A DNA stretch of 63,358 bases, filler included, from Lenisia limosa (Eukaryota; Protista; Breviatea), in the NCBI GenBank assembly GCA_001655205.1. It is 4 parts of 4 records of this genome, joined end to end, with 100 filler letters (N's around TTAATTAATTAA, not from the genome) between each part and the next. Parts side by side here need not be neighbours in the genome. Positions count along the whole stretch, not along the records: positions 15,736 to 39,982 come from LPNZ01007215.1; 3 more parts are not named here. One strand, 5' to 3'. The stretch's first letter is position 1, and the number at the start of each line of letters is the position of its first letter. Shown one piece after another: positions 1 through 63,358 of the stretch. A model generated the notes under the pieces. It did not search any database. It worked only from the letters and a program-made list of their open reading frames with translations, and had not been told where the DNA came from. The translations under genes were made by a program, and so were the position numbers.

Positions 1-92
1 ATAGGGTAAGGGTGCTGACAAGGAGAGTACAGGATAAACATCTCTGAGATCTAGGGGAAAGTGTTTGTGTCAACAGGAGGGAGTAGGCTTAC

Positions 93-2030
93 GCGGAGTA
101 TACGATTGCTCCTAGGAAAGCCACAATAACAACGAAACGCACTTCCGCGACGGTCATTGGGGAGCTGGTTGGGGAAGGGGAGTAAAAATGGAAAATTTTG
201 AATTCTTTTTGAGAAATTCGGAATCCTAAAATCTGCACTAAATTGTGTATTATAGCAAGGCACTTGATTCCATCGCTCACATATCTCCATATCCGATTGA
301 GATGAGCTGAAAAGGTGAATAGGCAGAAGAAAAGAATGGTAACATAAAAACATGTCTCCATACTACCCAAACCCTCCAACAGTAATGACGGACCAATAGA
401 GGGCGTAAAGGTAAATGGTGTTGTCTTCAGCCCCTTCAAGACCTTCTGACTCGATCCACCCGCCAGCTGGGTGTGGGTGAAATAAACAATATTATGGTAT
501 AGGTGAATAAGGGGAGAAATGAAATGTATACGATTAGGGGGAAATGAGTGGACAAAGAACTGGTTAGAAAACAGTAAAAATCCCGGGATATCAGCCTCAA
601 ACGGCCTACCTTCATCTTTGCCCACAATGTACCATGCACATGCAACCCAGTGTGACACTAAGAAGAACAGAATCTAAAAGGATGACTGAAGAGACGTTAA
701 CAGAGATCACCTCTCCAATATGTTAATCTTTCGAGAACCACTCTTGTCTTCTGTACCACGCAACATATATAGCATCACGCTCACCATCAAGGTTACGAGT
801 CGGAATATGTTGGCTGAAGAGAGCTGATCCAACTTCTCAGGTTTCAGCATTCTGCAAACATTAATAGTCTTGAATTTGGAATCCCATCCCTCCTACTAGC
901 TTACTCCCCGCAGTAATCCCATCCCTCCTACTAGTAGCTTACTCCCCGCAGTAATCCCCCAGTACCGTGTAAGTCGAGCAAGACGGGTCAGTTTAACCAG
1001 GCCGAAGTCCACACCAAAGAAGACAAGAATGTCGTAGAGTGGAATTGAACCGACAAGATCGACCCAAAACCATTCTGAAGATGGGGTCAAGAACATGACT
1101 GTGATTAATGGGGATTAATCGCAAGTGGATGTAATAAAGTGTAACATTATGAAATATCATGTAATTACGATGTAGCTACATTTGAAGGTGTTTGATACGA
1201 CAGCATTATCATGAGCAACGTGTCACTTACTTTTAAGATAGTTTTGTGCGATAACTTTAGGGGTGAAAATAACACGCGCGATTCCCTAAAATGATCATAA
1301 CAAAAAAAGACAATCAAAATGAAAATCTGCCAAAATGTTGAGACAAGAACAAAGGACCCCCCTTCTCCAAGACAATATTAAAAATAATTGATATTGAATC
1401 TTTGCTTTGGTCCAAGATTAAAATGTGAAATTAATATAGAATCAAGAAATATCACCATTAATCCGACCTGATACCAAACAACTGTGTCAAAACATTGCAC
1501 AAATGAGGCCCAAGTTTACTCGGGGGTGGCAATGTAATGCAACTGGGGAATATTGCCATCCCAGCATTTCTCGCAAAAGACCGGCCCACGCTCACCACTC
1601 GGAAACCCGTGCGGAAGTTCAGCACAATGTCTGTAATGAAGAGGAGGTCAATGAACAATGGGAGGTACCCTGGGAGGCGAGAATGGCCAAAGGCAAGGTC
1701 GAATGGCGACTCAATGGCATTTACAATGACAAGGCAGATGATCATCCAGTCCCTGAGATAGTTATATTTAGAGGCTGTGGAAATTGCCGACTATCGGTTG
1801 TTCTAAAAAATCTTCGACATTGTGCAATTAAATTGAATTTGCAACTTCGGAAAGTCATTGCATGAAATATTCCCATAACCCTTTGGAAACTCAGAATTAA
1901 TTGCACAAAATTGGGAGGATGAATGCCCTCCACCCACCAGGTTTGCTTCCAGGTTTCATTTGGAGAGATAACAAAGTGGTTCTCCGGCTTTTTCAAGTCA
2001 GACTCCTTGAAGTCCGGCAACTGGCTCACA
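93..2030 (-). CDS. Voltage-gated K+ channel, cyclic-nucleotide-gated/KCNH(EAG)/AKT-like superfamily; multi-exon; C-terminus runs off the left edge and the N-terminus may extend further right
   Basis: Spliced exons give FVISPNETWKQTW-DWMIICLVIVNAIESPFDLAF..FIDLLFITDIVLNFRTGF (S1-S2), WFWVDLVGSIP..LVKLTRLARLTR (S3-S4), LSHWVACAWYIVG (S5), YLYALYWSVIT|LISIGYGDI|SPMTVAEVRFVVIVAFLGAIVYSA (pore, GYGD filter, S6). GT-AG phases are consistent across the pore exons (610-657, 381-466, 281-306, 93-164). Confidence 0.9.
880..952. repeat. Imperfect tandem duplication (35/38 bp) inside a channel-gene intron
   Basis: aatcccatccctcctac(tag)tagcttactccccgcagt occurs twice in tandem. Confidence 0.9.
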
Positions 2031-3918
2031 CTGCGCGAAACTGAAATCGTAAAACTAAATTCAGAATTCAAATAACTTTGTATTACGTTTAGCGCTACGT
2101 AAACAATGAAGCATGCTGCTCAATCTCAAGGAAAAATTCAAGGGACGTCTAAGAGAGGAATTCCTACGACACTAAAGCACAACCTCTAGAACGCAGTATA
2201 TCTCCATTTCATTCCCAAGTCAACTTCAATGAAAGAATAAAATACCCCAAGAGAACCTGCCCGTGAAAAGAGAAATTCCTTTATTCGGCCGTTCACTATC
2301 CAGAGGGTGCATGTGATCACATTAATAACAAAGAGATCACGCTCAACACATCTCCCTCCCTCATACACGCAGGGTTGGAAAACAGCCTTTCTTCATTGAT
2401 GTGTCGCGAGCGACCTGCACGAGGAGGTACCGGCATCAGGCGAGATGGACCGGTTTGGAGCTACAAATGGAATTTCAACTGTGGCAACACGGGTGGTGCG
2501 CCTTTTGACCGCGTTATGCAGCAGAATATACAATTGATATATTAAAACATCGTTATAAGGTGGCGGATGATGTAGAAGAGCCTTAGAAGAAAGAGGGTAG
2601 GCGTTCAAATAGGACCAAGACTGGATGGACTGTGTATATACTATGTATTATAGAATTCTCTAACTTGAGTCTACTCATGAGGCTGCTTTCACAAGAGAAA
2701 AAAAAAAATGAAAAGGCCTGTGATCTTCGATCTGTCATCTAACGACTGAAAAGTGTGTATTAATTGATCAACTGCCTCTTCGCCGTTATCCAAATGCTTA
2801 ATATTGAATTTACATAGTTAAATATATTTTGATGGTAGCAGAGCTCCGGAACCCTCAGTTGCCGACACAATGTTACCCAACCCAGGAGTTCAACCGCTTT
2901 CGACACCCTATCAGCAGCCCTCGGCCCTGCCCTTCCAGCCAAGGAAAGATGATGCGACCACTGCTACCTCAATGGGGGGTTTCTCAGGTTTGGCATAATA
3001 CTTGTCGCCCTCATTTCTGTGTTTCTGTACTTTTGAAATGATTTCTCTCTCTCTCTCTCTCTCTTTTTTTTTTTTTTTTTTTTNNNNNNNNNNNNNNNNN
3101 NNNNNNNNNNNNNNNNNNNNNNNNNNNNNNNNNNNNNNNNNNNNNNNNNNNNNNNNNNNNNNACAAAAAATGATATGATATAAAGTTAAACACTCAGTCG
3201 ATGAATAGAGAAATGATAGCGGGAATTTGAAATAAAACGATGTTGAGGGAGCGGGTCAATAGATGAAATAGAAGAACCTAGAGATAACACAAGAGAAACG
3301 TGAAGCTTACCACAGCTTAAATATACTACTGTGAATATACATGTAATCTATTCCACATCTACATATATCCCAAAAAAGTGCGACATTATGGGACATAAAG
3401 ACAGAATCTTGTATCGTCCACCTCCTTCCTCTTCCTCGGACACAATTAACTAAAAAGTCAATTTAAACAAACATCAAAAATATGCGCAGCCCCACTCCCC
3501 CAAACTGCAAGATTCTGGTCTTCAGCCGACGAAATTGGCAATCCTCAACCGTACCAGCAGCAAGGGGAAAATCTAGACAGTATTAAGATTATGAGTAATT
3601 GTTTCTCGATAAGTAACAACCGTTTACCATTGGGCTCAACTACGAACTCATTCCCATCCTCCCAGGAATATAATGGTGATTCTGAAAAGTGTGAAAAAAT
3701 AAAACAAACCTAAGCTACCACGTTCCTCATTCGCTTTACGTCTGTTTCTTCCATCAATACAGCGTTTCCGCTCTCTGTTTGAATCTTTGTCATTTTGATC
3801 ATCCGTCTTTTCAGTTTCCGTTTCTTCATTTGTTTCACTACACCAATATATTCTAGTCTAGGTTTAAGCTCTTTATGAATAACAACAGTAAACAAACAAA
3901 CTAATCGTTGTGTAGGCA

Positions 3919-3999
3919 ACATCATTACGACGTGAAGGGGTTAAGACATCATTACGACGTGAAGGGGTTAAGACATCATTACGACGTGAAGGGGTTAAG
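3919..3999. repeat. 27-bp x3 perfect tandem repeat
   Basis: acatcattacgacgtgaaggggttaag repeated three times with no spacers. Confidence 0.95.
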
Positions 4000-4895
4000 A
4001 TTTGTTTCAACCTTAGGAGGTGAATGAGCTGTAGTGCTTGGCAACGTCGGCCAGGAGAAGTGCCTTCTTCACCGCCGTGGTGACAGTGGTGTAGACGAGG
4101 CAGTCATGACTTCGTGAGTGTTGACTGTTCCCCGAGAACCCAACGAAGATTGGGCTCTCGCCCTCTGTCTTGAGTTCAGCGATATCGATTTTATCTATGT
4201 ATGACGATAGACAACCACATGGCAGAGACAGAAAGAACAAAGAAACCAAAACCATAGCAGCAATACAGGTAGAGAGAGGCTTGAGAAGAGAGTAAATCGA
4301 CAGGATTAGAGGTCGAAGGCACCACAGTTCGGATCCACCAACCCACTGCGGAATCTGATGTCATTCAACAGCTGCCTCGGAAACACGCAAGTGATCACAG
4401 TGACTGCCCAATGACACGCTGTTTGGCCTCATACCATCTTAGAACCAAAAAAAGGATGTGCGTCGGGCCACAGTCGTCGGTATCCCTGCATTGGAAAGAA
4501 GTAAAGTGAAAAAACAGACGAGTTCTGAGATGAGCACTTGGTTGGCTTAGACTCGTACACCTCTAGCTTCACAGGGTTTGGTAGGTCCACTGAACACGTC
4601 TATCCGGGTTTCTGGCTCGAAATTGAACCTGTTTCTTTGATCAATGGGTGCAGTCGCAGTCATGACCAGAATATTGAATCAAGTATCAAGTGACAATGAG
4701 GTGAAAAATCATATACTAGTAGTATGTTTTTTTTAGGCAAACAGTCAAATAATTATGGTTACATGACATTACACTTTTCTTTCTACTCTCTTCTCGGTTT
4801 ATTAGCAAGGCAAGGAGTTTAAACCCATTTTGGTTCCACCTTGTCTGACATCCCAGCGTTATCGCCGTTAACACCATCACTTCCGGAAGCCTCAG

Positions 4896-7843
4896 AGGAA
4901 CTCTACGAGGAAGTGGAGGCTCTTCAGAGTATCTTTGAGAACGTGGGGGAGGGGGGTGTCATAAATCATTTCGATAGTTTCTGAAAAAGAGAATGATTGT
5001 TTGCAGATTCTCACCGTATTCAAAATGCCGAACGGAGTGAATCGTGGTAATTGCAATACGATGTATTCATCCCTTCTTAGGTTTTTCTTCAGATGTTCCA
5101 ATCACGATTTCTCATTTCCGTTACACACCTTGTCTCCCCATCAAAGTTTGCTGGTTTTAGGGGGTAGTGAGTGTTACTATTACTATAATTTGCCTTAACA
5201 CAGCTTTCTGCGTGCCTCCCCAGCATATTCAGTATGCTGGGGAGGCACGCAGAAAGCTGTGTTAAGGCAAATGATTGGGTGAATTAATGTTATACTATAA
5301 ATCAATATCTCTTAGAAGCGTGATGGTGTGGACGGNNNNNNNNNNNNNNNNNNNNNNNNNNNCACTTCAGTTGAGAAAGTGGCAATTCATTTTAGTTTTT
5401 GGAAACAGACTTGTTATCATGTGAGGGTTAGGTCGGAATGTTTTGTTCAATATTTCATATGATTGGGTAATATATACATTAAAATGTACAGTATTAATAG
5501 CGGCAGTCCTTTTAAGAAGTGAGGAATTATTTCGTCAAGGTTCAATCTTTTTCAGCTTCTCTTTGTTCTTGACTTTTTGGAAAGCAGAGAATATTATTCC
5601 TCTTCAACTATATAATATGATATTATGTTTTTCACATTCCATAGAACACTAAAGGTTTTGATCCTGTTACCGAAGGTGTACCCTGGAAGCAAACCCCCGG
5701 ATGTTGTGGCCACTATTAACGGGTGGGTGGTGCTATTAATGGGTTTGTACCCCAGTATCACACAATACCTTGCGGGGCCTTTTTTGCGGATCTTACACCC
5801 AGGTTTGAATTGACAAATTTGGACTTTTCCGACGTTTTCATTGAAGATTTCCCCGTTTGTTACCCCATCACATCGTCTCTCGTGGTATGCTTTTTGTGTT
5901 GGCTTCTTTGCGACCTAAAAATGAAAGTTGTATATTTAACTTGTGCTTAGTTTTGTTCAAAATTAAAGCTGAAATGGAGTTTTTGTTTTCCCACTTCAAA
6001 ATTCAACATTAATTTCTCAACAAGTTGATATTATGGGATTTATTGATCCCATTTAGGATACTGTCACAGAGGTACCTTGCTCAGTGTGTTTCGAAGAGTG
6101 TGTCAATGGCAACTTGCCATGCCTCCATCCCCTCTGTGATGTGGGTGGATTTGGTTGCATAGCTCTGGTCCAATCTATTCTGTATCACTCCAAGTACAAC
6201 AATTTACTTCCTTCGTTTAGTATAGGGTTCACATCCTTTAGCTGTTTTTATTTTTATTCTGTTTCTTGAATCAACCCAATCACAGCATCTTTTTCATGTT
6301 TTTGTTGAAAAATACCAAAATAACACCATTCATAATCCCAGGACTGCCTTGCTGAGTACTTCACCATTCATAACCCCAGGACTGCCTTGCTGAGTACTTG
6401 CGGACTAAAATTAGTGAAGGTGATTTCACTGAGATTCCCTGCCCTGTCCCTGAATGCCCTTCCATAGTTCCCGAGGCAGAGGTGAGTGGAATGAAAGTTA
6501 GGGTCTTTTTTCCAACTTTTGAGCTTATCTTCTGAAAAACAGGCTAGATTTCTCTGAAACTCCCAATTCACTCACGTGACAGTTTCGGAGGTTGCTTGAG
6601 ACGAACCTCTACTCCCGATATCTCGAGAGGTTAACCAGGAAGGCAGTTCGAGGTGAGGGGGTGGCTGATGTGATATGTAAATGGTTAGTCTCAAAGAAAC
6701 AACAGTCATATTACTATATGATATGATTGTGATGGTATAGTCTAGCTTCTTCAATTTCAACACATCTTTGGACTTTTTCTATTTCCCCTCTGACCCTTCA
6801 GAAATGGACGACATGACCTTTTGCCCGAAATGCAGCAACCCAGCGGATGTCACCGGCAAAATGGGTGGGTAAATCTTGTAGTACATGAGGGATTTACTGA
6901 TAAATCGGCTAATATGGTTTCAAAAATGAAGTTGCCAGTAAATATCTCTATATTCCTGTACTTCTTCCTATTTTCCAACTAAGTGTCTAGGCCATTGCCA
7001 CGAATGTCGATTTGAGTTTTGCGTTGCTTGTGGCGAAAGCTTCCACCCAGGTTTGTGAGATATCAAACTATCAATTTGATGAGCCCGAATATCAAAAACG
7101 GTTTCAGTTAATGCGGGCATACTTTTCTCAAAACTCATTGCGTAAGTGTCTTGTTTGGGACTGAATTGGATCTGATTATTTTGTGTCTAACTTCTCATTG
7201 CTCCTTATACACCCAGGTAAAAAATGCCTTTTAGAATCCGACTTGAAAGCGGCAGTTGAGGAGCTGAAGAAGGCTAAACACTCTCAGAAAGTCACACGTG
7301 TCGAAAACACAGTTAAAGAAAACCTTCAGAGCTTACTGTGAGCCTCAAGAGCACTGTCTTATTGCCGTTTTAGCAAATGGGCGACACTAGATTTGCAATA
7401 CATACTGCAAAAAAAAAAATTTAGATATAACGAAGAATGAGCTATGGATGCAGGCATAATATGATGTGAAATACTACCGAAATAAGACAAAAGTATTGCC
7501 ACTGAATTTGTTGGCAGTGTTGATTTTCTTAGACGGATTTCAGCTATCTGTCGCGCATGCCCTCATTGCAGCACCCCGATTGAGAAGAATATGGGGTGTA
7601 ACCATATGTGGTGTAGGGGGGGGGGGGNNNNNNNNNNNNNNNNNNNNNNNNNNNNNNNNNNNNNNNNNNNNNNNNNNNNNNNNNNNNNNNNNAAAAGGTA
7701 TCAGCTGCCGGAGGGGTTTCAATTGGGAAGATGCAATGTCGCTCTTCTGTGACGTAACTGAATCAAAAGAGAAGTATGAATCTTCAAAACTGTCGACAGT
7801 GACCCTGGTTGAGGTGAAAACCAATAAATTGTGGGGGGTCTGA
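4896..7843 (+). CDS. RWD-domain RBR (RING1-IBR-RING2) E3 ubiquitin ligase, RNF14-like architecture; the start may lie further upstream
   Basis: Exons: EELYEEVEALQSIFEN and LKVLILLPKVYPGSKPP (RWD); PCSVCFEECVNGNLPCLHPLCD|DCLAEYL..IPCPVPEC (RING1); FCPKCSNP..|GHCHECRFEFCVACGESFHP (IBR); CRACPHCSTPIEKNMGCNHM..CRRGFNW (RING2 with catalytic GCNHM); stop at 7841-7843. Confidence 0.9.
5188..5272. repeat. Perfect 40-bp inverted repeat (hairpin) with a 5-nt loop, intronic
   Basis: Arm 5188-5227 is the exact reverse complement of arm 5233-5272; the loop is ttcag. Confidence 0.95.
6324..6399 (+). repeat. 38-bp tandem duplication spanning an intron/exon acceptor junction
   Basis: caccattcataa(t/c)cccaggactgccttgctgagtactt twice; this creates two CAG acceptors, with exon starts at 6342 and 6380. 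Confidence 0.9.
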
Positions 7844-8425
7844 TGCTTCGTAACTATCACTGTGAGTCACCTAAAAACTAAGAGTATCCATTTTCATTCT
7901 CTAAAAAATAGGATTACTCTCATCAACAACCATAACTGTTTTGTTGACAACCTTTGATTTCTACAAATGCCAACTGGATACAATGCCCGTTGCTGATTAC
8001 CACTTTTCAGGGATATGAACCAGATTTCTGACGTCAAGTTGTCTCTTTGGGACTTGAACGGTGCCTTGATGATAAGTCTTTACGATCTTCAAACAAAGGG
8101 AAAGTTGACAGCCCATCCCGTATGCTGGAAATTGTTTTGTCACTTTTTGGATCATTTTCACACGTGTGAAGCAGTGATATGATATTCCAAAGCAACTTTT
8201 GTGATAATTGACCAATATCTCAATGATACTCTGATACACTCGGGATGAACCCTCATATATCCCCGTTCCTCATCTCGAAAGTCGGGGATATGGTCATATC
8301 ACAAGTGAATATGGTTCAGCATTTTTTGAAAAAATCATGGGTGTGGGATTAAATTGTTCTCTTTTTTGGATCCCCCCCTCTCCACAATCAGATCTTTACT
8401 ACAATACCATTTATTTCCCCTTTAG

Positions 8426-9183
8426 ACAGCGTCAAAGTACTTCAAAGACTTCACTGTGCAATGCCCCAATTGTGGCGGATTATATGTGCGGGTATGTCGA
8501 GGGTAACAATAAGGTTTGAAAGGTTATTCATTGACATGAGGGGGGGGGGTGACGAGATGTTTATTTATATATTTTACCACCATCAAGGTATCAAGCAGGG
8601 TTACACAGTACTGTATCTCGTGTCTGCGCCGGTTCTGTTCCATTTGCGGTGAACAAGGCAATAAAAGTGAGGGTCAAGTTGTGATTAGGATTCCAATGCT
8701 ATGTCAAGAAACAGTTTATCGAAAAACACTAATAATTATCTTTAATCTTCTAGGACAACTTGAACTTCACTTTCACAAGTCACGAATCGAAGGTATCTGT
8801 CTCTCTTTTCCCTTCTTTTGCAGTTTTGGTTGTTACAGACTCTTTTTTCACTTCACTATTTTGTGATCATAAGCACTATACTCTTTCTTTCTTGAGTTGC
8901 ATGAAAAATATGATAAATGATATCTGGCCCAAGCTTAACCTAATCCCTTAGCCCGTTGTCCAGAGATTGTTGAAGTGAATTTACCTGAAGTTGGGGGGGA
9001 GGGGATCACTCTCTCTATTATTTTCGACAAATGATGATTTCCCCTGTTATTTCGACAAATGATGATTTCCCCTGTTATTTCGACAAATGATGATTTCCCC
9101 TGTTATTGTTTGCAACAGAAACCTGCTTTACAGACGTAGGACATGATCGAACTTGCCCCTGCAGTTTACACGAGGGTGCTTGA
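8426..9183 (+). CDS. Cys-rich zinc-finger protein (IBR-like), partial model
   Basis: Exons KYFKDFTVQCPNCGGLYVR| and VTQYCISCLRRFCSICGEQGNK| form a CxxC..CxxC...FCxxC pattern; the 5' end is unresolved. Confidence 0.45.
9022..9105. repeat. 28-bp x3 tandem repeat, intronic
   Basis: tttcgacaaatgatgatttcccctgtta with period 28. Confidence 0.9.
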
Positions 9184-10374
9184 AATGAATGTGAGTGGTT
9201 GCTGGTGGTAGAGCATGAGATCGGTCTTTTAAATAGAATTGATTTCTCGAGATATTTAGAACCTCTCATGATCAAGATGCTTTACAACAAGCTGGTGGCC
9301 CTCTTGGATCAAAAGCCCAATTAGCTGAATGATTATGGTGTTTGAGTTTTTGTCTGTTTCTGTTTTTGATATCTATTTATTTGTTTCTTCTGACGCAGGA
9401 CTCATTCAGACCTCTTGTTTAAGATGTTTTAAAATATTTTAAGAACAGTCATCGACGTTTTCTGCTCCAATTATTCAAAAGAGGCAAGCATGGACTCCTT
9501 CCTAGCCAAGGGTAGTAGAGCTCGGGGTATTACATCTACTCTCCATCTCAATAAAATTCAAAGGACGGTGGCCTGGGACCTTCATCGAAATGATGAAACA
9601 GAAACCTACAGATCAGCACAACTTTTGGGGTGCAATTTCCTACACACACGCAAGACTGATTTCAAACAAAAAAAAAAATAGTTCGTTTGTGTTTTGACAA
9701 GTAAGTGGTTGCCACCATGAATCTTCACCACCTTCACACATCATACCATTTATTCCAGTCATTATTCAAGCCTTGCTTGTGAGTTATCCAATATTTACAC
9801 CTCTTAAAAAGAACAAACTCCATTGTCCAAATAAATAACAAAAAAATCCCACTAAATAATTAAATATGTGTCAAAACTTCAGGCTTCTCATGGCCCTAAA
9901 AAGTCAATGGAGCTGTGAACTGGTCCGAAAAGTACTTGATACGTGACAATCTGTCTGAGGCACAAAGAGACCCCCACTCGCATACACACACACCTTGGTT
10001 ATCTGTGCATCTTGCGATTGATAGTTGCTTTAGGCGTTTTGATTTTGCTGGGCGCCTTGGATTGCTTCTGCATTTGTTAGTGAAGGCTGTAAGCAATGAA
10101 AGATCACAGGCATGAAGCAAGAAGAACAAATACACACACACCAATTTCAGAAAAAAATCAAGAATAATAACTGCGGTGTTATATGTCAAATTTTACTTTC
10201 ACATTTATTATGACCGAGTTTGGTGAAGAAGATATGTGAGTCAAATGTGAGTTAAATGAAGTTGAGACAAAGGTCAAAGTAAGTAAATCTGTAAGAATGG
10301 AATTCCAAGTACACGCGGGCCTTTTTCTCAACAGCTTTCCCACAGCCCTAACTCGGTCTCCTTTAGCTATCATC

Positions 10375-10691
10375 CTCCTAACATCACCATAAACCATCAT
10401 AGAGACATCCTGCCCCACCTTGGTGTTTGCTGGAGTGTGAAGAGAAGAGGGCGTCTTGTGGGTTGAATCGACTTTGGGGTCTTGTTCGGCGACGGGAGCA
10501 GGCTGACCGCTTCCCTTCATTGCGTCCTTGTACATAACAGGCTCTCCGTTTTCGGCATGAGGGGTAACGTGCCGTTTCTTGAGGACAACCCAATCTTCTT
10601 CGGAGGAATGGTTGTCGGAGTCGCTGTTCTCTACTACAGGGTAGCCCAGCCATGACCCAATCGTTGAAAACACTGAAGTGACGGCGTACAT
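10375..10691 (-). CDS. Hypothetical low-complexity protein
   Basis: GC-richer open exon from ATG 10691 (MYAVTSVFSTIGSWLGYPVVENSDSDNHSSEEDWVVLK...ANTK|gtgggg); downstream exons uncertain. Confidence 0.4.
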
Positions 10692-11193
10692 CGCTTTCGG
10701 TGACGGGCGAAGAAAAAGACAAGAGCTGGAGTGTGTTTCACGGGTCAAAAAGGGTTGATTACTCAAGAACTTGAATTAATTTATTAGTTATAGCGTTGGT
10801 TTAATCAAATGAATGCAAAAAAATCCAGACTAATAGTAATAATAACATGTTTTAAACGTGGGGGAGCAATTAGTGTAATTTCCTTTTTAACCTTCCTGCT
10901 CCTCCCTCCTCCCAAGCTCTCTCCCTTCACTACCTCTATCAAGACATTGTGTAATTGTTGACTGGTATTGTTAGAAGAAGGAGGCATTTTCGTAGGTTCA
11001 CTCAGAGACATTGATCATCAGCAGATCCCATTAAGTTCTCCTCATATCGGCTTTCATTTAATGTATTATAAACAAGCAGTCACCTAAGTGTGCATAAATC
11101 CCTTTTATCATGGAGAATGCTCTGCTTTACTACTTTATTGACGTTTTGTAGCCATATTTATCTATCTGATGTTTTAGAATATTACCGGCCAAG

Positions 11194-14100
11194 ATGTCGT
11201 CAGACGATGAGTGTCCGGATCTGGAACCCATGTCTATCCAAGATGGTAAGGAATTTTTTTTACTCCTACTGCTCATTTGTCTCAGCTTTGGATTTTACAA
11301 AGGTATTCTATAACACACTCATCAGAAAACAAGATTTCCTTTTATAACATCAAAACAAGCCATCTCACCCTCCACTTAGAAGGGGCTAAGGTCCAGGCGA
11401 AAAGACGCAAAAGGCGCAAGAAGAAGATTGGTGGCGGCGCCAAAAGCACAGAAAACTTTGGGTGAGGGGGGGGGGCATGAGTAACTTTGAAATGACACAA
11501 GTTTTTGTGAGCTATGTTTCACGATTTTAGAAAAATCGAGCTGAGCAAAGAAGGGGTCACGATTGGGGCGCTGAAAAGCGCATATAAACCAAAACTTGGT
11601 AGGAAGGGAGATTGTGTTGTATTATTGTCAGATATTTGATGTATATGTTATCTGTATCATGTTTTATTTTGAAAACTGTGCTTGCCTTAGTGTGGCATGA
11701 TACCATAATATGTAATACCTGGAAATTGCAACTTCTCTTTCACTTCATGTTAGTATCTGATATGATCATAAATGGGAAGGATGGGTGTGAGTTCCGTCCT
11801 CCATGCCTTACTGTTCGAGTACACTTAACTTCTTGTATGACCTGACCTTTCAGGACGCTATATGGTAGCGAGTCGCGATATCAAATGCGGTGAAGTGATT
11901 TCTGAAGAAAAGGGTGCGATCTGTGTCCTGTTGGGGGGGGGGGGTCTTAACTTTGCTCGATGTATAACATATGCACATGGATACATACCACAAACGAGAC
12001 AGTCATTTTTCAGGTTCAGTTGCTATGAACCATATTAGTAGAGCAGCATATGTACGTATGATTATGATCCTCATGGCAAGTTATCTCTTGATTTGTACCA
12101 GAACAACAAGCACTGCTGCTCTTGAGACTTATTTACGTTTTAGGTCTTCCCACGTTCCGCATTCCTGCGGTCACTGTCTTTCCCCTCTCAAGGTGAGAGG
12201 GTTTCACTTCCCCCCATTTTTTTTTCTGAGTCTAACAAAACGTGGTGATGGCTTTGTCGGAGCATTATTTACCCAATTAGCAACAAGCCCCTCAATGCCC
12301 CAAATGCTATCAATTTGTCGGATATTGTTCAGACGCTTGCAAGAGAGCTGTAACCCGACTGCATACAGTGGAGTGTCTCGCGGTCAAAGTCGGTGGTATT
12401 TCTATTGAGGCTTGAGTTTTGAGTATTTTGAGTTAATATTTCTCTTGTCTCCCTTGGTTTCAGTTGATACTTATCGTTTCAATGTACATATAATATAGTA
12501 TAAATACGTGATACACACTTACAGTGTTGTAACAGCGTAGTATCTTGGGGGAGTGTGCCAAACAGCATCAGTGGATTTTGACCTAATTCGCTTGGCCGTT
12601 CGTGTGGCTGCTCATCGGTTGGAGGAATGGGGAGAAATGCGAAAATGTGGAAGGTTATTGATTCCCCCACCATCATGTTTTTTATCATTGTTTCATATAT
12701 TATCTAAAATGAAAAGGGGAAAATTCAGGTTACCAGCATCTTTTTGGGGCACACACTGATGTTTATTTCTATTAGTACTTTTTATATATCGATAGCTATA
12801 TAATATGATTTTATCATGATAAGAGGAAGTCACTCCTTTTAGAACTAATGTATCACACATGTTCCTCATCTTTTTACGATCTTGTAGATCTATTGGTCAC
12901 GATTCTCTCTTCAAAGGATGTGAAAACCTTGAACAGGTGGGTGGGTCAATCAGAAACTCCTCAATGTTTGTTTTGGAAAAAATAACTGTAAATTAAAAAT
13001 GGTGACATGTAGAGGTGTCATTTAGTGGGTTATAAAAACTTGCCTTCTTTACGAGAGTAATTTTCAGTTTGGTTAATGGTATCCCTATGTATTTATTTGT
13101 TTCCCTTGATTTTTAATGTATATTATTTCTCTTGTTCCAAAAATCAGTTTGGCCAACTTAGTATATGATATACAACCCATTTTAGAATATTCAAAGTTGT
13201 GCTCACTATTCCAGCATGCGGGTAGTCATAGCCCGGAGTGGGAGGCAGCAGTGCTTAAGGCGTGCGAAATGATGGTGGAAGTCATGGAAGGCAACGTTGT
13301 TGGAGAAGAAGCCCCAGGTATTTATTTGTGTTTTTCCAGACTGTATATTATTATGTTATCTGCGTGGGAGGTCCTTGATGCTTTCATGTATTCCGATTTT
13401 ACACCCACAGCACCTGGTTGCCGCATTGAAGTGACTGCTCAGGAGTTACTTACCGTTGGGGGTATCTATTGGGAAAATGTTTATGCTTCTTGTGAATTGC
13501 AAAGCTGTTGGGCGAAATATTCATGTTAGTTCACAAATGTTCAGAATCAGCTCCCGCTCCCAAACATTTGTCATTTACCCCTAAACTTGCCTTGTCTTTG
13601 TTTATTGTTTTCAACTATTGTCAAATGCTAAGCCTACAGAGTTGATTTTGGGCTTCTATTTTACATTTTCCCCTTTATGGCCCTTGACCTTTATGGCCCT
13701 TGACCTTTATGGCCCATGACCTTTATGGCCCTTGACCTTTATGGCCCTTGACCTTTATGGCCCTTGACCTTTATGGCCCTTGACCTTTATGGCCCTAGAC
13801 CTGTCGCCGCATCAACGTGAACAGTTACAGTCTCCAACGCCCCCATGAAACTGCACAAAAGGCTGTGGGACTTTTCCCCCTGCACTCCCTTTGCAATCAT
13901 AGGTGAGATGGTTTCTTTTTAGTGTCATGTATATCATATATCGATTTTTCATATTCTATAAGTATGATATTATATTTAGCTGATTTTGGAATGGGATGTG
14001 GTGCTTTAGAAATGACTGGCCTGGGCCTGTTTATTTTTATTTTGTATTTCTTGCCAACAAAGTTGATTTTGGCCCTTTTTTTGTTTCATAAATTTCCTTC

Positions 14101-15635
14101 GTTTTACCCCTCCCCAGTTGCCGGCCGAATATGTCGCACCGCCCCGTGCCTGGCGGGATGGTGATGGTGGCGCTGAGAGACATCAAGGAGGGCGAGGAGG
14201 CCTGTGATACCTATGTCGATCTCTACGCGCCAAGGGACCTGGTGGGGGATGTTGATGCTGATCTATAATGTGCGGGTGTGGAGGGTGGGGGTACTGTAAA
14301 GCGTGAATATCCGGAGGCTCTTCCATTGCCACTCACCCCCCCCTCCCAGCGTCGAGATTCCCTACAGAAGACGAAATACTTCGAATGCCATTGCTCAAGG
14401 TGCTCCAATCCCCCAGGTACGGGTTGTCTTTAGTCATTTGTGTAAGTCCAGGAATGTGAGATTCGACACGATTTGATATGCCAAAAACTTGGGGGGATTG
14501 CTTTGATTTTGAGATTATCAAAAACAACCCAGCCTTTCTAGCTTCGATCTTCTATTTAGTCCTGTTGGACAAAACGAGTCTGGTTTACATCTCATTAACC
14601 GACCACAGCTATTGACGACACTTTGACCGCGATGACGTGTCAGTGTGGTGCAACGCTTCCCGATAAGGCAACCCAGGTGTGTGAATGCGCTATTTTGTCT
14701 TGAATTGTGATAGTGATGGAGATACATATAGTATGATTCGAAATTATGTCATGGTATGGACGGCGTCAGCCAGAAACCCTTGCTCAGTGGGTTGATTCTG
14801 TTTGACGCCCACCCTCCCCAGTGCCCAGAGTGCAAGGTTGAAGTTGACGTCTCTCAAGGAATGAAGGAAATTGCCAAGCTCATGAATCTGTACGGGAGGG
14901 CGTTCTCGTTATAATCCCCTTTATATCTCCTTACCCTTTTTCGCATATTCCTCCTCTATCTCCACTTTTCATAATCTCCCGTATCCATCCCCTACATATT
15001 ATTCACCTCTTTTCTCCCTTATCCTTTTCTCCCTTATCCTTTTCTCCCTTATCCTTTTCTCCCTTATCCTTTTCTCCCTTATGATTTTCTCCTGACCCAC
15101 AACAGTACCTCGAAGCTAAGTGACAGGCCTGAATTGGCTCTGAAAGCCTATTGCTCCATCACGGCACAGCCCATCAAAAACAGTTCGTGGGGAGATGGAA
15201 ACAGTGGGGATATCTCGAATTTCAAAGAACTGATTATTGTTAACAAAATGTTACACCCTACTTTCTCGCTCTTGTTACCCCAGATTGGCAAACATAATAG
15301 CAGTACCCCCCCCCCCGGGCANNNNNNNNNNNNNNNNNNNNNNNNNNNNNNNNNNNNNNNNNNNNNNNNNNNNNNNNNNNNNNNNNNNNNNNNNNNNNNN
15401 NNNNNNNNNNNNNNNNNNNNNNNNNNNNNTTGCTGCAGAAGCGACTGGCCTGGCCTTTGTTTGTTTTGTTGTTAGCAACCCTCGTGTTTTGTCAGCCAAT
15501 AGAGTTGATTTTGGGCTCCTTTTTTTTTTCTCATAAACTTTCCAATTTTACTCCCCCCCCTCTAGCAACCGTGGCCCTTCACGCTAACCACCACGTGGCG
15601 TTTGACGCGCATTGCGCAGCCGCCAACATTGCCTC
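11194..15635 (+). CDS. SET and MYND domain lysine methyltransferase (SMYD family); 3' end truncated at a scaffold join
   Basis: GRYMVASRDIKCGEVISEE (SET-N); CGHCLSP|QCPKCYQFVGYCSDAC (MYND); GLFPLHSLCNHS|CRPN..ALRDIKEGEEACDTYVDL (SET-C); YFECHCSRC (post-SET); further helical exons up to the gap. Confidence 0.92.
13590..13672 (+). mobile_element. Intron-3'-end repeat family A, partial copy (followed by a 16-bp tandem array up to the acceptor)
   Basis: ctttgtttattgttttcaac..agcctacagagttgattttgggc matches the family core. Confidence 0.65.
13673..13800. repeat. 16-bp x~8 tandem array ending at a splice acceptor
   Basis: ctttatggcccttgac with period 16; the last unit supplies cctag|. Confidence 0.9.
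13990..14117 (+). mobile_element. Intron-3'-end repeat family A copy (SMYD intron, between NHS and CRPN)
   Basis: gggatgtggtgctttagaaatgactggcctggg...gccaacaaagttgattttggcc..tttcataaattt..ttttacccctccccag|. Confidence 0.8.
15008..15082. repeat. 15-bp x5 pyrimidine-rich tandem repeat, intronic
   Basis: ccttttctcccttat with period 15. Confidence 0.9.
15431..15565 (+). mobile_element. Intron-3'-end repeat family A copy (SMYD intron)
   Basis: tgctgcagaagcgactggcctggcctttgtttgttttgttg..caaccctcgtg..gtcagccaatagagttgattttggg..cataaac..ttttactccccccctctag|. Confidence 0.85.
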
Positions 15636-15735
15636 NNNNNNNNNNNNNNNNNNNNNNNNNNNNNNNNNNNNNNNNNNNNTTAATTAATTAANNNNNNNNN
15701 NNNNNNNNNNNNNNNNNNNNNNNNNNNNNNNNNNN
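15636..15735. other. Artificial scaffold spacer (44N + TTAATTAATTAA six-frame stop + 44N)
   Basis: Exactly 100 bp, with identical structure at 39983-40082 and 61989-62088. Confidence 0.95.
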
Positions 15736-15943
15736 CCCTGTTCGTTTATTACGTCCCATAGAGACGGACCTGTAATGTTATCCGTTGGGCAAAACCGTCA
15801 TGTCAATACCGCCTTTTTCACAAAAAAAAAATCTTTGGTATCTCCTTTTTTATTTTTGCAGTAAAGCGTGAATATAAAGAAACTCATACTGATTCATTAA
15901 TGACTAAAGACAACCAGTCGTATGGAACAAGGCAGCAGCTCAC

Positions 15944-17590
15944 CAAGGAGGTCCATAACCAGCACCAAATGGTCGTGGTATCCGAAGATGGGTTGGTCCG
16001 ACCTGATAGTGTCAAATGTAACATCGAACTTGGGTTTTCTTCGGATACCCAAACACAATAGTTATGTCAATCATTTATTAAATAGTCTTCTCTTTATCTT
16101 TCCCTCACCATAACCAGTCAAAGTCCCCCGTCATTACCTCGCGAATCCAAGGTAGTGCATGACGGGTCCTACCGGCCTGCCCTGAAGAGCCTTGGCAACC
16201 TCCGCCTCCCAAACAAGTTTGTGGATATTGAGGGGGTCGCGGTTGGAGATCTGAGGTGTCAAGAGGATGTGAAATAGAATAGAGGCTAGACTGAAAGATT
16301 GAACAATATGTATATAATAAAAGAGGGCTTTTCACTTTGGTTCAGAATATAATAACAGTTCATTATATATACCAGTATCCGCCATCTAAAACAGCCTGAG
16401 CGGACCTTGATAGCCACCTTGCGGCCCGTGGCGTTGAACTTGCCTTTGAGTACGGTACCGGCGTTTCCGGCACCGACGGCTTGATAGTCTGCCTCCCAGC
16501 CCTCCACAATCTCCATCGACTGGGGGGTTGATAAAGACATTTAGTAGAAGCTCTTCTGTTAAGTTGTAATGTATGGTGACTCCCTCATAAAAAAAAGTAT
16601 ACTTAATATATATTACAAAAAGAAGTACTTTTTTTGGTTGCAAGGAGTTAATTCCTCCACATCTGCAACAAAGCATTACTGCACTCACTTTCGGTGGAAA
16701 TAGGTCGAATATTTGCTCGCGCACGTTTACATCAGCCTTAACATCGAAGTCCTTCGCAATTAACAGAATAAGATGAGCAGATTACCACATAACAATGTCT
16801 CCGCACCAACACACACACACAAACGAGGACTTATTGACCAATATTCTCCACAGTGTATAGCAGCTGTCCATATTTTGAGTGAGAGGGATATAATCCGAAA
16901 TGAAACCTGCTCAAACATAAAACAAACAACAATGATAATGAAATTATTGTTTAATAATAACCACCAGTAAACAAGGTGCTGAAGAGTTCCCGATCACACG
17001 ACTGATTAAAGTAAAACCCCTCCCAACCTTAACAGCCTGGTCAGAATGATCGAAGGGCTCAAGGGTAAACGGATTCTCCCATGCGGGTGGATACTGTGCA
17101 AAGTTACAAGGAGAGAGAGCAGGGAAAGGTGACAACAAGGAGAATGGGTGAGCTGGAAAGAATCTGATACAAGCAATCTGAGTCACAATCATTTATATTC
17201 TCACAAACCTTTACAACAAGATCGGTCTCAAGGTAAACTTTGCCCCAGGGAGTTGTAACCGGCCTCAATGCGAAATGAAGCCACTGATTAATTCTCCACT
17301 CACTCTCCTCCACACGTTCTTCTTGAAGAAGTCCACATGCCTTAGCAAATAAGAGCTACAGGTCTTCGGAGAAAATCTAAAACAAACTGAAGCCTGCAAA
17401 CCCTTTCTGATGGGGCAATTGGAGAGTCAGTATCAAGGATATCTCCAAAATCGGGGGGTATAGGCTCCGGTATCAACTGTAACGTAGCTGCAGATATAAA
17501 TGAAGACTAGAAAACAAGAAAACGTTCATTTTATGACCCTACGCATTATGGGACTTCTATTTCAGCCGCATTCTCAGCAGGGATCAAGCT
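15944..17590 (-). CDS. Ser/Thr protein kinase (N-lobe seen, CK1-like) with a long N-terminal extension; C-lobe lost at a scaffold join
   Basis: VGAGNAGTVLKGKFNATGRKVAIK|ISNRDPLNIHKLVWEAEVAKAL...|...HDHLVLVMDLL|G gives the Gly loop, VAIK lysine, alphaC Glu and a CK1-type LVMDLLG. Upstream GT-AG exons between 16690 and 17590 join in the same orientation. Confidence 0.75.
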
Positions 17591-17802
17591 TAGAAATAAA
17601 GTGAAAAGATTGGATGACTGGATTTAATAGAACTCTACAAATATAACCTAAAATACTCTACATACACTACTTTACAACCTAGGAATCTCGGGATTTATAA
17701 AAAAAAAATATTTCAACCCCCACCTTTGTGATCATCTGATCGTAAAAGATATTTGACAATTTCCTCCTTACCCCAGCTTACCCCAAGCTTACCCCTTTTC
17801 CA

Positions 17803-18188
17803 ATGGCTAAAACAGAAGAGGTATGTCAGTATTTGATAAATTGCCTGATAATTTTCTATTTACTTACTTGCGCTCTATGAAAACCGGAAGTCCTATTGAT
17901 CAATCGTAGATCGCAAGCCTCTTAGAGGGCTACACCGAAGAAGAGCTGGATATGACAGTTGAAGAGTATATTGAGAAGGTGGGAATGGAAGAATCAAAAT
18001 ATTCTTGCAAGTTGTGGAGTGGGTTAATTGACAGTATCACTTAATTATCTATTCTATCATCTTTATTACTTAAGCAATGCGAACTTGCCACCAGCAAAAT
18101 TGAAAAGAAGTGTCAAGATGCTATTGAGGCATTTGTTGAAGAGGCGTCTTTGATACAGAGCAAGCTGGAGGCCCAGGCGGAACAATGA
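17803..18188 (+). CDS. 66-aa three-exon protein resembling the survivin/Bir1/BORI C-terminal helix alone (no BIR or FHA domain)
   Basis: Exons 17803-17820, 17910-17978 and 18075-18188 are all phase 0: MAKTEEIASLLEGYTEEELDMTVEEYIEKQCELATSKIEKKCQDAIEAFVEEASLIQSKLEAQAEQ*. The gene model is solid; the family call rests on recalled motif similarity (ELDMTVEE[WY]I followed by an amphipathic helix). Confidence 0.7.
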
Positions 18189-18763
18189 GCATTTGACNNN
18201 NNNNNNNNNNNNNNNNNNNNNNNNNNNNNNNNNNNNNNNNNNNNNAGATAGGGAAGTGACCCTATTAGGTGAGTGGATTTTGGTTTGTTGTGAGAACACT
18301 TTTTTTTTTGTTGTTTTTTTGTTGTTTTATGAATTATCCATATCGATATGCATTATATTATGCCCAGTGCTGCACTTCGGTTCGAAAAAACGTTAATAGT
18401 ATCCTAAGAAAGAAAAATAAACACCAGAAGGACAATAGAGAGGTTTAGTAAATAAAAAGAAGCAAATTTTGAAAACATTAATTAATCCCAAGGTTTATGC
18501 GGAGCACCATATAAGTTTTTGGCCTCCCAATGAAAAAAAAAAGCGTCATTAAAAGCGTCATTTCAGGCCTCAGACCCCCTGACCTCATGAAGATATCTGA
18601 TATATTTTCAAAATTTGAGGTAAACAAATAGCCCTCACAAATCTTTGTTTCATGCAATTTTTTGATTAAAAAATATATTCAAACTTGTTAGTTTTTCGAA
18701 ATAATTGTCCATTTAAAACTGTAATAGGTGAACTCTCATTTACATCAGAATTAAAATCTTGTA

Positions 18764-18960
18764 TCATATATCCCGCTGACCCCATACCCATGGGTATAAA
18801 AATTGTGTATATTTTTCGNNNNNNNNNNNNNNNNNNNNNNNNNNNNNNNNNNNNNNNNNNNNNNNNNNNNNNNNNNNNNNNNNNNNNNNNNNNNNNNNNN
18901 NNNNNNNNNNNNNNNNNNNNNNNNNNNNNNATACTAGATGACCACCCTTACCGTATACAG
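18764..18960. mobile_element. Dispersed intronic/intergenic repeat family D (similar copy at 44790-44935)
   Basis: cccgctgacccccatacccatgggtat..atatttttcg vs cccgctgaccctgtgccccatgggtgt..atattttttcgg; both end with a (t)a/ggatgacc motif. Confidence 0.6.
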
Positions 18961-19285
18961 CCTTAACTAGCAATTGAATCAACCATATGTATGCACATAC
19001 ACCGTGTTTCACTATTTGAGAGCAATATTAGTATGAGTGAAGCAACAATTAATGGCATATTGAGGAAGTTATTGTCCAATACAAACATAATAATGTGAGA
19101 AACTGTAAAAGAACATAAACTCCTATTTACATATCATATTGGCCCAATTAGGGCTTCATCGGTTCGACCGATAAATCGTATTGTACACATGTTTCAGGAA
19201 AATTCATTTTCCTTACAAGAATAATTCAAAAAATATGTATCAATAAATGTACACAATGAGAACTTAACCCCTTTTCGTCGGCTTT

Positions 19286-20060
19286 TTATTTGGCTTGTGG
19301 TGCCCCTTTTGGGTCCCACGTTTCAAAATATCCTTCAACTTCGCCGACAGCATGAGTACTGAATAATATACTGGAATGTCAACAAAAAATGATCTTATTT
19401 TGTAACATCTATCAGAAATGAGTTTAAAGCCAGGTACCAGAAGGCGGTAGGCATAGTGCCTAAATGGTTTTGAAAACCATCCAGTTCCTCTTTTCCAAAT
19501 TCCTCTGCTACACAAATGAGACACATTAAGCTGTGAAAATTGTTGTCAAATAAAAGACCCATCACTCAAACCTTTTTCAATTTCTTCATCAAATCCGTAT
19601 CTTGTCATTGTGATAACTCGACTGACACACACAACTCCACAGAGTTTGCAACACTGAACATAGCTCTAGATGCCCTAGAGCTATTAGAAAAGAATCAAAT
19701 TTGNNNNNNNNNNNNNNNNNNNNNNNNNNNNNNNNNNNNNNNNNNNNNNNNNNNNNNNNNNNNNNNNNNNNNNNNNNNNNNNNNNNNNNNNNNNNNNNNN
19801 NNNNNNNNNNNNNNNNNNNNNNNNNNNNNNNNNNCCGCTATTCTCAATGCAGATCGATTTTTTAATTCTTGGTACAATTTTCGGGCTGGAAAGGGGAAAA
19901 TGAAAGAGTGAAAATGTCACAATTGAATGAAATCCTACATTTGTTCCGCTGATATTTAAAATCTTCCTCCATGTTAGCGACATCGTAGAAATTTGGGTCT
20001 GGCTTTCGACCGAGCCTCATTATAAATCTGTGAATACCGAAACAGAATGGAAAAAAAGAA
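19286..20060 (-). CDS. C-terminal exons of a hypothetical protein (possibly the end of the gene at 21490-29674)
   Basis: Exons LMCLICVAEEFGKEELDGFQNHLGTMPTAF| and THAVGEVEGYFETWDPKGAPQAK* with GT-AG borders; phase chain not fully resolved. Confidence 0.4.
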
Positions 20061-21489
20061 ATCGCAAATGCAAGCAAAATCGAGAAAAGTAGGTTGATTT
20101 TTTCAAAAACAATCCAGATTTCACTCATTTTGACCGTGCAAAATTTCTATTGACAGCCAATACCCCCACCAATGTATAAAAATGAAGGGGGGGTTGGAAA
20201 ATTCAAAAAAATAAAGAAATCGTACAAATATTGTTAATTATTGGACCTTTTTTCACCAGGAAATGGTCAATTTTCTTTTATTTATTATTCCGATTTCACT
20301 CATTTTGAACGTACTAAATTTCTACGTCATCCGAAAACCACAATAAGGTGAAAAGAGGGAGGGAGTCGAAAAAAAGAAAAATTGGGGGTTTCGAAAAAAT
20401 AAAATTTAATTTCGACCACCCCTTTTTTTAAAATACTAAATATTATTTACTCACCCAAGATTTGAAATATTTTTTAAAAATCAACAGAATCCTTACATTT
20501 GAGTTGCCTTTGTTGTCAGCTCTTGAGATATAACTATTGTAACACAGTGATAATATAAAAAAAAGGGATAAAAAAAAAAACACACAATTAAATAGTCCGG
20601 GGTACCGGTACCGACCCCCCGGTGGCTCTTTTTTTTNNNNNNNNNNNNNNNNNNNNNNNNNNNNNNNNNNNNNNNNNNNNNNNNNNNNNNNNNNNNNNNN
20701 NNNNNNNNNNNNNNNNNTTTCTTCTTTTTGGGAGCACGTTTCGCTTAACTCTATGAGGGACTAGTAACTAATGTTGAAATTCATCACTTTAACAGTATTA
20801 AAGATAAAATCAAGCAATTCTTACACGATTTTACAGGCAAAAAGACCCAAATTTAATTAATCCCAATGTTTATGCGGAGCAGCATATATACAATATATCG
20901 ATACAGTAATTTCGATTTTTTTTTTTTTTTTGGATGACCACCCAAATATTACCAAACGAATATGCAATGTCAAAATCCTATAGTTTGACATCTTGACTCT
21001 ATAGGCCTCGTCATAGTCTGAATTATTTAACTAAATGTGATATTAATTCCCAGTTTAATGGATTTCGCCAATTGGTTGCTCATCTTGCAAGATTCCCTCA
21101 TTCACTTTATTTATCAAATCCAAGTTTGAAAACACTCAATGTAAAGAACATTCATTCAGAATGCGCACGCGCAATACATAATACTAATAATAATAATAAA
21201 TACTAAGAAACACAAGAACAACCTACAATAAGAAAATACCAAGAAACACAGCTACACTACACCTTCAGGCTTTTGAGATACTTTTTGGCCACCTTATCTT
21301 TACTCCTCGATTTCAAGAGGCCAATCTAGAAGTAGAATGTTATTGAATATAAAATGCAACAAAACAAATAGAGTTAATTACGGTATGATATAGTATAGTA
21401 TGATATGATATAATACCTAAATGTTTTAAAGAACGATTCGATTTTGGAGTCCGTTATCACAATTATCATTTCTGTAAAAGGTAGTGTGT

Positions 21490-24400
21490 ATGACGGAGGA
21501 GACGACCTACCAGGTCATTGGGCTCAAGGCCCCCTCGATCAGAACGCGACGACAATGTCGCATGTAAGGCAGTGAGGGACTCTGTCGGCATGCTGCATGC
21601 ACTGGGGGGGGGGGGCANNNNNNNNNNNNNNNNNNNNNNNNNNNNNNNNNNNNNNNNNNNNNNNNNNNNNNNNNNNNNNNNNNNNNNNNNNNNNATTTTT
21701 AACACAATTTATCAAACGTTCAGAAGTGTGAACTGGAATCGCACAAAGAGATGTCCCATTGCTACCCACTTGTAGAGAATGTTAAACCTCTCTTCAGCCA
21801 CTTCCATGTATGAAGATGACACACCTTCTCCATCTCCCTTAAGCACTTGCTAGAGGAAATGTAAGAATGTGGATCGAACTTTTCAACATAATGACGGAGG
21901 AAAATATTCGATTTTTGCGTAATCAATGCGATGTAACTCAAAGAGAATCACATAAAAGGGGAGGGGGGTGTACTACCTAAATTATACATTGCCTTCGCCG
22001 TGCCATTCATTACCCGCGTACTTTACAGTCCTGGACCAAGTTGTAGAGGCGTTGGAGCTGCTTGGCACTGAGTGCTGACTGAAACGGTCAAACACAATCG
22101 GCAATAAATACATATGAGACTCCATTAGGCTATATTAAACGACTGAACAGTCTCGATGAAGTTCCTAGAGGAGGTGACAAAGGGGAAAGCCCTTTTCATG
22201 GCAACAAGAGAAATTTACAGCCAAAGACGGTCAAAATTAACAACTAGAGTCACTTGAATCAAACCATCCACAACCTCTTTGATGGGGGTGCAAGGCAAGG
22301 GGCTCAGTCCAAGGAGAACGGAAATGGAGGATTCCACCACCACGTCCCAGAGCTGATGACGTCAATGTGTCAATAAACATGATATCATATAGTAAATACT
22401 AGTACATATACTGTATCATCATACGATCTATTCTATGTAGCTAGAGATTCAGAAACATCCTAGTAGGCAAGCTGATCTCTATTGCGGACCTCCCCTCCTA
22501 CTGTTCGAGCAACGACAAGCAAACTGTCCCCACTCGTCCTATATAGTCAAAATAGTACACATAGGAACGTGCTATTTGAAAAATAAATTAACAAATATAT
22601 ATATACAGTACATGTATAGTATACGTACTACATGTATGGAATGGGGTTTACAATACGACTCACTTCAATTTGAATTCAATTCTAGATTGATTGGTTGCAC
22701 TGAGTAATACCAACCAACTTTCCAAATAGTTTGAGAGCTTGTCAAGTATTTCTATCTCAAAACCTTATTCAAAAAAGAACGAAAAGAACAGAGCACAATA
22801 TGTTTATAATACCAATAATAAAACGGGGCAAGAAGATCCCATTTGCTCACTTATCGGACAAAAACGCCAGAAGGTCGTCGATCGTGGTGTATGCATCAAA
22901 TACCTCTTCCGTGACCTCGGACAGTAAAAAGAACAAATCAGCAGGTGAGGGTTTGGTCCTGAAATATGTACATCCTCTTCAGAAGTCACTCTCTCTTATA
23001 GATATGATAACACATCTTGACCACCCAAAAGAATCCGTTTCATTTATTAAGTCTCAAAAAATATCTATTAGCTGGTACAGGTCCACCCACATCGTGGACA
23101 ACGTATTCGAAGATGCCTGGTCTGATGATCATAGCGTGCCATGTGGCTAGACACGCGGACGTCACGCGACTCGCCGATCTATTGATTTAGGGGGTAAAAG
23201 AGATGCACTATGTAGCCTGAAAAACCTCGATTACAAATAGAAAAAAAACACCAAGTACTCATTCTTCATGGTAGTATTGGATCCAGAAAAAAACGTATCA
23301 TACAAATATAACTTAGGTATTATGCTGGTCCAAACCAACCTGAGGTCCTGCAGAATGTCCATAACCACCACTTCGAGCTCCGAGCCATCTTCGATCTCGT
23401 CCCATATGTAGCGGTCACAAAGATCATCAGCCCGATCCGCAGCTTCCCGTGCCGTATTATTGGCCGACACCAGCTCGACAGGGGCTAAATACTCCGACAG
23501 AGGTCCGTCTTTCTCATTGAGTCCGGCCGCGAAGGACAAGAATACTGCTGACCAATCCTCTGACTTCAGCGTTTTGGTCCTCTTTTTAGCTGACTTGAGA
23601 CGGAGAGCCTCGGCTTTGGCAGTTATTTTGGCTGCTTTTTTGGGGTCGGACTCTGTGTCGTCTGGGTAGGGGGGGGGGGGGNNNNNNNNNNNNNNNNNNN
23701 NNNNNNNNNNNNNNNNNNNNNNNNNNNNNNNNNNNNNNNNNNNNNNNNNGGTCATTATTTGACGGCTTTTTAATGGTCTAGAATCATTCAAGATATTATA
23801 GAATGATAATGTACATACAAACATAATACACATGCAAAATAAAATATCATATGATGTGTCATAAACAAATTCAAAATGACTATAGAAAATAAAATATCGG
23901 CGTTTATTAGAATAAGGACTATACCCCAGATTGCATACAATCAACAGTAACCACGTGCCATAAACTCCAAATTGCCGGCCTTGAAGCTGCCACAGCCTCC
24001 GCCGCTGTGGGGTGGACAGATACACTAGAGGGGTGAATGTGGGGGAGAGAGGAGGGATGGGTGGGTATGTCTACAAGCCCTTATTCAGATGTGATGCTAA
24101 AAAGGGTGGCAATTGATGACATATTAAAGGGACAGTCGACTTATTTACTATTACACAAATCCCACTAGAGCCCCACGATGGAAGGCTCTGAGCAGCTTGA
24201 ACCAGTCCGGGGCGGGTGTGAGGGGTGAGAGAGGGCAACACAAGCTTGAAGGCCGCGCTACATATTATCAGAAACAACAAACAATTCTCTGAAAGGTGCA
24301 AGATCGAAAGATCAAAATATTCAGAGGAAAGAGCACTACTATTATCGCCCCTCACTGCGATTGTGAGAGCGCCAAAAGCCGCAAAAGAGGCAGGCCCACT

Positions 24401-27400
24401 CTAATACAAAGCTCGGTTGTGAGGGGAGGATTGGAACCAGTCTACATTGCCAGTGTCNNNNNNNNNNNNNNNNNNNNNNNNNNNNNNNNNNNNNNNNNNN
24501 NNNNNNNNNNNNNNNATAACTATTGATAAAGTTGTTCAAAAGAAACATAATACACGTCATTATACACGCTTTTTCGTTATTAACCCAAACCTCGATAAAT
24601 GCTAAGTCGCCAAGGAACTCTACTGCCGCCTAAGATGATAAGAAGGAATGAGAATAGGGTCACGGAAATCAAATAATTACATACAATCTGATCAGAATAA
24701 CCATCATTATAAGAACCAAAATGAAGACAAGATAACTATCACACAAATTCCAACCTGGAACGCTGCCAAAGTGTCGATGATGCTGAAGTCCGCATAGTTT
24801 GCTGCCTTCGTGTCCATTTTCGACGCAGTGATCGCCTGTATCAATAAGAACCATTCAGACTGAAGGGTTACTAAGTTCAACCAAAGGAATGTGACTCAGA
24901 CCCCCCCCCCCCNNNNNNNNNNNNNNNNNNNNNNNNNNNNNNNNNNNNNNNNNNNNNNNNNNNNNNNNNNNNNNNNNNNNNNNNNNNNNNNNNNNNNNNN
25001 NNNNNNNNNNNNNNNNNNNNNNNNNNNNNNNNNNNNNNNNNNNNNNNNNNNNNNNNNNNNNNNNNNNNNNNNNNNNNNNNNNNNNNNNNNNNNNNNNNNN
25101 NNNNNNNNNNNNNNNNNNNNNNNNNNNNNNNNNNCTGCATTTTGGACTTGAGACTATGAGATTCAGAACTTCAGAAATCAGAACGTTACTTGTTGACAGG
25201 TATTATTAGTATTCTTATTTCAACCTTTTACACGCTGTGACAGCTTCAGCCCCCCCAACCTGTCAACAAGTGTAGTGGGCCGTGGACCTTCGGGCAGGTC
25301 TTCCCACAACGAATTCACCTGAGGTAAGAAGAGGAAAAACGGCTTATGAAAGACAGTGGTCACTTCGAAAAATCAAAGGATATTTTACAAATTCATTTCA
25401 TGTTGTCAAGAGAACCTCCAAACTTCAACACTTACCTGCACCGCTAACTCCAGTATTTCCTTAACATCCATTCCGGGTTCTGACCGCCACTGTCTCATCA
25501 TGATCATGAGATCCTCATGGAAGGACTCGAGGTAAACAGGCCGGATAATGCGGAGAAGAGATATGTCACATACTGAAAAATGAAGAAGCAAAACGACATC
25601 GATAGTGGCGCATTTCAAAGACTTCCTTGACCAAGTGGTGTATGGCGAGTGGCGCATTTCAATGACTTACTTGACCAAGTGGTGTATGGCGTATAAATAA
25701 AACAATTTAGCTTTCAGATTGTACCAGCTTACACGAACGGAATACAGGGCTGAGTTCGGCTTCTATTTCAGTCTCATGCTCCAAGAAAGAGATCAGGACA
25801 CGGGCTTCTGTTGGCGTGATCGCTCCCAGGGGATTGTTTACTTGCGTATCAGGCTGGAGTGTGGTTAGTGGCTGAAATGGCTTTGAATACGAGACATTCT
25901 CTCCTAAATGCAACCCAAACGCTTTTGGAAACATCAATAAATAATGGAATGCGACAGTGAGCTTCGTCTCTATATGGGACAGAACCACATACCATCATTG
26001 AGGCAGCAAGCAGCTTAATGCGTTGGTATCTTGAGTAGGCAGCTGACGTGAGGATTGTCATTAGGGCGGCAACCAACGCGTCGTGAGCACGGGGCTGGAG
26101 GTCTACGGTCCCCGGGCTGGGTGTTAGACTGACCAAACAGATATAATGCCTCGGAGGGGAAGTACTGAGGATCTGACCCAAATCTTGATTTTGGTGTTCA
26201 GATTAGAATATGTTGGCTCAGGAGACAAGAATCTAATTTGTCGAAAGGAGTTAACGCCAACACCTCAACAACACAGCATGGCATGGTTTTTCTGATCAAA
26301 GAGGCATAGTTTCCAATACCTACCCAGTACTGAGACGAGCGAGCGCGCGTTTACGTGCCTCTGGAAGTGGCGCCCCCTGTAAGTTCAGTTCAGTTCAGTT
26401 CAGTTCAGTTGGAATTGAAATTTGAAACGCATATGTTTTTTTTGCGGATATTAAAGCTGTCAAATCAATTCAAATTTGTTCCCCATCACATTCAGTGTTA
26501 CATTCAAGAGAAAATATAACATGCAAACCTGGGGGTTTTCTTCGCCATGTCGAGCGGGGTTGGCAGGGTGAGACATCCACATGTCCTCCAACTAAAACCG
26601 GTAAAAAGGCTTAACTATTTGATGAATAAGTGTCTCTACAAAAATGCAATACAGAAGATGAAATAAATACTGTGCCCATTAACCTTCTGGTAAATTAAAT
26701 ACGATATTCCAACCCACAGCAAAAGTGGACTTGACAACATTTAGTGTATCTGCCAGGCTCTCTTGATCAGAAGACTCGCGATAGAAGTGCTACAGAATAA
26801 GAATTGTCTCTAAAATGGGGGTGACACTGCGGAGACAACCACCATACGCGGTAGTTTTTCACATGTGCAATAGACTCGATTTTTGCAGTTTCAATAGCTT
26901 CGGTAATTACAGTAGCCTCCAATCGAGATACCGGCACACCCCTGTGGTTTGATCAAATGCGACGCAATCCCTGATACTCAATTCGGGGCCATTCAACTTA
27001 ATAATACACCGACCCTCCTTTCAGACAAGAGAATCCCAATAAATATCGATCATACTTCAACCATTCTAAACGCATACCGAACAGTCAGCGTAGACGTCAA
27101 CTCCTTTTCTGCGGTTTTGATGTTTTGGAAATGCTCACTCGTGTTATTGAATTCACTCGATAGTGTTTCTGCGAGGTCAAAGCACAAATTTAAGTATATA
27201 ACCACGACACCCAATTTGTCACGTTGATATGGTAACATTGAATCTTTTACCCCCAGACTGAGCCAGAGCGCTTGGGCCATACCCCGTCTGAGGCCAAGGA
27301 ATTGTTCCATCTCAAGAGAGATCCATCCAAGTACTCCTTTTGCCTGTGGGATGTGAGTAATACATGCATGAGTGGTTGTTTTGCTGAGCAAGAAAAATTC

Positions 27401-29674
27401 AATGAATAAAGACAAGTCCTTGAGAATATTTTCCCCTCACCTTCGCAAGAGCGGGTGGTCCTGCCATTCTCATTGATGTGCTTTCCTATACGATGAATGT
27501 TACGGCGGCTTTTATCGTTTGAGCATGAAAAGAACCCCCACTATCTGAAGGTACAATCAAATTAATATGGCATTGAAGAGTGTTCGTTTGACACTTTAGC
27601 CCAATTCAACTATTCTGTAGCGTTTATGCATCAATTTGCCAGGCATTAATTATCAAACTCAAGAAGCCATACCAATCACCAGCCCCATACATTGGAACCA
27701 ATTGCTTTAGCAGCTTCTCGTCCTGTAATACGGAGGACTTCGCTGAAAATGGCCTTGAAATCCGGGGGTTTGGAAGAACTTTCATCGGTACTACATCTNN
27801 NNNNNNNNNNNNNNNNNNNNNNNNNNNNNNNNNNNNNNNNNNNNNNNNNNNNNNNNNNNNNNNNNNNNNNNNATATATATACATATAAAAAGCTAAATGG
27901 ATAGCATAACTCAATGCATTGGAGTAAATTTAAGAGTGATTACATTTTGAGTTTTTTTATTTTTAGACACCGGTTTTTCAAGCATAAAAGCAAATGAGGG
28001 TGCAAGCGGGATAGTAATAACCGGACCCTGCTTACCCCAAATCTTGCATAGCTTCTCCGACAGTCATGATCTCGTGCTTTTGCCAAATGTGGTAATCCGC
28101 CTAAAGTGATAAGATTCCTAAAAACAATCTGGAACCTGTGCCTCGTTGAATAAGTACATTAAATAGCATCTTGATAGGTTTGGCCGATTTACTTCATGAT
28201 GGATTACAAGGTATTAACCACAAGACTGACTAGTACAGCATCCCACCTCCTTAGCGAAAGAACCTTCGGGATAAAGCGGATGATCTTGCCAATTAAGCCG
28301 CCATGAGAGGTGGACGCCAATAATCTGAACGGTCACCGCGAGAAAGAATGAGCGAATGAACAAGGGCAAAGGATTTCCTTCTCCGGTGAGATGTCTCGGG
28401 GAGCCCCTTGAGATAATTCTCAGCAACACCGCCAAACTCTTTTTCTTGCCTGTACGTCTGAAGCCATAACAGCAACAATGGGATCTTCCCCTGACGCTTC
28501 TTCTAACACACTGCAATGGTAAGTTTAGTATTTGCTAAGTACTCTTCGCCGATATTAATAGGAACTATCATTAACTACATTTTAATCACTCTGATGAATA
28601 ACATGATCTTATTATTCCACACTCTCCAGACCTCTCTATTATGTTAGCATCTACACCGGGCTCTTGGCATCTGTTGGCATACTGCAGGGTCACGGCGCTG
28701 ATAAGTGCCCAAATGTTGAGATCTTCTGATCGTTTTGGCTAGAGCTGTGAAAGCACGATGTACAATTCTGCAAATGTGACACATTACAGACATACACAAT
28801 TGTTGGAGGTGACACATTAATAGTTGGAGGAAGTATATTATGAAACACTGCATTTTAAAACCAATATTCGAGCATCAACCCCAATGATTGTTGAACAGAG
28901 CTGAGATATATGGTTGATTATGATTTGTGAAAGCTCATACAGTTATCTCCAATTTATTTAGAGAATTAAAAGAGTCTCACCTGTCTGAGCGGAACTGTTG
29001 ACGCGTTTTCGGGAGAGAATAGCACCTAGAGAAATGACACCGTAGCATCTAACGCCAAGAACTCAACTCGCCAATCGATAAAGAATAAAACAAGCAGCAC
29101 CCGTCCCAAACAGTCAGCTTAACTTTCTGTCTTCATGGTGTATTGTTTTGTGAATATAAGGAAAACAACCAAGGGCATACCGACCCTCTCTCTGGCAGGA
29201 TGGATCCTCTCGAAGGCTGTAGCCGTACCCCGAGGGTTTGCTTCATATGCGGCAAGTGGCCTTTGACAACGTCCCAATAGTCGTCATCCTGCTCTCCCCG
29301 CTTGCGCTCAGTTTCCTGAATGCTGAGATCGAAGACTTTACATAGCCAATAAAAGTCCATTTTATTAATGTACCTATAGTATTGTGTTCAGTTACTACGT
29401 TTTGAATTGCTGTTGGAGTGAAGGATATTATGGATTATATGTACGACAGATGCTTCTTCCTACCTTCGGTCTTGTTCTAGGCTGCTTATCCAGCACAAGA
29501 TCCACAACTGAAGCCATATCAGCAGCTCTCTGCGTGTTTTTGGCCCATCTAAAAGCTTAACGCTGAAAGGAAATCATCTGATCAAGATAACCAATCTGCA
29601 GAGTAGAGAGATCACAAGGGGACCACAAAATAAAAGACTCACCTTGTGGCATTCTTCTTTCCTTTCCTAGGCAT
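21490..29674 (-). CDS. Large multi-exon hypothetical protein, predicted largely alpha-helical (may be one or two genes)
   Basis: ATG 29674: MPRKGKKNAT|RWAKNTQRAADMASVVDLVLDKQPRTRPK|VFDLSIQETERKRGEQDDDYWDVVKGHLPHMKQTLG|VLFSPENASTVPLRQ; more than 20 further GT-AG-bounded open exons down to ~21490. No family recognised. Confidence 0.55.
25604..25691. repeat. 44-bp x2 tandem duplication, intronic
   Basis: agtggcgcatttcaa(a/t)gactt(c/a)cttgaccaagtggtgtatggcg twice. Confidence 0.9.
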
Positions 29675-29799
29675 TGTACCTTTAAAGGAAGAGAGAAGGT
29701 CACCTAATGAAAAGAGGAATAGGAATAAACACAGCCAGATAGAACCACGAAACTTTCTGAATTTATTGATCTTCAATTAAAATATCAGCTAACAGAAAG

Positions 29800-32300
29800 G
29801 TTGAATAGCCAAGGAGGGGACACCAGTAAAAGATTTGCAACTCCCTCGAATCTTAATAGCCTTGGGTCCCGTGTTAATTAAAACTACAGATAAGAGGGAA
29901 AGAGGTTCCTCTTGTTTTGCGGTTTCTACAATCCAATCAATCCGATCAATCGTCTGCCCCTCCATCAAACAAAGGTCCGGCGCCGGAAAATGGTTTTGGA
30001 GGTTATAGTTTAAAAATAATATAGAAAGTGAATATAATAATAAACGTGTAATAAACTCTCTAATTCACTAATACAGCTTTGTAGAGAGCAAAACAAAAGG
30101 TATCAAGACTTCACCTCCTTTTAGGTAATTGGATTCTGTTTATCATCATTATCTGAAAACTGAAATTCAACAGTTTAACATTTGTTAAATTGTTAAATTG
30201 ATATCATATGGTTCAAAAGTTGACATATAATAGATATGACAGTGTAAATACTTTTCCATATAAGGCGGTTTCCATGTTTCCATGTTTCCAACTTAAAAGA
30301 TGTCAATTTCAATTTGACACCTTTTGAGATTCACCTTCAACAAAGATAATTTTAAAGTGTTTAACGTTTTAGAAGACACACGAGATATTGAAGAAAAATC
30401 GAAACAACAGCCAAAAGTAAGTTACTTATGCTGAAACATTGACAACTTTTGGTAAACGGTCTAGACTCAACGATTCTGAGTTAACCGATTCATCAAAATT
30501 GGCAATCAAATTTCACTTTGTTCGAAAATACAATCAATATGAATAATATAACATACAGGTAATATTTCTCATTAATCTCACTTCATTTCATTATATATCA
30601 CAAAAAGTCACAGTAACTGACGCTTCAGGGCACTTTCACAGTGATAAATCCACGATGGGTGAATTTGAGGTAAGTTACGGTCATATCAAAAAGTCCACTC
30701 AATTTACCCCACTGTTTACAGCATTTCTTAATAAAAAATTTCTGAAGAGCAAAATATCACTCTAGACCATCACAATTATGATTTTTCTCCAACCTTACTA
30801 ATTTTGCAGCTTATTCAAACATGCAGAAGAGGGTCTACATGAGACAAGAATGGCAATTGAGAGTATTGCCAATGTAAATTTCAAATATACGGTATGGATT
30901 TCAATAATGCTGGTAAATCGTAACTGCTCAGGGCAATGGATGGTCTCCAGTTCACTATTCCTGTAAAGCCGGCTCAATTGGAGTAATAAAGATTCTTCTT
31001 CAGTCCGGAGCAAACATTTTGATGAAAACAGCAAAGGTAAGAGTTGTTTTTCAGCACTATAGAGCCTAATGAACAACATAGGAAATTTCAGCCAATAACC
31101 AGCAATTTGGAATTGAACGGGTTTTTTTATTATATTACATAACTTTATATCCTCATCCTCATTGAAATTAGGGAGAAACATGTCTTCACATTGCAATCTA
31201 CCGTAAATTCTACAAACTAGTAGAGTGGCTGTTGTCAATTAATTAAATCCTGATCCATGAATTAGACCTATTGGTACGTACCAAATTGTTTCTTAACTTC
31301 CGATTTTTCATTTAAATTTTTAGAATAACTCCACTGCATGCTGCATCTTCTGTTGGTCATTATCTATTGGTTGTGTTACTGCTCTCTGAAGGATCTTCCG
31401 TCATCACAACAAACAAACAGGTTAGAGTTTTTCAGGATAAGTGGATAAGAGTACCTGGATATACCTCGCATATGTTAACAGTTATAGAGTATATTCAGTT
31501 GTGACTGATCTTCTAGGGCAAGACCCCTTCAAATTGCATCCAAGCTTGGAAGCCAAAACGTTGTTGATGTTCTTACGCGATTTGTAGGCTGTTTCAAACT
31601 ATTCAACAAATTCGGTACAAAGTATTCAATCTGCGTTTTCTAAATATTTTAGATCAAATATCCTGTACATTTTGCCTGTGAACACGGAGGAAATAAGCTA
31701 CAAACTCAATACATCAAAAACAAAAACATGCTAAAAATGGTTGATAAAAATGTAAGGATAAAAGGCTTATTTGATCATGAAAAATAACAATATAGGGTAT
31801 AGAAGCTGGGGATTTGATTTTGCCTCAAGACCTTGAGTATCTCAAAGAAAACCCTCTTTTGAACGTAAGAGATGAAACACTGTCTTTTACAATATCACCG
31901 CTCATTTTGACACTATTTTAAGTACAACAACTCAAAACAATAGGAGGACCCCCAAAAAACAGTTATTGTTCCGAAGATATTGAGGATGATAACGAAGAAG
32001 ATTACAAGAAGGGATATAAGGGAAATAATGATTGCAGTGAACCGATAGTTGAAAAAATGTCATTAAAACCAAAGGATGGAGGTTACCAGAAAGTCAGTGT
32101 TTTATCAGTTGGCTCCGATGACACATTTTGCCGGTTCAACTCAAAAGTGAGTATTGTAGAGTTATTTGAAAGATATGGAATGCTTGGGTTTCCCAATTTC
32201 AAGTATCAGACATTTTAGACGTTTCATTTTATGATTTAACAGAAAGTCCACTCTGTCTTTGGGCATCAACTCTATTGTAGTATGCCCCTTCAAGTTGCAA
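29800..32300 (+). pseudogene. Ankyrin-repeat gene with an in-frame stop and frameshifts (decayed, or assembly errors)
   Basis: GNGWSPVHYSCKAGSIGVIKILLQSGANILMKTAK; GETCLHIAIYRK..LLSIN* (TAA 31244-31246); ITPLHAASSVGH; GKTP/LQIASKLG needs a frameshift in the C run near 31525. Confidence 0.6.
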
Positions 32301-32329
32301 AAGTAAGCCTCTGTTTATAAATTGGTCAT

Positions 32330-34411
32330 ACTGGCACTTCGCCATTCGTCTTAAAACAGAGTGGCGAAAGAATTGAGTAGAAAACAAGTCCTAATTGTAA
32401 GACTTACGTAGTGTTATAGACACAAATTGCCATTGAGTAGGGTCCAATTGAATAGAATATACCAATTATAGACTATATAATATGTATATATGGTACATGT
32501 AATATATGGTACAGTGTATATTCAATTCTATTATGGTCTATTGTTCATACCAAGAGAATAAATGTCGCACTTTGCAATGTGTTCAATTTGGAAGTTTCCA
32601 GATATAATCTACCAGGTCAGTTCATTCAGAGTCAAATATATCTTAGAACAGTTTCAAAACATCAACAAAATTTTCTCGGTTGTACTTGGCCAGTATAGAT
32701 TCAAAACAACTCAAACCTCAGGGGGCATGAAGGCAGGTGTACCAAATTGCCAAGAGATCCTGTCGTGAAACACTCTTGAAGGTTTTGAATTTGTTCATCT
32801 AAAGTTGAGAATTGAACAAACATATATTAATATTAGGGCGATTAAATTATTGATTGATTTTCAAATTTTGATTTTTAATTTTTCAAAAAAATTGGAAACT
32901 GGTCAAGTTTTCAAATTTTGGAATTTTGAAATTTGCAAAATTTGAAATTATAATTTCCTATGAACGAGTATGAGGATCATGTCTATGAAGTTAATGAGGC
33001 CTATGGGCGTGGAAAGAGAGGAAGAAGAGGAAAAATATGTGCCTCAAGTGGTGATTGGTTTGTCAGCCTATCTTGCTGGTTTTATCTAATATTACACAAA
33101 TAATGAAGAAGTAAAAGGTCTTGGGGAGCCACTGTTTCCACAACCATCACCATGATAGTTAAAAATGTTTGCAACATCATCCATTATTCAATTTATCCTT
33201 TTATTAATTCTCTATACTTTTTCACTAAAAGAATCAAAGATAACATCAAAATTCAAAAATTGAAAAACCTTAATTAAATCCCTTGAAAAAAAAAAAAAAA
33301 ATTNNNNNNNNNNNNNNNNNNNNNNNNNNNNNNNNNNNNNNNNNNNNNNNNNNNNNNNNNNNNNNNNNNNNNNAATTTAATCGCCCTATTTAATTTTTAA
33401 ACTAAATTCATCTTATTCTGCTGAATACGCAATTATCCTTGCATTTAGGTTCTCCAACTACAGTCCTATACTCACTTTACTCGTTCCAAAATAAGTCAGT
33501 TTGAAGTAGCCGTTGTGGTCCACCACAATGTTTTGGGGCTGTGGTGTCAAAATCAATAAATGACACAAAATAGTTACTCATCTTGAATAGATTGTTATAT
33601 AATTGATACAATTGGGCAAGAGAATATAAATACGCGTGGCTGACTTTTATCGACAAAATAACATATTTACATGTCTCGCTATTTCAATGTGACAAGAACA
33701 CATAATATCAGTTTTCCTTATTCAGGACTCACCTTGATGTCACAATGATAGATAGCCAGGGAGTGAAGGTGCTGAACCGCTTCAGCCAAATCAATACAAT
33801 CCTGGATACGGGTCTCCATTAAAGACACTATATGTTCTTCGTAGACACGGTCAAATAATGAACACTTGAATGTCAATAGGTAACGTTTTTACCTTTAAAC
33901 GAGGGTATTCCAGAATTGTGTGTGACTCGGTTTTGAAATACCTACAAATTGAACAAATAATCCGAATTGAGAAACAATGAAGATTCTATTAATCCGTCAT
34001 ATTCTGCTAACAAGGGCACGGCCTATTATTTGATAAAAAAAACTTTTGTAGCAAGTCTAGAAGCATAGAGTCGTGTATGCAGCGATACACTTCTGAGCTC
34101 ATCAAAACAATCTGGTTTAAAATGCCATATGTGTAACTAGTGGTTGAATTTGCAAACCTTATGGACAACTCTTTCACCAGTAGATACTCTAATTCTGGCT
34201 TAAAGTGGCTCAGGATCTTCCTAAATTTTCAGATTATACAAGAAGTCAATGGGTGAACATATTTAGTATACAATGGGAAAACACAGAGAATGATAATATA
34301 TATGTAGCACAATATGGTATTTTGCTCGTGAGTGTGCTACTTACTTGATATTTATAACTGAGAATAACTGAAGGGTCATAATCGGGGTCAAGGCTCTGAA
34401 CAGTAGCCATG
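32330..34411 (-). pseudogene. Protein kinase, degenerate (HCD for HRD, YFG for DFG, frameshift before GTPAFMPPE)
   Basis: ILEYPRLK..CIDLAEAVQHLHSLAIYHCDIK|PQNIVVDHNGYFKLTYFGTSK|..FGTPAFMPPE|..AKCDIYSL|GLVFYSIL; subdomains V-IX are in order on the minus strand. Confidence 0.75.
32834..33388. mobile_element. TIR element (family C), ~555 bp including an N gap, inserted in a kinase intron
   Basis: Perfect 15-bp inverted ends tagggcgattaaatt (32834-32848) / aatttaatcgcccta (33374-33388), including the flanking TA; AT-rich subterminal inverted motifs. Confidence 0.8.
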
Positions 34412-34489
34412 AACTATATTGTGATTGGAATGTTTTGATGACTTGCAATCAAATTGCTAACCTTTTTGTCAAGTCTCATCTCAGGATAT

Positions 34490-36947
34490 GGGAAAGCAAG
34501 ACGTTGTTACTACCAATTTTCAAAATCTCAACTAACCAGGAGGCTGGGGGTGTTTGAACGTAACCATGAAACGTCGGTATTTTTAACAGAGTGTTTCAAT
34601 TTGTTCAGTAAAGATGACTCTGACCTAACTTGATTTATAGTGTGAAGCAAGCATGTTACCTACTGAAGTATCATGCATCCAATATCTCAATGGGAGGGGC
34701 ACCACATATTTCCGAGGTGTACGAGGCTGTCAAAACAATCAAAAGAGAGATTGATACATTTGAAAAACTCCAATTTCAAAGTATCCAAGATGACTTGCAG
34801 TTAGTTTGGTGTGTATTGATCACTTTCAAGTCTAGCCAAGGATCTGAAAATTCAATTGACTGATTTACATTAAGCTGCCCTTGAAATGAACTCAGATATT
34901 GATATGTTCAACAACATTTGCAATAAATACCACTCAAAACTGACAAATATTGGATTTAAGATCAAGGTTGGTGGAATTAGATTTCATTACCAAATATAAT
35001 ACTGAAAATGAAATGAAATTTATCATTAATTATTTATAGGTTGCCATTTCGAACAGCCTTGACAACCCAGATAAATGTTCTGAGTTGAGTGCCCTCATTC
35101 AAACTAAAAAGACCATCATGAAGTCGTTTATGAAACAAATGAAGAGCTTACCTTCTTTTAGTCATTCACGTCAATCCACCAGCTCAGGTTTGAGGAGTTC
35201 TTTCGAAATAATAATGTGATATTTTATTATTTTTATAATCAGAAATATATTAGTTAGAAGAGATTAACAGATTAGTTCCAAAGCACAAAGAGGTAGAACT
35301 TATTGAAGAGAAATTTGGTGTCTTTATTGAAAAACAGCAATTTCTCCAAACGGTCAACAACAAAGCACGTAAAGAATGTGCAGACGCTGAAAAGGTATAT
35401 AAGTTTATCTCATGCCTGTCATCAAGCGATGATCTCACCTCTCTTGATAAGGTTAGAGAATGGATTTGTTGGTACTGGGTTTTATTACAAACTCTGATTT
35501 CCATTCATAACCATTTAGGCTCTTATTAACTTCTGTCAAGGGCCTGATGACCTCAAAACCCAGTTATCAAGCTGTTTGCACAACCTTGGGTGGTTAATCT
35601 ATAAAACAAGAAAAATATAAATAAGGATATCCAGCTATCTCAGTATTATATCGCTCAGATTTATATTCTCAAGGCTGGTACATGAGGCTGTTGACCGTCC
35701 TGATGCATCTGAGGTTATTCAAGCGCTTCATAAGGTATGGATGTTGTAAGTGTCCAAAAGGGCACTATTGAGTTGTCTGAAATCCCTACAAATGTATTTA
35801 TTATATATATTTACTGAAGAAGATGAGTAATCAAATCTAATGCAATTATTATTGTGTAAAGTATATTGAGAATGTCGGATTGATTCCCCTCAGATTCGTG
35901 CTAAATTGGACACTACACAATCGTATCCGAAATTCGACATCCCAGCAGTCACCTCCTACACGGTATAATACTCGAGAAACTTGTGTTAATGTAGCTTGAC
36001 TCAATTGAAATTTATGTATACGATTTAGTATGATATATTATTTCGCAAAGAGAAAAAAAATTAAAGATGTATCNNNNNNNNNNNNNNNNNNNNNNNNNNN
36101 NNNNNNNNNNNNNNNNNNNNNNNNNNNNNNNNNACAACATGATATAACTAATACTGATATGCCTCTCACAGAAAAGCCAGGTAACCTCAGTCCCCAATTT
36201 AGTAGGGTCAATACCCTCATACAATTAGAACCTCCCTACGCTCCGAAAAAGACCGGTAAAATATCGATATTTATCGAGGATTTATCGAGAAATTCAGTCT
36301 GTTACTTTGAAATGCGCAATTGCTAATTTCTATATTACTTACATTTACATTTACCATGTCAGCTACTGCGAATGCGAGATGTAACCCTCAACAGTGAAGG
36401 AAATCAAACTGTACTTATCCAGAAATTGCGTTAACGGTACGTAAAGTTTTTCTTAATTTCAACTAGGGTCATCAGAATTCTGTGGTAACCGGAAAGCGAT
36501 GCATAAAATCAAGGTAAAATATTCAATCATGATTAGATCAACAAGATGTATGTGGTCGAAAACCGATGATTGTGGACCGAATATTTGGATCAGAGACAAG
36601 ATATTGCCAATTCGCCAAAAATCATACGTGGTGTCGAGGTCAGTTTCATTTGATCTGTTTCACAAGAATTTTACGTTCCATCCTTAGTGTAGTTTTGTAA
36701 TGAGTGCAACTGACAGAGTAGACCCTTGTCAAAGATTGGACCATTGGATCGCTCTTGACAACATCAGGGGAGGTGATTTTGATGTACAGCTGCAATTCCA
36801 TGGTTTGTTGACAATAATCAATATCATCCATTTGCTATTGTATCAATTGTGTACTTATAGGCCTTAGAAACCATCAAACATCAAGGATTCAATCACCTGT
36901 TCGACAGTGAAAATGCCTACGGTCAAGGAGTCCATTTCACAGATCAA
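34490..36947 (+). CDS. Hypothetical multi-exon protein with a TPR-like helix and PARP/ART-like catalytic motifs (possibly degenerate)
   Basis: Open exons VAISNSLDNPDKC.., LEEINRLVPK.., TQLSSCLHNLG (TPR-like), QLQFHG and ALETIKHQGFNHLFDSENAYGQGVHFTDQ. Exon phases around FHG do not join cleanly. Confidence 0.4.
36228..36305 (-). mobile_element. MITE family B, degenerate copy (one TIR intact)
   Basis: TA|gaacctccctacgctccgaaaaagaccggtaaaatatcgatatttatcgaggatttatcgagaaattcagtc is the reverse complement of the 39033 copy. Confidence 0.8.
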
Positions 36948-37384
36948 GTACAAGCTTGTCAAAATTGTTACACCTCTCTTGCATTTCCTCTTGATAATAT
37001 GACTGGCATCAGGAATACAGTTCCCATTATCTTACTATAATTGAGCGAAATGATAAAAGTAATGAGTAATTTTCATTATTCCCCTGCTGAAAACGTTGAA
37101 ATATATAGCCTCTTTAGAAATCATCGGTGCAATAACTGAACAATGACACATTCACAATAGTAATAATGATGGAATCAATCTAATTACACAAGGCTTGCTA
37201 CGCAGCCCAAAAAGCCAAGGCCAAAAAAGGCCACATCATCTTCAGCAGGTTGGCTTGATTTGAATCTTGTTTGATAGATTGATGTCAATCTACCTATTTT
37301 TTAAACTTTTTACCCCTAGCAGAAAGAGTTATCAATTTCATTATCTCTTGAACTAAGGGAAATACCTCCACATCACTATTATTT

Positions 37385-39982
37385 AGAGTCAGCCTTGGAA
37401 AGGTCGTCACTACCACTGTTGAGCAAAGGAAGGTTGGATGGCTTAATCAAATGGATTACTACGGTTTGAAGTCCACAGTAACATCGTTTCTGGGTAACGT
37501 TTGTTCAACTCTCACATTCCATCGCACAACGCCTGCAGCCACTCCCTCTTGTCCCTGGGCGACCACAGAGTATTTACAACCTTCCTCAAGCATCAGGTAG
37601 CATTTTCGCGGGATAGTAACGTATTTCAGAATATTTGAATTTTGAAAAAGAAATTATGTTGTCGTCGCAACTTTCAGCCCCCCCCCCCCNNNNNNNNNNN
37701 NNNNNNNNNNNNNNNNNNNNNNNNNNNNNNNNNNNNNNNNNNNNNNNNNNNCATTTAGTGCTACCCTGAATATGTTCTGAGCTATCATGGGACTAATTGG
37801 CTTGGAGTTCTCTGTTCCATTTGTTACTTATTTTTGTTATTGTACATTTTCTTTCAGTTTAAAATGCAGCCTCCTCAGCGACTTATTTTGCTAAACTAGA
37901 TATCTTTAAAATTCCTAGTTTGCAACAAATACCTCTGTGGGTTTTATTCTAACGTGGTGATTGGTTGAGGGGAATACATCCCATGTTATTACCCAAATAT
38001 GAATTTTAAAAAAAACTCCATTTCCAAGCCCTACTACTACCAAGCTTGTTTGACTGATGATGGCCGTGCTGGTGACCCTGAACCTCTCCTAAGAAGGTTA
38101 AAATTATTCAAATCCCATGTTTTGCTACTAGTTTCAACATTGAGCTGATTCCATATAGCTGTATAAACATGTAGTAAATAAAATGTAACATAATACAAGA
38201 ATCAGAATTGAAACTCACGATGATACTCTTGATATTTTCGGATCTTTAGGGGCTCTAGAGAGTAAGTAACACAGTGAGTATATAAAAATGCTAATAACTG
38301 TGAACATCACAATGATAATAAACCGAAAGCAACTCTCCACCCTGTGACATACGGGCTCTCAGGCATGGGTGTGGCACCCCTCGATTCTGTGAGGGCGGGT
38401 GATGACGATGATGGTGGCGACTCCCCACGCTCAATCTATTAGGTATCAGGAAAGATAATATATCAAAAAAACAATCAACTTTTCACTGAAGCGAGTTAGC
38501 CTCGTTTCTGCACCTCTCACTCCCTTCTATTAAAGCAGAACTGTCAATAAAAAGCATTTTGACAAAATACATAACATACAACTCTTTTTACAAATTTCTC
38601 CCTTCGCAGCCCACCTCAGCCATGACCTCCACATCATCAAGAATACTCTGAGGGACATTGCTTAGCATTTCAGCCAATGTCCGAGCCTGTAGCTGGTCCA
38701 CGTGTCCTCTACTGCCTGTAGGGAGGGGGGGGGGTGAACANNNNNNNNNNNNNNNNNNNNNNNNNNNNNNNNNNNNNNNNNNNNNNNNNNNNNNNNNNNN
38801 NNNNNNNNNNNNNNNNNNNNNNNNNNNNNNNNACCCTTGCTGATATTCTTATACAAAACTGGTTTGCTCACCATCAGCGTTTTTCAGTACCCTTTCGACC
38901 TTTGTAAACTTCATTGACTCCGCCCTGTCTAAGGCTGTTTCACCCTAAAACGTCAAATATGACTCACATATATGTATTCACTAGTATTTCATCAGTAATC
39001 AACACCTTCAACCATTTTCTCATTTGTCTCATGGCTTTCACATGGTCCCAAAAATGACTGAATTTCTCGATAAATCCTCGATAAATATCGATATTTGACC
39101 GGTCTTTTTCGGACCGTAGGGAAGCCTTAATTGTCCCGCATGCCTTGTGGCTGGCTTTTGAGGGTTCGGCACCGCATTCGAGGAGAAAGCTCGTGAGCTC
39201 GTCGTTGTCAACCGCCTGAAAGTGGAGGCTGTTGCATCCCTGGAAGGGTTAAATGCGGCCACCAGACGGAGCTGAAGTTATTGAAATAGTCTGAAGGAGA
39301 CTCAAACCCGACGAAAAATACCTACAAAATCAACCCAAGAAAGATGCCCCCCATCTCATCTCACCAAACTGTGTAACACATTCGCTTCACCCCCTCCCCC
39401 TCTCACGTCATCGTCCTCAGCCTTCACATCCGCGCCTTTGGACACCAAATGTGCAATTGTGGCCATATCACTACCCTCCTGGATGGCCTTGTGCAGCGGT
39501 GTGCGACCCTGGATGAATGACTAATTTTCAATGCCACGTATCCTGTAACATGTCAGTGGTCCCAATAATACTCAGAATCGCACGTTATTTCAGTCCATAG
39601 TCATTATCTATCAATAAAAGTGTAGAAATAAGGAACCAAATTATCGTTTCTTGCTACCTTTGTGGATTTATGGTTGATGCCAGCGCCAAGGGAAGTCAGG
39701 TACGATATCAAGTCAATCTTGTTGCCGATGGCGGCGATGTGCAATGGGGTCAAGCCCTGGACAAAGGATTGTTGAGTAATCGATTGGGGTAATGTAAAGA
39801 ATGTAGAAGCAAAATTCAAACTCCACTATTTCAAAGAAGAAACACAATTGGATATCGTAGTCAACATCAAATTATCCTATTAGATGCTCCCTGAGCCCAC
39901 CTGTAGGGCTACGGGGGAGTGATGCGATCCGCCTGCAATCAAGGCCTTGGCCACCGGCACCGATCCGGAGAAGGCGGCAACA
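37385..39982 (-). CDS. Ankyrin-repeat protein with a Ser/Pro-rich tail; 5' end truncated at a scaffold join; 3' end approximate
   Basis: GLTPLHIAAIGNKIDLISYLTSLGAGINHKSTK|GRTPLHKAIQEG..LVSKGADVKAEDDD|GCNSLHF..LLECGAEPSKASHK|GETALDRA; consecutive phase-0 ankyrin exons. Confidence 0.85.
39033..39127 (+). mobile_element. MITE family B copy in an ankyrin-gene intron
   Basis: ggctttcacatggtcccaaaaatgac...gtctttttcggaccgtagggaagcct|TA. Confidence 0.85.
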
Positions 39983-40082
39983 NNNNNNNNNNNNNNNNNN
40001 NNNNNNNNNNNNNNNNNNNNNNNNNNTTAATTAATTAANNNNNNNNNNNNNNNNNNNNNNNNNNNNNNNNNNNNNNNNNNNN
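39983..40082. other. Artificial scaffold spacer
   Basis: 44N + TTAATTAATTAA (40027-40038) + 44N. Confidence 0.95.
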
Positions 40083-40254
40083 AGTATATGATAGTATATC
40101 ATAATATATCAAATGTATATAATACATCTAGTAACCATGGAAGGTGATAGGTCCTGACCGATTTTCTGAAGGGATATCTGATTACTATTGATCAAGGCTT
40201 ATAGAAGTGGTTGATGAAAGTTGAATGTAAATGCATTCGTAACAAACCTGGGGA

Positions 40255-41310
40255 GGATACTGTCCCATAGCTTGGCCGTTTTGACCAGGGTACTGGCGAG
40301 GTGGCTGGTCTGGGGGGGGGGGTNNNNNNNNNNNNNNNNNNNNNNNNNNNNNNNNNNNNNNNNNNNNNNNNNNNNNNNNNNNNNNNNNNNNNNNNNNNNN
40401 NNNNNNNNNNNNNNNNNNNNNNNNNNAAAAATAATAAAATCACAAAAAAAGAACAACTTGTAGCTGAATGAGTAAAGTAACGAGTATGCATATATGATAT
40501 ATCGATAGATGATATCTATCTATTTGCGTATCATAAGATCTCAAATATAAAATGATACAAACTCTACAGCAACAAAGGCTAGACCGTTTCGTTTCATCTA
40601 AGCATACTGCGACGACGGTTTTTGTTGCGGCAGCAGAGGAAGCAGCAGAAGCAAATAGCCGCAATAATGACACCCAGGATAATTAAACCCAAGATGGTGT
40701 TTCCGTTCTAGAGAATGAGAGTTGTTGACAGTTAAGCCCAAAATGTTTATTGAACAAACAAGAATAGGCTTCAAAGCCAGCTGGACACTGACTTCTCCCA
40801 AACATTTTGTATTCAGTAGTGGTAATAAGAGTGGAATATTCAGAGGTATTTGTAATGAAGCCGATATAATTGATGCCGATATGTCAGATCAGAAGCTGGC
40901 ATTATCACAGGGGAAAGATGAATGGAAAAACGCTGACTGAACACACGTGGTAATTAAGGTGGAGGAGGGGTAACCTGGCCAGACGACTGACTGTTTTTGT
41001 ATTATAATCGCATAAACTCTTCTCCTATGATGTTTGCTTACGCATTTGGTGCTTCGTGTGTAGGAATAACTTCCACATATCGCAGAAATGTTGTCACCTT
41101 CATCATAACAGCCTTCCTTCACGACTGTATCAAGAGTATCTTTGCACTCAATGTACACACAGTCGCAGTGCCTGTTAAAAAGGAGGTCACGATGAAGAGA
41201 AAAGGCCATGACTTACTTTCCATCAAGGCAGGTAGATTTGCTTTCCCCAACACAAGCTGTGCTATCACTACTACTATCAGCCCCAAGCGCAAAAAGCAGC
41301 ATTAGGCAAA
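40255..41310 (-). CDS. Single-pass type I membrane protein: Cys-rich ectodomain, TM, juxtamembrane Cys cluster, P/Q/Y/G-rich tail
   Basis: MLLFALGADSSDSTACVGESKSTCLDG|HCDCVYIECK..CYDEG..CGSY..KC|..NGNTILGLIILGVIIAAICFCCFLCCRNKNRRR|DQPPRQYPGQNGQAMGQYPPQ; ends not fully resolved. Confidence 0.6.
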
Positions 41311-41619
41311 AAGAAAGCCCGAAAAGAAGTTTATTCATTTTCGGAATCTTCTAAGTTCGCTTGTTTTAGTGTTGTTACTACTTCACTACTTGTTTTGCTC
41401 AAGTTTTTGCTTGCGTTAGTTTTCCATTTTTCTTTATATATTGAAAGTAAACATAGGGGACCCACTTACCATAAAGTGATATTTAGGTAAAAAATTTAAC
41501 CAAACAGTATCAGAACAGCATAAAAAAACATAAGAACAACATTCTAATATTATATAAGTATATATAATAAAGTATACTAATAGAAATAATAACCGTGCAA
41601 CATTAGATTGAGATTACCG

Positions 41620-44600
41620 GAGCTCTACTGAGGCTGCTGAAGTCCCCGCGCAATGCTAGGTGTGTGAAATAGTGATATAGAATGGGAAAACTCCACAATT
41701 GCGGTTGGCTTCTTACAATCCAGGGGCACTTCCTGATCTCAACCGACCACCACCAAAACGAGGAGGAAGGTGAGCAGTGGGAGTTGATGGAAAAGGGAAG
41801 CCTTTTAAACTTGATGGTGTTGATGTGTTGATGTGTTGATAGGGTAAAAACCAACAAATATTTGGTCCAGTATGATCAATGTGATTTTAACGGTCTTTTT
41901 TCTTTCTTTTCTTTATTTCACCAAGCAGGCAGCAGCAACTGGGGCCCCTCCAAGGTTCAAAAGATGACCCCCTCGCTGACCCTCTATCAAGGTTAGTTGA
42001 AAAAGGAAGCTTTGCTATCGTACTATTTGAATGTTGGCAACAAAACAGCAATATTAAATGTCAATTGCCATCAAATAATTGGTTACTGTTAAATAAAGTG
42101 ACCAAAACACACTTCAACACACCCAGTAACCCCCCCCCCCCNNNNNNNNNNNNNNNNNNNNNNNNNNNNNNNNNNNNNNNNNNNNNNNNNNNNNNNNNNT
42201 ATTAGATCTCGAATGCCTCCAGCTTTAGCAGCTGCGGTCGGGCCAAATGCCAAAAATGCCAGCCCTCAGGTTTGCAGTCGCTGAGAATATTTGAATGGAG
42301 GAAGCTTTTTGTACCTTGAGATCAAGGGTGGTATAATAGTATAATATATCTGGGGTGACCTATCTGCTTTCCTCTTGCACTATTTTTAAAAGAATAATTA
42401 ACTTAATCATGTTTAGATTGTCGAATTCGTGGCTAATTGACCAAAAAAACTGAAATGATGATTTAGAGAGTCCCACAGCCTCGACAAGCGGCCACTAGAC
42501 AGCAGCAACAGCTAAGAGGTAACCTTGGGGTCTCTTTCGGTTGATGAGAGTGTTTTTTGGGGTATTTGGAACACAATACCATCTTTGTCACCATTTTATC
42601 TTCTGGATAGCATGATAATTAATTCACTGGTCTGGACTTACCCTTGAAGGACAACGACAGAACCGCACACCCTCTCCAGCAAATAGCACACACTCGTAAG
42701 CGTGATATTGATTAAACACATTCGTTGTGTCCCAAGCTCATGAACTTCATATATTTCCTTTATACCATCAAAGGGCCACAGATCAATGACTTGCGATAAA
42801 GAAAATCTGATGTTTCCTCAACGAAATTCTGGAATGTTCTCTTTTGGACCAACCCGCCATCACCATCCCAGAAGCCACTCTGACCAACAACGGCCACAGT
42901 CGTCACATGGCCGGAACGACTATCAGCAGCCTCAGCCGGGTGTGGGGGTAAAGATTTAGGTGGTCCATGCAAACTGTTCCTGAGGATTATTTCAGGAGTT
43001 TTCCTGCAGTTGCTTCCCTTTTCTGAGCGTCTCTATACCGAATTTAAACTTTCCCAAGCTTTTCAGGTTTACTAATCTCCAGTAATTCATTCAGGCTCCC
43101 TCCAACGCCCGGGTACCTCTCACGGACGCCCGGGTACTGCTCATGGAGGAAGAGCACACAATCAGCAACCGGAGAGAAAGTAGGACATTCTATAATGTCT
43201 CTTTGAAGATTTTGAGCCTACCATCCCCATGTAAAACAGTTGTTATTGTTACACCTTGCAGTCAGCGGCCTACAGTAATGGGGAACGCTGGAGGCCCCGG
43301 GGGGCAGAAGCAGTACCAGAACCAGGGCTACCAACACTATCAGAGTGGACAACGCTCGAGAGGGCAATCGGGTAGTCAAGATGTGGAGGCTTCTTGGGGC
43401 AAGCCCCCTTCCAAGGGACAAGGTGAATGGGCCTTATTTCTGTAATTCTTTTGTTGATACTCTCGGACCTTATTTTGTACTATAACGTATACTCAGTATT
43501 GGCGGGTGAAGGAGGGCCGCGTACATAAAAGCTTATTCTGAACAATTCTTAGGGCTCAACATGGACACAAAACCGTCTTCATTCCTTTTATCATTAGCAC
43601 CTAACCCGGCAGGAGTGTCTACCGGGAACACCATGAAGGACATGTTTGACCCGCAAGTGGCTGCACGTGCCGCCTCTCAGTCCCAGCACCTCGACCTCAG
43701 CATCGACACTCTTGCTCATGTTAGCGCTTTCGCCAATAGCATCCCCCCCACTGCCACCTTGAGTTTTGCCAATATGTTTCCTAAGTTCCTATTCGTCAAT
43801 CAACATCTTAATGGATTCTATCCGTACTTGTCTGTAGATAGGGCAGGAGAAACAGTGATATTTCTGGAGGTTATCATGATTAGCCTTATTGATACCGAAA
43901 GACGCCTTGTCCCTCACGAAGCAGGTTCGTCCAGCTGAGATCAACGATCAGGAAACAATGAACCAAAGCCGACAGGCTGCTTTCCTTGGCGACCAAGACA
44001 ATAGCGACTCTGACTACTTTGACAATGCCTCTGTGGGGATATGTTACACCCTACTTGTTAAATATGAGGTGCTTTAATGTGTCCATGTATTGTTGCAGCA
44101 ATTGGTATTTTCACTCAACGAATTCAAAATAATCCCTTTGAGGACTGATAATCCCCTTCTGTATATATAGATAGTATATAATATATGATAGTATATGCAT
44201 ATATTTTACTATATCATATCGATATGTGAATGTATATATATATATAATTACTATACCCATGATACTCATACCCTCATCTCGCAGCCGATCGAGCGGAGCA
44301 AGCGCCAACCTATTAGGCCGCTTCTCCGGTCCGATGACTCGAGTTCCTCCGATGACAGCGGCCCCGTGCGACGTCTTACGCCCGCCCAGCGCCAACACTG
44401 GTCCAACTCTGGACTTACAAGGCAGAGGGAGTCCAAGAATCTCGACCAGGTGACCTCCTCACCCTGTTTTTTTTATACAAAGTAAAATTTGAAGCGTTGG
44501 TCTGACTGTTCTATATTCCCCCCAGAAGTGTGATATATTTAGGGCAATTTAGCTGATGATGGCGGCCCCTTGTTTTTCAATGCCGGAAGCAACGTAGAGG

Positions 44601-47600
44601 AACCGTGGGNNNNNNNNNNNNNNNNNNNNNNNNNNNNNNNNNNNNNNNNNNNNNNNNNNNNNNNNNNNNNNNNNNNNNNNNNNNNNNNNNNNNNNNNNNN
44701 NNNNNNNNNNNNNNNNNNNNNNNNNNNNNNNNNNNNNNNNNCATCAAAATTAAAACTTAAATATATATATATATTATATGATATATATGAATGTTATCTT
44801 ACCCGCTGACCCTGTGCCCCATGGGTGTATATAGTATATATTTTTTTCGGTCACTGGCGTGACACCCCCTCCCATGGAAAAACTTATGTATAGTATGATA
44901 TAGTATATCAAATATATTGGATGACCGCTAGAAGGGAGTAATCTAATTGCAATGAGCAACCCAAGTAAGAGGCTTTCTTTTATCCTTCCAGGGCGTTGGA
45001 CGTGTCCGCAATCGGGCATCACAACGACGATGATTGGACTCCTCCCCAGTCCCCAGATAAGGTATCTTTTCCTCACCCAACAATTGCGCTCATTTTCCAA
45101 AAGACAAGTTTACCCCTTTGGTGGAATGCGGTGCTTGCAGAAGCGACTGGCCTGGACTTTGTTTGTTTTGTTGCTATCAACCCTTGTGTGTTGTCAGCCA
45201 ACAGAGTTGATTTTGGGCGTTTTTTGTTTCATAAATTTGTTAATTTCACCCCCCTCCCTTAGTCTTTGGAATCGTCTCAAAGCGAGGAGGAGCCGAGTAT
45301 GGCTGACATGTACCAGCATTCCCGAACTGTGAGCATGACAGGTTTTCTAATGGGGCTTCTATGGCGTTTTGATGGATCTCAAAGATGTCTTGATCTCACC
45401 CCCCCCCCCCCCCCCNNNNNNNNNNNNNNNNNNNNNNNNNNNNNNNNNNNNNNNNNNNNNNNNNNNNNNNNNNNNNNNNNNNNNNNNNNNNNNNNNNNNN
45501 NNNNNNNNNNNNNNNNNNNNNNAGCGAAACGTCTCAATGAAGTTGCCAAGAGAGAGGCGAAGCTAGCCGACCGGGAGGACGAAGTTATGAGTCGAGAGCT
45601 CAGCCTTGAGGACAGGGAGGTCAAGCTTGCTGCTCGCGAGGATCAGGTCTGTGGGTGTGTGGACTATTGAACATGTTTCATATCGGTTTCTAGTTTATCC
45701 AATTAACAACACTTTACTTGCTTTGAAAATGATAAATTGCTACCTGATACATATCTTCTGGGCTAGGCTTTGCTTTGTTATTGCCCTGAGATATTCAGTT
45801 TCGAGGTATTAGTCCACCGTACTGACCCCTCAGATGGATGTTCAGCTCCGCGAATTGGATGAGTTACCTCAGATCAAGGCGAAACTGGAGGCGGATCTGG
45901 CCGACATTGACCTTGCAAGAGATCAGATCAGAGTGGGGGGAGAAACAACTGCTCCTTCATTTATCGTTTCATCACCATCTTCCTTTATTGATTCATTAAC
46001 ACCGACTAGCGAGACCAACATGTTTTACAGCAGTTCCAAGCCGACTTAGGTATGCTATATCATATCCGAGTTGTTAGGCAAATGTTTTGGGTGAATTGAT
46101 ATTAAACTATAATCCAATATCTCTTATAAGTGTGATGGTGTGGAGCGCAAGCAACACTGAAAATCGTAAGTAACCCCACAGGTACACGTGACCAGGAAAT
46201 CAAGGCTCGGAGCGTGGAAGTACAGTCGCGCGAGTCCGACGTGGCCGTGCGTGAACATGAGATCAACACGCGAATGATGGAAGTGGCGGGGCGCGAGCGC
46301 GAGTTGCGCGAAGACCAAGAGGCTCTCCAGGTTTTTGGGTGTTATTTCTTGCTCTGAACTGCTGCTTACATAATTTTATTGATTCATTCCGAGCACATTA
46401 GGTTTCTTTTCACCCATTTATTGTTTATTTCACATCATTGCATGTTTCCAAAGATTAAACCAAACGAAGTGTTGCTTTAGGTTATTTTTGTTTTGAGCTT
46501 TCACCACTCGCCACTTCTTACTCCCCCAGTCGGAGCGGCAGCAACTGGAGGAGGACACCGCACATCTGGATAGTGTCAATCGAGAACTGCAGGAGCGATT
46601 GTCGAGGGCTGACGAGTCGAAGTTGGGGGGGGGGGGNNNNNNNNNNNNNNNNNNNNNNNNNNNNNNNNNNNNNNNNNNNNNNNNNNNNNNNNNNNNNNNN
46701 NNNNNNNNNNNNNNNNNNNNNNNNNNNNTGACGAAATCACTCTCCGAGGTTAAATCTGAAAAATGGACTCTCAAATTAAGTGTTCCAGAAATATCTCGCA
46801 GTATGAACTTAAGATGTTTAAGGCACTATGCGGCTGTTTTAGCTGGAAAGTGGATATATCGCAAGTGGACTCCCCCGAGTGGGGGAGTAGGTTCTACGAG
46901 GTCAAAAATGTGTCAAAAATTTTCGATCCCACCTTCTTGAGGAGGTCAAATCATGAAAAATGCTCTACCCGATATGGTTTTGGTTTTTTTTTTGTCTTCT
47001 TATACTCCTCTCCTCTCCCTGTGCACTAGTTGACATTCCATTCAACCCCAGGTTTCCTTTTCACTCATCATCACAGCCGAGCCTCCCCCGACCTTGACCA
47101 GCTCAACGAGGATCGGGCTGAGCTTGAGGAGCAGCGTCAGGACCTAGAGAACCAAAAGTTGGACCTTGAGCAGAGACTGCGAGACCTGCAGGCGGCCGAA
47201 CATCAGGTTGGCGAACCTGGGTCTCAGAATATGATAATTCATTAAATTTTCAACAGAGTATCCCTTCCACCTTTCCCATGGTAACCAAACAGGTTGCGAT
47301 GGCGCAGAACGAGGGCATCAACGAGACACAAGCCAAGCTTGACGCCGCTCTGTTGGAGATGAACGAAGAGAAGAAGTGGTTCGATTCCGAGAAGAAGTGG
47401 CTGGAGGAGGAACGCTTGAAGGTAGGAATGTTGCCCGTCAGTAGTTGTTGTAGGAAATTGGTCATTGTTATCCTCGAAAATTCTCAAGAAATTCCGACAT
47501 TTTGGGTGGGGACGTGCCTTCGTACTATAACTCAAAACCTTTTCGAAATACATCTTGTGCATAATTGTTGCACTATCGAGTCTACCATGTTTAACAGGAC

Positions 47601-50600
47601 AGGTGGAAGACGAGAGTCAAAGAGCAGAGGAAGTGAGAGCAGCAGCTGAACGGGCCAAGGTCCAAGTATGGGGAGACGTTTTTTCTTCGTTAGTTGTATT
47701 CATACATTTATGCATATATTAACAGAGTCAGGCTGAAGACTCAGCGACCCTCGCAGAAATGGAACAACAGAGTCTCCGCAACAAGGTTCAGGAGCTGGAA
47801 GCCCGCCTTCTGGAGGCTTCTGCAGATTCACACCCAGGTGAGTGTTTACTTAGGACAAGTCTTCTCGTGGTCACACGCTTCATACTTCCATCTTGTTTTA
47901 TCATTTACACGTTTGATTGAGTTTCTAGCTTTTCTTGGGAATAAGGTTGCTTTTTCCTGCTTGTCTTTTTGTTGAGGGAACTCTTGTCAAGATTTTCAAT
48001 AACTTGGTGATCCAAAAGGAAATCGCTTTTCTTACCCTCCAGGAAACGACACCCTGTCCCGAGACCTTGACGAAAGGCTTGCTGAAGTTCAGCGAAGGGA
48101 GGCAGAGGTGGAGAAAAGAGAGGTGCGTCTTCGATTGACGGAAGATCGGGCCAAGGCCAAACTCCAAGTGGCTAACCTGGTGCGTGGTCTGGGAGCGATT
48201 TATTTCGTCCTCCATTGGCTTCTCGAGGAAACTGATTTGACCAACACAAATCATTTACTGGGTTTTATAAACCACATTTGTGTCAACAAGAACTCCCACA
48301 TTTTAGGTCATATGAATTCTCTCATTAATACGGACACACAGCATAGACCCTAAGCTCACCATCGTAGCGTTTGAAGGAATGTCGCATTCTGGAGGAGAGG
48401 GAAAGTGAGCAGAAGGTTCAAAAGTCAGAGAAGACAACTGGTGGGAGGGTACAGAGGCAAAAAAAAAATCGAACTCTACTTATCTGTCTAAGTTCAACTT
48501 ATTTCTACTGATCTGTCTGAGTTCAACTTATTTCTACTGTAGGACCAAAGCCCGCCACCACGCATTCAGCGGAGCGTGAACAGGTTGGGGTCCAGTAAAC
48601 TTGGTACAGAATTGTAGAGATATACTACATGTAGTGTTGTCTTTCTTTACAGCCTAGTCTGCAGCCATGCCTGCTGTTCTCGAAGGCTCCATAGAAGGTC
48701 TTGATGAAAGCAGAATGCATCCAGAGCTCTCTCAAATCACACCCCAGGTATTGAACGAGAGTATCTATCTGCACTTGGTGTCATCGCTCATAATATCATA
48801 TGTATCATATATAATATTACATATTATGTTGTAAAGGCTGGAGAGGAAGGAAGGACACTTCTTCTTGACCCCCCCCCCCCCNNNNNNNNNNNNNNNNNNN
48901 NNNNNNNNNNNNNNNNNNNNNNNNNNNNNNNNNNNNNNNNNNNNNNNNNNNNNNNNNNNNNNNNNNNNNNNNNNNNNNNNNNNNNNNNNNNNNNNNNNNN
49001 NNNNNNNNNNNNNNNNNNNNNNNNNNNNNNNNNNNNNNNNNNNTATCTACAAAATACCTCTGGATTTGAGGTCGTGTTCATGAAATATTCAGGATCGGCA
49101 GCACCCCTACACCACCCGGGTATGTACTTCGGCGGCCACCCGGCTTATTACTACCCGGGTACTCCTGCTGCCCCATATCCCCCAGGTATGCTATTTTCTT
49201 ACTTTTACAAAGATTGAATGATATCAAACGATCCTCAATAAATGTAAAGATATGGGGGGGGGGGGGNNNNNNNNNNNNNNNNNNNNNNNNNNNNNNNNNN
49301 NNNNNNNNNNNNNNNNNNNNNNNNNNNNNNNNNNNNNNNNNNNNNNNNNNNNNNNNNCCTAAATTGTCCGGCAAAACCTACCACAACAACATATTGAAGA
49401 AATATTCCCTAGATTTAGCATTGTTGGTGAGCTTCCCTCTTCATGTTATTCTTTAGGAGTGCATTACTCAGGTCATCCTGCCACTTACCCTTACAACACA
49501 CCCCAACACCCAGGTATATGGTTCCGAAAGAACACGGTTATATGTTCACCCAATATTGAGTTATGTGCTTTTTCGTATTGCTTATTGGTAGTTTTTTATT
49601 ATGATCATATTTAGGGCTTCCCTACGGTCCCAAAAAAGACTGATTTTTCGGATAAATCCTCGATAAACATGAATGACCGGTCTTTTTCGGACCGTAGGGA
49701 AGTCTGTATATGTGTGTCATTGGTATGTATTGTTTTGAAGAGTTCAGTAGAGCTTGTCGGACATAAAAAAAACCCCAGAGTATCCCAACAGTTGTCAACA
49801 ATCCAGCCGCATTCTGACCTTGTAGCCCATCATGCCAACCCGCCAATGCCCATGCCCTTCCTTTCTGCACCCCCTCCGTGGGTTTGTTTTGGGGGGGGGG
49901 TCTTTTTGAATTATTTTTTGTGTGTGATGATCATTGAATACTTGGTTTAGAGTTTGCTGCTTTCTGCAAATCTTAACCACCCAGTGACATGTCTGACCTT
50001 TCAGAGCATCACCCCCCAAGCAGCCAGCCTGGGCTAATACCATTGATGCGTCAATGATGTCTCTCAACCCCATGTTTAATTTAAATAATGGTTGGTATTA
50101 CGCTGTTAATCTGTTACCAATTTCTACTGTGTCTTTTTCTGAAGTATTTATTTCGATCAAATTTTCACCGACATATGATTAACGCCCCAGCCACCCCCCT
50201 GCCAATATCCACTTCTGAGGGCGAAATTGACCCAACTCTCCTCCAAGATGACCTCATGTGAGGGGGCTGCTTCTCAGTACATTGTCAAATTTCCTTCGTT
50301 ATTCATTTTTGATTTGGGCTCTTTTTGTTACCCCCCCCCCTAGAAAGCCACAGAAATCAATACTCAAGCCACCCCCTTCATCAATACTAGCTCCCAATGG
50401 GNNNNNNNNNNNNNNNNNNNNNNNNNNNNNNNNNNNNNNNNNNNNNNNNGCTTTGTGAGCAAAGGGAGTTGTCAAATAGCAGACTCAAATGAATAAGACA
50501 TAATTGTATCGGGACTTTTCTTAAAAAAGATATTTTTCGAGGAGTGTTGGCAAAACTTGAACAATCAACAAGCCCCATCATACTTACCCTTTATAGAAGG

Positions 50601-51460
50601 AAAGACCCAACTCCCACGGTGTCACGTGCATACGCAGCCTTGCAGAGTGGCGGGCGAAAACCCGGCCCCACGAGTGCAGTCAACCTGGTGTATCCTGCCG
50701 AAGTGGCCGGGCCGAAGCTCATGACCCCGTCGGACCTGATGACGCAAGCCACCACGGGGTGCGGGGATGGCGTTGTGTTGACGGTCAAATATCATATTTA
50801 TCGCGGATTTTCAGCGACATTTAGTTTTCATAAATTACCATATCAAGATCCAGCCCTTCATGAACCAGACCAGAATCCGACTTAAACCCCAGAATTCCAT
50901 TTCAAAACCCCGACAGGGCCCAAAAATCCGACTTAGGATTCTGGCCTGGTCCTACTCTTCATTATCACGAACATTCGCCCATTTCATATATGACCGACTC
51001 ACCCCATAGTTCATCATCATCCCAGTGGCTGGCAGCTTACCGGGAGAGGTTCAACAACCTCAAGAATAGGATTGACTCCAATCGCTCCAATGAGTGGGAG
51101 GGGGTAGCAGGACAGCTTTTTACTTAAGCATTACTTTTCATGACCTCTTTTCAATATTGAGGGCGGCATTGCAGTAAAAGGAAATCACATCTCCCCACTA
51201 TTTATCTTTCAGACGGTCGAGATTTTCGCAGTCAGTAGCTCGCACCCCCCAAAGATTCTACCTTTCCCATCCAGTCCAGCCCCAACCCAATGTTGTAGGA
51301 GGGAGTATCACCGTATCTCCCATCCATTTAATTGAAGGCAATTAACCTCACACCTGTAGCATCAGGCCACTCAGCCGCCGGAACAGCCACGAGAGGCCCT
51401 CCCAGAGTGGAAATCCAAGCTCAATGATCTCACTGACCGTCTGAACAACGCTTCACATGT
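41620..51460 (+). CDS. Large hypothetical protein (~35 exons): Q/G/P low-complexity N-terminus, long central coiled coil, P/Y/H-rich C-terminus
   Basis: Coiled-coil exons join in frame, e.g. MDVQLRELDELPQIKAKLEADL..QIR|QFQADL|GTRDQEIKARSVEVQSRE..EALQ|SERQQLEED..; DLDQLNEDRAELEEQRQDLENQKLDLEQRL; start and stop not fixed. Confidence 0.7.
45122..45262 (+). mobile_element. Intron-3'-end repeat family A copy (coiled-coil gene intron)
   Basis: ggaatgcggtgcttgcagaagcgactggcctggactttgtttgttttgttgctatcaacccttgtgtgttgtcagccaacagagttgattttggg..tttcataaattt..cacccccctcccttag|. Confidence 0.85.
48480..48539. repeat. 29-bp x2 tandem duplication just before an acceptor
   Basis: atctgtct(a/g)agttcaacttatttctactg twice, then tag|. 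Confidence 0.85.
49614..49705 (+). mobile_element. MITE family B, best-preserved copy (92 bp, ~23-bp TIRs)
   Basis: TA|gggcttccctacggtcccaaaaaagac ... gtctttttcggaccgtagggaagtct; intronic. Confidence 0.9.
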
Positions 51461-51534
51461 GGGCGGCCCGGGGGAGGGGCGTTTTATCTTTTTTTTTCGA
51501 TGAGCTTCAAGTGCCAAAACACAATCAATTCATT

Positions 51535-52958
51535 CTATTTTGCAATAAACGCTGACTTATAGCTGAGCGTAACCAGAGTTTTTGTGAGTAGACGGCCAGT
51601 CTTCGCATCACACTTGGTGCAGACCAGGTCCAATCCCGGGTTGCTGTCAAAAATACAACAATCTAGATAGCGGAATCCTCCTACCTCAATCGATCCTGTC
51701 TTGCGAACATACTCTGCAACGGTGGGGGTGACAAATTGAATGTTGTCTGTCGGAAGAGATTCGAAGGCGGTGTCGTGTATCATTCCACCCGGACACGCGA
51801 CTGATCTTACAGCGGACAGCGCCTGAGTCCATTTCAATGGTGTGCTCCCTCCGGCGTAGAATAGTCTTGCCAGCTGAAACAGGGTTAACAGTGAATACAT
51901 CGGCAATTCAATGAGTCACTGTTAATGTATCATTACTCCGACAAACCTTTGCCGACTGCGATGTACAATTCTTAAAAACCAGGCTGTCGTTTTCAGCTTG
52001 CTCCTCGCTTTCAATTTTCATCAGATTCACTTCTTCCGGAGTCGGCGACGACTCCTGCAACAGGGGTAATAATCGTACTCCTGCAATTGCCAAGTCAATA
52101 CCCCCCCGGCGTATATAGTCACTCAGCGACAAACCTGGTCCGGGGAAGACGTGGCGTTGGTGGTAGGCTTCACATCGGTAGGCCGGGCTGTGGACTCCTG
52201 CAACAGGGTTAATAATCGTATTTTTGCAATCGCCAAGTCAATACCCCCCCGGCGTATGTAGTCACTCAGCGACAAACCTGGTCCGGGGAAGAGCGTTGGT
52301 AGTAGGCTTCACATCGGTAGGCCAGGCTGCTGACTGCTTCATGGACACAATCCAATTGACTATGGTGCGCACAGTGCTTGCATTCAGAACTGACGTCGAC
52401 ACGGAACTGGAATCTCCTGTGGCCATCCGGTGCATTGCTTCCAATACCAGAGGACCACATGAATAGAGATCAGTCTGGACATTCTTGCCAAAGCCCAAGA
52501 GGGACGCGGTCAGGGATGGAAACGCCCTACAGTAGGTCACGATAAATTTACTAAGCAATATAACTAGGTGTTGTGAGTATACTGGGCTTAGTAAGATTAC
52601 TGCCTGCCTACCCTTTCACCAACAGCACGACTGGCTGTAGTGCACTGTTTGAATTGGTCCAGCAGGGCCTTTTTGTAGGGCATGGCCCTGACCTCGGGGA
52701 TAGAGACAAGACGACTCCAATGGCAAGTCTCTTTCCCTCGGTCAGGTATTTGACCTCCAGGTCTTTCTTCTTTGACAGATACTCGTATCGGAGAATACCA
52801 TCATTGGCATCTATGATGGTGTGGAGTAACTTGGGGATGATGGCGACTTGGTAGTGGCACTCAAGAGTAGAGACTCGAGGGTGCAGGGTTAACCTCTCTT
52901 CAATCTGGTCAGTGATTACAACCTTTGACATATTGGGTTCATAAATGGACTGAACCAA
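51535..52958 (-). CDS. Clan CE (Ulp1/C48-like) cysteine peptidase domain plus a Cys-containing C-terminal region; possibly a pseudogene or TE-derived
   Basis: His..Asp..Gln..Cys order seen as CHYQVAII..IIDAND..KNVQTDLYSCGPLVLEAM; C-terminal DCCIF..VCTKC; internal duplication with a frameshift. Confidence 0.55.
52050..52330 (-). repeat. 143-bp tandem duplication of an exon+intron unit
   Basis: gactcctgcaacagg starts units at 52050 and 52193. Each unit holds a gtttgtcgct..ccctgttgcag intron and a PTDVKPTTNA exon; one copy lacks 4 nt. Confidence 0.9.
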
Positions 52959-53701
52959 TTAAAACCTGTCCATTCTGGCAGCTTCCTTCTGTTTTCGGGC
53001 CTGAAATAGTCATAAATACGTCTAAGGGTGTACTAACCTGTAATAAGTGGGAGGAAGATGAACAGAAAAGAGAAATAAACTGTGACAGAATCTGCATATT
53101 GGAAGCTGTTTTGCTGCAATGCACACGCCTGGCATATTCTAATTGTTGTGTCCTTTGCATTTACAGTCTGGCAACAAGATGAGCACTTTAAAACTCGAGG
53201 CATGTCTCAGAAGAGCCAGAAGCTACACACTACAACAAAAATGCGTTAACTGAATCTTTTGATATTTGAAGCTCGATTATATTCCCTTTGTCACCTTTTT
53301 GTTTTGCCATTTTCCCTTTTGCTCTCCTCCCTTGTCATTTCCGCCATTCTCATGGCAGCATTCACCCCCGTAGGTCCAGCAGGAGATCCAAGCGGCCGAG
53401 AAGGAGGAGGCTTTGAGGGTGCAGTCTATGATTGATGGTGCCTCTGAGCTGGCGTCGTCAATAAGGGAATAGTTCTATCAGGATTGGTGTATTTTAGTCT
53501 TTTTTTTTTGGAGGGGTTGTCAGGGGGTGACTGAGAGGGAACGTTCTATTTTACAACGAAATTTTAGTTATTTTCGATAGAAAGCATTGTAGATGACTGC
53601 TTTAATAAGACAACGAAAAAAAGTGTTCAGACCAGCGGAGAGTCGAAGAAGCAGAACTCAATGCAAAGTGATATATAAAATAAATAATACTTAAGGCAAA
53701 G

Positions 53702-56700
53702 TTAGGCCCTGCACGCTCCAAGAGCATTCCCGGTGTAGACGATTCTGTCGATATCGAGGCCGACAGGCATGGCACCCCAGTTGTCAAAGCCTCCATTGAC
53801 CTCAATGAAGGCCTTCAGGAAACCGTCAGGACAGTTCGCTGCGTTGTCAGATGGAGGTATCAAGATCACAGATCACTGGACAGACTTCCTACCCAGATAG
53901 ACGTGAGAGTATGACCCGCCAGTGACTCGCGTGCACCCCTAAAGAGTGTGATTGAACAATTCTCAATAGCACAACATTGAATCTCAACATGCACACCTCC
54001 TTCATTCAACTGCTATTGTAATGGCCCTCTCACTTCTAGAATGGAGTGGCTCATGGGGTAGGGCTTCATGGGGAGCGAGAAACTCTCCAAAATACCTGGG
54101 GGTGAAATGAATGCGAAGAAATGAAAAGGAAATATCTGACAAAAGCTCCCCCACCCCCCCGTCCTGATCTTTGATCTTTGATACGGTGAGACCACAACCC
54201 ACCTCCAGGAATATACTTATTCGTAGCGTAGAACACAGAACCGTCAGTGACTACTGCGTACAGGCCATTATGCGTGGCGTAGACCTCCACAACCTAGAGC
54301 GTGAGTGACACCACCACCACTACGACATTTGACCTCAGATTTGGATCATAGACCTATAATATCTGACATCATAGTTTCCCACCCTATTTCCTCATCGCCC
54401 CCTCGATCGCCTCACCCCCCCCCCTACTTGGTGACCTGCGGGGGTGATATCAATCATATAGTCGACCTCTGTCACATAGGGGTTGCGCATAAAGAGTTTG
54501 CCAGTATCTACGGTGTAAACAAAGGAAGACATCGAATAACGTCTTTAGCGAAGGACTAGGCGAATAGTTTATAATTGACAGGATTTGATAAAAGTATCCG
54601 AAATAGAGTTCTCGCCGCCCAATTTCCACTTCAAAATGAAATGAATTTAATTAATTACACGCCCCCATCCCACAGCCATAAACAATGTTCTTGTAAGTGG
54701 TACCAGAGTGGCTGCGTGTCACAAACGTGTCACCGGCTGAGAGACCCAAATTGTAGTCCTGATATTGATAAGCAGAGCTGAAACATGGATAAATCGTGAC
54801 ACGATTTGGGGCAAAGTTGTACTAAAGGTGGTGCTATCCAGACCTGTGTTTTATATCATAAAATATAACATTAAGTCCCTCAACAGCCCACCCTGATATT
54901 GTAATGGGTGTTTTGTTTGAAGTCTCCGAAGACACCAATCGTGCCGTCGTCTACAAGGTGAAACAGACTGCAAATTTGGACGGGGTCAAAAATGGTTGGC
55001 TTTCATCTTTCATTCACAAGCTGCAGGCCATCATTTTGGTACGAAAAAAATAAAAAAAAAAATATCGAAAGTAAATGGGGATTTATCAAGAACTTCAGCC
55101 ATTTTCGAACAATAGAAGAACATTCTTCAAATGTCACCCATATTGCAAACAAAGCCAATTTGCAAATCCACTCCCCACAAACCGTACACAGCAGTGACCG
55201 AGTAAAAAGCAGCGCCAACCGCCCTGATCAGACGCCCGTAGGTTGGAAGCTATATATGCGTTACAGAGCTTTAAAGCTCACAGGATAAAGTATATGCGTT
55301 GCAGATCTTTAAAAGCTCACAGGATAAAGTGTGAATCCAAAATAGGTAGAACATCAAGTATCCCCCCACTTTGACAGGCTTCAAGTAAGCGTCGAAATTG
55401 CCTTGCCCAAGCTGCCCCCTCTCATTTGCACCCCACCCATACGCGTTTCCTTGGTCTGTGCAGGGGATAATTAAAGCTAAAACAAATCCCCAGATGCTGC
55501 TACATACTTACAATAACAAGCCATATAACCCCCCCACCGGTAACAACAAACGAGCCCTTGTAGCCACATTGTAAATCGATAATGTTCTCGCGCTCCACTT
55601 TGAACGATGTGGAGTCGATGCTTCTGAAGTCCTATTGCGGTCACCTCAGTCCCAAACAGAACATCAAGAAAAATTACAAAAAAAGAAGCAAAATGAATAA
55701 AAAATAAAACAGTTTACTCTTTGACTTGAAGCACATGGAATGAATATCTCATAACATGATAGTGCCAAGAGCGTTCAGCCCTACCAATTCAATACTGCCA
55801 GAGGCGGGAGTAGCTGGGTTCACCTGGATAATTAATCATCTCGAATGTAAAGTGTTACGGAATATGAAGTATTACGATGAACAACGGAACCTCTGCCCAC
55901 AGCTCCATAAATGTTGTCTCCTCTACAAAAGACGACTCCATCTAAAAGATCACAATGAGAAAAGAGCATCATCATATAGGATTATTATAATCGAATATAC
56001 TCTTAATCCATTATCAACTTCTTCAAAACTTCCCTCTTCCCTCAGGTCAATTTATTAACATCCTTTATACCCCTCAAACTTCTTTGAAGGGCACAAGAAT
56101 GTGACGCGCCAGAACTGAACTTAACAACGTCAATGTAGTCGGTACAATGAGTGACTGCGGCGTAGTTCTGGTCTACTGCGTCGCTGCTTTTGCACATGCC
56201 TTTTGTGTTTTTTGTGTACGCGAAAACGTTGACTGTGGAAGTAAAATGCATGAATACAGAAAAAGGGTTTAATTTGTCATAACCCCAATTACGAGTATCA
56301 TTGTGAGTAATGCCAGGCATTTCACATTCAGGAAGGTCTTGTGACCAGCCGTCTGGACCGCATGTGAGTTCCTTCACGAACTACGCCATCAGACAATGAT
56401 TCAGGAGAATGGAGCAGCAAAGAGAAAACAGCAGAGGATTCAGATGAAATACATATAATTTGGCCCCACCTCCTTATAATCGCCGACGAAAGTGAAGGCC
56501 GCCCGGCAAGACACTGCGGCGGTGGCGGTGGCGGTGACGTTGTCATAGACGTGGTTGCCCAACACGTGATATTGCGGAATGTAGGGCGGTTGTGAGCAAA
56601 CTGAATCATTGGAAATGAATTGTGTTTTAGTTGTACATAACATGTGCTGAGTGTAGCTTTTCTTGATGTGCTGTCGATATATTCCAGGTATGGATATATT

Positions 56701-57077
56701 CATTTCATGTATTCAGTCCCACCACGCACCCATTTGCTGCATTGCAAATTTGAGCTCTTCAAAGGCTTTCTGGAACATAAATACAGCAAGCATATCTATC
56801 ACAAGCGCTTTTGACATCATAGATCAGACTTGCATTCAAAGAGAAGCAATGAGTATGTGTTTGTGTTTCTTTGTCACATCCCACATTTTGAACCGGGTTT
56901 TCATCCTTAACCGCTGGGGCCACGTTGAGCGAAACGAGATTGGAAGAATCAACACTAAAGATCGTGAGGGGAGGGGAGACCGCGTGTTCAGAAGTCCTTG
57001 GGCTTGGAAATAACCTACTTGATCTGGCAAGTAACAAGTGTCACCAAGAGGGCAGCAAGCAGAACATTAAGAATCAT
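53702..57077 (-). CDS. Secreted protein: signal peptide + Sushi/CCP domain + RCC1-like repeats
   Basis: MILNVLAALLVTLVTCQI (signal peptide); CSQPPYIP..AVSCRAAFTFVGDYKE|FVKELTCGPDGWSQDLPEC (4-Cys Sushi); VVKFSSGASHSCAL, IIDLQCGYKGSFVVT|DQGNAYGWGANERGQLGQGNFDAYLKP (RCC1-like); stop at 53702-53704. Confidence 0.75.
55255..55330. repeat. ~39-bp x2 tandem duplication, intronic
   Basis: tatatgcgtt(a/g)caga(g/t)cttt(a)aaagctcacaggataaag twice. Confidence 0.85.
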
Positions 57078-57340
57078 TATTGTCGGTTCAGAAAAGAAAT
57101 ACCTTCCACCCCTTTCTTTGATGTTTCCTTGGTGTAGTAATATACTCCTTTTGTCTGATAATTGTTCTCTTTTTCTCTCAATTTCTCAATGTTTCCAATG
57201 CTGTTCCAATGATGTTCCCAAAACCGAACTAAAAAAAAAGATGAATATTCTGGGGGTGAGAGAGAATAATACTAAGTGCTTTTTTGCCTGTTTCTGCGTT
57301 TTCTTCCTTCCTTTTCCTCTTTCTTGCAGTTTTATAAATA

Positions 57341-59560
57341 ATGTCTGATGATGATGGGGATATGATGGGCGGAGGCCTCTTTAATGACGAGTCATTTTAC
57401 AAGCCAGAGCCTGAGCCAACCCTCTTCTCCCTTCCTCGTGATGGTAATGAGGTGTAAAAAGTGAAATAATGGAGGAAAACCACAATCACCGTTTCCCTTC
57501 CTTTGTTCAACCTTATCATATGCTAACTCTTCAGAAAACAGTAGAGGATTTGACAAGCAACCTAGCTTTGATGTGAAACTTATTGGTAGGTAAAAGCAAG
57601 GTGTTTCACTCGCAGAAGTCACATCCATATTTTTTTCAATTATCTATGAGTTACTTCTCTCTTTTCTTTTTTTCTTCATCCCCTTGTTTTTTGTTTTGTT
57701 GCCCTTTATGGGAGTATTGAGATGTACATTATTGACTATCCTTGCATTTTTCTTTTGCAAACATTCACGTGTGTCTTGAAATATGTCAACACGACGAGTT
57801 GGTGTTTTTTTGTTCTTGCATAAAGTCAAATCACCTCACCTCTGCAGGAAAGCACAGTCTGTGGGCGGACCATGCCTGGAATGCAGGCAACGTGCTGGCA
57901 ACAAAAGTCCTCGATATGCACCCCAGTATTGTGGAAGGAAAAACGTGGGGAAGATTGTCTTTAAGTATCGGCTTTTTTTTTATCTTATGAAATGATATAT
58001 ATGACATAGGTGATTATTCATGTTTTATGAATAATCTGAAATATATTCTCATTTAAAAATAGGATATGATATGATATGTAGATAACTCGTTTTTCAGAAC
58101 AAAAATATAAAACCCAAGTTTATCCCTCCTGACCCTTCAGCGTACTGGAGCTTGGCTGCGGTGCCGGGTTCCCTTCGTATGCCGCCGCCATAAACGGTGC
58201 ATCCGTGGTAGTGGCCACAGACTACCCGGATAAGAAGCTGATCGATATGCTTCAGGACAATGTAAATACCCAGAAGCATCCCCTGGTACAAAACGTCTTT
58301 GCTGAGGTGGGGACTATACAGGTCACCTTGTTGAGTAGAATTAACTTTCTTCTGCGGTGCAATTTTAATGCGAAGTTCTTTTACAACATAGTTACGCTAG
58401 ATTATGGATGTTTATAGTTTAGGGGTATCTTTGGGGCAAAGAAGGTACTGAAGTTTGCAGACACAATCCTAATGGAGAGAAAGTTTGGGGTTGGACAGTG
58501 GACAGAATTCGTTCGTTTTTAATAATTTACCTCATATTTTTAGTTTGATGTGATATTCATGGCAGACCTGATTTTCAACCACTTCTCACATTATGACATG
58601 CTCAATAGCCTGGTGCACTGTCTCAAGGACGATGGAAAGGTGCGTTGACTGTTGTCGTTATATCTTGTCAGATTGCTAGGATTCTGTGCAATTAGTTTGC
58701 AATTAGTTTTGAAATTTGAAACGGGGCATCACATTATTGTACACGATTGACTAGAAATAACGCTCAATATCCGTCAGGACTTTAGTATCATATGATACGG
58801 GAGGACGGTCCCATGGGTATGCAGGAAACCTCATATCTCAGGACTTATCGTGTGGTCACACCCCATAGTATAGCTACATAACATATCATTCTTGAGGAGG
58901 TTTTCTGACTCATGTATGAAATACCAAGCTCATGATGTTATTCTTTGGGTTTACTGTGCTATCTCCTCACCAGGTGTACGTGCTATTTTCGCACCACCGA
59001 CCGCATTACGCTGACAGAGACATGGACTTCTTCCGAATGGCCAAGGAGGAGTACAACCTTAAAATCCAGCATCTTGATCCCTTCACTGTATGCTGGTGGA
59101 GTTCACCTCATCTTACTAATATGAAGAATAATTTGCCAAATTTGAAGTGAGACCTATTGTCATGGGAATTTCATTTCAGACACTTTAATTTCAAATTTTG
59201 TCAAATAATTTCTTCAAAAAATAATTCCAGAGTTCTCTACTAGTATCCATCACATGTTGTTTTTGTCGAACTCCCACTTTACTCATTTCAACACTCTTAT
59301 GAGAGTTACGGCTCTAACGCTATTGGCTGAAGAGAGTTTTATAGAGGATGTGTCTATTGATATGTTAAGTTTGCTCTAATAACGGCACATGACTGGTCCA
59401 AGTTTATATAGCTACAGCAATTTGACGTGACCAGGTTGACCCCATGTTTGAAAACGACCCCGGAAGCCGCGAGGTCCGCTCAACAGTGCACTACTACATT
59501 ATGGAGTTTGGCGACGACGGCAGGCCTGAGCTTCAGGGCTTGAGGGTCGATAGCGATTAG
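57341..59560 (+). CDS. EFM7: Protein N-terminal/lysine N-methyltransferase EFM7/NNT1 (family-16 class I methyltransferase)
   Basis: Complete 8-exon model: ..KLI|GKHSLWADHAWNAG..|VLELGCGAGFPS..VVATDYPD..|GYLWG..|FDVIFMADLIFNH..|VYVLFSHHRP..DMDFF..|VDPMFENDPGSREVRSTVHYY..*; motifs match my recollection of yeast Efm7/Nnt1. Confidence 0.9.
57770..57847 (+). mobile_element. Intron-3'-end repeat family A, highly degenerate copy (EFM7 intron)
   Basis: tgtcaacacgacgagttggtgtttttttgttcttgcataaagtcaaatcacctcacctctgcag| resembles the family 3' half. Confidence 0.45.
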
Positions 59561-59669
59561 ATACTTGGTGTTATGGGCTGATTTGGGTATGGATTTCACT
59601 TTTTGTTTCGAAACATTCATTTACTAGGCAGTCAGTCACGGGGTACTTAAACGACATGATAATTACCAC

Positions 59670-61330
59670 TTGTTACACACAGATCGGAAAGGGGAGTAGT
59701 CGCAGAGGTTGATGCCGAGTCGATGGCGGTGCTCGTCTGCGGGGGCAAGCCGAGGGATCGTCTGTTGAATGAAACAACAATAGCAAAGGCAACTATACTC
59801 GGGTAAGACGGCCATACTACTTCTATGTTAGAAACCCATAAGCAATATCATCATTCAACTATCAGAATTCAAGAGCTTCACATTCCACTGGTATGATTTG
59901 AGTGATGTCCTTAAGTATCATCGTAATCTTACCATTCCGTCGTAGTAAATAGGCTCGTTGACATCTTCATCCTAAATCAGTCAATCATGGTTTGTTGTTG
60001 CGTGAAGGCTTATTCAAATACAAAGAAAACAAAGTTGAAATGAATAGAAATCAGAATTTCAAATGACTACAAATGATAGCCTACGGAAGGTGAACAACAA
60101 AAGGGCCCACAAACAGCACAAAGGTTATTTAAATTAGCATCTGAAATGGGAGTGGGAGGGAAAATGGTGATATTGAAGCTCTGAGCCTCAGGAGTAGCAA
60201 CAATGGGACCGGTGCATTCACTTTCTGAGAGAGTCCTGGAATAGTAAACATCATATGAAGAGAATAATGTACAAATCATCAACTGAGATTTAGTCATTTG
60301 CTTCATTCATCTCCCCCCCCCCCNNNNNNNNNNNNNNNNNNNNNNNNNNNNNNNNNNNNNNNNNNNNNNNNNNNNNNNNNNNNNNNNNNNNNNNNNNNNN
60401 NNNNNNNNNNNNNNNNNNNNNNNNCGCCTCGTAACTGGCGGAGGGGTGCGTAAAAATGGAAAATTTCTGAAATAATAATAAAGAAACCCAAAATCACATG
60501 TTTTTGAAAACAACAAAACAAACAAAGCCCTCTCCAGCACCCCGCATCCCAAAATTAGTCAGAAATACATTATTTACAAGGCCACTTACGTGTGTACCAT
60601 TACCGAGTTTCTCATAAATCATCATTCAATAGAATTTTACAATAAGAAGTGACCCCCCCCCCTCCTTTAACTCTCTGGTATGTAATCACGCTTACTCATA
60701 AAGCATCATTTCTTTGGCCCTATCCACAATGGGTCTCATAAAGGTCCCGGAGGCAATGTTGAATTTAACCAACCTGCAAGATGAGAGTCTTAAAAAAAAA
60801 CACTCAATAAAAAGAGAAAATTGGGGTTCTGAAAAGAAAAAAAACATAAAAAGAAAAAAAAGAAAAAAGAAAAAAAAGAACTACAGTACCCTGCCTTCCC
60901 GACTCGTCTCCGACGTCAGTACTACCAAGGCCTGCTGGGGCTTGCGTTCGCAGAGCGGACGGGATGCGCGATGACCCCCAGAGTATGACCGTAGCCGAAA
61001 GCTACTCCCACTATTTCGTTTCCGATGCAAGTTTTTCCATATCGAGCATCGTCTTCGTCGTCGCCGCCGCCGTAACTATTTTGTCTTGTCGTTTTCGACA
61101 TCTCTGCCTCGTTTCCGTCCTCGCTCGCTCTCAGTTACCCCACCCTTGTCCTTCCCCAATCACTTGCGGTATGGAGATTAAGGGTTTCACTCCTCCCAAC
61201 AGGGGCAGCTCCTGATGCCCCTATCGCTCCTGTATCCATGCAGGGTCTCATGGCGCCGTAAAACGGCTACCTTGGCTTCGGCCCCCTCGAGGCAGCTACC
61301 CACACACCTTACCGAAACCCGCACCTGAAG
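59670..61330 (-). CDS. Hypothetical multi-exon protein with a possible RCC1-like repeat
   Basis: Exons ..CIGNEIVGVAFGYGHTLGVI.., LVKFNIASGTFMRPIVDRAKEMMLYE| and TLSESECTGPIVATPEAQSFNITIFPP..CAVCGPFCCSPS|; chain broken by an N gap. Confidence 0.4.
60435..60552 (-). mobile_element. Intron-3'-end repeat family A copy on the minus strand
   Basis: The reverse complement reads gggatgcggggtgctgg..ctttgtttgttttgttgttttc..gtgattttggg..ttttacgcacccctccgccag|, sense to the minus-strand gene. Confidence 0.7.
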
Positions 61331-61988
61331 CCTCTCTTCACCATAGTTGTTCTATTGTTTAGCTTTATCTTGTGTCGCCCTCCAATTTTTCTGCTTCTTC
61401 ATCTTTTCTAATTGTTAACGTTATTTTCTCTATGTCCTCTATTTCGATGCATTTACGTTAACTATTCAAAAAAAAAAACCGTGTTTTATTTCATCTTTCA
61501 ATATACAATATATCATATGATATCATATCATATCTATATAATATATCATATCATATAGATATTTTTTGTTTTTTCAAAAAAAAAAAACCCTGTTTTTCTC
61601 TTCTTCTTGTTTACTAATATATTTAATTTTTGTCTTTTCACACCCGAAGATGTATAAATTTTGTTGCTTTATTTTCTATATTTTCTTGTACAAATTGTGT
61701 ATTATTTGTATTGTCTCTCTCTCCCAAATTAATTGATACATTTACATTCTTGTTTGTAAAACATGAAAAAAGAAAAACTTGTCTACTGGCCCAACCAGTA
61801 TCATCCTCATATCCCCGTCCCTATCACCTTCACCGCCCCCATCACCACCAATTCCTAGACCTCTACTGTGCCGCCTCCGACCCCGGACTCCCACGGACTT
61901 CGACATCGACATCGCAAGGGGGGTCATCTCGGGTAACCTCACCACCCACCCGACCACGACCTTCCATGGCCCTACATGTCCGTCGTTC

Positions 61989-62088
61989 NNNNNNNNNNNN
62001 NNNNNNNNNNNNNNNNNNNNNNNNNNNNNNNNTTAATTAATTAANNNNNNNNNNNNNNNNNNNNNNNNNNNNNNNNNNNNNNNNNNNN
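61989..62088. other. Artificial scaffold spacer
   Basis: 44N + TTAATTAATTAA (62033-62044) + 44N. Confidence 0.95.
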
Positions 62089-62136
62089 ACTCCCCAGCCC
62101 CTCCCCCTCCATTATACCTTTTTACACCTGGAGTGA

Positions 62137-62280
62137 TGGGATGCGGTGCTGTAGAAGCAGCTGTCCTGGGCATTGTTTGTTTTGTTGTTGTCAACCCTCG
62201 TGTGTCTCGTGTGTTGTCAGCCAACAGAATTGATTTTTTTTGTTTCATAAATTTTCAAATTTTACTCCCCCCCCCCCCCC
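62137..62280 (+). mobile_element. Intron-3'-end repeat family A copy
   Basis: gggatgcggtgctgtagaagcagctgtcctgggcattgtttgttttgttg..caaccctcgtg..gtcagccaacagaattgatt..tttcataaattt..ttttactccccc, then an N gap. Confidence 0.85.
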
Positions 62281-62404
62281 NNNNNNNNNNNNNNNNNNNN
62301 NNNNNNNNNNNNNNNNNNNNNNNNNNNNNNNNNNNNNNNNNNNNNNNNNNNNNNNNNNNNNNNNNNNNNNTTCCCAGGCTCTTGGTGAGGGTGGGTATTA
62401 GGTC

Positions 62405-62546
62405 ACTCATGTCGCAAAAAGTCCGATATAATATCGATAATTAAATTTTCGGTATTTTTTAATACCGAAATGTAGCCTGAGGAACAATTGATGATGACGA
62501 GGAAATATCGAGAAATTCAGGCTTTTATGGGATTGTAGGGAAGCCT
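62405..62546 (-). mobile_element. MITE family B, longer degenerate copy
   Basis: Ends in atatcgagaaattcaggcttttatgggattgtagggaagcct|TA. Confidence 0.7.
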
Positions 62547-62882
62547 TATCCACAACTAAACTTAAGCATTGCAGGATCTAATGGGTTTTTGTTTTGTTTT
62601 TCTTTTCAAACTTTATGAGAAGTACTTTCCGAAGGACTTGTTTTTTTTTTATTATTATTCTTTCCAATGTTACCACCCGCAGCTACCAGAAACAATCTTT
62701 TTTTTTTTTTCAGTTTTTAATTTTCACATATTTTTCGCCGCCCCTGGTACTTTTATTGAAAAAATATCCATATATCTTCTCATTTCCATATGCCTCATCC
62801 CCCAGATAATGCTTTTTTTTCTTATATCTCTTGCAACCCTAGATAGGATATTTTCTTATTTCTACATCTGTTACCACCTCAG

Positions 62883-63358
62883 ACGAAATCATTCGCCAAG
62901 TCTCTATCAACTGTGCAGAGAGAGGACTTTTACTCGTAAGCAATTTTGTGGAGTTGATTTAAGACCTTCCCTCCCTACTATTAATTATCGATATTAATCA
63001 TGGTTTTATGGAGAAATTTGGTAGTTTTCAACCCAAATTTTTATGGTACGATGACATTCTGATTTTTTTTTTGTTTATCCGTTCTTCGACAGCATTTGAG
63101 CACTTCCTGTTACAGTTGATCCTTTCCGTGCCCCACAAATCCATTTGTCTATCCCTTGTTTTATTTCTCATCTCTACATATCATCGCCATCACCTACATT
63201 GTATCTTTATTTGATCAAAACGCAAAACGCAAAATGCAAGGTAATCACGTTCCAGCTCCGCATTCGTGACGAAATCAAAATGACCCTCGACGCCTACAAG
63301 ACACTTTACGAGTCATCGACCGCTTTTGGCATGAGGAAGGCGCTTTTGGAAGAGCATG
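62883..63358 (+). CDS. DNALI1: Axonemal inner-arm dynein light intermediate chain p28 homolog (partial; two exons; continues past the right edge)
   Basis: Exons 62883-62935 and 63256-63358 join in phase: DEIIRQVSINCAERGLLL|LRIRDEIKMTLDAYKTLYESSTAFGMRKALLEEH, matching the conserved p28 core (DELIRQVTINCAERGLLLLRVRDEIRMT..YQTLYESS.AFGMRKAL). Confidence 0.9.

Follow-up and report, generated by a model that had tools for sequence, protein, structure and literature searches.

The Survivin/BORI family of chromosomal passenger complex (CPC) subunits is defined by a coiled-coil helix of 47 residues, to which a BIR or an FHA domain is accessory, and membership of the family is recognised by an HMM specific for that helix or by profile searches in both directions (Komaki 2022, PMC9680938). 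Short homologues that consist of the helix only have been described from five eukaryotic groups, and this form has been proposed to be the ancestral state (Komaki 2022, PMC9680938). These helix-only proteins have a single coiled-coil-forming C-terminal helix and neither BIR nor FHA (PMC9680938), which is also the predicted organisation of the 66-aa protein described here. The helix of the latter is about 45 residues long as compared to the 47 residues of the family (PMC9680938).

In yeast Bir1, the substitutions W901A and A931E,I935E abolish CPC binding (PMC3084670). In both plant BORI1/2, which carry an FHA domain at the N-terminus, and yeast Bir1, which has BIR, Borealin and INCENP are bound by the C-terminal helix. 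Nbl1 of budding yeast, a helix-only Borealin of about 70 residues, shows that reduction to a single helix is possible for a CPC scaffold subunit; Nbl1, however, sits in a different strand of the three-helix bundle from the survivin strand. Compared with BORI1/2 and Bir1, the 66-aa protein is smaller by a factor of roughly nine to fourteen and lacks their FHA or BIR; when set beside the helix-only Survivin/BORI proteins, it would be near the minimum size possible.

The window analysed is a stretch of 63,358 nucleotides, filler included, and the micro-gene encoding this protein lies in the part of it at positions 15736 to 39982, hereafter the piece. It consists of eukaryotic draft sequence that is broken by many assembly gaps and has a GC content of 28-45%, and the introns across the locus are short (55-276 nt) with a weak consensus. 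The features of the micro-gene and its upstream neighbour are:

15736 to 17600, minus strand: CK1-like protein kinase gene, the divergent neighbour, with at least 9 exons, cut by the left edge of the piece
17601 to 17792, no strand assigned: intergenic region of about 190 bp, common to the divergent kinase gene; presumed promoter and unsampled part of the 5' UTR
17793 to 17802, plus strand: sampled 5' UTR; the RNA contig has 26 letters before its first joint (17793-17818)
17803 to 17820, plus strand: coding part of exon 1, ATG and 5 codons, MAKTEE (6 aa)
17821 to 17909, plus strand: intron 1, 89 nt, GTATGT..TAG; the polyA RNA contig shows its joint, the DNA run does not
17910 to 17978, plus strand: exon 2, 23 codons; contains EELDMTVEEYIEK, aligned to EELTLGEFLKL of human survivin
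17979 to 18074, plus strand: intron 2, 96 nt, GTGGGA..AAG; in frame but interrupted by TAA at 18042
18075 to 18188, plus strand: coding part of exon 3, 37 codons and TGA; predicted to form a single continuous helix
18189 to 18197, plus strand: start of the 3' UTR; positions 221-329 of the RNA contig (109 nt) continue across the assembly gap at 18198-18245

The expression and splicing of the locus were assessed over 15736-18197 with two runs of the same organism from one study, one of DNA and one of polyA RNA-Seq. A polyA RNA contig of 329 nt joins 17818/20 to 17908/10 and 17975/78 to 18072/75, both joints having GT..AG ends, and in the DNA run the sequence of the micro-gene is unspliced. The micro-gene is separately transcribed, and its polyadenylated mRNA is spliced as predicted. 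The joined ORF encodes 66 aa from three exons (6 + 23 + 37 aa, then TGA), and its stop codon (TGA, 18186-18188) is contained in the RNA contig and followed there by untranslated sequence. This three-exon ORF had been drawn in an earlier note on the DNA; it does translate to 66 aa, both of its joints occur in the polyA RNA contig, and the micro-gene is missing from the mechanical ORF list, as was stated there.

It could be argued that the transcript is a short spliced non-coding RNA from a bidirectional promoter and that its 66-codon frame is fortuitous; no relatives were found to show conservation, and the RNA support consists of the contigs of a single run. Nevertheless, the ORF takes up 201 of the approximately 329 nt of the RNA and is open only with both splices, just 0.13% of shuffles of the spliced RNA contain an ORF that runs for 66 codons or more from ATG to stop, the GC content is 0.45 in the exons as compared to 0.32 in the introns, and the predicted product is a near-perfect helix. 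A non-functional ORF is accordingly considered improbable, and the three-exon micro-gene is very probably a real gene.

The 5' end of the RNA contig lies at about 17793, approximately 10 nt before the ATG, with no upstream joint, and an in-frame TAA is found at 17743, 60 nt upstream of the ATG. Together they uphold the ATG at 17803 and the lack of an upstream exon, both of which had been put forward for this gene from the DNA. The closeness of the contig end to the ATG would also suit a 5'-incomplete model, in which an unsampled upstream exon enters at one of two possible AG acceptors (17775 and 17786, after pyrimidine-rich runs and downstream of the in-frame stop at 17743) and adds a domain, possibly a reader. 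Such an exon is very unlikely, as no RNA contig is present over 17601-17792, the next 1.9 kb upstream is occupied by an expressed gene on the opposite strand, and the plus-strand ORF pieces scanned upstream are without a Pfam match. The intergenic region between the two genes also holds a TATA-like site within an A-run near 17697-17710, some 100 nt ahead of the ATG, which speaks against it as well. A direct repeat of AGCTTACCCC (CTTACCCCAGCTTACCCCAAGCTTACCCC) is located at 17760-17802, directly before the ATG.

The 66-aa protein has a mass of 7.5 kDa and a pI of 4.1, and contains 16 Glu, no Pro and one Gly (position 13); E, K and A together make up nearly half of its residues. Exon 3 alone was predicted by AlphaFold2 as one helix (H2-36) with a pLDDT of 96.3. 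Residues 1-19 would form a short N-terminal lead-in, and residues from about 20 to 64 one long amphipathic helix reaching the C-terminus. Such a helix would have no fold of its own and would probably work by packing into a hetero-oligomeric helical bundle.

With regard to a reader domain, neither BIR nor FHA was matched by Pfam in the exons or in ten plus-strand ORF pieces between 15.8 and 19.7 kb, and these ten pieces had no match to any other domain either. The product thus carries neither the one or two N-terminal BIR domains of survivin in the strict sense (animals, fungi) nor an FHA domain preceding or following the helix, as in BORI (Viridiplantae) or the reversed form (Stramenopila, Haptista). 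The mostly C-terminal coiled-coil helix of about 47 residues that characterises Survivin/BORI proteins in general has a predicted counterpart here, the aligned helix spanning residues 20-64 of 66. Two further points of the earlier note are therefore borne out, namely the helical nature of the product (exon 3 predicted as one helix, no Pro in the whole protein and the sole Gly at position 13) and the missing BIR or FHA domain, on which the blank Pfam scans and the RNA contig without an upstream exon agree.

The resemblance to survivin was examined by local alignment (BLOSUM62) of the joined model with residues 90-142 of human survivin, taken from peptide tables in two papers. The best local alignment pairs residues 20-64 of the model with survivin 95-139, over 45 residues and without a gap, and it stops 2 and 3 residues short of the respective C-termini. 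Identity extends to about 11 of the 45 aligned positions (approximately 24%), and the similarity is not significant at database scale. Where human survivin (BIRC5) has L-T-L-G-E-F, the 66-aa protein has M-T-V-E-E-Y, and the hydrophobic positions 98, 101, 102, 109, 113, 124, 128, 131 and 135 of human survivin coincide in the two. The motif MT[VL]E[EQ][WY], given in the earlier note as common to the family, was not found printed in the literature searched. Unlike the 66-aa protein, human survivin has a BIR zinc-finger domain, and its helix is rich in lysine and arginine, whereas the 66-aa protein is acidic. By spacing, and not by alignment, W901, A931 and I935 of Bir1 (30 and 34 residues from the first) correspond to F101, V131 and I135 of human survivin and to Y26, I56 and L60 of the model; in the local alignment, the latter three stand opposite the three human residues.

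The alignment score is 51 as compared to 27 +/- 5 for plain and heptad-preserving shuffles (p about 6e-4), but for a search of PDB size it amounts to an E of about 100, so that many unrelated coiled coils would score equally, and the apparent significance is inflated because the candidate was chosen by a reader seeking this very motif. As one comparison fixed in advance the evidence would count as fair, and for a candidate chosen in this way it is much weaker. The reversed-sequence control of the same pairwise comparison reached 40, which means that the shuffles understate the null and that real coiled coils give a fatter one. The survivin likeness is suggestive, being at the level of sequence a lead and not proof.

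The database searches were run per exon, with exon 2 and exon 3 as separate queries, and such short exon queries have little power for distant relatives. Phmmer against the PDB gave no match for exon 3 and only an unrelated chain (E 0.91) for exon 2, and survivin was not among the PDB matches to single exons. Likewise, no candidate was obtained by a word search with the open frame containing exon 3, no match to exon 3 among 1.84 billion representatives, nothing informative for the exon sequence in the ESM Atlas, and no match in metagenome contigs to degenerate DNA patterns for two peptides. A Pfam match of exon sequence to HTH_MCM7 was below threshold and was rejected. Because an identical 37-residue match would be highly significant, the protein is absent from the public protein sets searched, even within a longer product; the word search and the 1.84 billion representatives compared with exon 3 hold no trace of it, in line with the proposal that annotation had missed this gene.

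These results leave room for an unrelated small protein of the coiled-coil type, perhaps confined to its lineage. It could belong to another helical-bundle complex, such as a small subunit of the kinetochore, vesicle-tethering, mediator-type or mitochondrial kind, and its survivin likeness would then be no more than is ordinary between charged amphipathic helices. The lack of a homologue at any level searched per exon, the survivin score that is not significant at database scale beside a reversed control of 40, and a composition dominated by E, K and A are all consistent with an unrelated protein, and we regard it as a distinct possibility, somewhat short of an even chance. On the other hand, no other family was matched either, and the survivin alignment is ungapped, covers the full helix, is co-terminal, and places aromatic or hydrophobic residues at what are, by spacing, the three key Bir1 positions.

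The other strand of the same three-helix bundle offers a further candidate, since a helix-only Borealin of the Nbl1 type would fit the size and composition, budding yeast Nbl1 being similarly small. However, Nbl1_Borealin_N (PF10444) was not matched by exon 2 or exon 3, scanned separately in Pfam at E up to 10, and no Borealin chain appeared in the per-exon PDB searches; the chance that the protein is of this type is taken to be slight.

The 66-aa protein is tentatively interpreted as a Survivin/BORI-type CPC helix in the helix-only form known from several protist groups, with a rough probability of 0.38. No other single identity is as likely as this survivin-type reading; the remaining small coiled-coil families are about as probable when summed, but individually they have no support. 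The proposal of a survivin in the earlier note thus holds for the gene model, the ATG and the absence of BIR and FHA, and its identity as survivin is not established, the exon searches being blank and the pairwise score weak. A survivin without a reader, as proposed there, is not something new, having already been described in the form of helix-only Survivin/BORI homologues (Komaki 2022, PMC9680938).

If the protein is of the survivin type, its helix would pack into a bundle together with those at the N-termini of Borealin and INCENP. Y26, I56 and L60 would then take the places of F101, V131 and I135 in human survivin, equivalent by spacing to Bir1 W901, A931 and I935. The reading of chromatin marks would fall to other parts of the complex. 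The protein would also represent a near-smallest example, at 66 residues, of the reader-less CPC scaffold subunit proposed by Komaki to be ancestral. It would lend itself to structural studies of the three-helix bundle and to the question of how centromeres are located by a complex that lacks an H3T3ph reader.

The evolutionary meaning of such a protein would depend on the lineage. Where helix-only forms are already known it would be one more member, and in a fungus, an animal or a plant it would indicate secondary loss of the reader domain. If the survivin of the lineage always has a reader (BIR in fungi and animals; FHA in plants, stramenopiles and haptophytes), the 66-aa protein would be a secondarily stripped minimal survivin, and centromere targeting of the CPC would proceed wholly via other contacts (for example Borealin-nucleosome, Shugoshin or kinetochore-bound INCENP), a scenario that is considered improbable. 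Whatever its identity, an expressed, intron-split micro-gene that is missing from the public protein sets exemplifies a general blind spot of annotation.

The kinase gene upstream is represented by an RNA contig of 1388 nt with 8 CT..AC joints, extending from the left edge to about 17600. As this gene lies on the opposite strand and reaches up to about 17600, the kinase gene and the micro-gene are divergent and approximately 190-200 bp apart. The joined translation of the kinase gene shows GAGNAGTV...VAIK and LVMDLLGPSL, and one of its exons gave a weak Pkinase match in Pfam. The CK1-like kinase has an N-terminal extension of about 130 residues, and its introns measure 55-276 nt.

Elsewhere in the piece, no Rfam families or tRNAs were found, and the Pfam scan of the other ORFs returned only an ankyrin repeat and the weak kinase match. 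Two genomic ORFs that were looked up had no entry. A protein-like open frame of 149 aa at 23234-23680 (minus strand) adjoins an assembly gap, and it gave no Pfam match, word-search homologue or Atlas lead. A tandem duplication at 25604-25691 consists of a 44-nt unit with 95% identity. The ankyrin-repeat open frame at 39607-39825 (minus strand; Pfam Ank and Ank_3, E about 4e-5) probably belongs, as an exon, to a gene close to the right edge. Two arms of 79 nt, at 36221-36299 and 39056-39134 and separated by 2.8 kb, form an inverted repeat with 92% complementarity; the open frames in which they lie encode ...ISIFIEDLSRNSV..., which suggests that they are copies of a repeated or mobile element.
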